DNA of 62,805 nt, filler included, from Craspedostauros australis (Eukaryota): assembly GCA_030167865.1 (NCBI GenBank). It is 7 parts of 7 records of this genome, joined end to end, with 100 filler letters (N's around TTAATTAATTAA, not from the genome) between each part and the next. Parts side by side here need not be neighbours in the genome. Positions count along the whole stretch, not along the records: positions 20,091 to 51,126 come from JALAGF010004143.1; 6 more parts are not named here. The stretch is one strand, 5' to 3'. Position 1 is the stretch's first letter; each line of letters begins with the position of its first letter. Below are positions 1-62,805 of the stretch, one piece after another. The position numbers and the translations under genes were made by a program. The notes below the pieces were generated by a model. It did no database searches, had not been told where the DNA came from, and worked only from the letters and a program-made list of their open reading frames with translations.

Positions 1-1713
1 ATTCAGGTTCTGCTCTTCGGTGTCCTCGCCATCTCCCTCAAGAAGGTCGCTCCGTCCGCCCACACCGTCGCCGAGATCGTCAACGCACGATGGGGACGTT
101 CTGCGCACAAGACCTTCCTCTGCTTCTGCTTCGCCGCCAACATCATCGTCACCTCCATGCTCTTGCTCGGTGGTGCCGCCACCGTCGAGGCCCTCACAGG
201 AATGGACTACAGGCTGGCATCCTTCCTCATCCCATGGGGTGTCATCCTCTACACCGCCTCCGGTGGTCTCCAGGCAACATTCCTGGCCAGTTACATCCAC
301 ACCGTCATCATCTTCGCCGTCCTCATCATCATGATCTTCATCGTGTACATCAAGGTGTACTCCAGCGATGTCATCTACGCCTTCCTCGACAAGACCATCT
401 CGTACACCGAGGAGGAGTGCAAGATCATCTTCTCTTCCAACAACACAGTTGAGGGAACCTTCTTCGAGGCCGGAACCTACGCCTGCGGCGAGGTCAGCGG
501 AAACCGCGACGGATCCTACCTCACCATGCTCTCCAGCGACGGCCTCATGTTCGGAATCATCAACATCGTGGGTAACTTCGGAACCGTCTTCGTCGACCAG
601 TCCTACTGGCAATCCGCCATCGCCGCGCGCCCATCCTCTGCCGCTCGCGGATACCTGCTCGGAGGTATCTGCTGGTTCGCCATCCCATTCTCCCTCGCCA
701 CCTCTTTGGGACTCGCCTCCACCGCTCTGCAGCTCCCAATCACAGCCGATGAGGCTGGATCTGGACTTGTTCCACCCGCCGTTGCCACGGAATTGCTCGG
801 AGATGCCGGTGCCGTCCTCATCCTCGTCATGCTCTTCATGGCCATCGTGTCCACGGGATCCGCAGAATCTATCGCCGTGTCCTCCCTCGTCGCCTACGAC
901 ATCTATCGCGAGTACCTCAACCCAGACGCCACCGGAGAGCAGATCCTCTTCGTCTCGCGCTGCGTCGTCGTCGGATTCGGGCTGGTGATGGGAGCCCTGT
1001 CCATCCTCCTCTTCGAACTCGGACTCAACCTCGGATGGGTCTACCTCTTCATGGGAGTCGTCATCGGGTCCGCCGTCGTGCCGCTCTGGAACATGATGAC
1101 TTGGAAGAAGGCATCCGGAACCGGCGCGTGCGTGGCTGCATGGACCGGGCTTCTCCTCGCGATCGTCGGTTGGCTGGTGGCTGCCCAAGCCCAATCGGGA
1201 GAGATCACCGTCGACAGCCTCGGTACCAACGAGGTCATGCTTTCCGGAAACCTCATCGCCATCTGTTCCAGCGGCATCATCCACTTCGTTTACTCGACGG
1301 TCGTCGATCCGCAGGACTATGACTTTGCTGAGCTCGACAAGCACATCACCCTCGTCGAGGACGACCAGCGTGGACTGACCGCGGAAGAGCAGGACCCAGA
1401 GCTGCTGGCCGAGGCCGAGCAGTGGATCACGCGCCGCGGATACGCCCTCACCTTTCTTCTCATCTTCGTGTGGCCGCTTCTCAGCATCCCCGCCGGAGTC
1501 TTCTCCGAGTCCTACTTCGCCTTCTGGGTGCTCGTCGCCATCGCTTGGGGTTTCGGTGCCGCCTTGGTCATCACCATCCTGCCGTTGGTGGAGTCCGCCG
1601 ATGACATCACCCGCGTGCTCGGTGGTATGATGGGCATGAAGCCAGAGGAAGAACCAGAGATGGAGGAGCCACAGGCCCCCGCCAAGGAGCTCTCGTCCGA
1701 TGATGACGAGTAG
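1..1713 (+). CDS. DUR3: Urea active transporter DUR3 (sodium:solute symporter family), last exon; 5' part lies outside the window
   Basis: Frame is open from base 1 ([11 protein letters not shown]...). Multi-TM protein with DUR3 motifs [63 protein letters not shown] and YDIYR. Confidence 0.95.
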   Translation: MQVLLFGVLAISLKKVAPSAHTVAEIVNARWGRSAHKTFLCFCFAANIIVTSMLLLGGAATVEALTGMDYRLASFLIPWGVILYTASGGLQATFLASYIHTVIIFAVLIIMIFIVYIKVYSSDVIYAFLDKTISYTEEECKIIFSSNNTVEGTFFEAGTYACGEVSGNRDGSYLTMLSSDGLMFGIINIVGNFGTVFVDQSYWQSAIAARPSSAARGYLLGGICWFAIPFSLATSLGLASTALQLPITADEAGSGLVPPAVATELLGDAGAVLILVMLFMAIVSTGSAESIAVSSLVAYDIYREYLNPDATGEQILFVSRCVVVGFGLVMGALSILLFELGLNLGWVYLFMGVVIGSAVVPLWNMMTWKKASGTGACVAAWTGLLLAIVGWLVAAQAQSGEITVDSLGTNEVMLSGNLIAICSSGIIHFVYSTVVDPQDYDFAELDKHITLVEDDQRGLTAEEQDPELLAEAEQWITRRGYALTFLLIFVWPLLSIPAGVFSESYFAFWVLVAIAWGFGAALVITILPLVESADDITRVLGGMMGMKPEEEPEMEEPQAPAKELSSDDDE

Positions 1714-2249
1714 AAGGGTGGCGCTGCGGCTTTGGCAAGGACGGCATCAAGGCCCCCGTGGCCTTCATCCGATCCTGCCCATTCGAACTGCCACGCGCCA
1801 TCGATCCTGCTCACAATGGTGATGCCATCTTGAGACACCAGTCGCGCCTGCCCCCCGTATTGCGGGCGAGTTGCATGGCGCTGACGCCACATTCCAAACC
1901 ATGGCGGCAGCCCTTTCCGTGTGTATATCCTCTACGATAATGTTGTTCGAGAATGATGTGTAATACAATATCACATAATAGTAATAGTACTGTCCGAGCA
2001 AGTAGCTTATGCCATACACGTGCGTGCCGTGTCCCCAGGGTTGTCCTCTCTTTCGCGGAAAGATAGCATTCGATGGTTCGTCGCCGTGGTCGACGGCCAG
2101 ACATGAACACGTCTCGCCACCAAAAACGAAGTTCTCCCAAGCATTCATCCACACACACCCACATCAACACCTACCCTCAAACACAACGAACCGCTGGTAT
2201 CTTAGCAGTCGTACAAATACTCGCACAGTAGAGTTCGACGACTCCGCCC

Positions 2250-4133
2250 ATGCCTCGAACCTTGGCCAACACGCCATCCCCATCCACATCCACATCCACA
2301 CTCATACCCACGCTCGTTGTCGTAATGGCATCCATGAAAGCTTCAGACACAAGCGCCGTATTGGCACCACCAACACCACAAGATGCACAACGATATCAGG
2401 TGCTTGTGGAATTCGCGCACAGACACTTGGACTTTCAGCTCGCTGAGTTGGCATCGGTGTTGCAGCTGTTCGATTTGGAATTGAACAGCCCAGACTGTCA
2501 AGTCGTCGCACTGCCTGACGGTGTGTCAGAATGGCATGAATCAAACCACCAACAGCAGCACCAGCAGCACCAGCACCAGCAGGAACAACAGGAACAGAAC
2601 CTCCCATCATTGCCACCTGCAACAACAAAGACGACGACAAAGAGGACAATGAGGACACAACGATCCTTCATCGTCTTGTCATTCCCAACCACCAACAAAC
2701 GCGTCATGGCCAACAACAACAACAAAAGCAACAACAACAACAAAGAAAAGAGCGCAACGACGACCAATGTGGTGTCAAACTTGCAGGGAATCGGGGAAAT
2801 GCTATCACGGTGCACGTTGGTCAGGTCGGTGGTGGAATTGTGGGGTGCGTCCACCACCATCCCAGCATGCGCGCAGCAGGTCAAGAACTTTGTGCACACG
2901 ACAGTCTTGGGCAAGCAGATCTTCCGACGAATGTCCGACGAATCACAATCGTGGAAAATGACGATACACACCCTGGGCACCAAGTACACGAGGGAGGAGC
3001 AGAACGAAATGAGGAATCACTTCTCCACCATCGGCTTCACGGCGCCTGTCAAGATGAAGGATCCTCAGCAGGAGTACATTATGATCCGAGAGATCGAAAT
3101 GAACAGAACTGGGTGTCCCTTGTTCCCGCGGTTCTCGGAGAAAAAGGAGCTCATAGTGAGGAATGATGCCAGGCCGGCGCTGGCGGTCTACTTTGGGAGG
3201 GTGCTGAGCGGCATGCGGAACAGCCGCGACGGCATCGACCAGTACAGCCTCAAGAAACGGATATACTTGGGGCCGACCAGCATGGACGCCGAGCTGTCCT
3301 TCATCATGTCAAGCCTGGGGATGGTGCGACAAGGCTCCGTCGTCTTCGATCCGTTTGTTGGAACCGGCAGCATACTGCTCAGCTGTGCGCTGCGCGGGGC
3401 GTACTGCGTGGGTGCCGACATTGACATTCGCGTGCTACGAGGCAAGGGAAAGGACAAGACAATCTACAGCAATTTCGAGCAGTACGATTTGCGCCGACCG
3501 GAGCTGATCCGTTCCGACAATGCCATCTACCACCGCCATTACAGGCACCATGCCCCATACTTCGACGCCATCATTTGCGACCCACCCTACGGTATCCGAG
3601 CTGGAGCACGCAAGACGGGATCCAAGAAGGACCTGCCGCGCGTCATACCTGAGGAGCACCGACATGACCATATCCCCCAAACCAAACCGTACGCCGTGAG
3701 CGATGTCATGTCAGACCTGCTGGACGTGGCAGCACGGACCTTGGTCATGCATGGTCGCCTGGTGTACGTGATCCCGTCCTTCCGGCAATTTGATCCCGAC
3801 ACCGATCTGCCTCGCCATGAATGCTTGAAACTGCTGCATTCGTGCTACCAGCCGTTGTCACCGGAGCTAGGTCGCCGCATAGTTGCCATGAGGAAAGTGA
3901 AGGAGTACGACCCATCCAAGCGCGATGCCTACCTCTCGTCCGTCTGGGTAAATGGCGCCGAAAGCGCAGAAAAGTGCGCCAACATCCGTGAGAAGATCAT
4001 GGAGGCGGCCAAGCAAAAACCAGGGTACGATGAAAAACTCGCGATCCGGAAGAGGAAGCGAAAAGCTACCAAGGAAGCCAAAAAGTCAGCAACAATCGAG
4101 ACGAACGCTCCCACTCCAGCCATACGACCCTAA
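2250..4133 (+). CDS. TRM11: tRNA (guanine10-N2)-methyltransferase Trm11
   Basis: Motifs FAHRHLDFQLAEL, YLGPTSMDAELSFIM, SAM-binding DPFVGTGS and catalytic FDAIICDPPYGIRAG. Poly-Q/N insertions near the N-terminus. True start could be a downstream ATG. Confidence 0.92.
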   Translation: MPRTLANTPSPSTSTSTLIPTLVVVMASMKASDTSAVLAPPTPQDAQRYQVLVEFAHRHLDFQLAELASVLQLFDLELNSPDCQVVALPDGVSEWHESNHQQQHQQHQHQQEQQEQNLPSLPPATTKTTTKRTMRTQRSFIVLSFPTTNKRVMANNNNKSNNNNKEKSATTTNVVSNLQGIGEMLSRCTLVRSVVELWGASTTIPACAQQVKNFVHTTVLGKQIFRRMSDESQSWKMTIHTLGTKYTREEQNEMRNHFSTIGFTAPVKMKDPQQEYIMIREIEMNRTGCPLFPRFSEKKELIVRNDARPALAVYFGRVLSGMRNSRDGIDQYSLKKRIYLGPTSMDAELSFIMSSLGMVRQGSVVFDPFVGTGSILLSCALRGAYCVGADIDIRVLRGKGKDKTIYSNFEQYDLRRPELIRSDNAIYHRHYRHHAPYFDAIICDPPYGIRAGARKTGSKKDLPRVIPEEHRHDHIPQTKPYAVSDVMSDLLDVAARTLVMHGRLVYVIPSFRQFDPDTDLPRHECLKLLHSCYQPLSPELGRRIVAMRKVKEYDPSKRDAYLSSVWVNGAESAEKCANIREKIMEAAKQKPGYDEKLAIRKRKRKATKEAKKSATIETNAPTPAIRP

Positions 4134-4245
4134 CAGCATACCATGCCATATCGTACCATCCTATTCTATAATAGTTCTAAATGTTACAGTGGCAGCACTG
4201 TACGCGTGCGTACTCCATGAGTATGCACCACGCCGACAGGGGCTC

Positions 4246-7041
4246 CTACGGAACCTCAGTTTTGCCGCAGTCCCATCCAAACGGAAGCTGCCATGAGTTC
4301 GCAAAGTGCTTGGGTGTCTGCCAAAAAGTTTGCCGAGGCGCCTTGGAGTTGACGTCCAGTGGATACATGACAAATCCCTCTGGGTGGATCATTCTGGCAA
4401 TACATAACTTGAAGCACGCCGTCTTGTCGACCTTGCTCTTGGGCAGACGATCCCAAACAGTGACGACTTTGTTGGAATGGTAGAGCGGCGGATGAATCAA
4501 GGATGACATGGGGTGCCATTCGCCCTGGATCAGGAACCGCAGGACCATGCCCCATTCACCTTTGTCGGAGTGACGCACCTGGAAGAATGTTTGAAACTTG
4601 TTGTGGCTCCAAATAGCAATGTGATGATGTGGCCGTTTGGCTTCTTTCGATTTGATGGTGAAGTAATGATGCAGGATGCTGGGGTGCACGTTGCGCCGGC
4701 ACTTACCGCGGAAGTGAGAAGATATGACTTCAAAGGAGCTGGGTTCATGCGACTGTCCGTGGCTTCGTTTTCTCTTCGTCATGTGCTGCTTCTCTTGATA
4801 TTTGGTCAGGAATGCGTTGACATCGTCGTTGGGTTGATGATAGGCTTCGGAATGGAAGTACGCCGGCAGCAGGGTGATCATGGTGCAGAGGTGGATCAAG
4901 TTGGAGGCATCATGGCTGTTGAATCGATCCTCCCGCATGAGAGATTGAAATAACTCCTTGGCATTCCTGCGAGCACGAGCAGGCGCCTCCTTACCGTCTG
5001 GAGGCACTTCCTTCTTTGAAAATTGCTGCAGGATCGAATCGACTTGCTGGAGTATGTCGTCATTCCACTTCCATGAAACGCTGGTATGTAATGTTGCGAC
5101 GTTGCATTTGAGGATACGCTTGGCGTCCTCATCGAGCATGGGGTAGAACCGTGTCTCCTCCTTTTTAGTCTTCAGTCTCGCTTTCCAACGATACATCGAG
5201 TTCTTGTTCTCTGCAGGTTGACAGCACAGCTCACCGAACACTTTCAGAATGTTGGGCCCCCCAATGGACGAATGTGCTCTCACCACAAAGATGACGCATT
5301 CCAGAATCTGCTGTCTTGTGCATCGATAGCCGAATGCTCTCCTGAGGTAGAATACGAACCGAATTATCGTATCTGCGTAGATGCTGAGACCGAAGCAGTT
5401 AGACACTGCCGCCAGCCGCTTTGCTATCCTGAGCTTGATGGAGACTTTCACCAGTTGATGATTCTTCAGCATGTTCCGGAAGAAGGACGGATCGGTCAGC
5501 AATTCTGTATCCTTCCAGCTATCATCCATGCAGTCTCCTCGAAACATTTGAAATGGAACACTCTTGCGTTCATTGTCCGTCTTCAGCTGTTTGCATCGCA
5601 ACCCAACGATGTGTCTTGTGTACAGTATGAGCATCATCGGGACGCAAGATGTGCACCACACAGCTTTCCTCGCTGCTTCCATCGATACCGGTGTGACGGC
5701 GGTCCGTCCGGATTTTGTGAAGTCCGCTAAGATCGATGTGCTGATGACCCAATCGTAACCCTCCCGAGCGTCGTTGTAGGTGTCGAGATGGACGTCAGTG
5801 GCTGCTGGTCCGACGATGACAGCAATGCCCTCGACGCGAAAGTATTTGCTGTTGCTGTTGCTGTTGTTGTTGTGGCTGTTGCTCTCTCCACGTCCAAGAC
5901 CCGCTGCAAAGAGATCCCAAAATATTTGGCGTTCGGCGGTCGGTGGGAGGAAGAGACGAGACCCGGTGTCGTTCGTAGCAACTGTCGTCGGGCTGATGGA
6001 ATCGCACCTTTGGCGCAAAGTCTCCAATTTCTGGATAGAAAAGCATTCTGATTCGATGCCTTTCACAAGAGCACAGGTGATATCAAAGAGGCAGCCGCCG
6101 AGCTCAGGGCTGAGCTTGGACGTCTTCGACATGAGGCCTGGCATCGTCATTCCGCGATGGGACCACCAGCTTGTCGCCTGGACATGCGTGATTCCCACAT
6201 TGAAGCTGTGAAGGTTCCGTGAATCGTCACGCTCTCCCAGTTGGAGTATTTCTACCACATGTTTCCTCAGCATATCCTCCATCATGGCGGATACTTCATC
6301 CACCAACTTTCCCTTGTTGCTTACCATGGGCCTGAATGGGTTCTTGGAGCTGAGGCTGCAGTTTTGATCGGGGAGTATGGTTTTGATTTTGGGCATGTTT
6401 GTGTGGTTTCCTGGATTCCAACACTTCTTCAGGTTCATCTGGCCTCTGTGTCCCAGCGCACCATGAAACGTGCTATGGAGAGCACGGAAGAGGCAGATCT
6501 GTGCCTTGCTCCTCCTGATAATGAAAACTCGGTTCCCAATTGGTGCATGATGGTGGTTGATCGAGATGAGTTGGGTTGTTGCGGCTTCCGCTGTGGAAAG
6601 ATCTGCTTTCCGAGGTGGCAACAGCACCAATCCCCATTGCTCAGTGTCCTTCACATACATTGGAGCTGATTCACAGTCATGAAGCAAGTCCCAGAATTCG
6701 GCGTTTGATCTCGCCGCTTCTTCACGTGGTGCGGTTGGCGGAGGCAAAGGTTTTGAATTTGCTACAGCACCTCCATTGCCGCCATTGTCGCCGCTCGTGA
6801 CACGAAACAGCTGTAGCAAGGCTTTCTTTCTGAGTGCTCCTGCATCGAATATTGGGATCATCTTGGTTGTTTCATCGTACTGTGGCTGCCAGGAGGGTAT
6901 CAACTTTTTCTTTGCCCTTGCCTTCGTCTTTGCCTTTGACTTTGGCGTTGTTGCAGTTGCTGGCTTGTGGTTGTACTTGGACTTGGACTTGGTCTTGAAC
7001 TTGGTCTTGAACTTGGACTTATACCTTGGAACGTACGTCAT
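4246..7041 (-). CDS. Hypothetical 931-aa protein with Lys-rich N-terminus; possible degenerate TET/JBP-like 2OG-Fe(II) core
   Basis: Long uninterrupted ORF. Contains VHLDTYNDAREGYDWVIS...TAVTPV...LILYTR. The family assignment is tentative; the confidence refers to coding status. Confidence 0.7.
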   Translation of the reverse strand: MTYVPRYKSKFKTKFKTKSKSKYNHKPATATTPKSKAKTKARAKKKLIPSWQPQYDETTKMIPIFDAGALRKKALLQLFRVTSGDNGGNGGAVANSKPLPPPTAPREEAARSNAEFWDLLHDCESAPMYVKDTEQWGLVLLPPRKADLSTAEAATTQLISINHHHAPIGNRVFIIRRSKAQICLFRALHSTFHGALGHRGQMNLKKCWNPGNHTNMPKIKTILPDQNCSLSSKNPFRPMVSNKGKLVDEVSAMMEDMLRKHVVEILQLGERDDSRNLHSFNVGITHVQATSWWSHRGMTMPGLMSKTSKLSPELGGCLFDITCALVKGIESECFSIQKLETLRQRCDSISPTTVATNDTGSRLFLPPTAERQIFWDLFAAGLGRGESNSHNNNSNSNSKYFRVEGIAVIVGPAATDVHLDTYNDAREGYDWVISTSILADFTKSGRTAVTPVSMEAARKAVWCTSCVPMMLILYTRHIVGLRCKQLKTDNERKSVPFQMFRGDCMDDSWKDTELLTDPSFFRNMLKNHQLVKVSIKLRIAKRLAAVSNCFGLSIYADTIIRFVFYLRRAFGYRCTRQQILECVIFVVRAHSSIGGPNILKVFGELCCQPAENKNSMYRWKARLKTKKEETRFYPMLDEDAKRILKCNVATLHTSVSWKWNDDILQQVDSILQQFSKKEVPPDGKEAPARARRNAKELFQSLMREDRFNSHDASNLIHLCTMITLLPAYFHSEAYHQPNDDVNAFLTKYQEKQHMTKRKRSHGQSHEPSSFEVISSHFRGKCRRNVHPSILHHYFTIKSKEAKRPHHHIAIWSHNKFQTFFQVRHSDKGEWGMVLRFLIQGEWHPMSSLIHPPLYHSNKVVTVWDRLPKSKVDKTACFKLCIARMIHPEGFVMYPLDVNSKAPRQTFWQTPKHFANSWQLPFGWDCGKTEVP

Positions 7042-7704
7042 GTTGAATGCCCTGTCTCGTCCCAGCAGCTTGTGTGGTTGGTGTGATACGACTACTTGTA
7101 CTCGATGTATCCTCCTTCGTTTGGTGTTGTGGGGCGTTTCCGGTCGGTTGATGTCGTTTTTGTGGCCAGCTGGGCTTGTGAGGCTGCGAGACAGGTGTCA
7201 CTCCAATCGGAACGGCAGCGTCTGTCCGCCAGTACGAGCATCCCCACGCACAAAACAGTGGGTTCCTCCAGATCCTCGTTCTCGAGCCATTCTGGAACTC
7301 CCTCTATGGAGTTTTGGGCACTTTTTGTTCCTTGTCTGCCTTGTCATTGGGAGAAGCGGTGATTGTGTGTTCAGATCTATTTCGTGTTTTCTCGTTCCGA
7401 GCCGTCTTCTACATCACACAGAACGGATACTGTGTTGTGAAACACCAATCACAAAACATTGTGGAACTTCGTCACCTACTCTACGTTTCGTTCTGGTGGG
7501 ATGGTTGTGTGCGTTTTGTCCTTGCAAAGTGCTTTGTGGAAAGGGCCTTGTGTACAACTACATTTGGTATCATTCCAGGTAATCTCCATGTCCCCCAACA
7601 CCAAAGGCCTGCTGACAACACCAAACTCAACACAACAAGACGACAATGGAGAACACAACAAGACTCCTCGAGGGCCACCAAACAGGAGCCCAATGCAACA
7701 TCCA

Positions 7705-8504
7705 TGATTGGAAGCCTACGATCATGGAAGACAGTGTTGGTTGATAGTCATTCTGTTTGCTATTTCAATACGTTGGCACTCCGATTCTCTCAGTGTCCGT
7801 TCTCTTGCCCAATGCTCTTGGCACATCTCTCTGTTTTGTAGATTGGTCTCCAACTATGAGTCAGTATGCAAGATGCTCTCTTGCTGCTATTGTATTCTCT
7901 CTCTCTCTCTCTCTCTCTCTCAATATTCCATGTTCATGTTCCATGACACTTCCATGTTCAATGTGTACTCTGCACTCAACACTCCGTTTGTTCACTACTG
8001 GTTCCTACTCCATGAGTACTTACCACTTCAACTCCTCTTCCTGTATCCATGATCTCGATGTCCTTCGGTCATCAAATCTTCACCTTCTGCTTCTGACATG
8101 AAGACAGATGTCAATGTGGTGACATGATGACATCCCATCAACGTCAGTAGGCATTCTTCTGCTCTCCAGATGTCACGTTCCATCAATGATGCGATGGTCT
8201 GTCAGATGATATCATCATCTGGGGTTTAGTTGGGAGGTACCTTGAGCTTTGCTTGATACCATACATTTCCATTGGTGGATGGACGGACGATATTCCTGAT
8301 TCTCTCAGAAATCGTTGATTGCAAATTTCCTCCAGAAATTCTGCTCATTTTTGTGTGGTCCATTTCCACTGTGATTCCGACAAATCACAGTATCCTATTG
8401 ACAAGAATATAGTTGTACCGTCCAAACATGTATAAGAGAATAACGGGTGGACGATGCACATATACATGTCAAGATGTACATGTACACACATGTACATCTT
8501 GACA
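7705..8504 (-). mobile_element. Solo LTR, family A (800 bp)
   Basis: TG...CA termini, flanked by CATCCA on both sides (7699-7704 and 8505-8510). Absent from repeat R copy 2. The 8200-8504 part is homologous (reverse complement) to 56373-56664 and 51043-51126. Strand is relative to those copies. Confidence 0.8.
7896..7921. repeat. (TC)n microsatellite inside the solo LTR
   Basis: About 13 TC units seen directly. Confidence 0.9.
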
Positions 8505-10744
8505 CATCCAAAGACACAAGCAGAACCGACATGGAGATCTTGGTGAATGGGCAAAAGGGGGATGGATATCATAATGGTTGATTTGGGTCCATGACAGGGC
8601 AAGAAGCGAAGGATACAATTTGAATGCAAATCTGCTCATTGGATATGGTCTCCACATGGAATACACAAGTCATTCCAACAACTATGGATGGGCAAGACGC
8701 ATCCAAGAGGATACGGCGAAGGTACCCACGAAGTCTGAAGCTTGGGGATGGTCTGGAAGGTGTCAACGGAAAGAAAGAAGTGGAGGGCAGGATTTTTTGG
8801 TGAGTCGTGGCACACACATCACACCTGACTTCAGCGGTGATGGTAGGCATGGACAAGTCACCCAAGTTGCCAAGCCACTCATACGAGATGTGTTCAGAAC
8901 GAACTCAATATGATCATGGCAAAGTCTTCTCCATGGATATTGTCTGGAAGTGGCTGCACCCAAGAATGCATACCAACCGGTTGTTTCTCGTCGTCGCAAT
9001 AGCAGCACAGTGGCTTCATCGCACAGAGGTGCACCTTCAGAGGCACGAATGCCCAACGAATTCTAGATGCATCAGTGTGTCACCGGGGAATGTGGGAATG
9101 CACGAGGGTCACATCGAGGGGCTGCAAGGGTCATACAAACGATGTACGGATCCAACTATGCACATCATCCGCATCAACATGATTTTTGAAATTTGTGGGT
9201 TTCCCTCCAAGGAGGCTTTGGGGTATGCAATGTTGATATCCATGAAGAATCTCAACGGAGTGGGTATATCAGGAGTGTACAGAGCCAATGTGATGGACAG
9301 ATTGAAGAAATGGCAGGACTATGAGGATGATCATGGGTGCTGAAAGAGGGCAGCTCGGTGGCATCCAGAATAATTTTTATCCACCACACCACGGACAGCA
9401 AGCCAAAAGCGATGTTACAATAAAGTTCACATAAATTCACTTCGATATTCGGGATCACTGGTAGTAGTAGTCAGGGGGGTCTGGATGTCCTGCTTTGCTA
9501 TAATGTTAAATGATGTGTTGTTGACATATAGCATCATATACAGATATACAGATGTATGGATGGTTTTGAGTGTGCTCGAGACTAGTCTATTCCACGCAAC
9601 TAACTGATCATGCACAAAACTCCCCGATTAGTGTTATCGTTCGGTAGTTTCTGTGATCTGCAGGATCGTATTCACAAGCTGTACTCCATGGTATCATATT
9701 TATTGCATGGTGACAAATAATAGAATATAAGTACTTTGTTACAAAAATGTTATGACGTCATGGAATGGTCGGTCATACATACCCTCGTCCGAATCGAATG
9801 GTGTGGGTGCAACAGTCATACAATTGAAGTACATTCTGTAGCGGAGTACTTGACATCATCAAATCAACAACAAGTCGTATCCACCTGACAAGCAATAATA
9901 GATCATACCAACATTCGTCTGCTCTCTCTATTGAGCCATTCACGCACTCGCACCGTGCATGCCCTCGAAAGAGGCGATGTCCAGATACTCGGATCCTCAG
10001 ATGCTCATTTACAACGATTCAGAATCATGACAAAGCACACACAATATTGAACCAAAGCATCAAACCACGACGAGTATTGGATGCAACAGCAGTGTCCAGT
10101 GCACTCTAAACAGACGAAAGGCAATGAAGGAAATCTAACGCAGCATGTAGATATCGTCAATCCAGCCACAGAATTCGAACACCAGATTCAAATGCAACCA
10201 CAACGCATGGGACAGAATGCCAAACAAAACAACGACCCTGTCGCTTCGCTGTAAACAGAGGTGGTCTGCACCAACCGGCCACATCTCCAAATTCGTCTCC
10301 CTTCTCCACACGAAGCTAAACGTCCAGGAACACGTTCGATAGTATATCACCATGGAAAGGAAAATCCTTGCATTCACCCTCCCACCAACCATGCTGACTA
10401 TGCCACATCGAACAAAGCCGAAACAACAACTTTGTTTGAGTCCACCACTGACATTCGCTTTGCAACATCCAACAAACCATGCCATCAGTAAAACAAACGA
10501 AATAGAACCACGAAACAGTCATGGCGCGTGGAGAAACACTGACGAATCAACAAATCAACTCGTCACTGTGGATTGTTTCCATAGTAGTCCTTCGTTCGCA
10601 ACTATTGTCATACGTGACATGAAAAGCAACAGCTGAAATAAAACGATGAAACAACTCATGACGCTGGAAGCACGAATACCCAGTTTTCGCTGAATCCAGG
10701 AGACCTACCCGAATGCTTGGAATAGATTCTCTCCTCCACAACTT

Positions 10745-13691
10745 TCAAACTGAATCATAAGTGGCAAGCGAGACAACCCACACCGAGTCTACGCCCCGTT
10801 CCACATCACCACTGATACTTAGTTTGCTTCGTTTGATCTGATTTCTTGTGCACAGAGTTATTGAAACCTCACAGCTTGTGAATTCACGTGACATCGAAAA
10901 CACACAAGCAAAAATTGAGTGAGATTCACTAAATGATCGAAAGCGAACGCATCGAAATAATGTACAATTGCCTTCAAACCAAGAGCTATGGATTGAAGAG
11001 TGCGCTTTAGGAAAATCGCCTGACGGCAACAAATCAGAATATAAGATGTTGTTTCGCACGAACTTTCTTATTGTCTCGAAAATCTGTGTTCGATTCGTGA
11101 AATGATGGACACCAACAACGAATGCGTGGGGCAATTGTTGATCAGTGATAGATCGTGGTCTCGAGAATTCTTCCGGATGATACACGTTTTGGCCGGAACC
11201 AATTATATGATTGTTCACTCTCGACGTCCGACAATCTTATTGTTTCTCTCAATAGGCCTCAACTGAAATCGTGATCCGAGGTTGTAGCTATCATATCTGT
11301 TCATGCAAAATTGTATTCTTGAACCAACACTGCACATAGAATGTTGATGTCGTAACGTAGAGTGCTTGCCATTTTCACGAATTTGCTTCGTCGCCCAATG
11401 TCGGATGGCAAATCATATACAGCGCAAGCAATCGCATCTCACTATTCAACAAGAACGCAAGACCTTTCTCATTGGAAGAACACTTCACAAATTTTGTTTG
11501 CAATTGGATTCACACGGGCTTGATGTGGACCATCTTTCCGCCCTGCGTATTGCAAGACCATGGCTTGCACACAGTTCATTTGAGAATTTCTTTTCTCCAT
11601 TTCAAATCCAGCTCACACAATACCGATGTGGAAAATAGTGTAACTTCCACTTTATCTTGGACACGAAAACAGGTAGGCAGGACATGAATGCTCTCTACTT
11701 GTGAGACCACAAATCCGCTTTGCTGCATCTAAGTCAACCGCCACACGTGCTGGTTTGATTTTGAGAATGTCGACAAGCTGCCTGGAAATTTAACCGTGCA
11801 TTGGCAACTTTCGGTTGAACCGAATGGCATATCTGATTTCTTGGCTGCGTTCACAGGGCCTGGCCAAAGAAATTCGAAGTCTCCTTCGGGATGTAATAAA
11901 TCCTCTTGGATGACAATAAGAATAAAGTAATGTTGGTTCAGTCCAATGAGCAAATTGCATTGCACAATTCTGTTCACAATCTCGGCGAGGTAGTTTCCAG
12001 GCAACCTCAAAACTTGATTCTCGTCATCCGATCCTATCCAATCACCTTGTCGATTGTCGATGGGTAGAGACTTCGAGTGTGGTAGGCGAACGAAGAAAGG
12101 GTACGCCATGATGCAACTGTAGTTCGATACTTGTGCGGGGATCACGCTTTCTTGAGGGTAAACTGAAATGATCAACGAACTCAATGAGAGCAATCGTTGG
12201 CGTACATGAGCGCGCTTTGGATGTACATAGTTTCTTCATAGTGAGGAAGTCAGGGCTTGCGAAGCCTCATGGATGATTGACAAAGAAATTAATATGGCGG
12301 AAGGAGAGCTGTACTCATGACAATCATCGAAACAATGGTTTCCGCGACACCGATGTGGAAAAAGAAACCCATTGTAATTGTGCAAGGCATCCATGCAACA
12401 TGCAAAATGTTGGAAAAGTGATTGCTGTATGTGACTTGCGTATCTGCGTCAAGGGAACAGATGCATTGATTGTCGATCGACTTCAGTGAAGGGAAAAGAA
12501 CATGTTGATTGAATGGGTACGGTTCCATGATTGGAGGCTTCATGATCATTATGTTCCACGATTCACGACATAAGCGAGCCCACGTGCAAGCAAATCAAAT
12601 CAACAACAGGTACGTACCTGCAGCTGGAAAGACCGTAATCCGGTCGAGCGCACAATCGCCATATGAATGCGATAGCGTCTATGAACAAAATGGTGTAGGT
12701 GCAAAAATCTTACTTCGAAACTGTACTGTCGTGGTACCTGACTGGCGGAATATTCTTGTGCTTAAATATGAAGTGGGAAGAACAAAGTGCTGTAACACCA
12801 CTTCTTGACTTGCGTCAAGAAGAGTGAATGATCCCTCCCAAATGAAAAAGTGAGTATCTTGCATTGCGAAGGGCCACTCTAACCGGGAGAGGAGATCCCT
12901 CCGGCCAGGAATATTTGCTAAATCAGTAGCAAAGGCTGGCACGTGGATCGGTTTTCAGCCACTCTGTGAGAAATGAAAAAGAGCGAACCAATTGCGCGGA
13001 AGCAGATCACGTCCAATTCCGGATATTACTTCCTTTGGCAAAATAGCGAATGATGCCAGCGTTGTGCTGTCAACATTGTCGAGACGAACCGCCTTCTACG
13101 TGCACACAGGATTTTCTTTCGTTCCACATCTTGCATGGTCTTTCACTTCTCAAAACCATGGTTCCAAAGATCGTTGAGCATCTCCTTAAGTATGTCTTGT
13201 TTTGGAGCTAACACTTGAATGTGGAAATACCACCTTGGCAAAGTGGAAATGACAGAACGACTAATTCACGCGGAGATACGTTCGGAGTAGCTCTGAATAC
13301 GTTACCGATCGAGTGATCGTGGCGTTGTAGAAAGTGTAATGATAGGATCCACAATATTGGAAGACGACGAGAATGTATGGACGCGATTTCTGCGTGACCT
13401 CACTTTCACTTTGCACGGTTCGAAGTTCCATGTGGCTTGTATCTCTGCTGGTGGACTAGAAAAACGGAATGACCTCGTTTTGCATCCAACAACACTGTGT
13501 CGGAGTTGTGGATTCTGATCCATGGAATGCTTCCAGCCTGTCAAGAAGACCTTGTTGCAACACCATGGAAACTGAATTGAGCTGGAGATTTGGTTGCTGC
13601 TGTCGAAACGCGCAGCTGTGATGATGGCACAATTGTCTAAACTAAATGAAGGGAGGAAGGTGTCACCTACATGCACAAGAGCTGCTGCCAT
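10745..13691 (-). pseudogene. Heavily decayed leucine-rich-repeat (LRR) protein gene
   Basis: Series of minus-strand ORF fragments broken by stops and frameshifts, with LxxLxLxxNxLxGxIP-like remnants: QVLRLPGNYLAEIVNRIVQCNLLIGLN, SVIPAQVSN, SSNQISSSIQ, NNHIIGS...HPEEFSR, YSNHFSNIL. Boundaries approximate. Confidence 0.4.
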
Positions 13692-16678
13692 GTTTTGCTT
13701 GTGACTGAATACAGGTGGTTCCCCATTTCGCCAATTCTAGCGCCTGCAAGAAGGAAAAATTGTTTTCTTGTAGGCAACACGTGTCCTCGACTGCTCGAAG
13801 TTGGTTGCTTCACGATTATTGTTCTTTGGTCAGAAGAATTTCGTGCATAAATGAAGCATTGTGTTATCGACTGAGATGATTCAGAATCTGTATTTTTTCG
13901 AGTTGTTCGGTTTCATGTTGAACTCAGGGAACTTTGTTTGTTCATCGACATCGAGAATTGAGGATCGAGTTGATAGTCGTTTGATGATGTCGTTTGGAAG
14001 AATTGCACCGTAAACACATGACCTTGTCACAGTCGACATACTTGCGTGAACGCCCCACACGTGTGGCTTTTGGAATGCGTATCGTGTCACGCACGTGTCG
14101 CGGTTTACACCTTGATGTTGCTTTTGTGTTCATGCAAAATGTGTTGTCATCAAACTGTGCTGGACAAGTCGCGTGCATAATGCCTTGTCTTCATTTCGAT
14201 GATCACTGTGGCGGAGCGATGCTGTGTGCTCACAATATCCATAGCGGGGCACACAAGATTGGAACCACCAAAGTGACAAACGAGAGCTGACGGAAAGCAG
14301 GACTACCATACGCATGTGCTCTGTCACACCGACCGCGCGCAGGAGAGAACATAATGCTCGCAGAAACCAAAACTCCAGACCATTGCACGATGAAGTTCGT
14401 TACCATTTCCATGGCACTCGCAGCGATGTATGGGTTCTGTGCACGGCCCATCTTTGGTTGGAGGCAAGGGCATCACCCACACGTGGACTGCCACCAAGCC
14501 CAAGACCATGTGCGGCACCGTGGGTCCAGTGACACTCTTTGATTTTGGCATGGCATCTTCGCAGATCGCTGGCATCTTTGGAGAGCGGTCTTCAAGCGGG
14601 AGCAACTATGGAGGATACGACCACAATGGAAGTCAAAGAATATGACGTCATGCCCTCGTCACGCGAAATCACGCAGTTTCGGCATTCAATACGGCGACCA
14701 TACAAGTCGTGGCTTGTTCTCTCTCTCTCTGCTTGTCCATCCTATCTGCGCAGACTGTCAAACCGTACTGGTTTGTATTGTATTGAACCATGGCATGCCA
14801 CAATCTTGAAACAATGATGCTTCGATTGCTTCACACGCACCCATTCTTGAACTGCAATGGCAAATGTCGTCGCCATGTGACACTGTGGAATGCGTTATCA
14901 TGCCCCCAATGCAATTCTTCTTGTTGGGCACGCCATCTTTCTCACTTTCCGCTCCTCCATTCAACCGTACCATACGAAAAATGGAATCCGCACATGGAAA
15001 ATGTGGTGGCTCAACGGCTTGTGTTGACCAAGATGACCCCATCAACTGTCTGGCATTGAGTGCTTGCAGACTGGTTAGAGATGATGTGGAAAGACACCAA
15101 GGTGTTGGTGAAAGGACGGCCAGATAGCTCAAGCACACAGTTCAAGGACCAACCTCCGTTGGGGCTGAGGCAGGCACCTGCCTAGAGGTAGAGCGTGCTG
15201 GGGTCGTGTGGAAGGTCGCTGCAAAGTTTGCAGGTGGTTGGGTCAATGGACCCAACTTCAAGTGTCTTGACAACCTTGTCACCATGTTGTGTGTCAAGAA
15301 GGAAAACGCTATTGTTTGTTGTAGTATCAACAGAAAGCAATCATAGCTGTGTTGTGACAAGCACCCCCTCGACCTGATTACGGTGGTGGTAGGGCTTTTG
15401 GCCTGCAAAGTAGGCATCTGCAGGGTTCCATACGTACATGATGAGAGAGGGGCAGCCACCCATACTCCAAGCGCACAAGGTGGGGTCAGCATTGGTGTTG
15501 CCAACACACTGGCTGATAGAACAAGGAAGAATACAAGGGGAACTTACTGAATGCCGAAGGGTGATCAATCCGTGGTAGTGCATTAGGTGTACGAGTTTGT
15601 GGTGTGATTGCAGGCCTTACTCTTGTAGAGCTGATATGAATCCCAACGAGACTGTTGACTTCATTGAGAGCAGTGTGATGAGCATCATCCATTATAGTTG
15701 GATCTGCATCATCTCTATTAGTAGTAGTATAGTGGAGCGTTGGGTCTCCTACGTGCAATAATCACGGTGCCGATGTAACCATTCGAGAGAGGAGACATCA
15801 ATTTCGTGATGATCGGAGAGAGTGTTTTGTTGTTCACTCTCTTCCGATCGCTTTTGGGGAATGATGTTCATTCAACGGTCTTTTACGAGTATGACAGTAG
15901 TGGATGGAGGCGTGAAACAAGATCGGAGCTTGGACTTTCGTTTCAAACAGAGCGACAGGTTCCACCAGAACCAATGGAAAACGTTGAAACATGATTGGGA
16001 GTCACATCGACTACTTTGACTCCACTGACTGTGGAATTTGTCGGAGAATAACGCTTACAACGCCAAAACGTTTGAAAAGCGAACTCCAAATACAGCTGCT
16101 CGATCGTCTTCGATGGAAGCGGCGAAAGCAGCGAAAGAATTGACCTCTCGCGCTTGTTGTGCTTTGACAGACGTCCAAACAGGCATTGATCTTCTTCGAT
16201 GGTCTTCCTCGTAGTCGTATCAGTCGAAGAATCTCGTTTTCAACGATGTCACAGAAGAGAACTCTGTTGTGGTGCTTCTTTCTTGCTGTCCGTTTGCATC
16301 TTCGTGATGGATGAGAACGGAAGGATCCGAACTCCACGAACCAGAGAGAGGTGCGATCAACAGAAGGTTCCGCCCACGTGAACCAGGGGGGTGCGATCAA
16401 GAGAAGTATCCAAACTCCACGAACCAGAGAGGAAGACCATGCGAACAAGACAACAACACACACCACTCAACCCCATACTCGAGCACATTAACGGCAGACA
16501 TCGAATTGCCACTCATACTCATCACACAGCGTATGGTACTCATACTCATACTCATACAAGCTGTTGCATACACAAACATCGATATCTCTGCCAAGGGTAA
16601 CTCGAGCTACACTCTTCCTCGACAGCCAATCCAACGCCAATCGTCCAACGTCCAACGTCCAGCAACCATCCTCCCGAA

Positions 16679-18124
16679 ATGCCAAATGTTACAGGCAAAC
16701 ACCTCCTTATTGCTGCTGTGAAAGGTGACTTGTCGGTGTTGAAGGAATGGAAGAAGCAGAACAAGACGCAGAATGAAGAAGTTGATGTCAACACGGTTAA
16801 AGATGGCTCTGGTTTCTCTCCCCTTCGTATGGCATGCATGGCCGGCCACCTGGAGTGTGTGAAGTACCTCATCGAATCATGTGGGGCGAACATCACCTGC
16901 AAAGGCGACTGTGGTTTCACTCCCCTTCATGACGCATGCTGCGCCGGCCAGCTGGAGTGTGTGAAGTACCTCATCGAATCATGTAGGGCGAACATCAACT
17001 GCAAAGGCGACTGTGGTTGGACTCCCCTTCATATGGCATGCATGACCGGCAATCTGGAGTGTGTGAAGTACCTCATCGAATCATGCAGAGCTGACATCAA
17101 CCGCAAAGACAGCAATGGTCCCACTCCCCTTCATGTGGCATGCATTTATGGTCAGCTGGAGTGTGTGAAGTACCTCATCGAATCATGCAGGGCTGACATC
17201 AACTGCAAAGACAACGATGGTGACACTCCCCTTCATCACGCATGCTGCAATGGCAGGCTGGAGTGTGTGAAGTACCTCATCGATTCATGCAAGGCTGACA
17301 TCAACTGCAAAAACAACTCTGGTTCCACTCCCCTTCATGAGGCACGCTCCAACGGCTACCTGGAGTGTGTGGAGTACGTTGTTGCATCAGCCAATGCCAA
17401 TAATGACATCCGACGCAACAACAACAAAATCGACATCCAAAGCAACAACAACAAAGTCGACATCCAAAGTAACAACAACAACAACAACATCCAAAGTAAC
17501 AACAACAAAATCGACATCCAAAGCAACAACAACAACACCAACATCCAAAGCAACAACAACAAAGTCGACATCCAAAGAAACAACAACAACACCAACATCC
17601 AAAGTAACAACAACAAAATCGACATCCAAAGTAACAACAACAACACCAAAATCCAAAGTAACAACAACGAAATCAACATCCAAAGTAACAACAGCAACAC
17701 CAACATCCAACGCAACAACAACAAAATTGACATCCAAAGCAACAACAACAAAGTCGACATCCAAAGCAACAACAACAAAATCAACATCCAAAGCAACAAC
17801 AACAACAACAACAACATCCAAAGCAACAACAACAAAATTGACATCCAACACAACAACAACAAAATTGACTTCCAAAGCAACAACAACGAAATCAACATCC
17901 AACACAACAACAACAACAACAACAACATCCAAAGCAACAACAACAATACCAACATCCAACACAACAACAACAACACCAACATCCAAAGCAACAACAACAA
18001 AGTTGACATCCAACACAACAACAACAACACCAACATCCAAAGCAACAATAACAACAACAACATCCAACGCAATTGGTTCTGTTGTTGGCGCTGTTGGAAG
18101 GCTCCACGCACAGAGAATCAGTAG
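16679..18124 (+). CDS. Ankyrin-repeat protein (6 highly similar 34-aa repeats) with Asn-rich 9-aa tandem-repeat tail
   Basis: GxTPLHxACxxGxLECVKYLIESCxAxINxK repeats at 102-bp spacing (16811, 16913, 17015, 17117, 17219, 17321), followed by NNNKIDIQS-type repeats. Confidence 0.88.
   Translation: MPNVTGKHLLIAAVKGDLSVLKEWKKQNKTQNEEVDVNTVKDGSGFSPLRMACMAGHLECVKYLIESCGANITCKGDCGFTPLHDACCAGQLECVKYLIESCRANINCKGDCGWTPLHMACMTGNLECVKYLIESCRADINRKDSNGPTPLHVACIYGQLECVKYLIESCRADINCKDNDGDTPLHHACCNGRLECVKYLIDSCKADINCKNNSGSTPLHEARSNGYLECVEYVVASANANNDIRRNNNKIDIQSNNNKVDIQSNNNNNNIQSNNNKIDIQSNNNNTNIQSNNNKVDIQRNNNNTNIQSNNNKIDIQSNNNNTKIQSNNNEINIQSNNSNTNIQRNNNKIDIQSNNNKVDIQSNNNKINIQSNNNNNNNIQSNNNKIDIQHNNNKIDFQSNNNEINIQHNNNNNNNIQSNNNNTNIQHNNNNTNIQSNNNKVDIQHNNNNTNIQSNNNNNNIQRNWFCCWRCWKAPRTENQ
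17417..18070 (+). repeat. Coding 27-bp minisatellite, 24 units (NNNK[IV]DIQS / NNNNTNIQS)
   Basis: Units counted in the translation. Two units carry one extra Asn. Confidence 0.92.
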
Positions 18125-18554
18125 TTGTAACACTCTTTGGCTGTATGTGTTTCTGTTACTTGTTACTGTAGTTGTTACTGATTGTTGATGAGCGTGCATG
18201 TGGAATGAGATGATCAAGATGCTCCTTGATCCATCTCTTCCTTGCTCTCATTGCTGGTGCAATACTCTTGCACCTCCATGCACATTGCTCTTCTTGTTGC
18301 TTGTTGATGTTGCCTTTGTTGTCGTTGATCTGGTTGTTGTCTTGTTGTCTCATTGTTGTTCCATTCTTGGGTTTTGTTGAATCTGATGATTGATGGAATC
18401 TAATGGATTATTTATAGCATATTTCATTCTCTGTAGACCTGGTAGGTAAGGCCTTGAGATGACATCACATGTGGTGGATACTGTGGTATCTGCTGGTATT
18501 GCGGTATCCTTGTGGTACGAGCTGCAAGTCGCAGTTGATGCACTCACGATAACA
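18092..18554. mobile_element. LTR-like repeat, family B (TGTT...AACA)
   Basis: The first ~85 bp (TGTTGGAAGGCTCC...) recur in direct orientation at 19908-19990. A TATAAATA lies on the minus strand near 18410. No TSD found and the right boundary is inferred. Confidence 0.45.
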
Positions 18555-19840
18555 CTAGTTGTGGAGTGTTTTTTTAGTTTTGCGGGCAATGACTCGTGCT
18601 AAAGTAGACTAAAATAGAGCACACCCAACACCATCCAAACAACTGCTTATGATGCTATGTCTCAACAACACATCGCTTACAATAAAAAAACAGTGTATCC
18701 GGACGCGTGGCTATCAGTGATTCTGAATATCGAAGTTAAATTTGTATGAACTTTATTTTTAATGTCCTTTTGGCTTGCTGTCTGTCATGTGGTGGATTCC
18801 AAAAATTCTCGATGGCACCATGCTGCCCTACCTTCAGCACCCATGATCATCATTATCATCCCTGGCATTTTCACAATCCGCGCACCACACTGGCTCCAGA
18901 TACCCCCCATCTATCCACTCCATGAAGATCCTGCGCAGATAGCCGCATCTCATACTCCAAACTGTCCCTGCACTGAAACGCAGAATTTTCGAACACCGGA
19001 TTCCGACACGGATGCCGTTCGGATTTGGATCCGTATCTCGTCGATATGATCCTTGCAGCTCCTCCACATGCCCCTCATGCGTTCCCACATTCTCTGGCGA
19101 CACACTGATGTGTTCAGAATGGGTGGGGCGCTCATACCTCCAAAGGTACACCTCCATGTGATGATGTCATCATGCTGTTTTTCCGACACCCAAAGAAATC
19201 CCTTTCATGTGCATCCCAGGCTGAAGCCTCTTCCAGACCGTATCCGCGCAGGATACTTCGCCATGGTCATCTTGAGTTGATTCCGAACACATCTCATATG
19301 AGTGGCTTGGTGATTTGGGTGACTTGTGAATGGCACCCATCACCACCAAAGTCACGTGATGTGTCCGCCGCCACCCACCAAAAAACGCTTGCCCTCCACT
19401 TGTTTCTTGCGGAGGGCACCTTCCAGGCCACCTCCGACCCTCAAACTTCGTGGGAGCCTTCATACCATCCTCTTGGATGCGTCTTGCCCATCAATAGTCG
19501 TTGGTATGGCCTGTGCATTCCAGGCAGAGGCCATGTCCAACGAGCAGATTTTCCTCCGAATCGTGTCGTGTGCGCGTGGGCCTGCTACGGTCCCAAATCG
19601 ACCACGATGGCATCCCCCTCTCGCTCATCCACCAAGCTTTACATGGCGGCTCCGCCTATGCGCTCAGATCTTGCACTGGACCGCTGGTTGTTGCAGTGTT
19701 GATGATGCCGTTCGACGGCGCTTGAGGAGTTTTGTTGTGTTTCTCCATTGTCGTGTTGTTGTGTTGTGTTGTGTTTGGTGTTCTCAACCAGTTTTTGCTG
19801 CTGGGGGCCATGGAGATTAACCACAATTCTACCGAATGTG
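18555..19840 (-). repeat. Decayed dispersed repeat R, copy 2 (uninterrupted, inverted relative to copy 1)
   Basis: Reverse complement matches 7560-7704 joined to 8505-9630. Confidence 0.85.
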
Positions 19841-19907
19841 CCAACCAATGAGAACACTTTTCGAGTCCCGGATTGCGCCTCCATTCCACAACAACAAAAC
19901 TATCGTC

Positions 19908-19990
19908 TGTTGGAAGGCTCCGCGCACGGAGAATCGGTAGTAGTCACACTCTTTGTCGAAAGTGTTTCTGTTACTGTTACTGTTGTTGCT
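19908..19990. mobile_element. Second copy of LTR-like family B, truncated by the assembly spacer
   Basis: TGTTGGAAGGCTCCGCGCACGGAGAATCGGTAG here versus TGTTGGAAGGCTCCACGCACAGAGAATCAGTAG at 18092. Confidence 0.6.
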
Positions 19991-20090
19991 NNNNNNNNNN
20001 NNNNNNNNNNNNNNNNNNNNNNNNNNNNNNNNNNTTAATTAATTAANNNNNNNNNNNNNNNNNNNNNNNNNNNNNNNNNNNNNNNNNNNN
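19991..20090. other. Artificial contig spacer N44-TTAATTAATTAA-N44 (also at 51127-51226, 54319-54418, 56665-56764, 58063-58162 and 59449-59548)
   Basis: Identical 100-bp construction six times. TTAATTAATTAA gives stop codons in all six frames. Confidence 0.98.
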
Positions 20091-22749
20091 TCTCTGGTTC
20101 TTCCTCTGGCTTCATGCCCATCATACCACCGAGCACGCGGGTGATGTCATCGGCGGACTCCACCAACGGCAGGATGGTGATGACCAAGGCGGCACCGAAA
20201 CCCCAAGCGATGGCGACGAGCACCCAGAAGGCGAAGTAGGACTCGGAGAAGACTCCGGCGGGGATGCTGAGAAGCGGCCACACGAAGATGAGAAGAAAGG
20301 TGAGGGCGTATCCGCGGCGCGTGATCCACTGCTCGGCCTCGGCCAGCAGCTCTGGGTCCTGCTCTTCCGCGGTCAGTCCACGCTGGTCGTCCTCGACGAG
20401 GGTGATGTGCTTGTCGAGCTCAGCAAAGTCATAGTCCTGCGGATCGACGACCGTCGAGTAAACGAAGTGGATGATGCCGCTGGAACAGATGGCGATGAGG
20501 TTTCCGGAAAGCATGACCTCGTTGGTACCGAGGCTGTCGACGGTGATCTCTCCCGATTGGGCTTGGGCAGCCACCAGCCAACCGACGATCGCGAGGAGAA
20601 GCCCGGTCCATGCAGCCACGCACGCGCCGGTTCCGGATGCCTTCTTCCAAGTCATCATGTTCCAGAGCGGCACGACGGCGGACCCGATGACGACTCCCAT
20701 GAAGAGGTAGACCCATCCGAGGTTGAGTCCGAGTTCGAAGAGGAGGATGGACAGGGCTCCCATCACCAGCCCGAATCCGACGACGACGCAGCGCGAGACG
20801 AAGAGGATCTGCTCTCCGGTGGCGTCTGGGTTGAGGTACTCGCGATAGATGTCGTAGGCGACGAGGGAGGACACGGCGATAGATTCTGCGGATCCCGTGG
20901 ACACGATGGCCATGAAGAGCATGACGAGGATGAGGACGGCACCGGCATCTCCGAGCAATTCCGTGGCAACGGCGGGTGGAACAAGTCCAGATCCAGCCTC
21001 ATCGGCTGTGATTGGGAGCTGCAGAGCGGTGGAGGCGAGTCCCAAAGAGGTGGCGAGGGAGAATGGGATGGCGAACCAGCAGATACCTCCGAGCAGGTAT
21101 CCGCGAGCGGCAGAGGATGGGCGCGCGGCGATGGCGGATTGCCAGTAGGACTGGTCGACGAAGACGGTTCCGAAGTTACCCACGATGTTGATGATTCCGA
21201 ACATGAGGCCGTCGCTGGAGAGCATGGTGAGGTAGGATCCGTCGCGGTTTCCGCTGACCTCGCCGCAGGCGTAGGTTCCGGCCTCGAAGAAGGTTCCCTC
21301 AACTGTGTTGTTGGAAGAGAAGATGATCTTGCACTCCTCCTCGGTGTACGAGATGGTCTTGTCGAGGAAGGCGTAGATGACATCGCTGGAGTACACCTTG
21401 ATGTACACGATGAAGATCATGATGATGAGGACGGCGAAGATGATGACGGTGTGGATGTAACTGGCCAGGAATGTTGCCTGGAGACCACCGGAGGCGGTGT
21501 AGAGGATGACACCCCATGGGATGAGGAAGGATGCCAGCCTGTAGTCCATTCCTGTGAGGGCCTCGACGGTGGCGGCACCACCGAGCAAGAGCATGGAGGT
21601 GACGATGATGTTGGCGGCGAAGCAGAAGCAGAGGAAGGTCTTGTGCGCAGAACGTCCCCATCGTGCGTTGACGATCTCGGCGACGGTGTGGGCGGACGGA
21701 GCGACCTTCTTGAGGGAGATGGCGAGGACACCGAAGAGCAGAACCTGAATAGTGGCGCCGGATGCGTACCTGTTTTGGGCAGGCAGCATTTCGGTTTGTG
21801 TGTCGTGATAAGGCAGCGGATAGATTGCAGTGAAGGCAGAAAAGGAAAATGTGAGTGGGTTAGTGATCAATCGCTTGCAATTTCATGAGTGTTTGGGTTC
21901 TCGTTGCGCTATCCTCATTTTTATCAATGTTCTGGTTCCGATCTTTGTGCCGGAAGTGATGCATCGGAATAAGCAAGAACAGGAAGACAGAAGGCAGTTG
22001 GAACTTACCAGAATGGACCAGAAACACCGTAGGCCCAGGCGACGTTGGAAGACTGGAGGAGGGTGGCGGCCCAAGTCCACTGACTGACGATGACGGAGGC
22101 GGTGAGACCGGTCTTAATCATACGTCCAGCGGTGCTGTTGTTTCAGAGCCGATGCGACGTGTTGCGATGTGGTTTGGCAAGTGATGAAGATCCGGAAAGA
22201 AAGGATTGATGGCAAGAGCGTGTGGCAGTTAGCAGGAGTTGTCGTTGATGTGCACAAGACGAAGTGTTGTGCGGTATGCAGAGGTGCGCGAAAGGTGTTG
22301 CTGTCGTTGTTGTTCCGCGAATACATTCACATTTCCAATCACCCATCGCGATCATTTTTGGCGATAGCGCCTCCGTCTTGACCATGTTTCGTTGTAAATC
22401 GTTTGATCTTTGTCTGCGATGATGTTGGAAGGGCAGAGCATCAGGCAGTAGTAGCAGAGTAGAGAAGCATTCAGCCCATCGATCCATGCACGCATGCCTC
22501 CCATCAGCCGACGCACATGTGGCAACAGCAACGATGAACTTACTTGAAATGCTCGGAGGTCGTGGCGACATTGTTTCCGAAAGTCTTGTTGAGGAAGACG
22601 AGGATGGTGGTGAGGATGGAGAAGAAGAGACCGAAGCCCAAGACAACGGCGTAACCGACACCGACAGAGAGAGGGGCCTCGCCGCCGAAGAAGGAGTCTT
22701 GTCCTGCATACTTGGCGAACGGGGGAAGATCGTCCGTGCGTTCGATCAT
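20091..22749 (-). CDS. DUR3: DUR3 urea transporter, copy 2; exons 22749-22544, 22134-22009 and 21769-20091 (3' end lost in the gap)
   Basis: GTAAG donors and CAG acceptors splice to [34 protein letters not shown]...[12 protein letters not shown], a typical DUR3 N-terminus. 20091-21750 mirrors 1-1660. Confidence 0.93.
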
Positions 22750-24308
22750 GGTGGATTCAGCTTTCTGTTATTGTTGATTTGTGCTGTTGTTGCTGCTGAG
22801 GATTGCTGTGATGAGGAATCGTCAAGCTTTTGATTTTTATGAGAGTGATGAGGAGTGAAGTCCAAAGATCTTTGCAGAAGTGAAAGACGGTTGTTGTTGT
22901 TACTGTTGTTGTCCTCTGTTGGCTATGCGCCGCACCAGCTCTTCCTCGTTCATCTTCTACGTGCGATGTGTACCCATGAGTACCAAGGAAGAGCACATCG
23001 ACGTGCGTGTGTGTGTGTCAATACCTCCACACCGTACGAGCACTGGCGCGACCTACCATGCTAATACCTCGCACACAAGCGACCCATCAAAAAATGCTGT
23101 TGGTTGTCGCTCGCGACCATTTCCGCCCACACTTGTTCCATTCATGAAATCCTCCCCTCTCATTGACTTTTTCTTCTTAGTTTGCCTCCGTTTTGGATCT
23201 CCGAGGTGGTTGAAGCAAGAAAGGAGCGACAGGTGGACGGAAGGATGGGTGGACGGAGGGAGGATTGTGTGTCTGTGAAGAAGAAATCCATCTGGTGCTG
23301 AGTACTGGAGTTCCGCAGGGTTCTACGTCGACGAAAAATGAGGGTCGGAGGGTGAGCGAGAGTTGGCGGAGGCGAGTGAGTTCAAATGGATCTTTGGATG
23401 CTGACACCACCCCTCCAGAGAGAAACGCTTCCAATCTTCCGACTTTTTCTTCGGAGGCACGATGCCCGTCATGCTTGAACTCCAATTAATGTCAAGTACA
23501 CTGTCAGCTTCTCGTCGTTAATCGGAAACTAACATGCGACATGTCTCATTCCACATGCATGAAACAACCTTTGCACAAAGAGGTGTCGTGGTGCAGATGA
23601 CATTGTTGTGCTTCCGACTGTGAACTTCGGAATTTGTGGATGCCCTCCGCGTTTCCTTCTGCTCGGAATTCTGAAAAAGTGAAAGCGCAGTTGTTGGCGC
23701 GCGTCTCGCGCGGTAGCGCGGTGTGATAGTTTGTTCTAAAGTACTCCACTCCCAGTGATACGACGCGGGCATGGCCAATCACATGCCCATCACAGAAAAC
23801 AGAATTGGATAGTATCGCCCCATACTGTGCACGTTTGTTGACCATTCCGTTGTGCAAATGCCAATGGCCACGTGGAAATAGGCGCGCAGAACATCGGAAC
23901 AAGCGTATCTTCCACAAATGACAATATGTAGTGAACGGCAGAGTTCGTATTCACGCCCGCATCACCCCAACTTACTACAGTCTACTTAATGAAAGACGTC
24001 GAGCATATCCAATGGGGCGGAGCAAATCGCCACCCCCATTCTGGAAGCGCCACCCCCAATACACAGAGCATGAAATGCAATTTCTGCTCTATTCCAGAAA
24101 AATAGAAGACAAAACTGATCTACCGCGTCAAAACCGAACAGATGAATTCTCGTGACATGGTGTTGTTGAAGCGCCAACGAACAGGATTATTCGTCAAAAC
24201 GACGGAAGCAATCAATCATGTTGTCTTTTCTGTTGACAGCCGCGACTGCCGCGCACGAGCCACGATGCATTTGTTCCCATCGGCCACAAGTGATGCACGG
24301 GTTGGGCT

Positions 24309-24425
24309 CTTCGTGTCCTTCGTGTCCTTCATGTCCTTCGTGTCCTTCGTGTCCTTCGTATCCTTCGTGTCCTTCGTGTCCTTCGTGTCCTTCGTGTCCT
24401 TCGTATCCTTCGTGTCCTTCGTGTG
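24309..24425. repeat. 9-bp minisatellite (CTTCGTGTC) x13
   Basis: Direct tandem units with occasional G>A variants. Confidence 0.95.
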
Positions 24426-25195
24426 CTTCCTCTGCCTCCTGCGAATTTCGCGATGTCCATCGCGCCAAGTCGGCAGAGGGCAAACGGTGCGCGTGCTCAT
24501 GCGCAAGCAACAGCAAGAGGCTCAACGAGTTTCGGACTCTCTATTCCGTCCTGCATTGCTCCATGTATTGCAGCCCAATTGCTGCTACTTCGTTTGCATA
24601 GCACTCGCAGTCCGGTGTGCTTCGTGCGTGCGTCGTGGCAGGAAGCCGTCCAATGCATGAACAAGCACCACCTCCATCGATGATCCAACATGCGACAAAC
24701 ATAGAAAGCATGTTGAGAATGCCATGCACTCTGGATGTGGTATATAATGCGTGAATATCTGTGTTCATAGCGACGCAGTTGCGATCCAATGGATGAAAAC
24801 TGCTCCGGCGAGGTAACTGTAAACTCACGCGACGCGTCTGGACGTTGTCTTGCGCGCACGTCGGCGTTCGAAACATCAAAAACAAAGTAGAGTAGAGACA
24901 GAACGAAACTCGACAGGACGGGCATTGTCTAAGATCGTTCATCTTCATGCAACGCAAAAGAGGTCACAGAGAGAAAAGATCGAATGTTGCAAATGTTAAT
25001 TTGGTACTACTGATATAACATGTATTCTATGAGTCTGACAGTATGGAAGTATGCAATTCCAATCTGATTCAATGCTGAGGCTATTCCTGACGACTCCCAT
25101 TCTGGCTGCTGGCAGACTCCTAATCCTTCTTCTCTCTAAAACTGTCTAGCGTACGCAAGTGTGTTGATGGCTTGGTACGCATCTCTTCCTCGTCC

Positions 25196-26851
25196 TCAAC
25201 GAGTTCCAAAAGAAGCCGATGTTCCAGCGGCCGGATTTTCGATGCTTCCGGTGCTGTGTCGCAGCGATTGCGATTGGTCCCAACTGGATTGCAAAGCCAC
25301 GTCATCATCGTCGCCAGCAACGCCATCTCCATCATCGCCGTCATCGTTACTTTCATCCTCCACCTGGATGATCATGCGTTCTGATCGGAGATACAGGACG
25401 ACGCAGACTGTGGACATGCATGTTCCGATATGCCAGAAGGCGTGACCACCCACCCTGTCATTGCAGATGGTCTTGTTGATGTCCAGCATCCACACGACGA
25501 AAGATGCGACTCCAAAGAATGCGGAGCCAGCCAGCATCTTGTAGCTGTACGTATGGGTGCGACGTCGCACAAAGGTGAGGACTCCAATAGCGACGTATGA
25601 GGATCCCACAAGGATGACCACCATGAGAGTGTTGTCCAGATCCACCGTGAATTCTAGCATGAATAGGAGGATTTGCACGACCGTGATGAGGAAGGCGCAT
25701 CGACGTGGAAACGGACTGACAGAGACCATGCAGTAAAGGATCGGGAAGATAGCACTCGTGAACATGCCAGCCGCGTCCCAATGATTCGCCGATGGACATT
25801 CGGACGCATGGAACCACCAGGAACCGAATCCCAGAAGCGCCATGGAACATCCGAAGGTCATGATGAGCAAGGGGAAGCGATGGAGGGTGTTGAGCTCCTC
25901 CAGTTGTCTGAGAGCGGTATGCCGCGCTGTTGTGGTGACTGTAGATTCACGTTGCTCCGCATTCCAATTGAAGGCAACCTGGTGGGCAGCAAGGTGGATC
26001 TGGCTGCGAGTGAAGGTGGGCTTGCGGGTCTTTGGCCCAGTCTTTGCGTTGTTGGGCCTCTCACGACCTCTCTTTGCCTTGCCTCCACCAGCTGCAGGCG
26101 TGGCGGAAGTTGCGGCTGCATCAACACCTTCATCTGGCTTTGAGTGTCCCTCTCGCTGTGCTTCGACATCGCTACCGGCGTCGCTGCCGCTGCCGCAGTT
26201 GCTACTCATCGCCATGTCCTCTGAATCGACGGGGATGGTTGTGTTGGTATTGTTGTTGTTGTCGTGATCATTGCTTCCATCGCTGCTCGCATCACCCAGC
26301 ACCCGGGATCTCAAGGCTTGCAGCTGCCGATGCAACGCCGTCGTGTTATCGTATGCCACGAGCTCCTGCACGATGACCTTCCTGCGGCACAGATGACCCC
26401 ACACAATCATGTAGACGCCGAAGATGAAGTAGGCATAGTTGCTGCGGGCGTTGGCGGGCTCGATCATGAACTTGGTGAGATCCGCGTCTTCGGCTTCGCA
26501 CCATCGCACATGTTCTGAGACTTCCGTTTGACAAAAGCCCCAGACATGGCGATCGTCGAGGATGACGGATGCGATTTCGAGCCCCGCGATGATGATGCCG
26601 CAGATGATGGCAGTGGGGAGGACCGCTTTGCGTTCATGCGTTCTCGAATCCATCAACGGTCGGCTTTTGCGGCGGTTGCGTTTGCGTTTGTTGGCACCGA
26701 TGCCGCCATCGATTGCTGTTGCAAAGGAGACCTGCTGACGTTGGGCAGCACGCCGATGCTGGGTCGCTGCGTTGGCTGGAGCTGCAGCATTGGTGGTGAC
26801 GACCTCAGCATCGGGTTGTGCTGTCGGCGGTGTCGTTGGCGATGGGTCCAT
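25196..26851 (-). CDS. CREST-superfamily membrane hydrolase (alkaline ceramidase-like)
   Basis: WCE...EPANARSN motif, SxxxH (GSWWFHAS), conserved Asp (HWDAAGM), HxxWH (GHAFWH) and multiple TM segments. Long low-complexity insertion. First ATG at 26851. Confidence 0.8.
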   Translation of the reverse strand: MDPSPTTPPTAQPDAEVVTTNAAAPANAATQHRRAAQRQQVSFATAIDGGIGANKRKRNRRKSRPLMDSRTHERKAVLPTAIICGIIIAGLEIASVILDDRHVWGFCQTEVSEHVRWCEAEDADLTKFMIEPANARSNYAYFIFGVYMIVWGHLCRRKVIVQELVAYDNTTALHRQLQALRSRVLGDASSDGSNDHDNNNNTNTTIPVDSEDMAMSSNCGSGSDAGSDVEAQREGHSKPDEGVDAAATSATPAAGGGKAKRGRERPNNAKTGPKTRKPTFTRSQIHLAAHQVAFNWNAEQRESTVTTTARHTALRQLEELNTLHRFPLLIMTFGCSMALLGFGSWWFHASECPSANHWDAAGMFTSAIFPILYCMVSVSPFPRRCAFLITVVQILLFMLEFTVDLDNTLMVVILVGSSYVAIGVLTFVRRRTHTYSYKMLAGSAFFGVASFVVWMLDINKTICNDRVGGHAFWHIGTCMSTVCVVLYLRSERMIIQVEDESNDDGDDGDGVAGDDDDVALQSSWDQSQSLRHSTGSIENPAAGTSASFGTR

Positions 26852-28211
26852 TGTGTTGGCTACTGTTCGGTGTTGTTGTTGTTGTTTGGATGCGATGTTT
26901 GCTCGTTGAATTGAGAGTATGATAGACAAGTATTATGAAATTTGTTTCGTTTCGGCTATGACTCCAGATTTTAGCCATACGCACAACACGGCTGCTTCGA
27001 GGACAAGGCAATGCTCCGCAGCAACTGACACCAAACCATGCACACACGCAACGACGACATGGTCCTACTCAAGTGCAACCAACACGCAGTGCCAACCTGG
27101 TACCATCGAGGAATCAATTGCAAACTCTTGTACCTGCAAATGTTCATGAGCTGAGCCCGGGAAGGCAAGAAGCATTCGTGGATGCTACCGGCTGCGAAGT
27201 TACATTTATGCGCTGGGAGAAGAGGTCACATTTTCCGGTGATCACGAAACGCGAAGTGTGGCTCTGATGACTGGATCATTCGCGTGCAGGAGTTGTTTTT
27301 TGTGACATTTTGATGCCCAGCTTTTCCCAAATCGTCACCTTGAACGAGATGGCAACTGGCATTATGTCATGTTGGGACAGACTTGTTGTGTTGTTTGGTC
27401 GAGATGGTACCATATTTGATATACCATGTAAACCAAGGCAGAAGTACTTCCCGCCATTCGCGATACCTCACGTTGTATCCCCACAATTCCCTTGTTGCCC
27501 CCAACGGTTGTTCAAATTCAAAGACGGATGGCAAACGATCAGTTAACGCTGTTGATAAAGATCAGTTCTGTTGTGTCGTTCTAATCTGTCTGGCCATTTA
27601 TGCACACGACATGATGTGGGACAGCTTGATTTATGGTGCGAACGCCCCATTGTCTCCCATCCAAATCGTTGTTGCTGGCGCTTGTTCTCGATTGCGGAGA
27701 GGCTTTCCACAACCGCTGAACAAGATGCAGTTGCCTTCGCCACGTGTGTGGTAATACCATCGTCCAACGCAACACAATCATCATCATCATCGTTTCCGGA
27801 GGCACTATTCTGCTACTTTGGGCTGGACATCATAATCGCTTCTGGAGTCAAGGAAGACCAGCATCTGCGGAACATCCTCTTGTCCATCTACTCCATCCGT
27901 TCTTTGCTTCTTCTTGCTGCTGCTGCTGGTGGTGGTGGTGCCTTTGACAACACACAGAGAGAGAGAGAGAGCAAGACTTGATCGGCCTCCGCGAATCCAA
28001 CCGATGCAGTTGATGAAGTTGGCGCCATTGAGTTAATGCAGTTGATGCAGTTGATACGATCATAGAGACCAGGGAAGGCAGTGCAGTGGGAGGAGGCGGC
28101 GAAGGTCCCAGGCAGCTGCGTTGTGCCAGCGTGATAGAGTGGAGCGCCTTCTTGGAGTGTTATACCTTCTTGGTCTATCGTTATATCGTTACATCGCTAT
28201 AATATAATACT

Positions 28212-30701
28212 ATGCAGACGATGAGCAAGGAGGTTGCGAGAGTGGCAACGAGCAGCAGGCCCGGCACGAAGTCTGGCGCCAACAGGACGAAGACGACGAC
28301 CAGCGGCCATGACCGCAGCAAACGCCGCAGTCGCAGCAACCGTCGTGGCCGCAAGCAACGCGGCAGACGCACGAAGAGCAGTGATGGCGAACCCGACACG
28401 CCTCTGCGCGATGCGCATGTGCAGCAGCATGTCGTGGTGTCGCCACGCAGGAGCCGACGCAGCAGGAGTATCGATGAAGCAGGCGCCAACAGCAATCATT
28501 CCAGACGGGCAACGCAAGACAGACAGACTGCGTTGCTGTCGGCGTCCATGCCTCTCGCGACCGTCGTTCGATCGTCCCATTCTCGGACGCTCGCGTCGTC
28601 CATGACATGCCTCGAGGATTGCAAGTCGCAGTCCACCATCAGTCATGACGGCAGCGAGTGCAAGCGGCGTCATGTGCCAACAGCAAACACTTCTGATGAT
28701 GATGATGATCTGCGGCATGCCACGGGCATCAGTGATTTAAATGCATCCGGCCAGCGTCAACCACGTGCCAACGACGCGCCCGGTGAATACTCGCAGGGTT
28801 TGTACGATCATCCGCAGAGCAACCACGATGGTCAACAGCAGCAGCAACAGCAGCAGCAGCAGGTAGATGACAACGATGCCACGCCGTCCTCCATTTCCAT
28901 TTCACCGCCACCGTCGAAACACTTCGAACCCGATTCCTCGCCGTCGTCCATCACGCTGTCTGTCAACCTGTCCGCGACGTCGTCGTACCAAGAGGCGACG
29001 ACTCTCAAGGAGCTCACGCTGCAGCAACAGCAGCACTTGTCCTTCCCGCCGTGGCAGTCGTTGGCGCCCAAGTTGGAAATGATCCAGGATGAAGCGCAGG
29101 AGATCAAGACGCTGCCGTCCTTGCCGTGCGACACCACCATCGCGCAAAGCGACAACGACAGCATATGCAAAGACAACGATCGCTACTTTCAGGAGACGTC
29201 GGATGACGAGGCTTCCTACTGTCTGCCGTTGCGCGAAGCCAAGGCGTCACCGCGCCGCCACACTGACTTCAAGCAGACGACGATTCAGAGCAGCGACGGT
29301 TTGTTGGGACGCATGCTCGATACGCCGCGCTACAAGCCCAATCGACGCACCGACTCCTCCGTCAGCACGTCGCATTCCCTCACGTACTCCGTCTCGACGG
29401 GCACCTTCACGAGTCCCTTGACGCCCAGCGACTCGGCCTGGAACGCGTCGCCCAACATGGAGAGCAAGGCAGAATCACAACATACGAGCCGCTTTGCGCC
29501 GATTGATCTCAAGGCGCCCTACAAAACCGTGCCGACGCGACAGTCCCAGCCGCTGCCGACCTTGCCCATTCCACCGCCGCCGCTGGTCACATCGCGCGAA
29601 CAGGAGCTCGAGGATAAGGTCTCCGCGATGGAACGCGAGCTGGCGCAGATGAAGCAGCTGCTGGAACATCTCACGCAGCATTCCTCGGGCACCGCCACGA
29701 CGCAGAGCATCAACAACGCATCCTTCAGCACCTTTCATGAGAAGAGCCCCGTGGCCAGTCCGCTTGTGGGACGCGAAGTATCGACGTCGAGCCGCAGACT
29801 CCGGCGGCGCAGTTCCAAGAGCGCATCGCCGCGTCGCCGCCGCAGCCGATCCAACGAACGCAGCAACAGTGGACGCCGAGGACGCAAGGTCCGCAGTCCC
29901 AGTAACCGTCGCAGTCCAGCAAGATCCAAATCGCGGCCCCAACGCAAGACGTCGCTCGACAAAAGCAACCGCAAAGCCGCGCTCGCGTCATCCTTCTCCT
30001 CCTCATCGTCGTCCGGATTCCGCGGACTGCGTGGCAGCAACCATTCCGAACGCAGGCGCTCGCGTCGTCCCACGCGCAACGACGATCGTTCGTCCTATCT
30101 TGTCACGCACGAAAAACGTAGCCAGCAGATCCAGCAGACCAACGAGGAGCTGCAGAACAACTTGGCGTCCTTGTCGATCAGCACGGCCAGCGCGGAGTCG
30201 GTGCAGCAAAAAGACGAATTGATCAGCGAGTCGTCCAAGCAATATCACAAGGAAACCGACCTTGCCAAACGCAAGACCGCACTATTGCAGGACGATGATG
30301 ATGATACGTGGGCGCAACCCGACAATCTGCTGTCGCCTCCACCGCCGTCGGCAGGCAAGATGAAATTTCCCAAGAAGAAGCGCAAGCCCGCGCCTGTACC
30401 GAGCATCACGCTGGATGCGAACCACAGCGTGTCGGATGAAGACATCACGTTACCACGCACGTTGAGGGAAGACGAACGCAAGACACGAGTATCAAGTACG
30501 TATTGTGTGCACTTGTGATGCATGCGATTGTGGCTCGGAATTCTCGTACTAACATCACATTCTTCCTTGCTTCTTCTTGTCACAACAGCCAAGATCGATA
30601 AAGTGCGGCCCCAGTTTCTGAAATGGTTGGGCAAGACGAGGAGATCTAGTCGCAGCCGAAGCCGGAGTCGCAGCAAGACAACCAGATCGATAGACGATTG
30701 A
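28212..30701 (+). CDS. Hypothetical Ser/Arg-rich low-complexity protein with a short coiled coil; probable intron 30496-30588
   Basis: 768-codon ORF. GTACGT donor, TACTAAC branch point (30547-30553) and CAG acceptor give an in-frame exon TKIDKVRPQFLKWLGKTRRSSRSRSRSRSK...DD-stop. Confidence 0.75.
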
Positions 30702-32579
30702 TTGAAGCCGTTTGAGTAACACGCGTGTGTACTTCATCTATTCCGATGTTGAGCAGAAAGACGCGCCGTTCAATGCGATCGTTTGAAAAATCGGGCTCTT
30801 CGCAAGTTCGCTTCTCCTTTGTTTGGGATGGAAGGAGTTGCAAATGAAGAAGTTTCCTGAAGCAAACACGCGGACTTGATGGACTTCGGTGATGCGCATT
30901 GGATGTCTGCGATTTAGGCGATCCTGTTCTCGTTGTTGTGGCGGTTTCCTGTAAACTATTGCTCCCTCCGACAGCATACTTTTTGTGAACAGCGCACGGA
31001 GTTTTTAGACTGAAGCGACATATCTGCGACACGAATTGTTGAACCATGATTATGTGCTTTGACTCGTGCATAGAGCATGACCATCCATCGTGACTGGCAA
31101 CAACAGCGCCAAGACATCCTGGCGGACACACGAGTCCGGTGGGCGTAGGTCATTGACGGTGGGCCTGTTTCACATCACAAAGTTCCAACACTCACAAATG
31201 TGGAGGTGTAACAAGCAATGCGCAATGACAACCAACCCAAGAGACGCGTTGCTGTTTCGCGTTGTCCATGGTTGTGTCAGTGGCGATGGCGATGGCATCA
31301 TCGTCCACCATCCATCACAAACAGAAGAATCCAATCATTGGTGTCGGTTGTCATAAAATCAAATCGCAGTCAAAGCAAACGCAACGAGAAACACAACAAC
31401 AAAGACAACACAAACGAAAAGGACACAAAGACACAGGAAGGTGAGTTTCCACAAGCAAAGTACATTCGGATGTAGCGGACAAACGCGAAGGAATCGTGGT
31501 TGGATTGGGTCTGGTCTTTGTCTCTTCTGCGCAGTCGCACACATCATCATAACGCCCATTCACAAGCGGCGATGACATTGCACAAATGACACCGAAAATG
31601 GCAATCATGACAGCAACCCATGGCGCGGGACAAACAGCAACGTCCAAACTGAGGACTGCCGATGTGTTGATTCCGTCGTCACACACAAAAACCGAGGCAT
31701 TCGTGATTTACGTCTCTGTGCGGTGACGTTGGCTTGTGTGTCTCCGCAATGGCGGTAGCCAAGTTCGGCATGTCCACAACATCTCGGGCACGAACGAGCC
31801 CGGATGTCCGATACCCTCCCTGCGAGATCGCGGGTTTGCGAACACACGGCTGCGGTCGAGGGCGACCATGGAGAGGGAAAGCCATCGGGGAGGACAGCGC
31901 ATTGCAACGTGGGTTGTGACTGCTGACGATCATCATTTTGTTGAAGCAAGCCGTGCCGCAGACAATTCCTAAGAACAATCGGAAAGAGGAGTGCGACCAT
32001 CGCCACGACTCTGCCTCTTGTCTCTGACGCTCCGTTTGGTTTTCCCAAATCGTGCCGACCTTTTCGGAAATCTTCAATCAGTTTCTCACGTCACAAACTA
32101 TTAACCGCTTTCATTTTCTCCCGCCCGAGCCGATTGCCCTTTGTTTGTGTGTTGATCTTTGGATGTTTCAGCTCTTCATCTCTCCTTGGCGGTCACAACC
32201 ACCAAACAAGGGACACTTGCCCACAACACATTCACGACTCTTTAACACGATACTGTTGCGATCGGCACAAAGAAACACTGCTGCTGATCACAACGACAAC
32301 AACTACAGCAACAGATCACAATCCCCTGCAGACGATCGGCCGACGCAAAACGGCATCATCACCATTCACCACATCGACCCGCTCCACTCTCTTTTGGGTC
32401 CGAAGTGATCATTGCTTCGCATTCCTCGTTGCCATAAATCTCTACGGCGCACCCATCAACGCACCCATCCGCTCATTCTCTGTCAATCACCCTCTCCAAA
32501 CACACCAATCACATTATCAAAGGAGACGGATCAAGCCTGCTCACAAAATTAATACGAGTGAACACATCAACAGGAAACC

Positions 32580-35500
32580 ATGAAGACTGCGACGCACCAC
32601 AACAGCAGCGCGGCGCTCGCCATCACTGCTATCGCCGCTGTCATCGGCATCACATTCCTCCCGACAGCCCATGGCCATGGCCTCATGTACGAACCAGCCA
32701 CGCGCAATTACATCGCCAAGCTCGAAGGCAAGGAAGGTTCCCACGAGGGCGTCCCGCGCCCCGAGTACTGCGCACACTGCCTGCGAGACAATCGAGGATT
32801 CTGCGGATACGGCGAGAGTGGCATCAACTACGATGATTGGCCCGACTCAACGGGCAAGTCCATGCCATGGAAGTCCAGTGGCACCTACGAACAGGGCGGT
32901 ATTATTCAGATCCAGACCAACCTGTGGGCACATCACGGTGGTCACATGGAGCTCAAGGCGTGCGCGATGGGCAAAGATTCGACGCAAGAATGCATGGACA
33001 GTAACAAACTCACGTTCGTCTCGGATGAGCTGTACGGCATGCCAGCAGGTACGAATGGGTCGCAACGTTGAATAGTATTGCACAAGTGCGCAATGCGAGT
33101 GGTGTGTGTATACCATGCAACGCAAATGATGAATCCAATTGTTGAACCCAATTGATGAATCTAACACATCTCCATGCCCGTATGCTCCTTTTGTCTCGCC
33201 ACGTATGCCCATTGCTCATGAAATATCTACAACTGATTTGGGTTTGATGCAGATCCCAAGTACCCAGAACGCGGCTACTACTACGGCGGCGCTGGATGGA
33301 ACGGCTTTGACTTCGTCATGCAGTTCAAGCTCCCTGACGACTTGGTGGGCGACAAGGTCCTCCTGCAATGGCGATACATCACTGCCAACAGCTGCTCGCC
33401 ACCCGGGTACTCTGACTACTTCAGTAGCAACAATGATCTTCCAGACTACTTCTGGGGACCCACCCTTCTAAACTGTCCGATTCCAATCCCTTTGGACGGC
33501 GACACCACCAAGGGTCCGGAGGTGAGTGAATTCAGGCTCTACTGCCCACTCTGTTGCCCACTCTGCTGCTGCTACTACTACTGAGTGTGTTGTACATCGG
33601 CTCTGTCCATGTTCATGTCCATCTCCATGTGTATGTACATGTGCGCAGTTGTGCACAATGGATGGGCATGGTGGATATCATACACATCAACACCCTTCAG
33701 TCCGCACCCACCGCTCACCATTGCGCATCTCTTCCTGTCCGTTTCGCCCTTCGGTTTTCTTTCTCATCCCCTTGACTTTTCCTTCCCTCCCTCCCTTCCG
33801 TACTTCTCGCCATCGCAATCGCCGTATCCATCGATCCTTCCATCCATCCCTGTCCAATCCATCCATGCGCAACAACACCAACAGCAATTCTTCAACTGCG
33901 CCGAGATCACCATCACATCCAACGGAGACACCGATGAATCAGAAGAATTCGAATCCGGGGATGCACCATCCGACCCACCGACGAACGCGGACACCGCCAC
34001 GCCGACTGACGCACCCATCAGCCCACCAACGGGTGACGACGGGTCGGACCCGACAAAGGAAAGGCCCAAGCTCGTGGCCTACATGGGCAACTGGCACACG
34101 TGTCCCACCTACGATCAGTACAAGCACTACACCCACGTCATGATCGCCTTCGCAGTCAGTTACACCTGGTCTCCGTACAAGAACATTTGCTCTCAGACCT
34201 GCCAGATATCGAGGCCACCCGTGTGCAACGGCAACTCCAACATGATCAACGACCTGCACGCTGCGGGAGTCAAGGTCCTTCTCAGTTTCGGCGGCGCCGG
34301 CATGGGAGGATCCTGGGCCGGCGACATGAACGATTGCTGGGACTATTGCTTCGGACGTGAAGACCAGGTCATCGACCAACTCGTCACACATGTCAACGAC
34401 ATGAATCTGGACGGTATCGACATCGATTACGAATACTTCTACGAAGATGGGCAGAAAGGATCGTCCTTCTCGAAGGGCACGGAAGCGCAGTTCTTCCTGA
34501 AGGAAGTCACGCACGGTCTGCGACAGAAGCTGCCGCAGGACGCCATCATCACGCACACCCCGATGGACATCGACCTCCTGCCAACATCCGCCTACTTCAA
34601 GGCCATGCAGGAAGTGCGCGAAGACCTCTCCTTCATCATGCCGCAGTACTACAACGGTATCACAAGACCCTCCCAGACCGGGCTGACCGGATCGTACGGC
34701 AACAGCCCATCTCCGTTGACTCACATGCGCGACATCGCCCACGCCATGTTCGACGACGATGTCAGCAAGGTGATCTTCGGATTTTGCATTGCCGATTGCG
34801 GGTACACCGGATCCAACACTGGTGGACAGGACGCTTCCAGGATAATGAAAGAAGTCGCTGAACACAATGGTGGAAAGACCGGCGGTGCATTCTTCTGGGT
34901 CTCGATCGATGATGTCGCCGGTGCCTGGTCCGGCGAAGTCAAGGCGACGTTGGATGCCATTGCGGATTCCGGAGTTGTCACGACCAATCCACCAGCCGAC
35001 AAGGTGACTGAGGGACCAACCGCAGAACCAACTCCAACACCAACAAATGAACCGACAAATGAACCGACAAATTCACCGACAGATGAACCGACAAATTCAC
35101 CGACAGATGAACCGACATATTCACCGACAGATGAACCGACAGATGAACCGACGGAGTCGTCGGAATCGTCGGGTGAGGAACCAACGTCCGGCCCAACATC
35201 CCCACCAACAGACGCTGCAATCACCTCGCCGACAACCAATCCAACAAACAACCCAACAACAAATCCAACGGCGAACCCGACGAGCAACCCGACGGCTAAT
35301 CCAACGGATCAACCCACAGATGGTAACCCGGGCAGCGAGCTATGCAACGGTTGCGTCGGCAGCTCATCCGGCTACTGCAAGTCTGACCCCGGCGTCTGCT
35401 ACCCATATGCCTACGCATCCACCAAGACATGTTATCCTGGAACGTTCCGATGCGCAGGCAATGCAGCAACTACGGATCCCCCCACCCAACCGCCCACCCA

Positions 35501-35963
35501 ACCACCAACCAACTTGCGGACGGCTTCACCCACAATTACTCCCACCCAACCGCCCACACAGCCACCAACCAACTTGCGGACGGCTTCACCCACAATCACT
35601 CCCACGCAACCACCGACTGTTGCTCCCACACAGCCGCCCACAATCACTCCCACCCAACCACCAACTGTTACTCCCACCCAACCACCAACTCTGGCTCCCA
35701 CACGGTCGCCCACGCAAGGAGCCTGTGGCTTCGCCTGGGACACCTGCCATTCTCTGCACACGGGCGTCAGCTACAACAGCTGCTGTCCCGGATACGTGTG
35801 CACGCCCCATGACAAGTACACGTCGTACTGCCAGATCGATGACGGCTATCCTCACAATAACTGCCTGCTGTGGGGCGGGTATTGCTTGAACACGGAGAAC
35901 GATTGCTGCGTCGGATTGAAATGCGAAGGATCCGAGCATTACAAGCAATGCGTTTCCGTATGA
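32580..35963 (+). CDS. Secreted LPMO (AA15-like) - GH18 chitinase - PT linker - Cys-rich (CBM1-like) module fusion; exons 32580-33048, 33253-33521 and 33885-35963 (938 aa)
   Basis: Signal peptide ending TAHG followed by His1 (HGLMYEPATRN). LPMO motifs WAHHGGH, LLQWRYITANSC and PE|QFFNCAEI. GH18 motifs KVLLSFGG, DGIDIDYE and GAFFW. The GT-AG introns preserve frame. Confidence 0.88.
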
Positions 35964-36143
35964 AGCGCGTGCGTTCCGAGAGAGTGTTTCTTCATGGATC
36001 GTGAAGACTTCCGACCAGGACCCTACTCCTGCTATTCCACACAGTAGACGAAATGCAGAAGAGTAATATAAATAGCACATATAATAGATATACTCGAACA
36101 ACAGTTAATGTCACTATTGACGATATCATTATGCGACAGGACG

Positions 36144-37355
36144 CTATCTTGGCCGTGCAACGAGAAGTCCAACGACAAAGCACGACGTTGCGACCGTTGC
36201 TCCAAGCACGGCCGACGGAACGTCAATGCGCGCGATGTATTGCAGGGCCTGCGCCCGCAGTTTGTCCAAGCGATCCTCGTTGGATGCTGATTGATGTTCT
36301 TGCTGAGGTGGATCTTGTGCTGTGTTGTCATCTGCAGCTGATTCGGAAACTGGCATGGATGGCGCAGCATCATCCTTGTTCGGATGTCCATCAGTAGCAT
36401 CGTCATCGTTATCATCATGATTGTCATGTTGCTGTTCCTGCACAACCGCAACCTGCGATTCCCCAACACCACCCAATTTCGCATCCAACATGTTCTGTAG
36501 GACAAGAAGCTTATTGGTCTCGCGCTGCCAATGAAAGTACTGCGACGCCAGGAAGATGAGGGTATTCAATCCAATCAGCGACCACGTGCCGTAGGTGCCG
36601 ACGATCCGCCACTTCTCCTGCCAGATCTGCTCTTCATGATACCGCTTGCGCATGGCGTCGATATAATCATGCTGCAGCTGCGTGCATTGCGATTCCCGCG
36701 CTTGCAGCATGCGGGCGGCCTCATCGAGCGCATCGCGCACGGCCACTTCCCGTTGCAGCAAGGTGGCGTAATGCTGGGCATCATCCGCGGTCCATTCATG
36801 CCGTCGTCTGGACAAGGCGGCGTGCTGGCGTTGCACGTCCTGCTGCTGCAGCTGATGGTGGGCATGATCACGACGCGCCGTCAAGACGTCCTCCTGTGCT
36901 TTGTCGAAGGCGCGCGAGGCGTTGGAGACGAGCTGTTTGAGGGTGTAGATCTCGTTGGTGCCGGACGATTCGTTCCAGAAGTCGAGGATGGTGTTCCAGG
37001 CGGAGGATGTCGTTGGGCTGCGGTCGATGGTGCTATTTGCTGTGGTTGTAGGTTGGGCGCTCTCACGCGCAGAGTCATGCTTGCCTGCGCCATTGCTTGT
37101 CAACTCTCGCCGCTGCTGCAGATGCAACTGCATCCATGGTGGCTGTGACTGCGTGAAGAGCGACCTTGCAGGGATCCACCGGATCTGCCGAAACAAGGGA
37201 CGTCCAGAACGCATGGTGCTGGTCGATGCGCTCTTGGCGAGAGTAAGGTATGCGCACCTTCCACACCAAGCGTGCAGTACCTTGGTTGTGTCCGGCATGC
37301 CTTGAGTTGTGTTGTTTGTTGTTGGCTTTTGTTGTTTGTTGTCGTTGGGTTCCAA
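36144..37355 (-). CDS. SHE9: She9/Mdm33-family mitochondrial inner-membrane protein
   Basis: Coiled coil with RRHEWTADDAQHYATL, motif RYHEEQIWQEKWR..GTYGTWSLIGLN, C-terminal TM segment and Arg/Ser-rich presequence-like region. Start codon uncertain. Confidence 0.82.
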   Translation of the reverse strand: MEPNDNKQQKPTTNNTTQGMPDTTKVLHAWCGRCAYLTLAKSASTSTMRSGRPLFRQIRWIPARSLFTQSQPPWMQLHLQQRRELTSNGAGKHDSARESAQPTTTANSTIDRSPTTSSAWNTILDFWNESSGTNEIYTLKQLVSNASRAFDKAQEDVLTARRDHAHHQLQQQDVQRQHAALSRRRHEWTADDAQHYATLLQREVAVRDALDEAARMLQARESQCTQLQHDYIDAMRKRYHEEQIWQEKWRIVGTYGTWSLIGLNTLIFLASQYFHWQRETNKLLVLQNMLDAKLGGVGESQVAVVQEQQHDNHDDNDDDATDGHPNKDDAAPSMPVSESAADDNTAQDPPQQEHQSASNEDRLDKLRAQALQYIARIDVPSAVLGATVATSCFVVGLLVARPR

Positions 37356-37886
37356 TGGGACATGATGAATGGCGCGAAAATGGAAAGTTCTCTTCTGTTA
37401 CCCATAGACTTCGTTAGGCGTATTCTGACGTCAAATACGATCCTACTCAACACGGAATGAACGGTTTCAATAGAAACAGTGCTTTATTTTCTCGCAACTC
37501 CATGAATTTCGCCAAACCCAAGTGTTCGCACACAGTCCACGGTTTCGCGCCAGGTTGAGGATGACCGCAGTCTTACGATCACGATGACCTGGTTCCATTC
37601 GCGTGTTGCTGTGTGCGAAACAACGATTGTTCACCAGACCCGTCGCACTACAGAGACATTTCCACCAACATCAAAGAAGGAGCAAGACACGAGGCACATC
37701 TATTCTGCATCACCAAAGACGCAAAGGTGCGCATCCAAAGGCCCGTCTCTTCCGATGCCATTGCAACTCACCAAGACACTCGCAACTCACCAAGACGCTT
37801 CCACCTCACCAACATCCTCATAATCCTCATAATCCATTGCACACAACTCATTGCACACAACTCATTGCACACATGCAACAACAACA

Positions 37887-40800
37887 ATGAGCAGCTCCAG
37901 CGACGACAGCTCCGACGACGGCGTGAAGGTCGTCTACTACGAGAGCGTGGAACAGATGGACGCCGCGCGACGACAGCGTGAGACGGACGCCGTCAATGCC
38001 CGCATCCGCAAGAAGCAGGCCGAGAAGGACAAGATGGCGGCCGCCAAGCTGCGCATCGAACAGAAGCGCAAGGAGATAGAACAGCGCATGGCGGCCAAGC
38101 AGGCTCAGGCCGACGCCGACGCCAAGGCCAAGGCCGATGCGGAACGTGCCGCGCGCGATGCCGAAGCCGCGCAGCATCAGTCGCAGCAGGATCGCGTGGA
38201 GCAGGAGCGGCTGCAGAATGAGCGCAGGCTGGAGGAGGAGCAGCGGCTGCAGCGCGAGCTGGTTGACAAGGAGCGCAAGCTCAAGGAGGCGGCGCTGTGG
38301 AAGGCCAAGCTTCAGCATCAGTCGAAGCAGGATCAGGATCAGGCCAGCGCGCAGGCCAGGATCGAGCAGCGCATGGCGGAGCTCAAGAAGGACCAGAAGC
38401 GCAAGAAGAAGCTGCAGGAGCAGGAGGAGTCGCAGCGCCAGCAGCTGGATCGACAGGAGAAGGAGGAGGCCGAACGGCGGGCCGAGGAGCAGCGCAAGGC
38501 CGACGAGGCGGCAGAGAAGGAGCGGCTCAAGGCGCTCGAGGATGCAGAGGACGACGAGCGCAAGCAGATGGAGCGCGAGGCCAATCTGGCCATGGCCTCC
38601 AAGATCAAGAGGGATCTCATGCGCCAGGCCGAGCTCGATGCCAAGAAGAAGGAGGCGGATGATCGCATCAAGCAGCGCAAGCTCGAGCTCCAGAAGCGAC
38701 AGGAGCACCACCAGGCAGAGCTCGAGGAGGAGCACAGGCAGAAGCAGCTGGCGGCGCAGCAGGAGCTGGACAAGAAGCAGCAGGAGGAGAACCTCGCCAA
38801 GCAGCAGGAGATGGACAAGCAGACGAGGTTGGAAATGCAGAAGAAGGAGTACGAGGACGAGATGAAGCGCCAGCAGCAGGAGGAGGAGGCGCAGGCCAAC
38901 CGGGCCCTGCTGGAGCGCCTGCGTCGCCAGGAGAAGGAGCGTCAGGATATCCACAATGCCAAGCAGAGGGCCGTGCTGCGCGGCAAGGAGACGGCCAAGC
39001 GCATCAAGAAGGAGGCCAAGCAGAAGGCCGCGGAGGACAGGCGCATCCAGGACGAGGAGGCCGCCGAGATCAAGCGCCTGCAGGATGAGAAGGAGGCCGA
39101 AGACCGCCGTCGCAAGGAGGACCGCGAGCGTGAGGTGCGCGAGGACAAGCAGCGACGCAAGGACCACGAGGACGCCCTGCAGAAGGAGTACGAGCGACAG
39201 CAGCTCGAGGCCATCCAGCACAAGCTGCAGGAGGATGCGCGCATCGCGAAGGAGCTCGAGGACGCGCGCAACAACGCCAAGCAGAAGCGCGAGGAGCTGC
39301 ACCTCAAGGCGGAGCAACGTCAGAAGGAGCTAGAGGCCAAGCTGCAGCGCGATGCCGAAGCGCGTCTCGCCAAGCAGCGCAAGAAGGACGAGGAGAAGGA
39401 GCGACGCCGCGCCGAGAAGCAGGCCAAGCGCAATCGCATCAAGGAGGAGCAGAAGCGCCAGCTCGAGGCGGAGCAGAAGCAGGCAGAGCAGGAAGAGATG
39501 AAGGAGTACCTCGAGCAGCTGCAGAAGCAGCAACAGGAGGACAAGGCCGTCATGGACGCCAAGAAATCGGCCCTCAAGAAGGCCAAGGCACTCAAGAAGA
39601 AGGCCATGGAGCGCCAGAAGTCCATGGAGGAGGTCATCGCGGCGGAGCTGCAGGCCGATCGCGACCGGGCGCAGCAGGAGGCCGAGCAGGAGGCGCAACG
39701 GCGGGCCGAGCACGTCGCCAAGGAGCAGGAGCAGCTGCACCAGATCCTGCAGCAGAAGGAGGACAACGAGAAGAGCGCCGAGGAGGCCGTCGAACGACGC
39801 AAGATCGCCATGCTCATGGCGGCCGCCAACAAGGAGAAGAAGAAGGCCATGAAGATGGAGAAGGCCAGGGACCAGGCCATGCTGGTCGCCGAGAAGCGCA
39901 CCAGGGAGCTCGAAGAGCAGGCCAGGGAACAGGAGTACGAGCAGAAGAAGCTCGCCGAGGAGAAGCGCAAGAAGCGCGAGAAGAAGCAGGCCAAGCTGGC
40001 CAAGGAGGCCGCCGAGGAGGAGGAACGCCAGGTGCAGATGGAGCTCGAATTGCAGAAGATCGAATTCCAGGTGCAGCAGGCCAAGAAGAAGGCGTCGCAG
40101 AAGGATTACAAGGCCATCCGCCAGCACCGCGACGACTTCGCCTACGACGACCCGCGCGAAAACGCCGACGACATCGCCAAGGAGCTGGGCAAGGCCGCCA
40201 CGTTCCAGGTCCACGTCGACAATGACATTGACAACATCATCGACAGCTGGGACACGCACGCCGACGTCAGCGAGAGCAACGCCGAGGACGGCGTCGGGAA
40301 CAACGAGGTCGAGGCGCAGGAGCGCAAATTGCTGGAGATCCAGCAGTCGCTGAAGGACGCCATGAACATGTCCAGCAAGAAGAATACGCAGAAGATGAAG
40401 GCCTACCTGGAGGAAAGCGCCAAGACCGCCTTCGACGACGACGAGGGCGTCGGCACGGCCGCCAACGATATTGTGAAGCAGCTGACGCGCGCGGCGTCGA
40501 TCGAAACGCACGATCTGCCGGCCTGGGCCGATCCCACCGAGACCAACGACGGCACGTACGCCGGCGATGAGGATGAGGATGTCGCCGACGAGATCGCCGA
40601 TCAGCAGCAGCGGTTGCTCGAGATCGAGAATTCCCTCAAGACGGCCATGAAGACCAACAAGGCCAAGCAGAAGCGATTGTCCAAGCTGGACAGCGAGGTC
40701 GAGGTGGAGGAAGTGGAGGCCGACGATGTGATGCGATCTTTGGAGCGCGCCTCGTTGTTCGCGCCGGTTGAGTCGGTGCCCGAGGCAAAGCCCAAGAAAG

Positions 40801-40910
40801 AGAAGAAGAAAAAGAAGGACTCGAAGAAAGACTCGAAGAAGGACTCGAAGAAGGACTCGAAGAAGAAGAAATCAAAGAAGAAAAAGGGAAGTGAGGATAT
40901 CGTGGTCTAG
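37887..40910 (+). CDS. Highly charged E/K/Q/R alpha-helical (coiled-coil/SAH-like) protein, ~1007 aa
   Basis: Long GC3-rich ORF starting MSSSSDD. About 700 aa of E/K/R/Q helix, an acidic repeat region and a KKDS-repeat tail. Confidence 0.85.
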   Translation: MSSSSDDSSDDGVKVVYYESVEQMDAARRQRETDAVNARIRKKQAEKDKMAAAKLRIEQKRKEIEQRMAAKQAQADADAKAKADAERAARDAEAAQHQSQQDRVEQERLQNERRLEEEQRLQRELVDKERKLKEAALWKAKLQHQSKQDQDQASAQARIEQRMAELKKDQKRKKKLQEQEESQRQQLDRQEKEEAERRAEEQRKADEAAEKERLKALEDAEDDERKQMEREANLAMASKIKRDLMRQAELDAKKKEADDRIKQRKLELQKRQEHHQAELEEEHRQKQLAAQQELDKKQQEENLAKQQEMDKQTRLEMQKKEYEDEMKRQQQEEEAQANRALLERLRRQEKERQDIHNAKQRAVLRGKETAKRIKKEAKQKAAEDRRIQDEEAAEIKRLQDEKEAEDRRRKEDREREVREDKQRRKDHEDALQKEYERQQLEAIQHKLQEDARIAKELEDARNNAKQKREELHLKAEQRQKELEAKLQRDAEARLAKQRKKDEEKERRRAEKQAKRNRIKEEQKRQLEAEQKQAEQEEMKEYLEQLQKQQQEDKAVMDAKKSALKKAKALKKKAMERQKSMEEVIAAELQADRDRAQQEAEQEAQRRAEHVAKEQEQLHQILQQKEDNEKSAEEAVERRKIAMLMAAANKEKKKAMKMEKARDQAMLVAEKRTRELEEQAREQEYEQKKLAEEKRKKREKKQAKLAKEAAEEEERQVQMELELQKIEFQVQQAKKKASQKDYKAIRQHRDDFAYDDPRENADDIAKELGKAATFQVHVDNDIDNIIDSWDTHADVSESNAEDGVGNNEVEAQERKLLEIQQSLKDAMNMSSKKNTQKMKAYLEESAKTAFDDDEGVGTAANDIVKQLTRAASIETHDLPAWADPTETNDGTYAGDEDEDVADEIADQQQRLLEIENSLKTAMKTNKAKQKRLSKLDSEVEVEEVEADDVMRSLERASLFAPVESVPEAKPKKEKKKKKDSKKDSKKDSKKDSKKKKSKKKKGSEDIVV

Positions 40911-42176
40911 AGAGAGAGCGAGAGGGCATGCTGCGATACGATCCAGAGATTACGGCAGGATAGAGCAGAGCAAACGGGAAATGCTCGACTATTTGTGCAC
41001 GGTTCAGCTCTGTTAATGATAACGGCGACGACGACGTTACACATGCACACCAGCTGGATTCGTGCACGGAGTTTTGGAATACTATTATTGTAGATCTTCG
41101 ACGAATACTATTCTAATACTATCGTGTCTTGCTCCATGAATGCTATTGCATGCGGAAAGAGCGACGACGATCTCGCAACACTGTGCTACAATCTCAACTC
41201 GAATAGAGCGGAGTGCTCCGCTCTGCTCCGCCCCAATGACGACGACGAGCTGCCGTCATGCGCTTGGCTGCTCTTGGAATCGAAAGACCCTCTCTGGAGA
41301 TCGTCATCCACCCGGATCTAGATCCGAGGTCATCGATGATACGACACATACTCGTAGGTAGGCTGCTGGATACTTGTGTGCTTTGCATTTTGTGTGGCTG
41401 TGTCTCCTTGTGCATGTTACTACCTGTCCTGTCCGGAAGGAGGATCCTGTACCGATCCCGAATTTGGTGCGAAAACGCTTGAACAGAGAAGCAGTACTAC
41501 TCTTGGGTAGTGGTACTACGCGTGCCCAAACGGCGCACAAGTTCTATCATGACAAGCATTCAAAGAGGCGTTTTGTTCGAAGGGATTTTGTGAGTCATCC
41601 ACAGTGGGGACATCACGAACAACACGATCCCGATGGGACGTCCCAACGATGTTACCTTGACATTGCAGTTATTAAGTGTGGGTTCCTGAATAGTATAAAT
41701 AGCAGACAGACAGAATACGCCCAAGAGGAATGTCGCAAACAGCAAACATTTTATGTGCCCGCGCATGACACCGACAGCGACTTGCGCGCCATTGTCAGCA
41801 ACAGCACCAGCAACAACACGAACAGAAACGACAAACAGCAGCAACCACCAAGAAAACGAAAACGAAAACGAAAGAGAGGCAACAAGAGAGACAGAGACGA
41901 CACATTGGCGGTGCCATTCATCTCGCCAAGCCCACTTCTTGAACTGCCCCGAAGCTACATCGGTGGGACACATCGTTGCTGTCGATGCCATTAGAGAGCA
42001 TCGGCAACAGGAACGAGCAACATCAGAAAGACAGCGGCAACCAAGCAGAAGCAGACACAAACAGGCAGAGGGTGGTTCCTGATCTCGACTTCACAAGTAG
42101 AACGAGCTCTCTACTCGTGTTTGTGCGTGCGACATACGTTACGTGAACAATAGCAACCAGCGTTATACCCACAACG

Positions 42177-44660
42177 ATGCAATCCATCATGCCGACATCG
42201 TTGCGCTCAGCCACGTTAAAGCCATCGGAGCGACGCAAGATCCGTTATCAAAGCACGAAGAAGCGCAGCACGAACGTGAAGCAGCGGCGTCAGAACAGCG
42301 ACGTCAAGGACTCCAACAGCAGCCGTGGGACGCGCACGACTGTGGCGACGTTGGATGAGGAGGGCGACAATGCCAAGAGCGCCGAAGAGCAGACGCGGCC
42401 GCTGCATCATGAGTTGGAGGACGCCAACGCACGATCGACGACGAAGAAGAAGCGATCGACGAGCAAAGAGAAGAGCAAGTCCAAGTCCAAGCTCAAGTCA
42501 TCACACGAAGACCAGCAGGAGGCGCCAGCCAAGCGACAATCCGCGCGCAAGAGCAGCAAGGAAAGAGAGCGCATGACCAGAGAATCGTCGGAGAAGCGAT
42601 TGAGACAGCGACGACGTGAGCCCGGCTTGTTGCCGCGACGCACAGCGAAGCAAACCAAACCAGCGTCGGCGCGTTCCCTCGAAGATGAGCTGCCGCTCAA
42701 CGACCACCAGAAGAAGACGCAGCGCTACAAGCACAAGGTCCCCGATGTGCCCAACTCGCCGCCGTTCGATCCCGCCGCGGCCGCTGCCAAGGCCGCCACG
42801 GATGTGCTCAATCGACGGCGGTTGGAGGATGACACGATGGACGACAGCGAGATGCTGCTCGATGCGCTGCCATTCCATTCCTTGCAATTCTTGAATCGCG
42901 ACGAGCTCTCGGCGTGTTCGTCCTTGACGCCGTCCTTGATCGATAGCGACTACGAGGACGACGACGACTTTGGCGATATCACGTACGACTGGGGCGACGT
43001 GCCGAAGCAAACCAGCCAGAAGATACTGGAGCAGCAGAAGTCGCCGCCCACGTTGCCCAAGCGCAAGAGCAGCGCGGTGCAAGGTGAAGATTCGGCGTCG
43101 CAGCAGGATCAGGACAACGCTGACAAGCAGGAACCACCGCAAAAGTCAAGGCCGTCCCGCAAAGCCAAGAAGGTCCAGCGCAAGACCTCCAAACGCAAGT
43201 CCGACCGCGCGCCCATGGATCCCTCAGGTCATCAGCGTGCCACGCAGAGCACGCACCGGCGCAGCATGGAACGGTTCCAGGCCGTGCCACCGGCGCAGGA
43301 GGCCGTTCCGGCATGGAAGCTGCGCGAGATGCTCAAGTCCAAAGGCACGGTCGATGGCACGCCCGACGCCCCGGTCCCCATGCCCAAGCGGCAGGCCTCG
43401 GCGCATCAAAAGTTGGGAGACGTGCAACCATCGTCGCCCAAGGACACGAGCAGCCATCGCCGGCGTCCCCTCTTGCCACCGGCCGCGGTGGAAGCCGAGA
43501 AGAAGCATCATCGCAAGAAGGATCCGCCGGCACGTCCGCGCAAATCATCGTCGCAGCGTCGGCAACTCAGCGACGCGTCCAAACAAGGACGTCGCAAAGT
43601 CAAGAGCAACACGGACACGTTGCCACCGGCGTTCGCCTTGATCTTTGGTGTTCATGATGATGGCAAGAAGCGGTCCAAGAAGCAGGCGCGGCCGGAAGGG
43701 AAAGCCAAGCGTTCTACAGAACGGCGATCGCGATCCAACTCCAGATCCAAGCAGGACGGCGAGCAGCCGCAACCGACCAAGCCCAGATCGCGATCCAAGT
43801 CGAAGCGCGAACAGGACGGCGAACTGCCTCCGACGGCGCCATCGACCAAGCCCAGATCGCGCAGCAAATCGAAGCGGGAACAGAATGGCGAACAACCAAC
43901 GTCGCCGCCGACTGCGCAAAAGACGCCAACAAAGCGCAGATCGAGGTCCAACTCCAAATCCAGGAGGGAACAGGAGAACGAGCCACCAACGTCGCCGCCA
44001 ACTGCGCAAAAGACGCCCACAAAGCGCAGATCGAGGTCCAACTCCAAGTCCAGGAGGGAGCAGGAGAACGAGCCACCAACGTCGCCGCCAACTGCGCAAA
44101 AGACGCCAACCAAGCGGAGATCCCAGTCCAAGGACAAGGAATCGCGGCGCCGTTCCCTCTCGCGCAGCAAGAAACCCGATCCGGCAGATGCCGACAAGGC
44201 GCCCGGTTGGAAGGAACCGTCCTTCCAGACTCTGTCCGGTCCATCCACGCACTCCAAGACCAAGACGCCGGCCAACCAGCGCAAGCCCAGACTCACCATG
44301 GGTATCAAGGCCAAATCGCCCGCGCCGCGCAACAGCGTCCCCGCTTGGCAACTGCGCGAAACGCTCAAGTCCACATCGTCCGCATCGTCCGCCCAACCCC
44401 GCCCCGTCAACCCGGAACTGCCACCAGCCTTCCGCGCCATGAAACGGTCCATGTTGACGCGCCGACGCCAAACCGATGGCACCAAGTACCTGCAAACAAA
44501 GCAGCAGCAACGCGAAGAGGAAGCCGAATCCACGCAACGGCGTTCCAGCATCGCGACGTCCTTGCGCCGCATCTTGGATCAAGACAATGGCGGCAAGCTC
44601 GAGATGGGCGACGATGGCAAGAAGCGTTTGGTATTTGAGTTGGGATCCGTCGTGCCGTGA
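42177..44660 (+). CDS. Hypothetical basic, Pro/Ser/Arg-rich disordered protein with internal repeats
   Basis: 827-codon ORF with three ~30-aa repeats (EQENEPPTSPPTAQKTPTKRRSRSNSKSRR) at about 43875-44130. Confidence 0.78.
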   Translation: MQSIMPTSLRSATLKPSERRKIRYQSTKKRSTNVKQRRQNSDVKDSNSSRGTRTTVATLDEEGDNAKSAEEQTRPLHHELEDANARSTTKKKRSTSKEKSKSKSKLKSSHEDQQEAPAKRQSARKSSKERERMTRESSEKRLRQRRREPGLLPRRTAKQTKPASARSLEDELPLNDHQKKTQRYKHKVPDVPNSPPFDPAAAAAKAATDVLNRRRLEDDTMDDSEMLLDALPFHSLQFLNRDELSACSSLTPSLIDSDYEDDDDFGDITYDWGDVPKQTSQKILEQQKSPPTLPKRKSSAVQGEDSASQQDQDNADKQEPPQKSRPSRKAKKVQRKTSKRKSDRAPMDPSGHQRATQSTHRRSMERFQAVPPAQEAVPAWKLREMLKSKGTVDGTPDAPVPMPKRQASAHQKLGDVQPSSPKDTSSHRRRPLLPPAAVEAEKKHHRKKDPPARPRKSSSQRRQLSDASKQGRRKVKSNTDTLPPAFALIFGVHDDGKKRSKKQARPEGKAKRSTERRSRSNSRSKQDGEQPQPTKPRSRSKSKREQDGELPPTAPSTKPRSRSKSKREQNGEQPTSPPTAQKTPTKRRSRSNSKSRREQENEPPTSPPTAQKTPTKRRSRSNSKSRREQENEPPTSPPTAQKTPTKRRSQSKDKESRRRSLSRSKKPDPADADKAPGWKEPSFQTLSGPSTHSKTKTPANQRKPRLTMGIKAKSPAPRNSVPAWQLRETLKSTSSASSAQPRPVNPELPPAFRAMKRSMLTRRRQTDGTKYLQTKQQQREEEAESTQRRSSIATSLRRILDQDNGGKLEMGDDGKKRLVFELGSVVP

Positions 44661-45303
44661 TGGAATTTGCGAATCATAAATGTTTGGTAGCATGCTCTAC
44701 CTTTGTTAGAATTTGTTGGAACAACCTACGACAAGTCTACAGAGCACAGACACCAGAGAGCCTGAAATTGTTGTGAGACTTCTGCAGGTTGTCGCCTCCG
44801 CGAAGATGGTGACGATTGACCGCACAACTCTACTAGTGTCCCTCCTCCATGCTCGTCTGGGACTTCTGCCTGCGCTGATGTGGGTGACATGTTGTGGCGA
44901 AGGAGTTGACTCGAATCGTCTGTGTCGGATGGAGGGGTGCGATCAAGAGCCCAGCGGAACAAGCTGGGTGACATTTGGTTGCGCACCAACGTTGGAGGAG
45001 TCGGTGGTGTGGGCGAAGATCTCACAAGTCAGACACGACTCTCCCATAAAAAAGCAAATCCAGAGCCTGCGTTCTTCATCACCATCTTCACGCAAGACCA
45101 TACGACAACCCTCAATGAGTAGAGTAAGTGCAAGCAGATGCTGCCATGGCCCCTTTGTTTGTTTGTTTGTGAGCATCGACTTGTTCATGTCAACTTGTTC
45201 ACGTTCACAAAGGATCTCAAATTCTCACTATCGTTGCCATGCGTGAGCCTTCGCATCCCATTCCCCCACACACATACGTACACAGCAACAAACTGAATCC
45301 AAC

Positions 45304-48300
45304 ATGGACTTCGAGCTCCACGATGCTTGCCGTCACGGCAAGGTATCCAAAGTGCAGGAACTCATCGCAGCCGATGGTTCCATCGAGCAGATCAGCGCTC
45401 GAGACAAAAGGGGCAACACACCACTGCATGTGGCTTGCGAGTTTCGGCGTAGAGACATTATCTGGCGTTTGCTGGGGGTGAACGCAAGCAACGTGTGCGT
45501 CAACACCCAAAATATCGACGGCAACACGCCCCTCCACCTGGCCTGCCGCAAGGGCTACAGGGACGTGGTCAATACGTTGATTCAATCCATCCACAACAAC
45601 AGCACAACCAACGCAGCCACCAGCATCGACATCAATCTGCAGAACAACAACGGTTGGACGCCTCTGCATTACGCGTGTCGAAAGCGACGCATGGATGTGG
45701 TTGAGTACTTTCTGCACCTCAATCGCAGCGACAGCCATATCCATGCCAATTTCGACACCAAGGACCACCTTGGCAAGACGCCGCTTGGTCACGTTTCAGC
45801 AGAACGTGACGAGGAGTGGATCCGTTCTTTGGTCGCATCCTACCTGGTCAACCAGGAAGGGCAGACCTCAGCTGCCGGCAATGATGAGAAGAACACCGCG
45901 CTCCACCTTGCCTGTCTATCGGGGCTTCTGGACGTGGTGCGCGCCCTCGCCAAATCCACCAACATCTCGGTTGATGTCAACGCCAAGAATAACGAGGGAT
46001 TCACCGCGTTTCACTACGCCTGCCAGAAGGGGCACACAGATGTGATCAACTACATGCTGCAATCCAACAGTGTGGGCAACAAGATGGATCTTTCCATCAA
46101 GAACACGGATGGAGATACGCCCCTCCATCTGGGTTGCAGGCACGGGGACGAAGGCAACATCGAACTCCTGTTGGCAAGGAAGCGACAACGAACTGACGTC
46201 GATGTCAACGTCGCCAACACCAGAGGCCATACGCCTTTGCATGACGCTTGTTGGCGTGGGCAAACGGGTGTGCTGAAGCGACTGATCGAATCAGAACCAA
46301 CCAAGATCAACGCAAATGTCCAAAACTACGATCTAGACACGCCGCTTCACCTCGCTTGCCGGCATGGACACAAGGACGCGGTGGAATACATGGCAACGTC
46401 ACAGACAGCCAAAGTGAACCTCGAGGTCCGCAACAAATACGGAAACACGCCATTCCACGTCGCCTGCGTATCCGGACAGGAAGATCTCGTCAAGTATTTG
46501 GTGAATTCGCAACAACTCAACGTTGACACCAAAGCGGAGAACGAGAAAAAGAATACGCCGCTTCACAGTGCCTGTCGCCGGGGGCACGGTGGCGTTGCCG
46601 ACTTCTTGCTTGGGCTCGATCAAGGCAACGGCGATGGCGGTGGCAACGCACCCAACAGCAACGGAAACACACCACTGCATGTTGCATGCCGGCATGGCAA
46701 GAGGGATGTGATCCATCGCATGCTGAAGAATCATCAAGAGAAGGTGGACGTCAACGCCGAAAACAGCAACGGGAACACGCCGTTGCACATCGCCTGTCGC
46801 CACGGACAGGTGAATGTGGTCCAGGACTTGATCCAATACATGTTCGAATGCAACGACAGACAACCTGTTGATGCCAATACCCAAAACAACAAGGGATACA
46901 CACCACTTCACTACGCCTGTCGACACGGTCACATCGACATTGTGAAACACCTCATCGAATCAGATCAAGCCGTCGTTGACGTCAACATCCAAGACGAAAA
47001 CGGTGACACGCCAATTCACCTTGCTTGCGGCAAGCGAAAGAGGGACGTTGTGGAATACATGGTGGAATCCGATCAGGCCAACGTTGATCTCAACATCAGA
47101 AACTATCAGGGTTACATGCCGCTCGAGACTGTTTGCAAGAACGGAGACGAGGATCTCGCTGCATATCTCATCACATCGGATAGAGCCGGGATTGATTTCG
47201 AGCAAAACAAACTGCTGCATGCGGCCTGCCGACATGGGCAGACGAACATCGTCTATCGTTTCATACCATCCAAGCAGATTCACATCGACATCAACAAGCA
47301 AGACGAAACTGGCTGCGCACCACTCCATTATGCGTGTCAGTACGGCCAAAACGACATCGTCGCATTCATGGTTGGATTTGGTGAGGACGTCATCAAGTTC
47401 AACGTCAGAAACACCGACGGCGACTCGCCACTCCATCTGGCATGTCGACACGGCAAACTCCGCGTCGTTGAATGCATGATCAAGTCGGATCTGGACGGCA
47501 GAATCAATTTCAGCATCCGCAACAACAGCGGATGCACACCAATCCATCTTGCATGTGGCAATGGTCGTCAAGCTGTGCTGAAGTGCCTCATGGAATCGAA
47601 TCGCAACGACGTAGATCCAAACATGCAAGACCACGATGGAGACTCTCCACTTCATCTGGCGTGCCGCTTTGGCCAGGAGGGAGTGGTAGAGTACTTGGTG
47701 CAGTCTACTCGGATCAACCTTGATGCCACCGCTCGTAACTCAGATGGCGACACAGCACTCCATGTTGCTTGCCAACACCAACACGCCAAAATGGTTCAAT
47801 GTTTTGTGCAATCAAGGCAGGCAGACGTCCGCGCCAGTGCCCACGGCAGTGCCCACGCCAGTGTCAACGTCAGAAACGCAAACAATGGAAACACACCATT
47901 CCACGATGCGTGTAGTTCTACACAAGGCAACGTCGTTCAATGTTTGGTGGAATCAGAGAAGACCAACATTGATATCAACGCCCGCAACAATAAAGGCGAG
48001 ACAGGCCTGTACCGCGCCTGTTGGTTTGGAAATATCGAGGCGATTCAATATTTGATGGGATTGGGCACTACGGTTGACATGACCATCGCCAACGACGATG
48101 GACGCACGCCATTGCACATTGCATGCCAGCAAGGTCACATGCGTGTGGTCAAACTCCTCGTGGAATCCAACCCGGTGGCTGTCAACGCCCTCATCAACAG
48201 CCAATCTGAGCTTGGCCATGCCCCCCTTGACCCCCTTGACCTCGCTTGCCAACACAGACACAAGGACGTGGTCGAGTACTTGACAGGTCCGCTTGGTGAC

Positions 48301-50037
48301 GGCATCAACATACAATATGAGGACACTCCGCTGCACCATGCGTGTTGCCGTCGCCAATTAGAGACCGTTCAGCATCTCATCGAGTCTGTTGGCTTCAATC
48401 CTGGTCTCACGACCAAGGATGGCAGAACTGGACTTCATTGCGCCGCGCGATTTGGACAACACGAGACCGTACAGTACTTGATCGGCATCACCAACATCAA
48501 CATCAACGCTCAAGACAATGATGGGAATACCCCCTTGTATCTTGCCTGCCGAGAGCATGATCCGGGATTCGTCGACGGCCATTGGGAGGTATTCAACATA
48601 CTCTTGCAACAGCCACAAATCGATGTCAACCTCCCCAATCGCCATCATCAAACGCCGCTGATCGAAGCATGCAAACAGTACACATCTGAGAGTGGATACA
48701 ACGTTCTCGTTGAAGGACTCGTGGAAGCATACGCGGATGTCAATGTCGCGGACAATGACGGCAACACCCCATTGCACATCATCATCAAGGACGGACACTT
48801 CGAGATGTTCAAGTACCTGGCTGATAGGGAGGACAGCCAAATGGATATTCGGAATAATGCTGGCCAAACGCTGTTGCACATTGCCTGCAGCAAACAAACA
48901 TTCTCAGATGATGAAGATGCGCAGCATCATGCCATCATCCAGCACCTTCTGGCGGAAGAGCAGCTCGACGTCAATCAGCAGGACAACGAGGGCAATACGC
49001 CACTGCATCTCATGTGCGCTGCAGACTGCACGCATGCTGATGGCATTCGGTATCTGGTGGACGAGTGGAGAGCGCGTACCGACACTCCCAACAGCGCTGG
49101 CCAAACCCCATTGCATTTTGCGAGCATGAAAGGGCATCTTGAGGTGGTGCAATACTTGAGTGGACAGACCAATACCGGCGTCAACATCCTCAACACCGCT
49201 GGCCAAACTCCGCTGCACTTTGCGTGTGCAGGTGGACGCCTTGAAGTGGTGAAACATCTGGTTGAAGAGGCACATGCTGATATCAACATCCAAGACCAAC
49301 AAGGCTACACACCGCTGCTCCTTGCCTACGCCTACGGACGTCTTTCTGTGATAGAGTATCTCATCGCACAACCCAACCTCCAAATTGATGCTCGGTACAG
49401 TAACGCAAGCGCGCTCATACACGCTGCCGCCGCTGGTGGGCACGTTGACGTCGTGAAAGGCCTGCTCACGCTGCCAAATGCCAACGTCAACTTACAAGAT
49501 GCGCTCGGACACACCCCGCTGCACTTTGCATGCGCTGGTGGACACCGTGATATGGCGGGTCATTTGACCGAGATCGCAGGCGTGGACGTGAATGTCCAAA
49601 ACAGTGAGGGCAACTCCCCATTGCATCTTACAGTCCAAAACTATGGCGACGGCCAGAGCGGGCACTGGGATATTCTCGACATCTTGGTCGATATGGAACA
49701 GACCAATCCCAACCTGACCAACATGAAGCGCGAAACTCCGCTGTTCATCGCGTCCACAATGTTCGTGACCGGCAACGACGTGCACGAGTCCGTCATCGAC
49801 GAATTGTTGGAAAGAGCTCACGCAGATGTGAACATTGCCGATGTGGACGGCAATACGCCTTTGCACACTTTGTGCTGGTACGGGCGTCTAAAGACGGTAC
49901 GTGATTGGCTCGACACGCCTGATGTCGACGTGGACACGAGCATCCGCAATCGGTTTGGTTTGAGACCGCAGGATGTTGCTTCAATGCAAGGACACACCGA
50001 GTTGGCAGAGTACCTGAAATCGTTACAACAATCATAA
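45304..50037 (+). CDS. Very large ankyrin-repeat protein (1577 aa, roughly 35-40 repeats)
   Basis: GxTPLHxACxxG repeats from end to end in a single ORF. No other domain evident. Confidence 0.93.
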   Translation: MDFELHDACRHGKVSKVQELIAADGSIEQISARDKRGNTPLHVACEFRRRDIIWRLLGVNASNVCVNTQNIDGNTPLHLACRKGYRDVVNTLIQSIHNNSTTNAATSIDINLQNNNGWTPLHYACRKRRMDVVEYFLHLNRSDSHIHANFDTKDHLGKTPLGHVSAERDEEWIRSLVASYLVNQEGQTSAAGNDEKNTALHLACLSGLLDVVRALAKSTNISVDVNAKNNEGFTAFHYACQKGHTDVINYMLQSNSVGNKMDLSIKNTDGDTPLHLGCRHGDEGNIELLLARKRQRTDVDVNVANTRGHTPLHDACWRGQTGVLKRLIESEPTKINANVQNYDLDTPLHLACRHGHKDAVEYMATSQTAKVNLEVRNKYGNTPFHVACVSGQEDLVKYLVNSQQLNVDTKAENEKKNTPLHSACRRGHGGVADFLLGLDQGNGDGGGNAPNSNGNTPLHVACRHGKRDVIHRMLKNHQEKVDVNAENSNGNTPLHIACRHGQVNVVQDLIQYMFECNDRQPVDANTQNNKGYTPLHYACRHGHIDIVKHLIESDQAVVDVNIQDENGDTPIHLACGKRKRDVVEYMVESDQANVDLNIRNYQGYMPLETVCKNGDEDLAAYLITSDRAGIDFEQNKLLHAACRHGQTNIVYRFIPSKQIHIDINKQDETGCAPLHYACQYGQNDIVAFMVGFGEDVIKFNVRNTDGDSPLHLACRHGKLRVVECMIKSDLDGRINFSIRNNSGCTPIHLACGNGRQAVLKCLMESNRNDVDPNMQDHDGDSPLHLACRFGQEGVVEYLVQSTRINLDATARNSDGDTALHVACQHQHAKMVQCFVQSRQADVRASAHGSAHASVNVRNANNGNTPFHDACSSTQGNVVQCLVESEKTNIDINARNNKGETGLYRACWFGNIEAIQYLMGLGTTVDMTIANDDGRTPLHIACQQGHMRVVKLLVESNPVAVNALINSQSELGHAPLDPLDLACQHRHKDVVEYLTGPLGDGINIQYEDTPLHHACCRRQLETVQHLIESVGFNPGLTTKDGRTGLHCAARFGQHETVQYLIGITNININAQDNDGNTPLYLACREHDPGFVDGHWEVFNILLQQPQIDVNLPNRHHQTPLIEACKQYTSESGYNVLVEGLVEAYADVNVADNDGNTPLHIIIKDGHFEMFKYLADREDSQMDIRNNAGQTLLHIACSKQTFSDDEDAQHHAIIQHLLAEEQLDVNQQDNEGNTPLHLMCAADCTHADGIRYLVDEWRARTDTPNSAGQTPLHFASMKGHLEVVQYLSGQTNTGVNILNTAGQTPLHFACAGGRLEVVKHLVEEAHADINIQDQQGYTPLLLAYAYGRLSVIEYLIAQPNLQIDARYSNASALIHAAAAGGHVDVVKGLLTLPNANVNLQDALGHTPLHFACAGGHRDMAGHLTEIAGVDVNVQNSEGNSPLHLTVQNYGDGQSGHWDILDILVDMEQTNPNLTNMKRETPLFIASTMFVTGNDVHESVIDELLERAHADVNIADVDGNTPLHTLCWYGRLKTVRDWLDTPDVDVDTSIRNRFGLRPQDVASMQGHTELAEYLKSLQQS

Positions 50038-50276
50038 AGGGGGACTACTCTCAGTATACACAATAGTCTATAATACGTTATTACACATCGGTGGACGTGC
50101 ATCCTCTAACTGCAATACTCTCAACTGCGCCTTGTACCTCGATTTCGTATTGCGCTTGATGTGTTCCAGTAGAGGATTCGTATGTATTGAAGATCGTATC
50201 TGTCTCGTTCATGTAACACTTGAATGTTCTAACATTTACTTCTTGACCACTCCGATACACGCAAGGCGCAGACTAC

Positions 50277-50585
50277 TCAGAGCTCGCCACGAATGACGGG
50301 ACGTTTGCCGTTGGCGTTGTTCTTGTTGATCTTCATGAGGTACCGCAGTCTCGATCGCGATCGTGATCTGACCTCACTCTTGTCATTCGGTGCTTGCAGC
50401 ACGGAGCTGGCGCGGTTGCGCCTTGCGGCACGGCCACGCGGCCGCGCACGTGGCTCCTCACCTGCATCGGTCGCGACTTCCTGCTTCAGCTCGAACTCAC
50501 CCTCCTGCGGATCAAAGTCATTGGCGAATTCATCGCCGTCGTCGTCAGTATCATCGTCATCATCTTTGTCAAACAGTGCAAGTAA
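50277..50585 (-). pseudogene. Orphan terminal exon or gene fragment (102 codons, acidic then Arg-rich)
   Basis: Open frame LLALFDKDDDDTDDDGDEFANDFDPQEGE...RSRSRSRLRYLMK...GEL-stop, preceded by an acceptor-like TTTCGTAG. No upstream exon seen. Confidence 0.4.
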
Positions 50586-50732
50586 CTACGAAAGATGTAT
50601 TGGCCCGTTGTTTCGTGCCCTGGTCGGAGCTCTTGTTGTTTATTTGTGAGTGCTGTCCGAAGACAGCCCCCCGACCAGTATTTGACTAATAGGATTAGTA
50701 GAGAAGTAAGAAGTAAAGAATTCGAGCAAATT

Positions 50733-50783
50733 CACTAACCAGGTCGTTTTGGAGGCCAAAGTCCACTAACCAGGTCGTTTTGG
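50733..50783. repeat. Two 20-bp direct repeats CACTAACCAGGTCGTTTTGG
   Basis: Exact copies at 50733-50752 and 50764-50783. Confidence 0.85.
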
Positions 50784-51042
50784 TATTGGCCAATCACAAT
50801 AGCCGGAATTTTGGCCGGCGCGTCCCTGTGACAACGGCGAAAATAATAATTTAGCCACGAAGCCAACACAAACATTTCACTGCAGAACAGTGGAAAGTAG
50901 TCTAGCTTATGATGTTGTCGATGAATCCTGTTGAGCAGAGGATCAAACCAGCTATTATCGATTGCACACTAACATCAGCCATTGGCATGTACCTACCTTG
51001 GGGCAGCTACATCCAACAGCAAGGAGATTCAGATTACATTTA

Positions 51043-51126
51043 TGTCGAGATGTACATGTGAGTATATGTCGAGATGTACGAATATATGTGCATCGTTCAC
51101 CCGCTATTCTCTCATACGCACTTGGA
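51043..51126 (+). mobile_element. LTR family A terminus, truncated by gap
   Basis: TGTCGAGATGTACATGTGAG..., nearly identical to the sequence starting at 56373. Confidence 0.75.
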
Positions 51127-51226
51127 NNNNNNNNNNNNNNNNNNNNNNNNNNNNNNNNNNNNNNNNNNNNTTAATTAATTAANNNNNNNNNNNNNNNNNN
51201 NNNNNNNNNNNNNNNNNNNNNNNNNN

Positions 51227-54200
51227 CGTCGGGCTTTGACTGCGGCCTGTACTGCCGTCATCGAATGCACCCATTGTCGCATTTGGGTTTCGGTGCCGTA
51301 CTCGATGTTGCGTCCGTCTCGTAAGAGCTGCAGTTCTGACGCTGTCATGTCTTGGCTGGCACTCTGGGTTATCCGGCGCACCTGCCTGCGCAATTCCTGC
51401 GTAGTTGGGTGCTGATCCCCGTCGTGCACTTTCGCATTTCTCGCCGTCCATATCGTCCAAGGTACTTTCCAGATCCACCGGATTACCTCTCCTGCCCATG
51501 CCCTAGCGTCCGGGAAAAAGCACTCGTGCGTCGTCATCCACTGCCTCTGCGTCCGTACCCAATCCTTGTGTAGGAAGCCTGCTAGCAGAGGATACCAACC
51601 TATCGCGCTCTGAGGTCCATCCGTTCTCAACTTCCGTCTCCACCGCACTAGCCCCACTCGCATGTTCTGGACCAGTCGCGGGGCCGTACCAATTCTCACC
51701 ATGGTAGCGATCAGATCGGCCGTGGAGTCCTGCCAAGCTTCCTGGTGTTCCGGGCACTGCAGCACGTGTTCCGTCGTTTCCTCGTGGGGACAGAATTGGC
51801 ACTTCGCCGTGGGTCGCTGTCCCATCTGATGCAATTTCTTGTTGACACCGATGAAACCCGAGGACCACTTGGACATGAAGGTGACCATCGTCTTGCTCTT
51901 TTTGGCCGACCTCGTTGACCTGTACGTATGCCAGTCCACCGCTGCGGCCTGTTCGTCCTCCCACTGAAACTTCGATGACCAATAAGTGGCAGCTTCCGCC
52001 GCCTGTAGTATCTCGTTCAATGCGTGCTTGTCCACATGCGAGGCATCCGTGTCTCGGAGACGTAAACGCCACCTGTCAGTGCTCGTGCTCCATCTTTTCA
52101 CCATTCGGCGTTGTGCTGTCTCAACCCAAAACCGCTTAGCATTGTCGTCGACAATCACATTGAGCCGCTCCAGGGTGGTCAGCGTCTTCCCAGTATCATC
52201 CTGGTGACCTTTGACCCATTCCCATTTTAGGGTGGCCCGAATCTGGCGCCGAAGCTTCCGAATCTCGGTGAGCACGTCCCAGTCTCGTTGGTGTGGGCGG
52301 AGCTCGTCCTCCTGCGCTCGTTGCATGGCCTGTTTACCGTCCAAGGCCAGCGTAATCACGCAGTCCTCGTCCAGCCCTGGCATCCTGGATATGACTGCCA
52401 GAGACGCCCATACACCTGCCAGTTCGCTTCTGTAGGCGCTTTGTACTTCTCTGGGTCCTGGAACAAAGGTGTTGCAGCTCATGCTGGCGTTGGACTCGGC
52501 GTCAAACAGTATCGATGACGAAGTCCCTCGGAAATCCTTGAACGAACCGTCACTCACCACCAGTAGCTTTCCACGTCTGGCCGCCCTTACTGCGTCATGA
52601 GGCTGTAGGTCCCCCTGCAGCTGCTCGACCGGGTTGTAGCCTTCCGAGGGCTCGTCGCTCGGCTCAGCCAGGCCCACGTGGCCATCCCACTCGATTCCCG
52701 TTTCAATCATCGTGACAGACACGCGCTTGGCCCCCGTTGGGAGCACCTCGACGTGTCCAGCCCTAGTGAATCGCTGTCGACGGGTCCGGCTGGTGAGACG
52801 CTGCCTGTATCGCTGGATTGGACGAGTAGCCATGTCAAAGATCACATCTGTGTACGGTAGCTTCCACCACCGCCAGGTCCTATCATCGCTGTGCCACCTG
52901 CCCAGGGGTTGGTGGAGCGTCAAGCCTCGGAAGCACATGAATTTGCACCACCGCTGCCATTCCTTCCACCAGCCGCTCGGGAGGCGGTCAGGTTGGCTCG
53001 CCCATTGATTGGGCAGGGTCGACGCGGCGATTCCGTCATGCGCCTCCGCCAGTATTCTCGTTCCGTTAGCCGACGTGATGTCCGACATTCGTATCACACC
53101 CAGCTTCTGACGCACCATATTCAGATGGTATAACTGAGCTCCTTTCACACCTTGGCTTAGCCAGATGTCCATCAAGAACTTGTCACCTCTCCGCTGGCGA
53201 GTCGCCGACTTCGTGGTTTCGAGTATGTCTATGCTGGTGTCGTGAAGCTGCTGCCAGAGTCCGGTGACCCAGCAACTCGTGGCGCAGTGTCCTATGGCCT
53301 TGTGTGAGTACCGGAACAGGGATCGCTCCACTCCCAGCTCCTCTTTCAAGGCCAGAATAGAGCACTTGATCATTTCCCCGGTTTGAGTGCCACGATGGAC
53401 TTCGTCGAATGCCAGCTGGACCTGCGAGATCAACTGCATATTGGCTGGGTTGATGATTCCCAGCCCGCCCAGTGACGTCGTACCATATACCAAGTCTCTC
53501 GGGAAGTTCCTGGACACCCCCATTTTCGGGAGTGCTGCGAGCAGCGCCGGGGCCATGATCCGTCGCCATTGTAGCCGAGTAAGCTGAACCATTGGAAGCG
53601 CGTATTCGATCGTCTTCATGAACCGCAGCGTGAGGGCAGATCTTGCGTCGGCTGGAGAAATCTTAGCCGTCCGCATGCGTCCCCCAAATTCTTCTGCTTT
53701 CTTGCGGAGTCTGTCAGCCTGCGCTTCTTGATTCCCGTCGAAGTCGATGAACACCCCCAACGTGAAGAGTGGCTGGTCCATTGGTTTGTATGGTATTTCC
53801 GCTGCTGCGCCTTGTCCATCGTTGATATTGATGATGGTCAACGGGTTGGCGTCTTGCCACGTCCATTGCCCTGAAATGAATTCCGGTTGCATCGCCCACC
53901 AGGCGGACTTACTCGGCACGAGAGCACCGCCGGTAACGTGCAGCAGCTTGCTCCAGTCTTGTACCATCGCCTTGAAAGCTTCCGTGTCTGCCGTCACTGT
54001 GCCACCTGTTTCCAGCCTCACTAGGTCCGTGTCGTCCACGAAGGCTGATCCCAGAATTGAAATCGTCTGCTCGTCAGGGGTCTGTAGCGGCGAGTCATGA
54101 CCAAGGAGGCCCATGGCATTAAACATGACGGAACTGATGACCGCCCAAATAGCCGGTCCTGCCCCGTTCCCTTGGCCAATGCCGTGCATCTGGCAATCCG

Positions 54201-54318
54201 CGCCGCGACCATATGATCTATCCGACACTCCGTAGGCGGTGCTGATGTGGTGCTTTGCGTCTCGGAGCGTCTTGAACATGCTTCTCGTCGCCGATCTGTT
54301 CGCTCCGGCCGCCATCAT
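51227..54318 (-). mobile_element. Non-LTR retrotransposon ORF fragment (Ambal-like): reverse transcriptase, RNase H and C-terminal CCHC
   Basis: RT motifs QGNGAGPAIW and AFVDDTDL. RNase H motifs VSDGSFK, YRSELAG, LALDG and WVKGHQDD. Zn knuckle CQFCPHEETTEHVLQC. Open across the whole contig. Confidence 0.9.
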
Positions 54319-55703
54319 NNNNNNNNNNNNNNNNNNNNNNNNNNNNNNNNNNNNNNNNNNNNTTAATTAATTAANNNNNNNNNNNNNNNNNNNNNNNNNN
54401 NNNNNNNNNNNNNNNNNNCCCTAATTGCAATTGTATCACAGCCTCGACAACGTCCCCATGCACATAACAATTCCTCTTCAGTCACATAATTTCTGGTTCA
54501 TCAATGAATGGAAAGCATCCCCATTGGTAGCCTTCGTACTTCAGTCACATAATTGCAGGAGTTGTCACCCACGTTCGCAATTGTCTTCAAGTTCATCGGG
54601 CGTTTCGTCACTTGGTGTAGGCGCTCCGCGATGCACCTTCCCAACACATGTGGACTTCGTGTTCATCACGTCAGAATGGCAGCGTAGATGTCCCCATCCA
54701 TGCAGCAATCGCAACTCTCCATCCGTGCGTTGGATTCGAGGTGGTACCGTGGAAGAGTCGAGTGGATCGTAATGTGGTTCTCCCGATACCTGCATTTGCT
54801 TGACTTGAGATACCAAACGTATGGTATGGAAACAAGAATGGACGAGGTTGGCGAGACGGCTTGCACAACGACGTCAGCTGCAAGGAACTGTTTCCCTTGC
54901 CAGTATCATCCTCATCCTGTACATCGAATACGGGCTAGGTGTTTGCACTGGAGTATCATATGTTCGCATCGTCGATCATATATAATCGTGGTACTGAAGC
55001 ATTGCTCTACTACTATGTGCCTCAATTAATCCATCATCGTCGCGTCGCGTTGCATTGCGTTGCATTGCGTTCCACTGTGTTGTATCGCCACTTCACAAAT
55101 CGTCCGTTCGTTCGCCACAATCCAACAGCTCCTGCTTGCGGCTTTCTGCAATTTCCTGCAATCCATTCGAATGCTCCTCCATCCATTCCAAGATCCATTC
55201 CAGATGCTCGACCGTGTCCGTGGTTTGCAGCGCCATCGATAGCTGCTTGTTGGAAATCCGGGGTTATAGTAGTAGACTAATCTGTTATCAGTCTGTACCG
55301 TTTTAGAACTGTGAGCACAACATACTCATCTCCTTTCGATTCCACTTTCACAACAGGCATGGTCTGCAGTAGCCACCCAAGGTTACACCCTTTAGCTCGG
55401 CTCCTTTCGTCTGCATCTTCATCTTGCACTCATCGTGGTTGATCGCTTGTTTAGCTGAAGGTTGGAGGGTACCTACACTCGTCAAGTCCATACTCGTAGA
55501 CCTGTAGGTACCTCTCCTTCGGTCTCCTGTCGTCTCACTGGTCCCACTTTGGTTCGTGTCATTTCAGTTCCTCCCTTCGGTCATCTTGATGGTTGCCTTT
55601 GAATGTTTGGAACTTATTGTCATCTGGATCGTGGTCTTGGGTGAATAGGGATCGCCTCTGTTTCGCTTTCTCACGTCAGGTTCTCAGGGGCGCGTCGACT
55701 TGT

Positions 55704-56372
55704 TCAGATATATTGGTTGTCGCGCTCATTTGATTCACTCAGGGCTGGTGTGTTGCCATCCTCATAGATCTCTCCGTTCCCGACCGTTATCGGGACATGG
55801 CCGAGTAGGCCACTGGATGAGGGTGCTTGGATGTTGCATAAGACAAGTAAGGCCATTGGGCTGTCCGAGTGCAACTGGTCGATTGCTAGATTGCGGTTTG
55901 TCTGGTAGATGCTATTGGGGGTTGCGGCAATCATGGGTATCTTTGCACATAATACCATTCCGGTTCCAGTCAGTCCTCATGGGAGCTGCGGTAGAACAAG
56001 GTATCTTTGCAAAGTCATACCCCCGATTCCTGACAGCTGCTGCGTCGAGATGGTGCACTGCAAGCTTGACAGCGCCACCAGCGAAAGGGCGGTGTAGCCA
56101 AACGACTCCGACTTGAGCTGCTCTTGCGAATAGTACGGACACAGCTCTTCCAGCAGCACCTGGACCATGGCAGTGAGAGGCTGCATGTTGGCGTTGCCGC
56201 CGCGAGCCATGACAGCTGTGTACGACGTTGGCAAGTATCCCATGCCGTAGTTGGTCTTTTGCAGCAGCTCCTGCGCCGATTTGGAGATGGATCTGGATTG
56301 ACTGGACTGGATGAAATGGGTCTGCAACTGCGATTTGAGCTTCTGCTGCTGTTTCTGAACTTGCGGTAACTC
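55704..56372 (-). pseudogene. Decayed, possibly ankyrin-like coding fragment abutting an LTR insertion
   Basis: GMGYLPT...PLTAMVQVLLEELCP...GYTALSL resembles degenerate ankyrin repeats. In-frame stop at 55977. Confidence 0.3.
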
Positions 56373-56664
56373 TGTCGAGATGTATATGTGAGTATATGTC
56401 GAGATGTACGCGTATATGTGCATCGTTCACCCGTTATTCTCTCATACGCACTTGGACGGTATAACTACACTCGTGTCGATAGTATGCTGTGATTCGTCAG
56501 AATTACAGTGGAAATGGAACACACGAAAATGAGCAAGATTTCTGGAGGAACTTTGCAATTGACGATTTCTGAGAGAATTAGAAGATCGTCTGTCCATCCA
56601 TCAATGGTACCAAGAGAATCTCGAGGTACTTCCCAACTAAACCTCAGATGACGATATCATCTGA
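56373..56664 (+). mobile_element. LTR family A terminus, truncated by gap
   Basis: Begins with TG. Homologous over ~290 bp to the reverse complement of 8200-8504. Confidence 0.8.
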
Positions 56665-56764
56665 NNNNNNNNNNNNNNNNNNNNNNNNNNNNNNNNNNNN
56701 NNNNNNNNTTAATTAATTAANNNNNNNNNNNNNNNNNNNNNNNNNNNNNNNNNNNNNNNNNNNN

Positions 56765-58062
56765 GCCGCTTCTCGTCCAGGTCCTCCTTGCTGAGGATGG
56801 CAGTGCGGATCGTTATCCCTGCTTGTTTCTTTGCTCGTTCATACCATCGAGAGCTCACCTTTTTTCCTTCCCGCCGTTTCCATGCCAGGTTCCAGAACTG
56901 CTTCTCCATGGCTTTCTGCTTTATGATTGGAGAGAATGGAACCTTGCCTGTGTATATTTTCCGGGCCCCTTTTTCCGCGCTTAACATGATTCGCGTTCTG
57001 TCTGCGTCGATGGCTTCCATTTCTTCCCTCTGATCTTTCGTGAGCTGTTCTGACTTTCCCACCTCGGCTCGCAACTGACCGACTCTCTGAATCACGTCCT
57101 TACTCTTGTATTGCTTCAGGACTTCGGCTTGATACCTTCGGACTGTCACTGGTCGGTTGAGACGGACCCGTCGCCCTTCGAATTTTTGCGTAGGCTTGCT
57201 GGCCGTTCCGAACACTGATTCTTGTGCAATCTCTATCCATGCTGTTCGATGATCCCAAGGTCCGAATTGGCTGTATCCTGACCGCACCACTTGAAGCAAC
57301 TCTGGAACCCATATGCCGTCGATGACTCTGTCCGAGTTGGCTCGTATGTTGGTTGAAAGGCCTGGAGCTGTGGGGTGGTGACTAAGGATTGCCTCCTTCA
57401 TTCGTTGGCGTGTCATCATATCTGCCATTTGAGATCTTCCCACTGGCATGTTAATATTGCCCCCGACTATCACTGTCTCGCCTGCGTCTCTCCACTGTTG
57501 CATGGATACTTCCAGGTCTTTGATCAGCTGTGCGATGGGTGATGTATTGTTGCCTTGTGACTCCAGCCACGATGCTTGTTGGTTGTAGACTGTCCCGGTG
57601 CTTTGTCCTCCTTTGTTTGGAATATAGATGCTCACAAACCGAATTGTTGTATCTTGCCGCCCTCTCACCGCCATGCTTGCCCATCGTCCCATCTTTTCCG
57701 GGTCATTGTCTCTGCTTTTGTATCTGCCTGTGACATTCCCCACCATAGTACATGCGGTTCCCCCCCATTGTCTTGGCCCTCCCATCTTCTCTCTCTCATT
57801 GTACGACAAGGAGTGTCTTTCCATGTGTACATGTTTCTTGGATCTCGTCTTCCATGAGTTCATTCGGCCGATCTTCGACCAGTTGATTCCTATCTCTGAT
57901 AGGAGGACAACGTCGATTTGTAGCCTCTTGACCCATTGCCAGAGATCGTCGTTCTTCCAGTGGTTCGATCTGGTCTGCAGACATCCCACGTTCAGGGCAG
58001 CAATGCGTAATAAGGTGCCGCCCTTGGTGCGCGTAGAATCTCCCCAGTGCCGGTCGAGGAGG
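56765..58062 (-). mobile_element. Non-LTR retrotransposon APE-type endonuclease fragment (Ambal-like)
   Basis: Motifs WGD...LRIAALNVG, LLSEIG, GRWASM, FVSIY, GGNIN (canonical GDxN), RVIDGIW and WDHR. Open across the contig. Confidence 0.85.
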
Positions 58063-58162
58063 NNNNNNNNNNNNNNNNNNNNNNNNNNNNNNNNNNNNNN
58101 NNNNNNTTAATTAATTAANNNNNNNNNNNNNNNNNNNNNNNNNNNNNNNNNNNNNNNNNNNN

Positions 58163-59448
58163 GTTGGTCCGCTGGTTGGTCCAGATGTTGGTCCAGAGGT
58201 TGGGCCACTGGTTGGTCCGCTAGTTGGTCCAGACGTTGGCCCAGACGTTGGCCCAGACGTTGGCCCAGAGGTTGGGCCACTGGTTGGTCCAGATGTTGGG
58301 CCGCTGGTTGGTCCGCTGGTTGGTCCAGAGGTTGGTCCCGAGGTTGGGCCGCTAGTTGGTCCTGAAGTTGGTCCGGATGTTGGTCCGCTGGTTGGTCCCG
58401 AGGTTGGGCCGGATGTTGGCCCAGATGTTGGTCCAGATGTTGGTCCCGAAGTAGGTCCAGATGTTGGGCCGCTAGTTGGTCCAGAGGTTGGTCCGCTGGT
58501 TGGGCCGGAAGTTGGGCCAGATGTTGGTCCGCTGGTTGGTCCAGATGTTGGTCCGCTAGTTGGGCCAGATGTTGGTCCGCTGGTTGGGCCAGATGTTGGT
58601 CCGCTGGTTGGTCCGCTGGTTGGTCCGCTGGTTGGTCCAGAGGTGGGTCCGCTAGTTGGGCCAGATGTTGGTCCAGATGTTGGTCCAGAGGTTGGTCCCG
58701 AAGTTGGTCCGCTGGTTGGTCCCGAGGTTGGTCCAGATGTTGGTCCTGAAGTTGGTCCAGAGGTTGGTCCAGAGGTTGGTCCCGAAGTTGGTCCAGAGGT
58801 TGGTCCAGAGGTTGGTCCGGATGTTGGTCCACTGGTTGGTCCCGACGTTGGTCCGGATGTTGGGCCGCTTGTTGGTCCGGATGTTGGTCCAGAGGTCGGC
58901 GCCGAAGTTGGGGCAGCCGTTGGCTCGATACACTCGGTGTTGCATGGAACATCGAAGTAGTACGCAGCAAAGTTGTCTGGATTGCCTGAGCCACCTTCGC
59001 CGTCATCACTTGGAAGGCTGCATGCCTCGCAGTTCTCACTGGCAAAGTCATCGCCAGTGTAGATGTAGATCACCACGTTCGTGGACATGTCCACACACTC
59101 GGCAGAAAGTGAGATCGGAGTGTTCTCTCCGACATTTGCAAACTCAGCGCATTCGTTGATACCAGTCTCGGACTTGCGGTACTTGATGAAGACATGCGGG
59201 ATGACCCCGTTGATGATGTTCTGAATGAAGTCAAACTCAACGAGTGTTGCATCGTCGCTCTCGAATGTGAGGATGATTGGCTTGGGGTCTGCAGTGTAGG
59301 AAGCATCGGTGGACTTGACGAACTTGGCGCCATCTGGATCAACGCAGTTGGTTGGTGCAGCACTGGCTGTTGGCTGGGATGTTGGCTGTGGAGTTGGGCC
59401 GGATGTTGGTCCGCTAGTTGGTCCGGATGTGGGTCCGCTAGTTGGTCC
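58163..59448 (-). CDS. Internal fragment of a mucin-like protein: PTSG repeats - Cys-containing domain - at least 61 PTSG repeats
   Basis: The whole contig is one open frame: GPTSG...AAPTNCVDPDG...ECAEF...AECVDMSTNVVIYIY...CEACSLP...YYFDVPCNTECIEPTAAPTSAPTSG... Confidence 0.85.
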
Positions 59449-61599
59449 NNNNNNNNNNNNNNNNNNNNNNNNNNNNNNNNNNNNNNNNNNNNTTAATTAA
59501 TTAANNNNNNNNNNNNNNNNNNNNNNNNNNNNNNNNNNNNNNNNNNNNCTCTCAATCTTGCTTCCCATGTTCTTTCACCTGTTTCGGGGGTCTTTGAAGA
59601 GTGCGTGGGAATGGTAGGCAAGCATACACATGGAGAATGAGGCCATTCCACCATCATGACGAGAATGCATTGAACCTCAAAGAAGATGCTGCCGCCGCGC
59701 ACAATTATGGCGAGTGCAACGGTTACAGCGAAGCAGAAAGCGATGGTTGCGCGACAACAAGACATGGTCAGCAAAAGAGATCTGTCACCATCGCCGTTGC
59801 TGTCGTTGCTCCTGTCTCGCCCTCGCTTCATGTGGTGTAAAGCGGTCGCTGGTGGAGAGAAAGGTCGTGTTGGCGATGGTTGCTGTGGGTTGGAGCCGAA
59901 CTGTTCCGCTGTGTTTCAACGCGAGCTTGTGATCAGCAGTGTTCGTGTAGTTTGGATGGATGGGTGATGGCTGACGATCGCTGAGCAGCAGCTACCGTGC
60001 GTATGAACGATGGCGACGCGCATTGAATGAACGATGACGATGAAAAACGATGGCGTCTGAGTGCGCCATGGTCGTTTTGACGACCCGTGCTCGTGTGCCT
60101 GAGAGGAGAGTGGCTTCGAACTGCTCCGTCACACACCATCGTCATCGTCGCCGTCTTCACCATCCTTCCAAACGACATGAAAAAGCTCGAAGGGCGCATT
60201 CCGTACCCTCCCTCTTGTACGCCCCCATGACGAGATCGCCGTCTCACCCCATCGTCTCTCTTGGAAAATTGCGAGCCGCGAGTATTCACATTCATGTGAT
60301 GATCATGTCATGCGCATCCATGTACCGATGCACAACGGGGGGCATCGACCGATGGTACAAGTCGAGTATCATATCATACTCTCCATACAAGCCTACACAG
60401 ACACGCAAACAAACAAGCCCCATGGCACATGGGAGGTCACCACCACCCACGACTGAGAGCGCCATGCCTTCCGGAAGCTTGTTCGCCAAGGCTGCGATGA
60501 CGATGGGACAGTTCAGCCCTCCTCGACTCTACGAGTTTGCAGGATCGATGCTCTCATCGCATCCTCCCTCATCAGGTTGGCTGATCGAATGACACGGAAC
60601 ACCATGCATGGGTGGGAATCGAGAGATAATCGGAAGATCTCGTCTCTTCGTTTCTATTATGCTTCATCTGTACATTGGCATTGCGCAAGCGACCTGCGGG
60701 AGGCGCCATGGCATCGAAAGGCAGCGTATGGTACTATAACATATCCGTCGCTTGCGAGTTACGATGCGTCGCATTCAGGCGACATGCGCAGCTCATTGAG
60801 ACGTGTGTACTTCTCTCGTATAGTATGCGCCATGCTCCGCCTTGACATCACGCTCCAATGAAGGCCAACTATTACTCCTCCGTCCGGAAAGGATTTCGGT
60901 GCGGCATGGGGCTGGCGTGTTTCTGCTGCAGCAGAGCAGCACGCTCATCCGCTATGCCGCTATTTATTGTCATCGGCAATGAAGCTCTTCCGATCGTTGC
61001 GTTGGAAGCGACGTTGTTGACACAACCATCTGCGTCTCAAACGAAGGGCGCAACCAACACATGCAACCCATGTCAATCACGAGACGATGTTCTGAGACAT
61101 GCATCATTTTGTCCGCTTCTGCGAACCCTCTGTGAGCTTGCGTTGTTGAATACGACAACGGTGTCTGTACGCAATGCGGTTAAATTTGTTTCCCGATCTG
61201 TGGCGATCCCTTGTGTCATCTCCCTCTTCTTTCATGGTGGCGGCGGTGGTGATGACCACTTTTCTCTTGGTGCGCCGTTGTTTGGGTGATCCCTCTTGTT
61301 GCGGCGATCACATCATCGCCAGCCATGGCATGGCAGGATTTGCAACGATGCTGCCATCTTCATCACAAAGGGATAGCTGTCTCAACAGAGAACACGGCTT
61401 GAGTGCCTGTCGCCAATGGTGGATCACAAACTGCGGCCACCCATTCTATTATAATATTATATTACACAACTCATGACAATAGCGTGCGCACTTGACAGTG
61501 CAGCAGCACATCTGCAACACACGTGGGCCATGGCCATGCATCGGTACGTGTCATGCTGTCCTTCTTGTTTCAACGCAACTCTTTCATCATGACAATGCT

Positions 61600-62382
61600 T
61601 CAAGCATGCCGCGGGCTCATTGCGTTGCGATCGTACTGCGTGGAGACATGGATCATGCTGGTGCCCTTGTTTCTGTGATGATACCGATTGCGATCGCGCG
61701 GCACGATCCAGTCCTTGCTGCAGTACTCGTTGCAGCGATGCCGCGAGAAGAAGGAGCTGATGCCGGTGGGACCCAGATCGGTCGGTCCGTACGTGCCATC
61801 CTCGTTCGATGATATGATGGCTGGATCCGTCAGGACGATGCCGTTCTTGTAGAAGCCACCTTGCAGATCGCACAGCAGGCATGCGCCGTCGGTGATGTGG
61901 TAGGAGAAATGAGACAGCGCCTGCATGGCACGCGCCCACGAGAATCCGCTCTCGTTCCAGCCGCTGTTGGAATTGAGCTTCTCGTAGTTCTGGATGTACG
62001 GCTCCACGAGCAGCTTCGCACCGGCCATGGGACCGCGCTGCAGCGCCCAGATCTCGGGCGCATTGACGACGACCATCTTGTTGATGTAATCACCGCGGTT
62101 CCATTCCTCGATGATCATCATGGCCATGTCCACCGTCTTGATATCGGCGTCGAAGTAATGCGTCTCGTAGACGCTGCCTTGCTTGAATTGCTTTGCGACG
62201 CACCTCTCTCCCTTGCGCGCGCCGGAATCGTAGACGCCCTGGTAGACGAAGCGGAAGGCGCCCTCATCGAAGATCTCGCTCGTGTCCAACGTTGCATGAT
62301 TCGAATTGTTGTGACGCGACGTGCGTGTCAGCGCCGACGCAGCAGGCGACGACGAGCAGAAGCCCTCGTAGCAACACAACAT
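61600..62382 (-). CDS. Stand-alone alpha-kinase (eEF2K/MHCK family)
   Basis: Motifs FDEGAFR, CVAKQFK, LVEPYI, KLNSNSGW, QALSHFSY, LCDLQG, LTDPAI, YGPTDLG and HRCNEYC. ATG at 62382 chosen; the frame is open further upstream. Confidence 0.92.
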   Translation of the reverse strand: MLCCYEGFCSSSPAASALTRTSRHNNSNHATLDTSEIFDEGAFRFVYQGVYDSGARKGERCVAKQFKQGSVYETHYFDADIKTVDMAMMIIEEWNRGDYINKMVVVNAPEIWALQRGPMAGAKLLVEPYIQNYEKLNSNSGWNESGFSWARAMQALSHFSYHITDGACLLCDLQGGFYKNGIVLTDPAIISSNEDGTYGPTDLGPTGISSFFSRHRCNEYCSKDWIVPRDRNRYHHRNKGTSMIHVSTQYDRNAMSPRHA

Positions 62383-62509
62383 CGCGCCGATGCCATGCAC
62401 TCGATCACGACGCGACACAATGCGACGCTCGACTCTGGTCGTGAAACGCAGGGTCGTCGTGAGCAGAGAGATGCGATCCGAATCTGGGCGCGCAGAATGA
62501 GGGTGTGAA

Positions 62510-62548
62510 TGTCGATGATGTCGATGATGTCGATGATGTCGATGATGT
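62510..62548. repeat. 9-bp tandem repeat (TGTCGATGA), about 4 units
   Basis: Seen directly upstream of the alpha-kinase. Confidence 0.8.
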
Positions 62549-62805
62549 CTTCTTCTTGTGATGTGCGTTTCGTGTTGTGTTGTGGTGGTGTTGGTGTTGC
62601 CACAAAAATGATGCATGTGACATGTTGTTTCGCCAAAAAACATCTCAGTCGCCAAAACCTCGCGTCTGAGTCGTGCTTTGATGTTTGTTGTGTCGAGTCA
62701 TGGCGGGTTGAATTGTCCTGTAGAACATTCAACGAACGATGGTATACTTGTGTTTCAACATAACGGACACTGTATGTATGTTGGATAACGGACGAACTGT
62801 AATTC

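Follow-up and report, generated by a model that had tools for sequence, protein, structure and literature searches.

Gene structure and transcript evidence

The window, that is, the whole stretch of 62,805 nucleotides of Craspedostauros australis DNA that was analysed (assembly GCA_030167865.1), contains a three-exon gene for a protein of 938 amino acids; this gene and all features of it named below are on the plus strand. The exons comprise 469, 269 and 2079 nt and the introns 204 and 363 nt. The sole GT-AG combination that the tested splice sites allow is 32580-33048 / 33253-33521 / 33885-35963, in agreement with an earlier note on this DNA that had joined three ORF pieces in frame at the same exon coordinates. 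The Pfam check proposed there yields an LPMO_10 match for exon 1 (E = 2.9e-7, over the cut-off) and a Glyco_hydro_18 match for exon 3 (E = 1.8e-12). The first exon begins with a predicted signal peptide (residues 1-32, 32580..32675; hydrophobic core at residues 8-21, ending in A-H-G before His33) and continues with the first part of an AA15-type LPMO (32676..33048), including His33 (32676-32678), Ala117 and His119 (32934-32936). Intron 1 (33049..33252) is followed by exon 2 (33253..33521), which encodes the middle of the LPMO with Glu246 as its last residue and is 59-62% identical to the corresponding part of two paralogs. Intron 2 (33522..33884) interrupts the E-x-F motif, and the final LPMO strand with the axial Phe248 (33888-33890) and Cys251 is encoded at the start of exon 3 (33885..33917).

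The genome contains three further LPMO genes of AA15 type, namely the paralogs L007, L008 and L009, the latter two being those compared with exon 2. Both introns are found at identical codon positions in L008 and L009. L007 (on C547) shares the position of intron 1 only: at the site of intron 2 its frame is continuous, and its five-module layout is that of the LPMO-GH18 gene. The common intron positions, together with the uninterrupted frame of L007, therefore argue that the gene structure is not due to chance. Furthermore, since exon 3 carries the axial Phe at its start and continues in the same frame into the GH18 domain, the fusion is obligatory, and a complete LPMO requires the chitinase, barring other splicing.

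Two contigs of run X1 (presumed RNA) match the window. The first corresponds to a transcript of paralog L008 from which a 280-nt intron, its intron 2, has been removed by splicing (the anchors are separated by 519 nt in the genome but by ~239 nt in the contig). The second, of 415 nt, matches positions 35662..36076 with 0 differences and covers the 3' coding end and a probable 3' UTR, the contigs themselves being strandless; X1 depth is zero in the bins beyond 36115. In addition, the transcriptome-derived protein P0003, with 64-68% identity to L007, carries the LPMO, the GH18 domain, the 6-Cys module and the pair of knottins on a single chain. Two separate genes or a mis-joined model would fit the finding that no X1 read or contig crosses the junctions of the LPMO-GH18 gene itself, but such a reading is highly improbable given P0003, the spliced L008 transcript, the lack of intron 2 in L007 and the position of the last LPMO strand within the same exon-3 frame as GH18. 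One secreted chain that combines an AA15-type LPMO with an intact GH18 domain is supported.

The LPMO domain

The catalytic motifs listed in the earlier note were all recovered: a His1 behind the hydrophobic N-terminal stretch (His33, codon 32676), the second brace histidine (His119, within A-H-H), the E-x-F motif that is divided by intron 2 (E246|Q247-F248) and, in exon 3, an intact GH18 motif DxxDxDxE (residues 422-429). In 30 of 30 aligned homologs, a comparable leader is directly followed by a histidine at the equivalent site. Likewise, all 30 full-length fused homologs keep His33, His119, Glu246, Phe248 and five cysteines, and 27 of the 30 have Ala117; E246, F248 and C251 are kept together in all 30 homologs, within a strand that matches the E-E-Y stretch of TdAA15A.

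A profile built from 31 homologs matches TdAA15A (5msz) with an E-value of 1.2e-12 and also matches the GH18 structure 6k7z, and no AA10 chain is found among the 18 matches of this profile at E ≤ 0.1. Judged by His33, His119 and Phe248, the LPMO domain is of AA15 type. The Thermobia enzymes TdAA15A and TdAA15B (5MSZ), which provide the best LPMO structure match to the profile, share with it His1, A-x-H and the E-x-aromatic motif; for TdAA15A the corresponding residues are reported as His1, Ala89, His91 and Tyr184 (PMC5823890). The axial residue is a Phe here as in TdAA15B, in contrast to Tyr184 in TdAA15A, and an axial Phe has been associated with chitin-active LPMOs (PMC5823890). The LPMO domain described here comprises ~225 residues, is fused and has another set of cysteines, whereas TdAA15A is a single-domain protein of 201 residues. 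In an AF2 model of the homolog P0003, the beta-rich LPMO and the GH18 domain are confident, and the linkers and Cys modules are unresolved. Fold searches with the full P0003 model return GH18-type barrels only among the listed matches.

The GH18 domain and the linkers

The LPMO is followed by an acidic, Pro/Thr-rich linker (33918..34061), which has low pLDDT in the homolog model, and by a GH18 catalytic domain of ~300 amino acids (34062..34964) with the DxxDxDxE motif at positions 34410-34433. A second linker (34965..35342) consists of PT repeats and corresponds to the Pfam PT disordered repeat, and a third (35454..35723) consists of PTQP repeats, such that three linkers are present instead of the two claimed earlier. 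Within the GH18 domain, residues D422, D425, D427, E429, Y502 and W584 are invariant in 30 of 30 homologs. The domain has no chitin insertion domain, and the Tyr and Trp of the -1 subsite (Y502, W584) are present.

The nearest structure is Chi23 of Pseudoalteromonas aurantia (6K7Z; GH18 subfamily B), which ranks top by sequence (E = 1.5e-10). The model of a homolog superimposes on 6K7Z with Z = 29.9 and an rmsd of 2.2 over 264 aligned residues (of 277). The short TIM barrel is common to both. Residues Glu117, Tyr189, Asn190, Asp229 and Trp260 of Chi23 correspond to E429, Y502, N503, D550 and W584, respectively. Hence the catalytic Glu and four of the seven named binding residues of Chi23 are kept, whereas Gln157 and Gln261 are replaced and Asn9 is outside the alignment. 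Asp229 has been called unique to Chi23 (PMC6831621), yet it has a counterpart here in D550. The two domains differ in that identity is ~20% and that the GH18 domain described here has extra Cys-rich loops and belongs to a multi-modular, eukaryotic protein. A Pfam match to the EndoS barrel is weak and under the cut-off, and in the fold search with the homolog model chitinases come out ahead of ENGases. Motif and fold suggest that the domain is a Chi23-like, shallow-cleft, non-processive endochitinase; Chi23 itself is described as a non-processive endochitinase that is active on crystalline chitin (PMC6831621).

Distribution of the LPMO-GH18 fusion

A search with the GH18 domain identifies 311 relatives, and at least 39 of the 120 that are listed also carry the AA15-type LPMO, among them proteins of Seminavis robusta and Pseudo-nitzschia multistriata. 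AA15-GH18 fusions have been reported for Chlorophyta, Bacillariophyceae and tunicates (Sabbadin et al. 2018, PMC5823890), the diatom fusions in this report having, as here, an N-terminal AA15-type LPMO with a His brace followed by GH18. LPMO_10 is likewise named among the domains of Thalassiosira chitinases (PMC7874618, PMC12028343). The architecture is already known and is widespread in diatoms. The earlier note had admitted as much for the pairing in general; that the fusion is surprising in this setting, as it also implied, does not agree with a report that names Bacillariophyceae (PMC5823890) and with the occurrence in pennates. What differs is the tail, which consists here of an unnamed 6-Cys module and two knottins, whereas many relatives have CBM14 or hevein instead.

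One bicatalytic LPMO has been characterised, the bacterial Jd1381 of Jonesia denitrificans, whose full-length form outperforms its separate domains according to a review (PMC10154629). With oxidative and hydrolytic chitin activity in one chain, Jd1381 provides a functional model for synergy; however, it is a bacterial AA10-CBM5-GH18 protein with the binding module between the catalytic domains, and its origin is probably separate. A literature search identified no biochemical work on a diatom LPMO-GH18 fusion enzyme, nor on any other eukaryotic member. Although the fusion is known, the gene thus offers a test case for oxidative and hydrolytic chitin breakdown by one chain outside bacteria.

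The same GH18 clade is also found in Diplonema, a heterotroph. Seven proteins join this clade to an LPMO unlike the type in the window, one of them a CBP21-like AA10, and these seven group with Diplonema sequences in a quick GH18 tree (support 99). The LPMO type of the seven proteins and their grouping point to a second, independent LPMO-GH18 fusion.

An unnamed 6-Cys module

Between the second and the third linker lies a candidate glycan-binding module (35343..35453, C733-C769) that has no Pfam family over the cut-off. Five cysteines had been counted in this module earlier; six are present, namely residues 733, 736, 744, 751, 762 and 769. Based on two single-sequence searches, whose count is a lower bound, the module occurs in at least five genes of the genome: the LPMO-GH18 gene, L007, the LPMO-only paralog L009, P0136 (two copies) and L039 (two copies). 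All five genes encode LPMO, GH18 or GH19-motif proteins. A decayed copy of the module is also found in the genome. P0136 and L039 are secreted and belong to a four-member family with GH19-like motifs. The motifs of P0136 (F-x-x-Q-x-x-x-E, GRG-x-x-Q and N-x-G-C) are reminiscent of GH19; its assignment to GH19 obtained no significant match in Pfam, PDB-profile and hhalign tests.

A profile of the module identifies 126 representatives at E ≤ 0.001, often in tandem arrays, and in 349 copies the six cysteines are kept together with a Gly and a pair of adjacent aromatic positions. When 125 module-bearing representatives were compared with Pfam, 35 had any match, 16 matched TSP1 and 6 a chitin-related family. 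One representative is an LPMO of Choanoeca flexa. By the counts for TSP1 and chitin-related families it is a general extracellular module, whose link to chitin-enzyme-like proteins is seen in this genome but is not universal.

An AF2 model of the module (45 residues) reaches a pLDDT of 87. Neither Foldseek nor VIA (Z ≥ 2) gives a structural match for it, which for 45 residues is little proof of a new fold, and the ESM Atlas yielded nothing usable for this module. The closest description is that of X473 and X474, short modules rich in cysteine that are carried by AA15, GH18 and GH19 proteins of Saprolegniales and were proposed as chitin binders (PMC8393829). By description, X473 has six cysteines as does the module here; X473 and X474 are, however, reported as confined to Saprolegniales and shorter than 40 residues (PMC8393829), whereas the present module is found in a diatom and a choanoflagellate. 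As a small and well-folding candidate for a new family of binding modules, it is the freshest lead of the analysis.

Chitin synthases and host lineage

The genome harbors at least nine chitin synthase loci (10 matches, two of them in one frame). Inspection of motifs at eight of the nine loci, all except that on C4012, identified QxxEY, GEDR and QRRRW in six translated synthases and QRRRW in two more. Core identities range from 65 to 98%, which indicates paralogs rather than alleles, and a transcriptome-derived protein is identical to one of the synthases over 976 amino acids. Five synthases are found within ~55 kb of contig C4961, with the secreted GH19-motif gene P0136 among them, and both synthases checked on this contig have an upstream cytochrome-b5 domain.

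The best named relative of the synthases is from Fistulifera solaris (62% identity, versus 56% for Thalassiosira), and in a quick tree eight of eight synthases fall on the Fistulifera side, apart from the Thalassiosirales. The grouping of these sequences fits a raphid-pennate-like host and supports the earlier view of an apparently pennate diatom. The lack of own chitin that the earlier note implied is not supported, given the number of synthase loci. Chitin synthases have been reported in raphid pennates before (PMC10134812, PMC5932028), and a pennate-type genome with many such genes makes the use of chitin by pennates testable. The number of degrading enzymes found is small by comparison: Pfam gives at least three matches to GH18, of which one has a degenerate motif, and at least two to GH19. 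A bacterial-type AA10 is also encoded in the genome.

Proposed function and target

Taken together, the gene very probably encodes a secreted single-chain enzyme that nicks crystalline chitin with copper and then cuts it by means of a tethered endochitinase. Splicing followed by signal cleavage would leave a free His33, which together with His119 is predicted to bind copper, with Phe248 in the axial position and Glu246 in the second sphere. By analogy with the chemistry of AA15 and AA10 enzymes, the copper LPMO would nick crystalline chitin oxidatively, and the tethered GH18 domain, with a shallow cleft and a non-processive action like that of Chi23, would hydrolyse the loosened chains. The 6-Cys module and the two C-terminal knottins may keep the enzyme on its substrate. 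The intramolecular synergy described for Jd1381 (PMC10154629) is counted in favor of such a one-chain chitin depolymerase.

With respect to the target, we lean slightly towards the alga's own chitin, a link that is circumstantial and draws on the genes present and on one module in common. Chitin of the alga's own wall, girdle or mucilage, produced by the expanded set of synthases, is the most likely substrate because the genome carries many synthase genes. The own-chitin target is also favored since the enzyme has its 6-Cys module in common with P0136, which lies inside the synthase cluster; on both counts the remodelling role put forward in the earlier note gains support. Several observations are counted on the other side. 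The LPMO-GH18 gene is not located beside a chitin synthase and has among its neighbours a She9/Mdm33 gene as well as long ORFs of low complexity; P0136 is assigned to GH19 by its motifs; two binding residues of Chi23, Gln157 and Gln261, are replaced; the occurrence of the GH18 clade in the heterotroph Diplonema indicates that such enzymes can serve foreign chitin; the module is, outside this genome, mostly not found on chitin enzymes; and synthase genes without known fibres have been reported for other diatoms (PMC4584364).

The same chemistry may alternatively be directed at foreign chitin, either of chitin-walled parasites such as chytrids or of environmental origin within the biofilm, a reading that we consider possible but clearly less probable. 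Environmental chitin in this sense would derive from fungi, arthropod remains or the fibres of other diatoms. The enzyme is predicted to be secreted and soluble, with no membrane anchor, plant class III defence chitinases are among the structural neighbours of its shallow-cleft GH18 domain, and a role in pathogen response has been speculated upon for secreted diatom chitinases (PMC7874618). The presence of a bacterial-type AA10 in the genome, and the fusion of the GH18 clade to a bacterial-type AA10 in Diplonema or its relatives, point in the same direction. A foreign target is, however, at odds with the large family of own chitin synthases and with the occurrence of the 6-Cys module in P0136, within the synthase cluster, and three Pfam GH18 matches, albeit a lower bound, do not amount to an expanded arsenal. 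Remodelling of own chitin is therefore ranked above defence or the use of foreign chitin, and a mixed target that includes cellulose is ranked last.

If own chitin is indeed the target, the enzyme may be part of a pennate chitin system, which we propose tentatively. At least nine cytochrome-b5-type synthases, expanded in the lineage and with five of them on a single contig that surround a secreted enzyme with GH19 motifs, might build a chitin structure undescribed for pennates. This structure would be remodelled by the LPMO-GH18 enzyme, which 6-Cys carbohydrate-binding modules of an undescribed family would direct; this family is common to three unrelated enzyme folds in this genome and recurs from choanoflagellates to algae.

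C-terminal knottins and the question of cellulose

The C-terminus consists of two knottin-type 6-Cys modules. The first (35724..35831, C860-C895) has weak matches to ICK families only, and the second (35862..35951, C906-C935) contains Trp909 and His931-Tyr932. The Cys pattern recurs in at least 17 of the 120 listed relatives, after removal of two hevein-type matches. The aromatic residues of the second module are Trp, His and Tyr; many homologs have a Trp together with Trp/Tyr-Tyr. For the C-terminus, the ESM Atlas gives knottin-like leads below 0.9 only. Judging from these sequences, a binding role of the knottins is likely.

The earlier note had described the two modules as CBM1-like and suggested a mixed chitin/cellulose target. 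Two C-terminal Cys modules are indeed present, but their identity as CBM1 is not upheld: none of 19 aligned knottin modules matches Pfam CBM_1 at E ≤ 1, and related modules in P0086 and P0062 reach E-values of 0.018 and 4.1, both under the cut-off. A profile of the knottins matches many knottins, with CBM1 (E = 0.006) and tachystatin B (E = 0.009) about equal, and the match to CBM1 covers only the C-terminal 20 of the 31 profile positions. Tachystatins are chitin-binding peptides, and CBM1 modules start with a QCGG-type sequence. The knottin-type Cys spacing and the aromatic residues near the C-terminus are common to CBM1, tachystatin B, ICK peptides and the modules described here, whereas the QCGG-type start of CBM1 is absent from the latter.

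An enzyme for both chitin and cellulose, with the knottins acting as CBM1 modules that aim at cellulose (for example in the walls of oomycete parasites or on the surfaces of host algae), is thus improbable. The profile does match Trichoderma CBM1 chains (E = 0.006-0.013, last 20 positions), and one N-terminal and two C-terminal aromatic residues are kept in many homologs; nevertheless, other knottins, including tachystatin B, score equal or better, and since the C-terminal knottins have no Pfam CBM1 match, cellulose targeting is unsupported. To our knowledge, GH18 enzymes do not cut cellulose. TdAA15A is reported to attack both polymers, and AA15-CBM1 fusions exist (PMC5823890), but the axial residue is Tyr in the cellulose-active TdAA15A and Phe here, which fits chitin-active LPMOs. 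The names of venom toxins that occur among the knottin matches reflect the Cys spacing and were dropped as a functional lead.

Relatives and modules of the LPMO-GH18 fusion

The GH18 clade of the LPMO-GH18 gene, whose own LPMO is AA15-type, is also joined to a different LPMO, probably an AA10, in seven proteins (P0062, P0065, P0071, P0080, P0086, P0089 and P0093), two of which additionally contain a GH5 domain. For P0062 among these seven, the LPMO was demonstrated to be an AA10 of the bacterial CBP21 type, and in the tree all seven cluster with Diplonema sequences. Together, the Diplonema grouping and the bacterial-type AA10 suggest that these proteins represent an LPMO-GH18 fusion of independent origin.

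Two paralogs carry the LPMO without the GH18 domain, namely L008 on contig C4545 and L009 on contig C6675. The former, which was found spliced in run X1 (RNA by guess), ends in a hydrophobic C-terminal tail that may constitute a membrane or GPI anchor; the latter also carries the internal 6-Cys module of the fusion gene. The same module occurs in the secreted proteins P0298-P0422, forming arrays of up to 16 copies, with TSP1, lysyl oxidase, hevein, laminin G and HYR as partner domains.

Chitin-related genes elsewhere in the genome

Five chitin synthases are located within about 55 kb on contig C4961 (1-56000, loci L026-L032), in both orientations, and four more synthase loci are found on other contigs. 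In the middle of the cluster lies the gene of a secreted GH19-motif protein (32399-30357), which contains two 6-Cys modules. In the transcriptome-derived chitin synthase P0178, the first part corresponds to locus L013, but the remainder follows the sequence of L031; P0178 is probably an assembly chimera of two synthase paralogs.

Secreted proteins with GH19-like motifs form a family of four members (L029:4357-6399, L037, L038 and L039) with a mutual identity of 49-51% and Cys-rich tails that differ between members; matches to this family were sought in Pfam and PDB and none were obtained. Locus L040 is a decayed copy. Pfam GH19 genes are found at two further loci, L034 and L035, one encoding an EGF domain and the other a hydrophobic C-terminal tail.

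Contig C3586 harbors an intron-free gene for a secreted AA10 (L045:1213-2601; G000:C3586:87916) close to the bacterial structures 9i1u (E-value 4e-73) and 6rw7, possibly acquired by gene transfer. About 22 kb away is the third GH18 of the genome (L016:1345-2604; G000:C3586:65267), whose motif lacks the catalytic Glu and which is, by its sequence, a chitinase-like protein.

Layout of the window

The convergent neighbor of the LPMO-GH18 gene is a She9/Mdm33 family gene on the minus strand (36144-37397), whose end is separated from the LPMO-GH18 stop codon by 180 nt. The window reads as a scaffold interrupted by paired 44-nt runs of N, at positions 19991-20090 and 51127-51226 and in further pairs up to 59548. 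Positions 20091-51126 are the sole part mapping to contig C4143. The ORFs at 1-1710 and 21882-20038 are apparent fragments of similar transporter genes.
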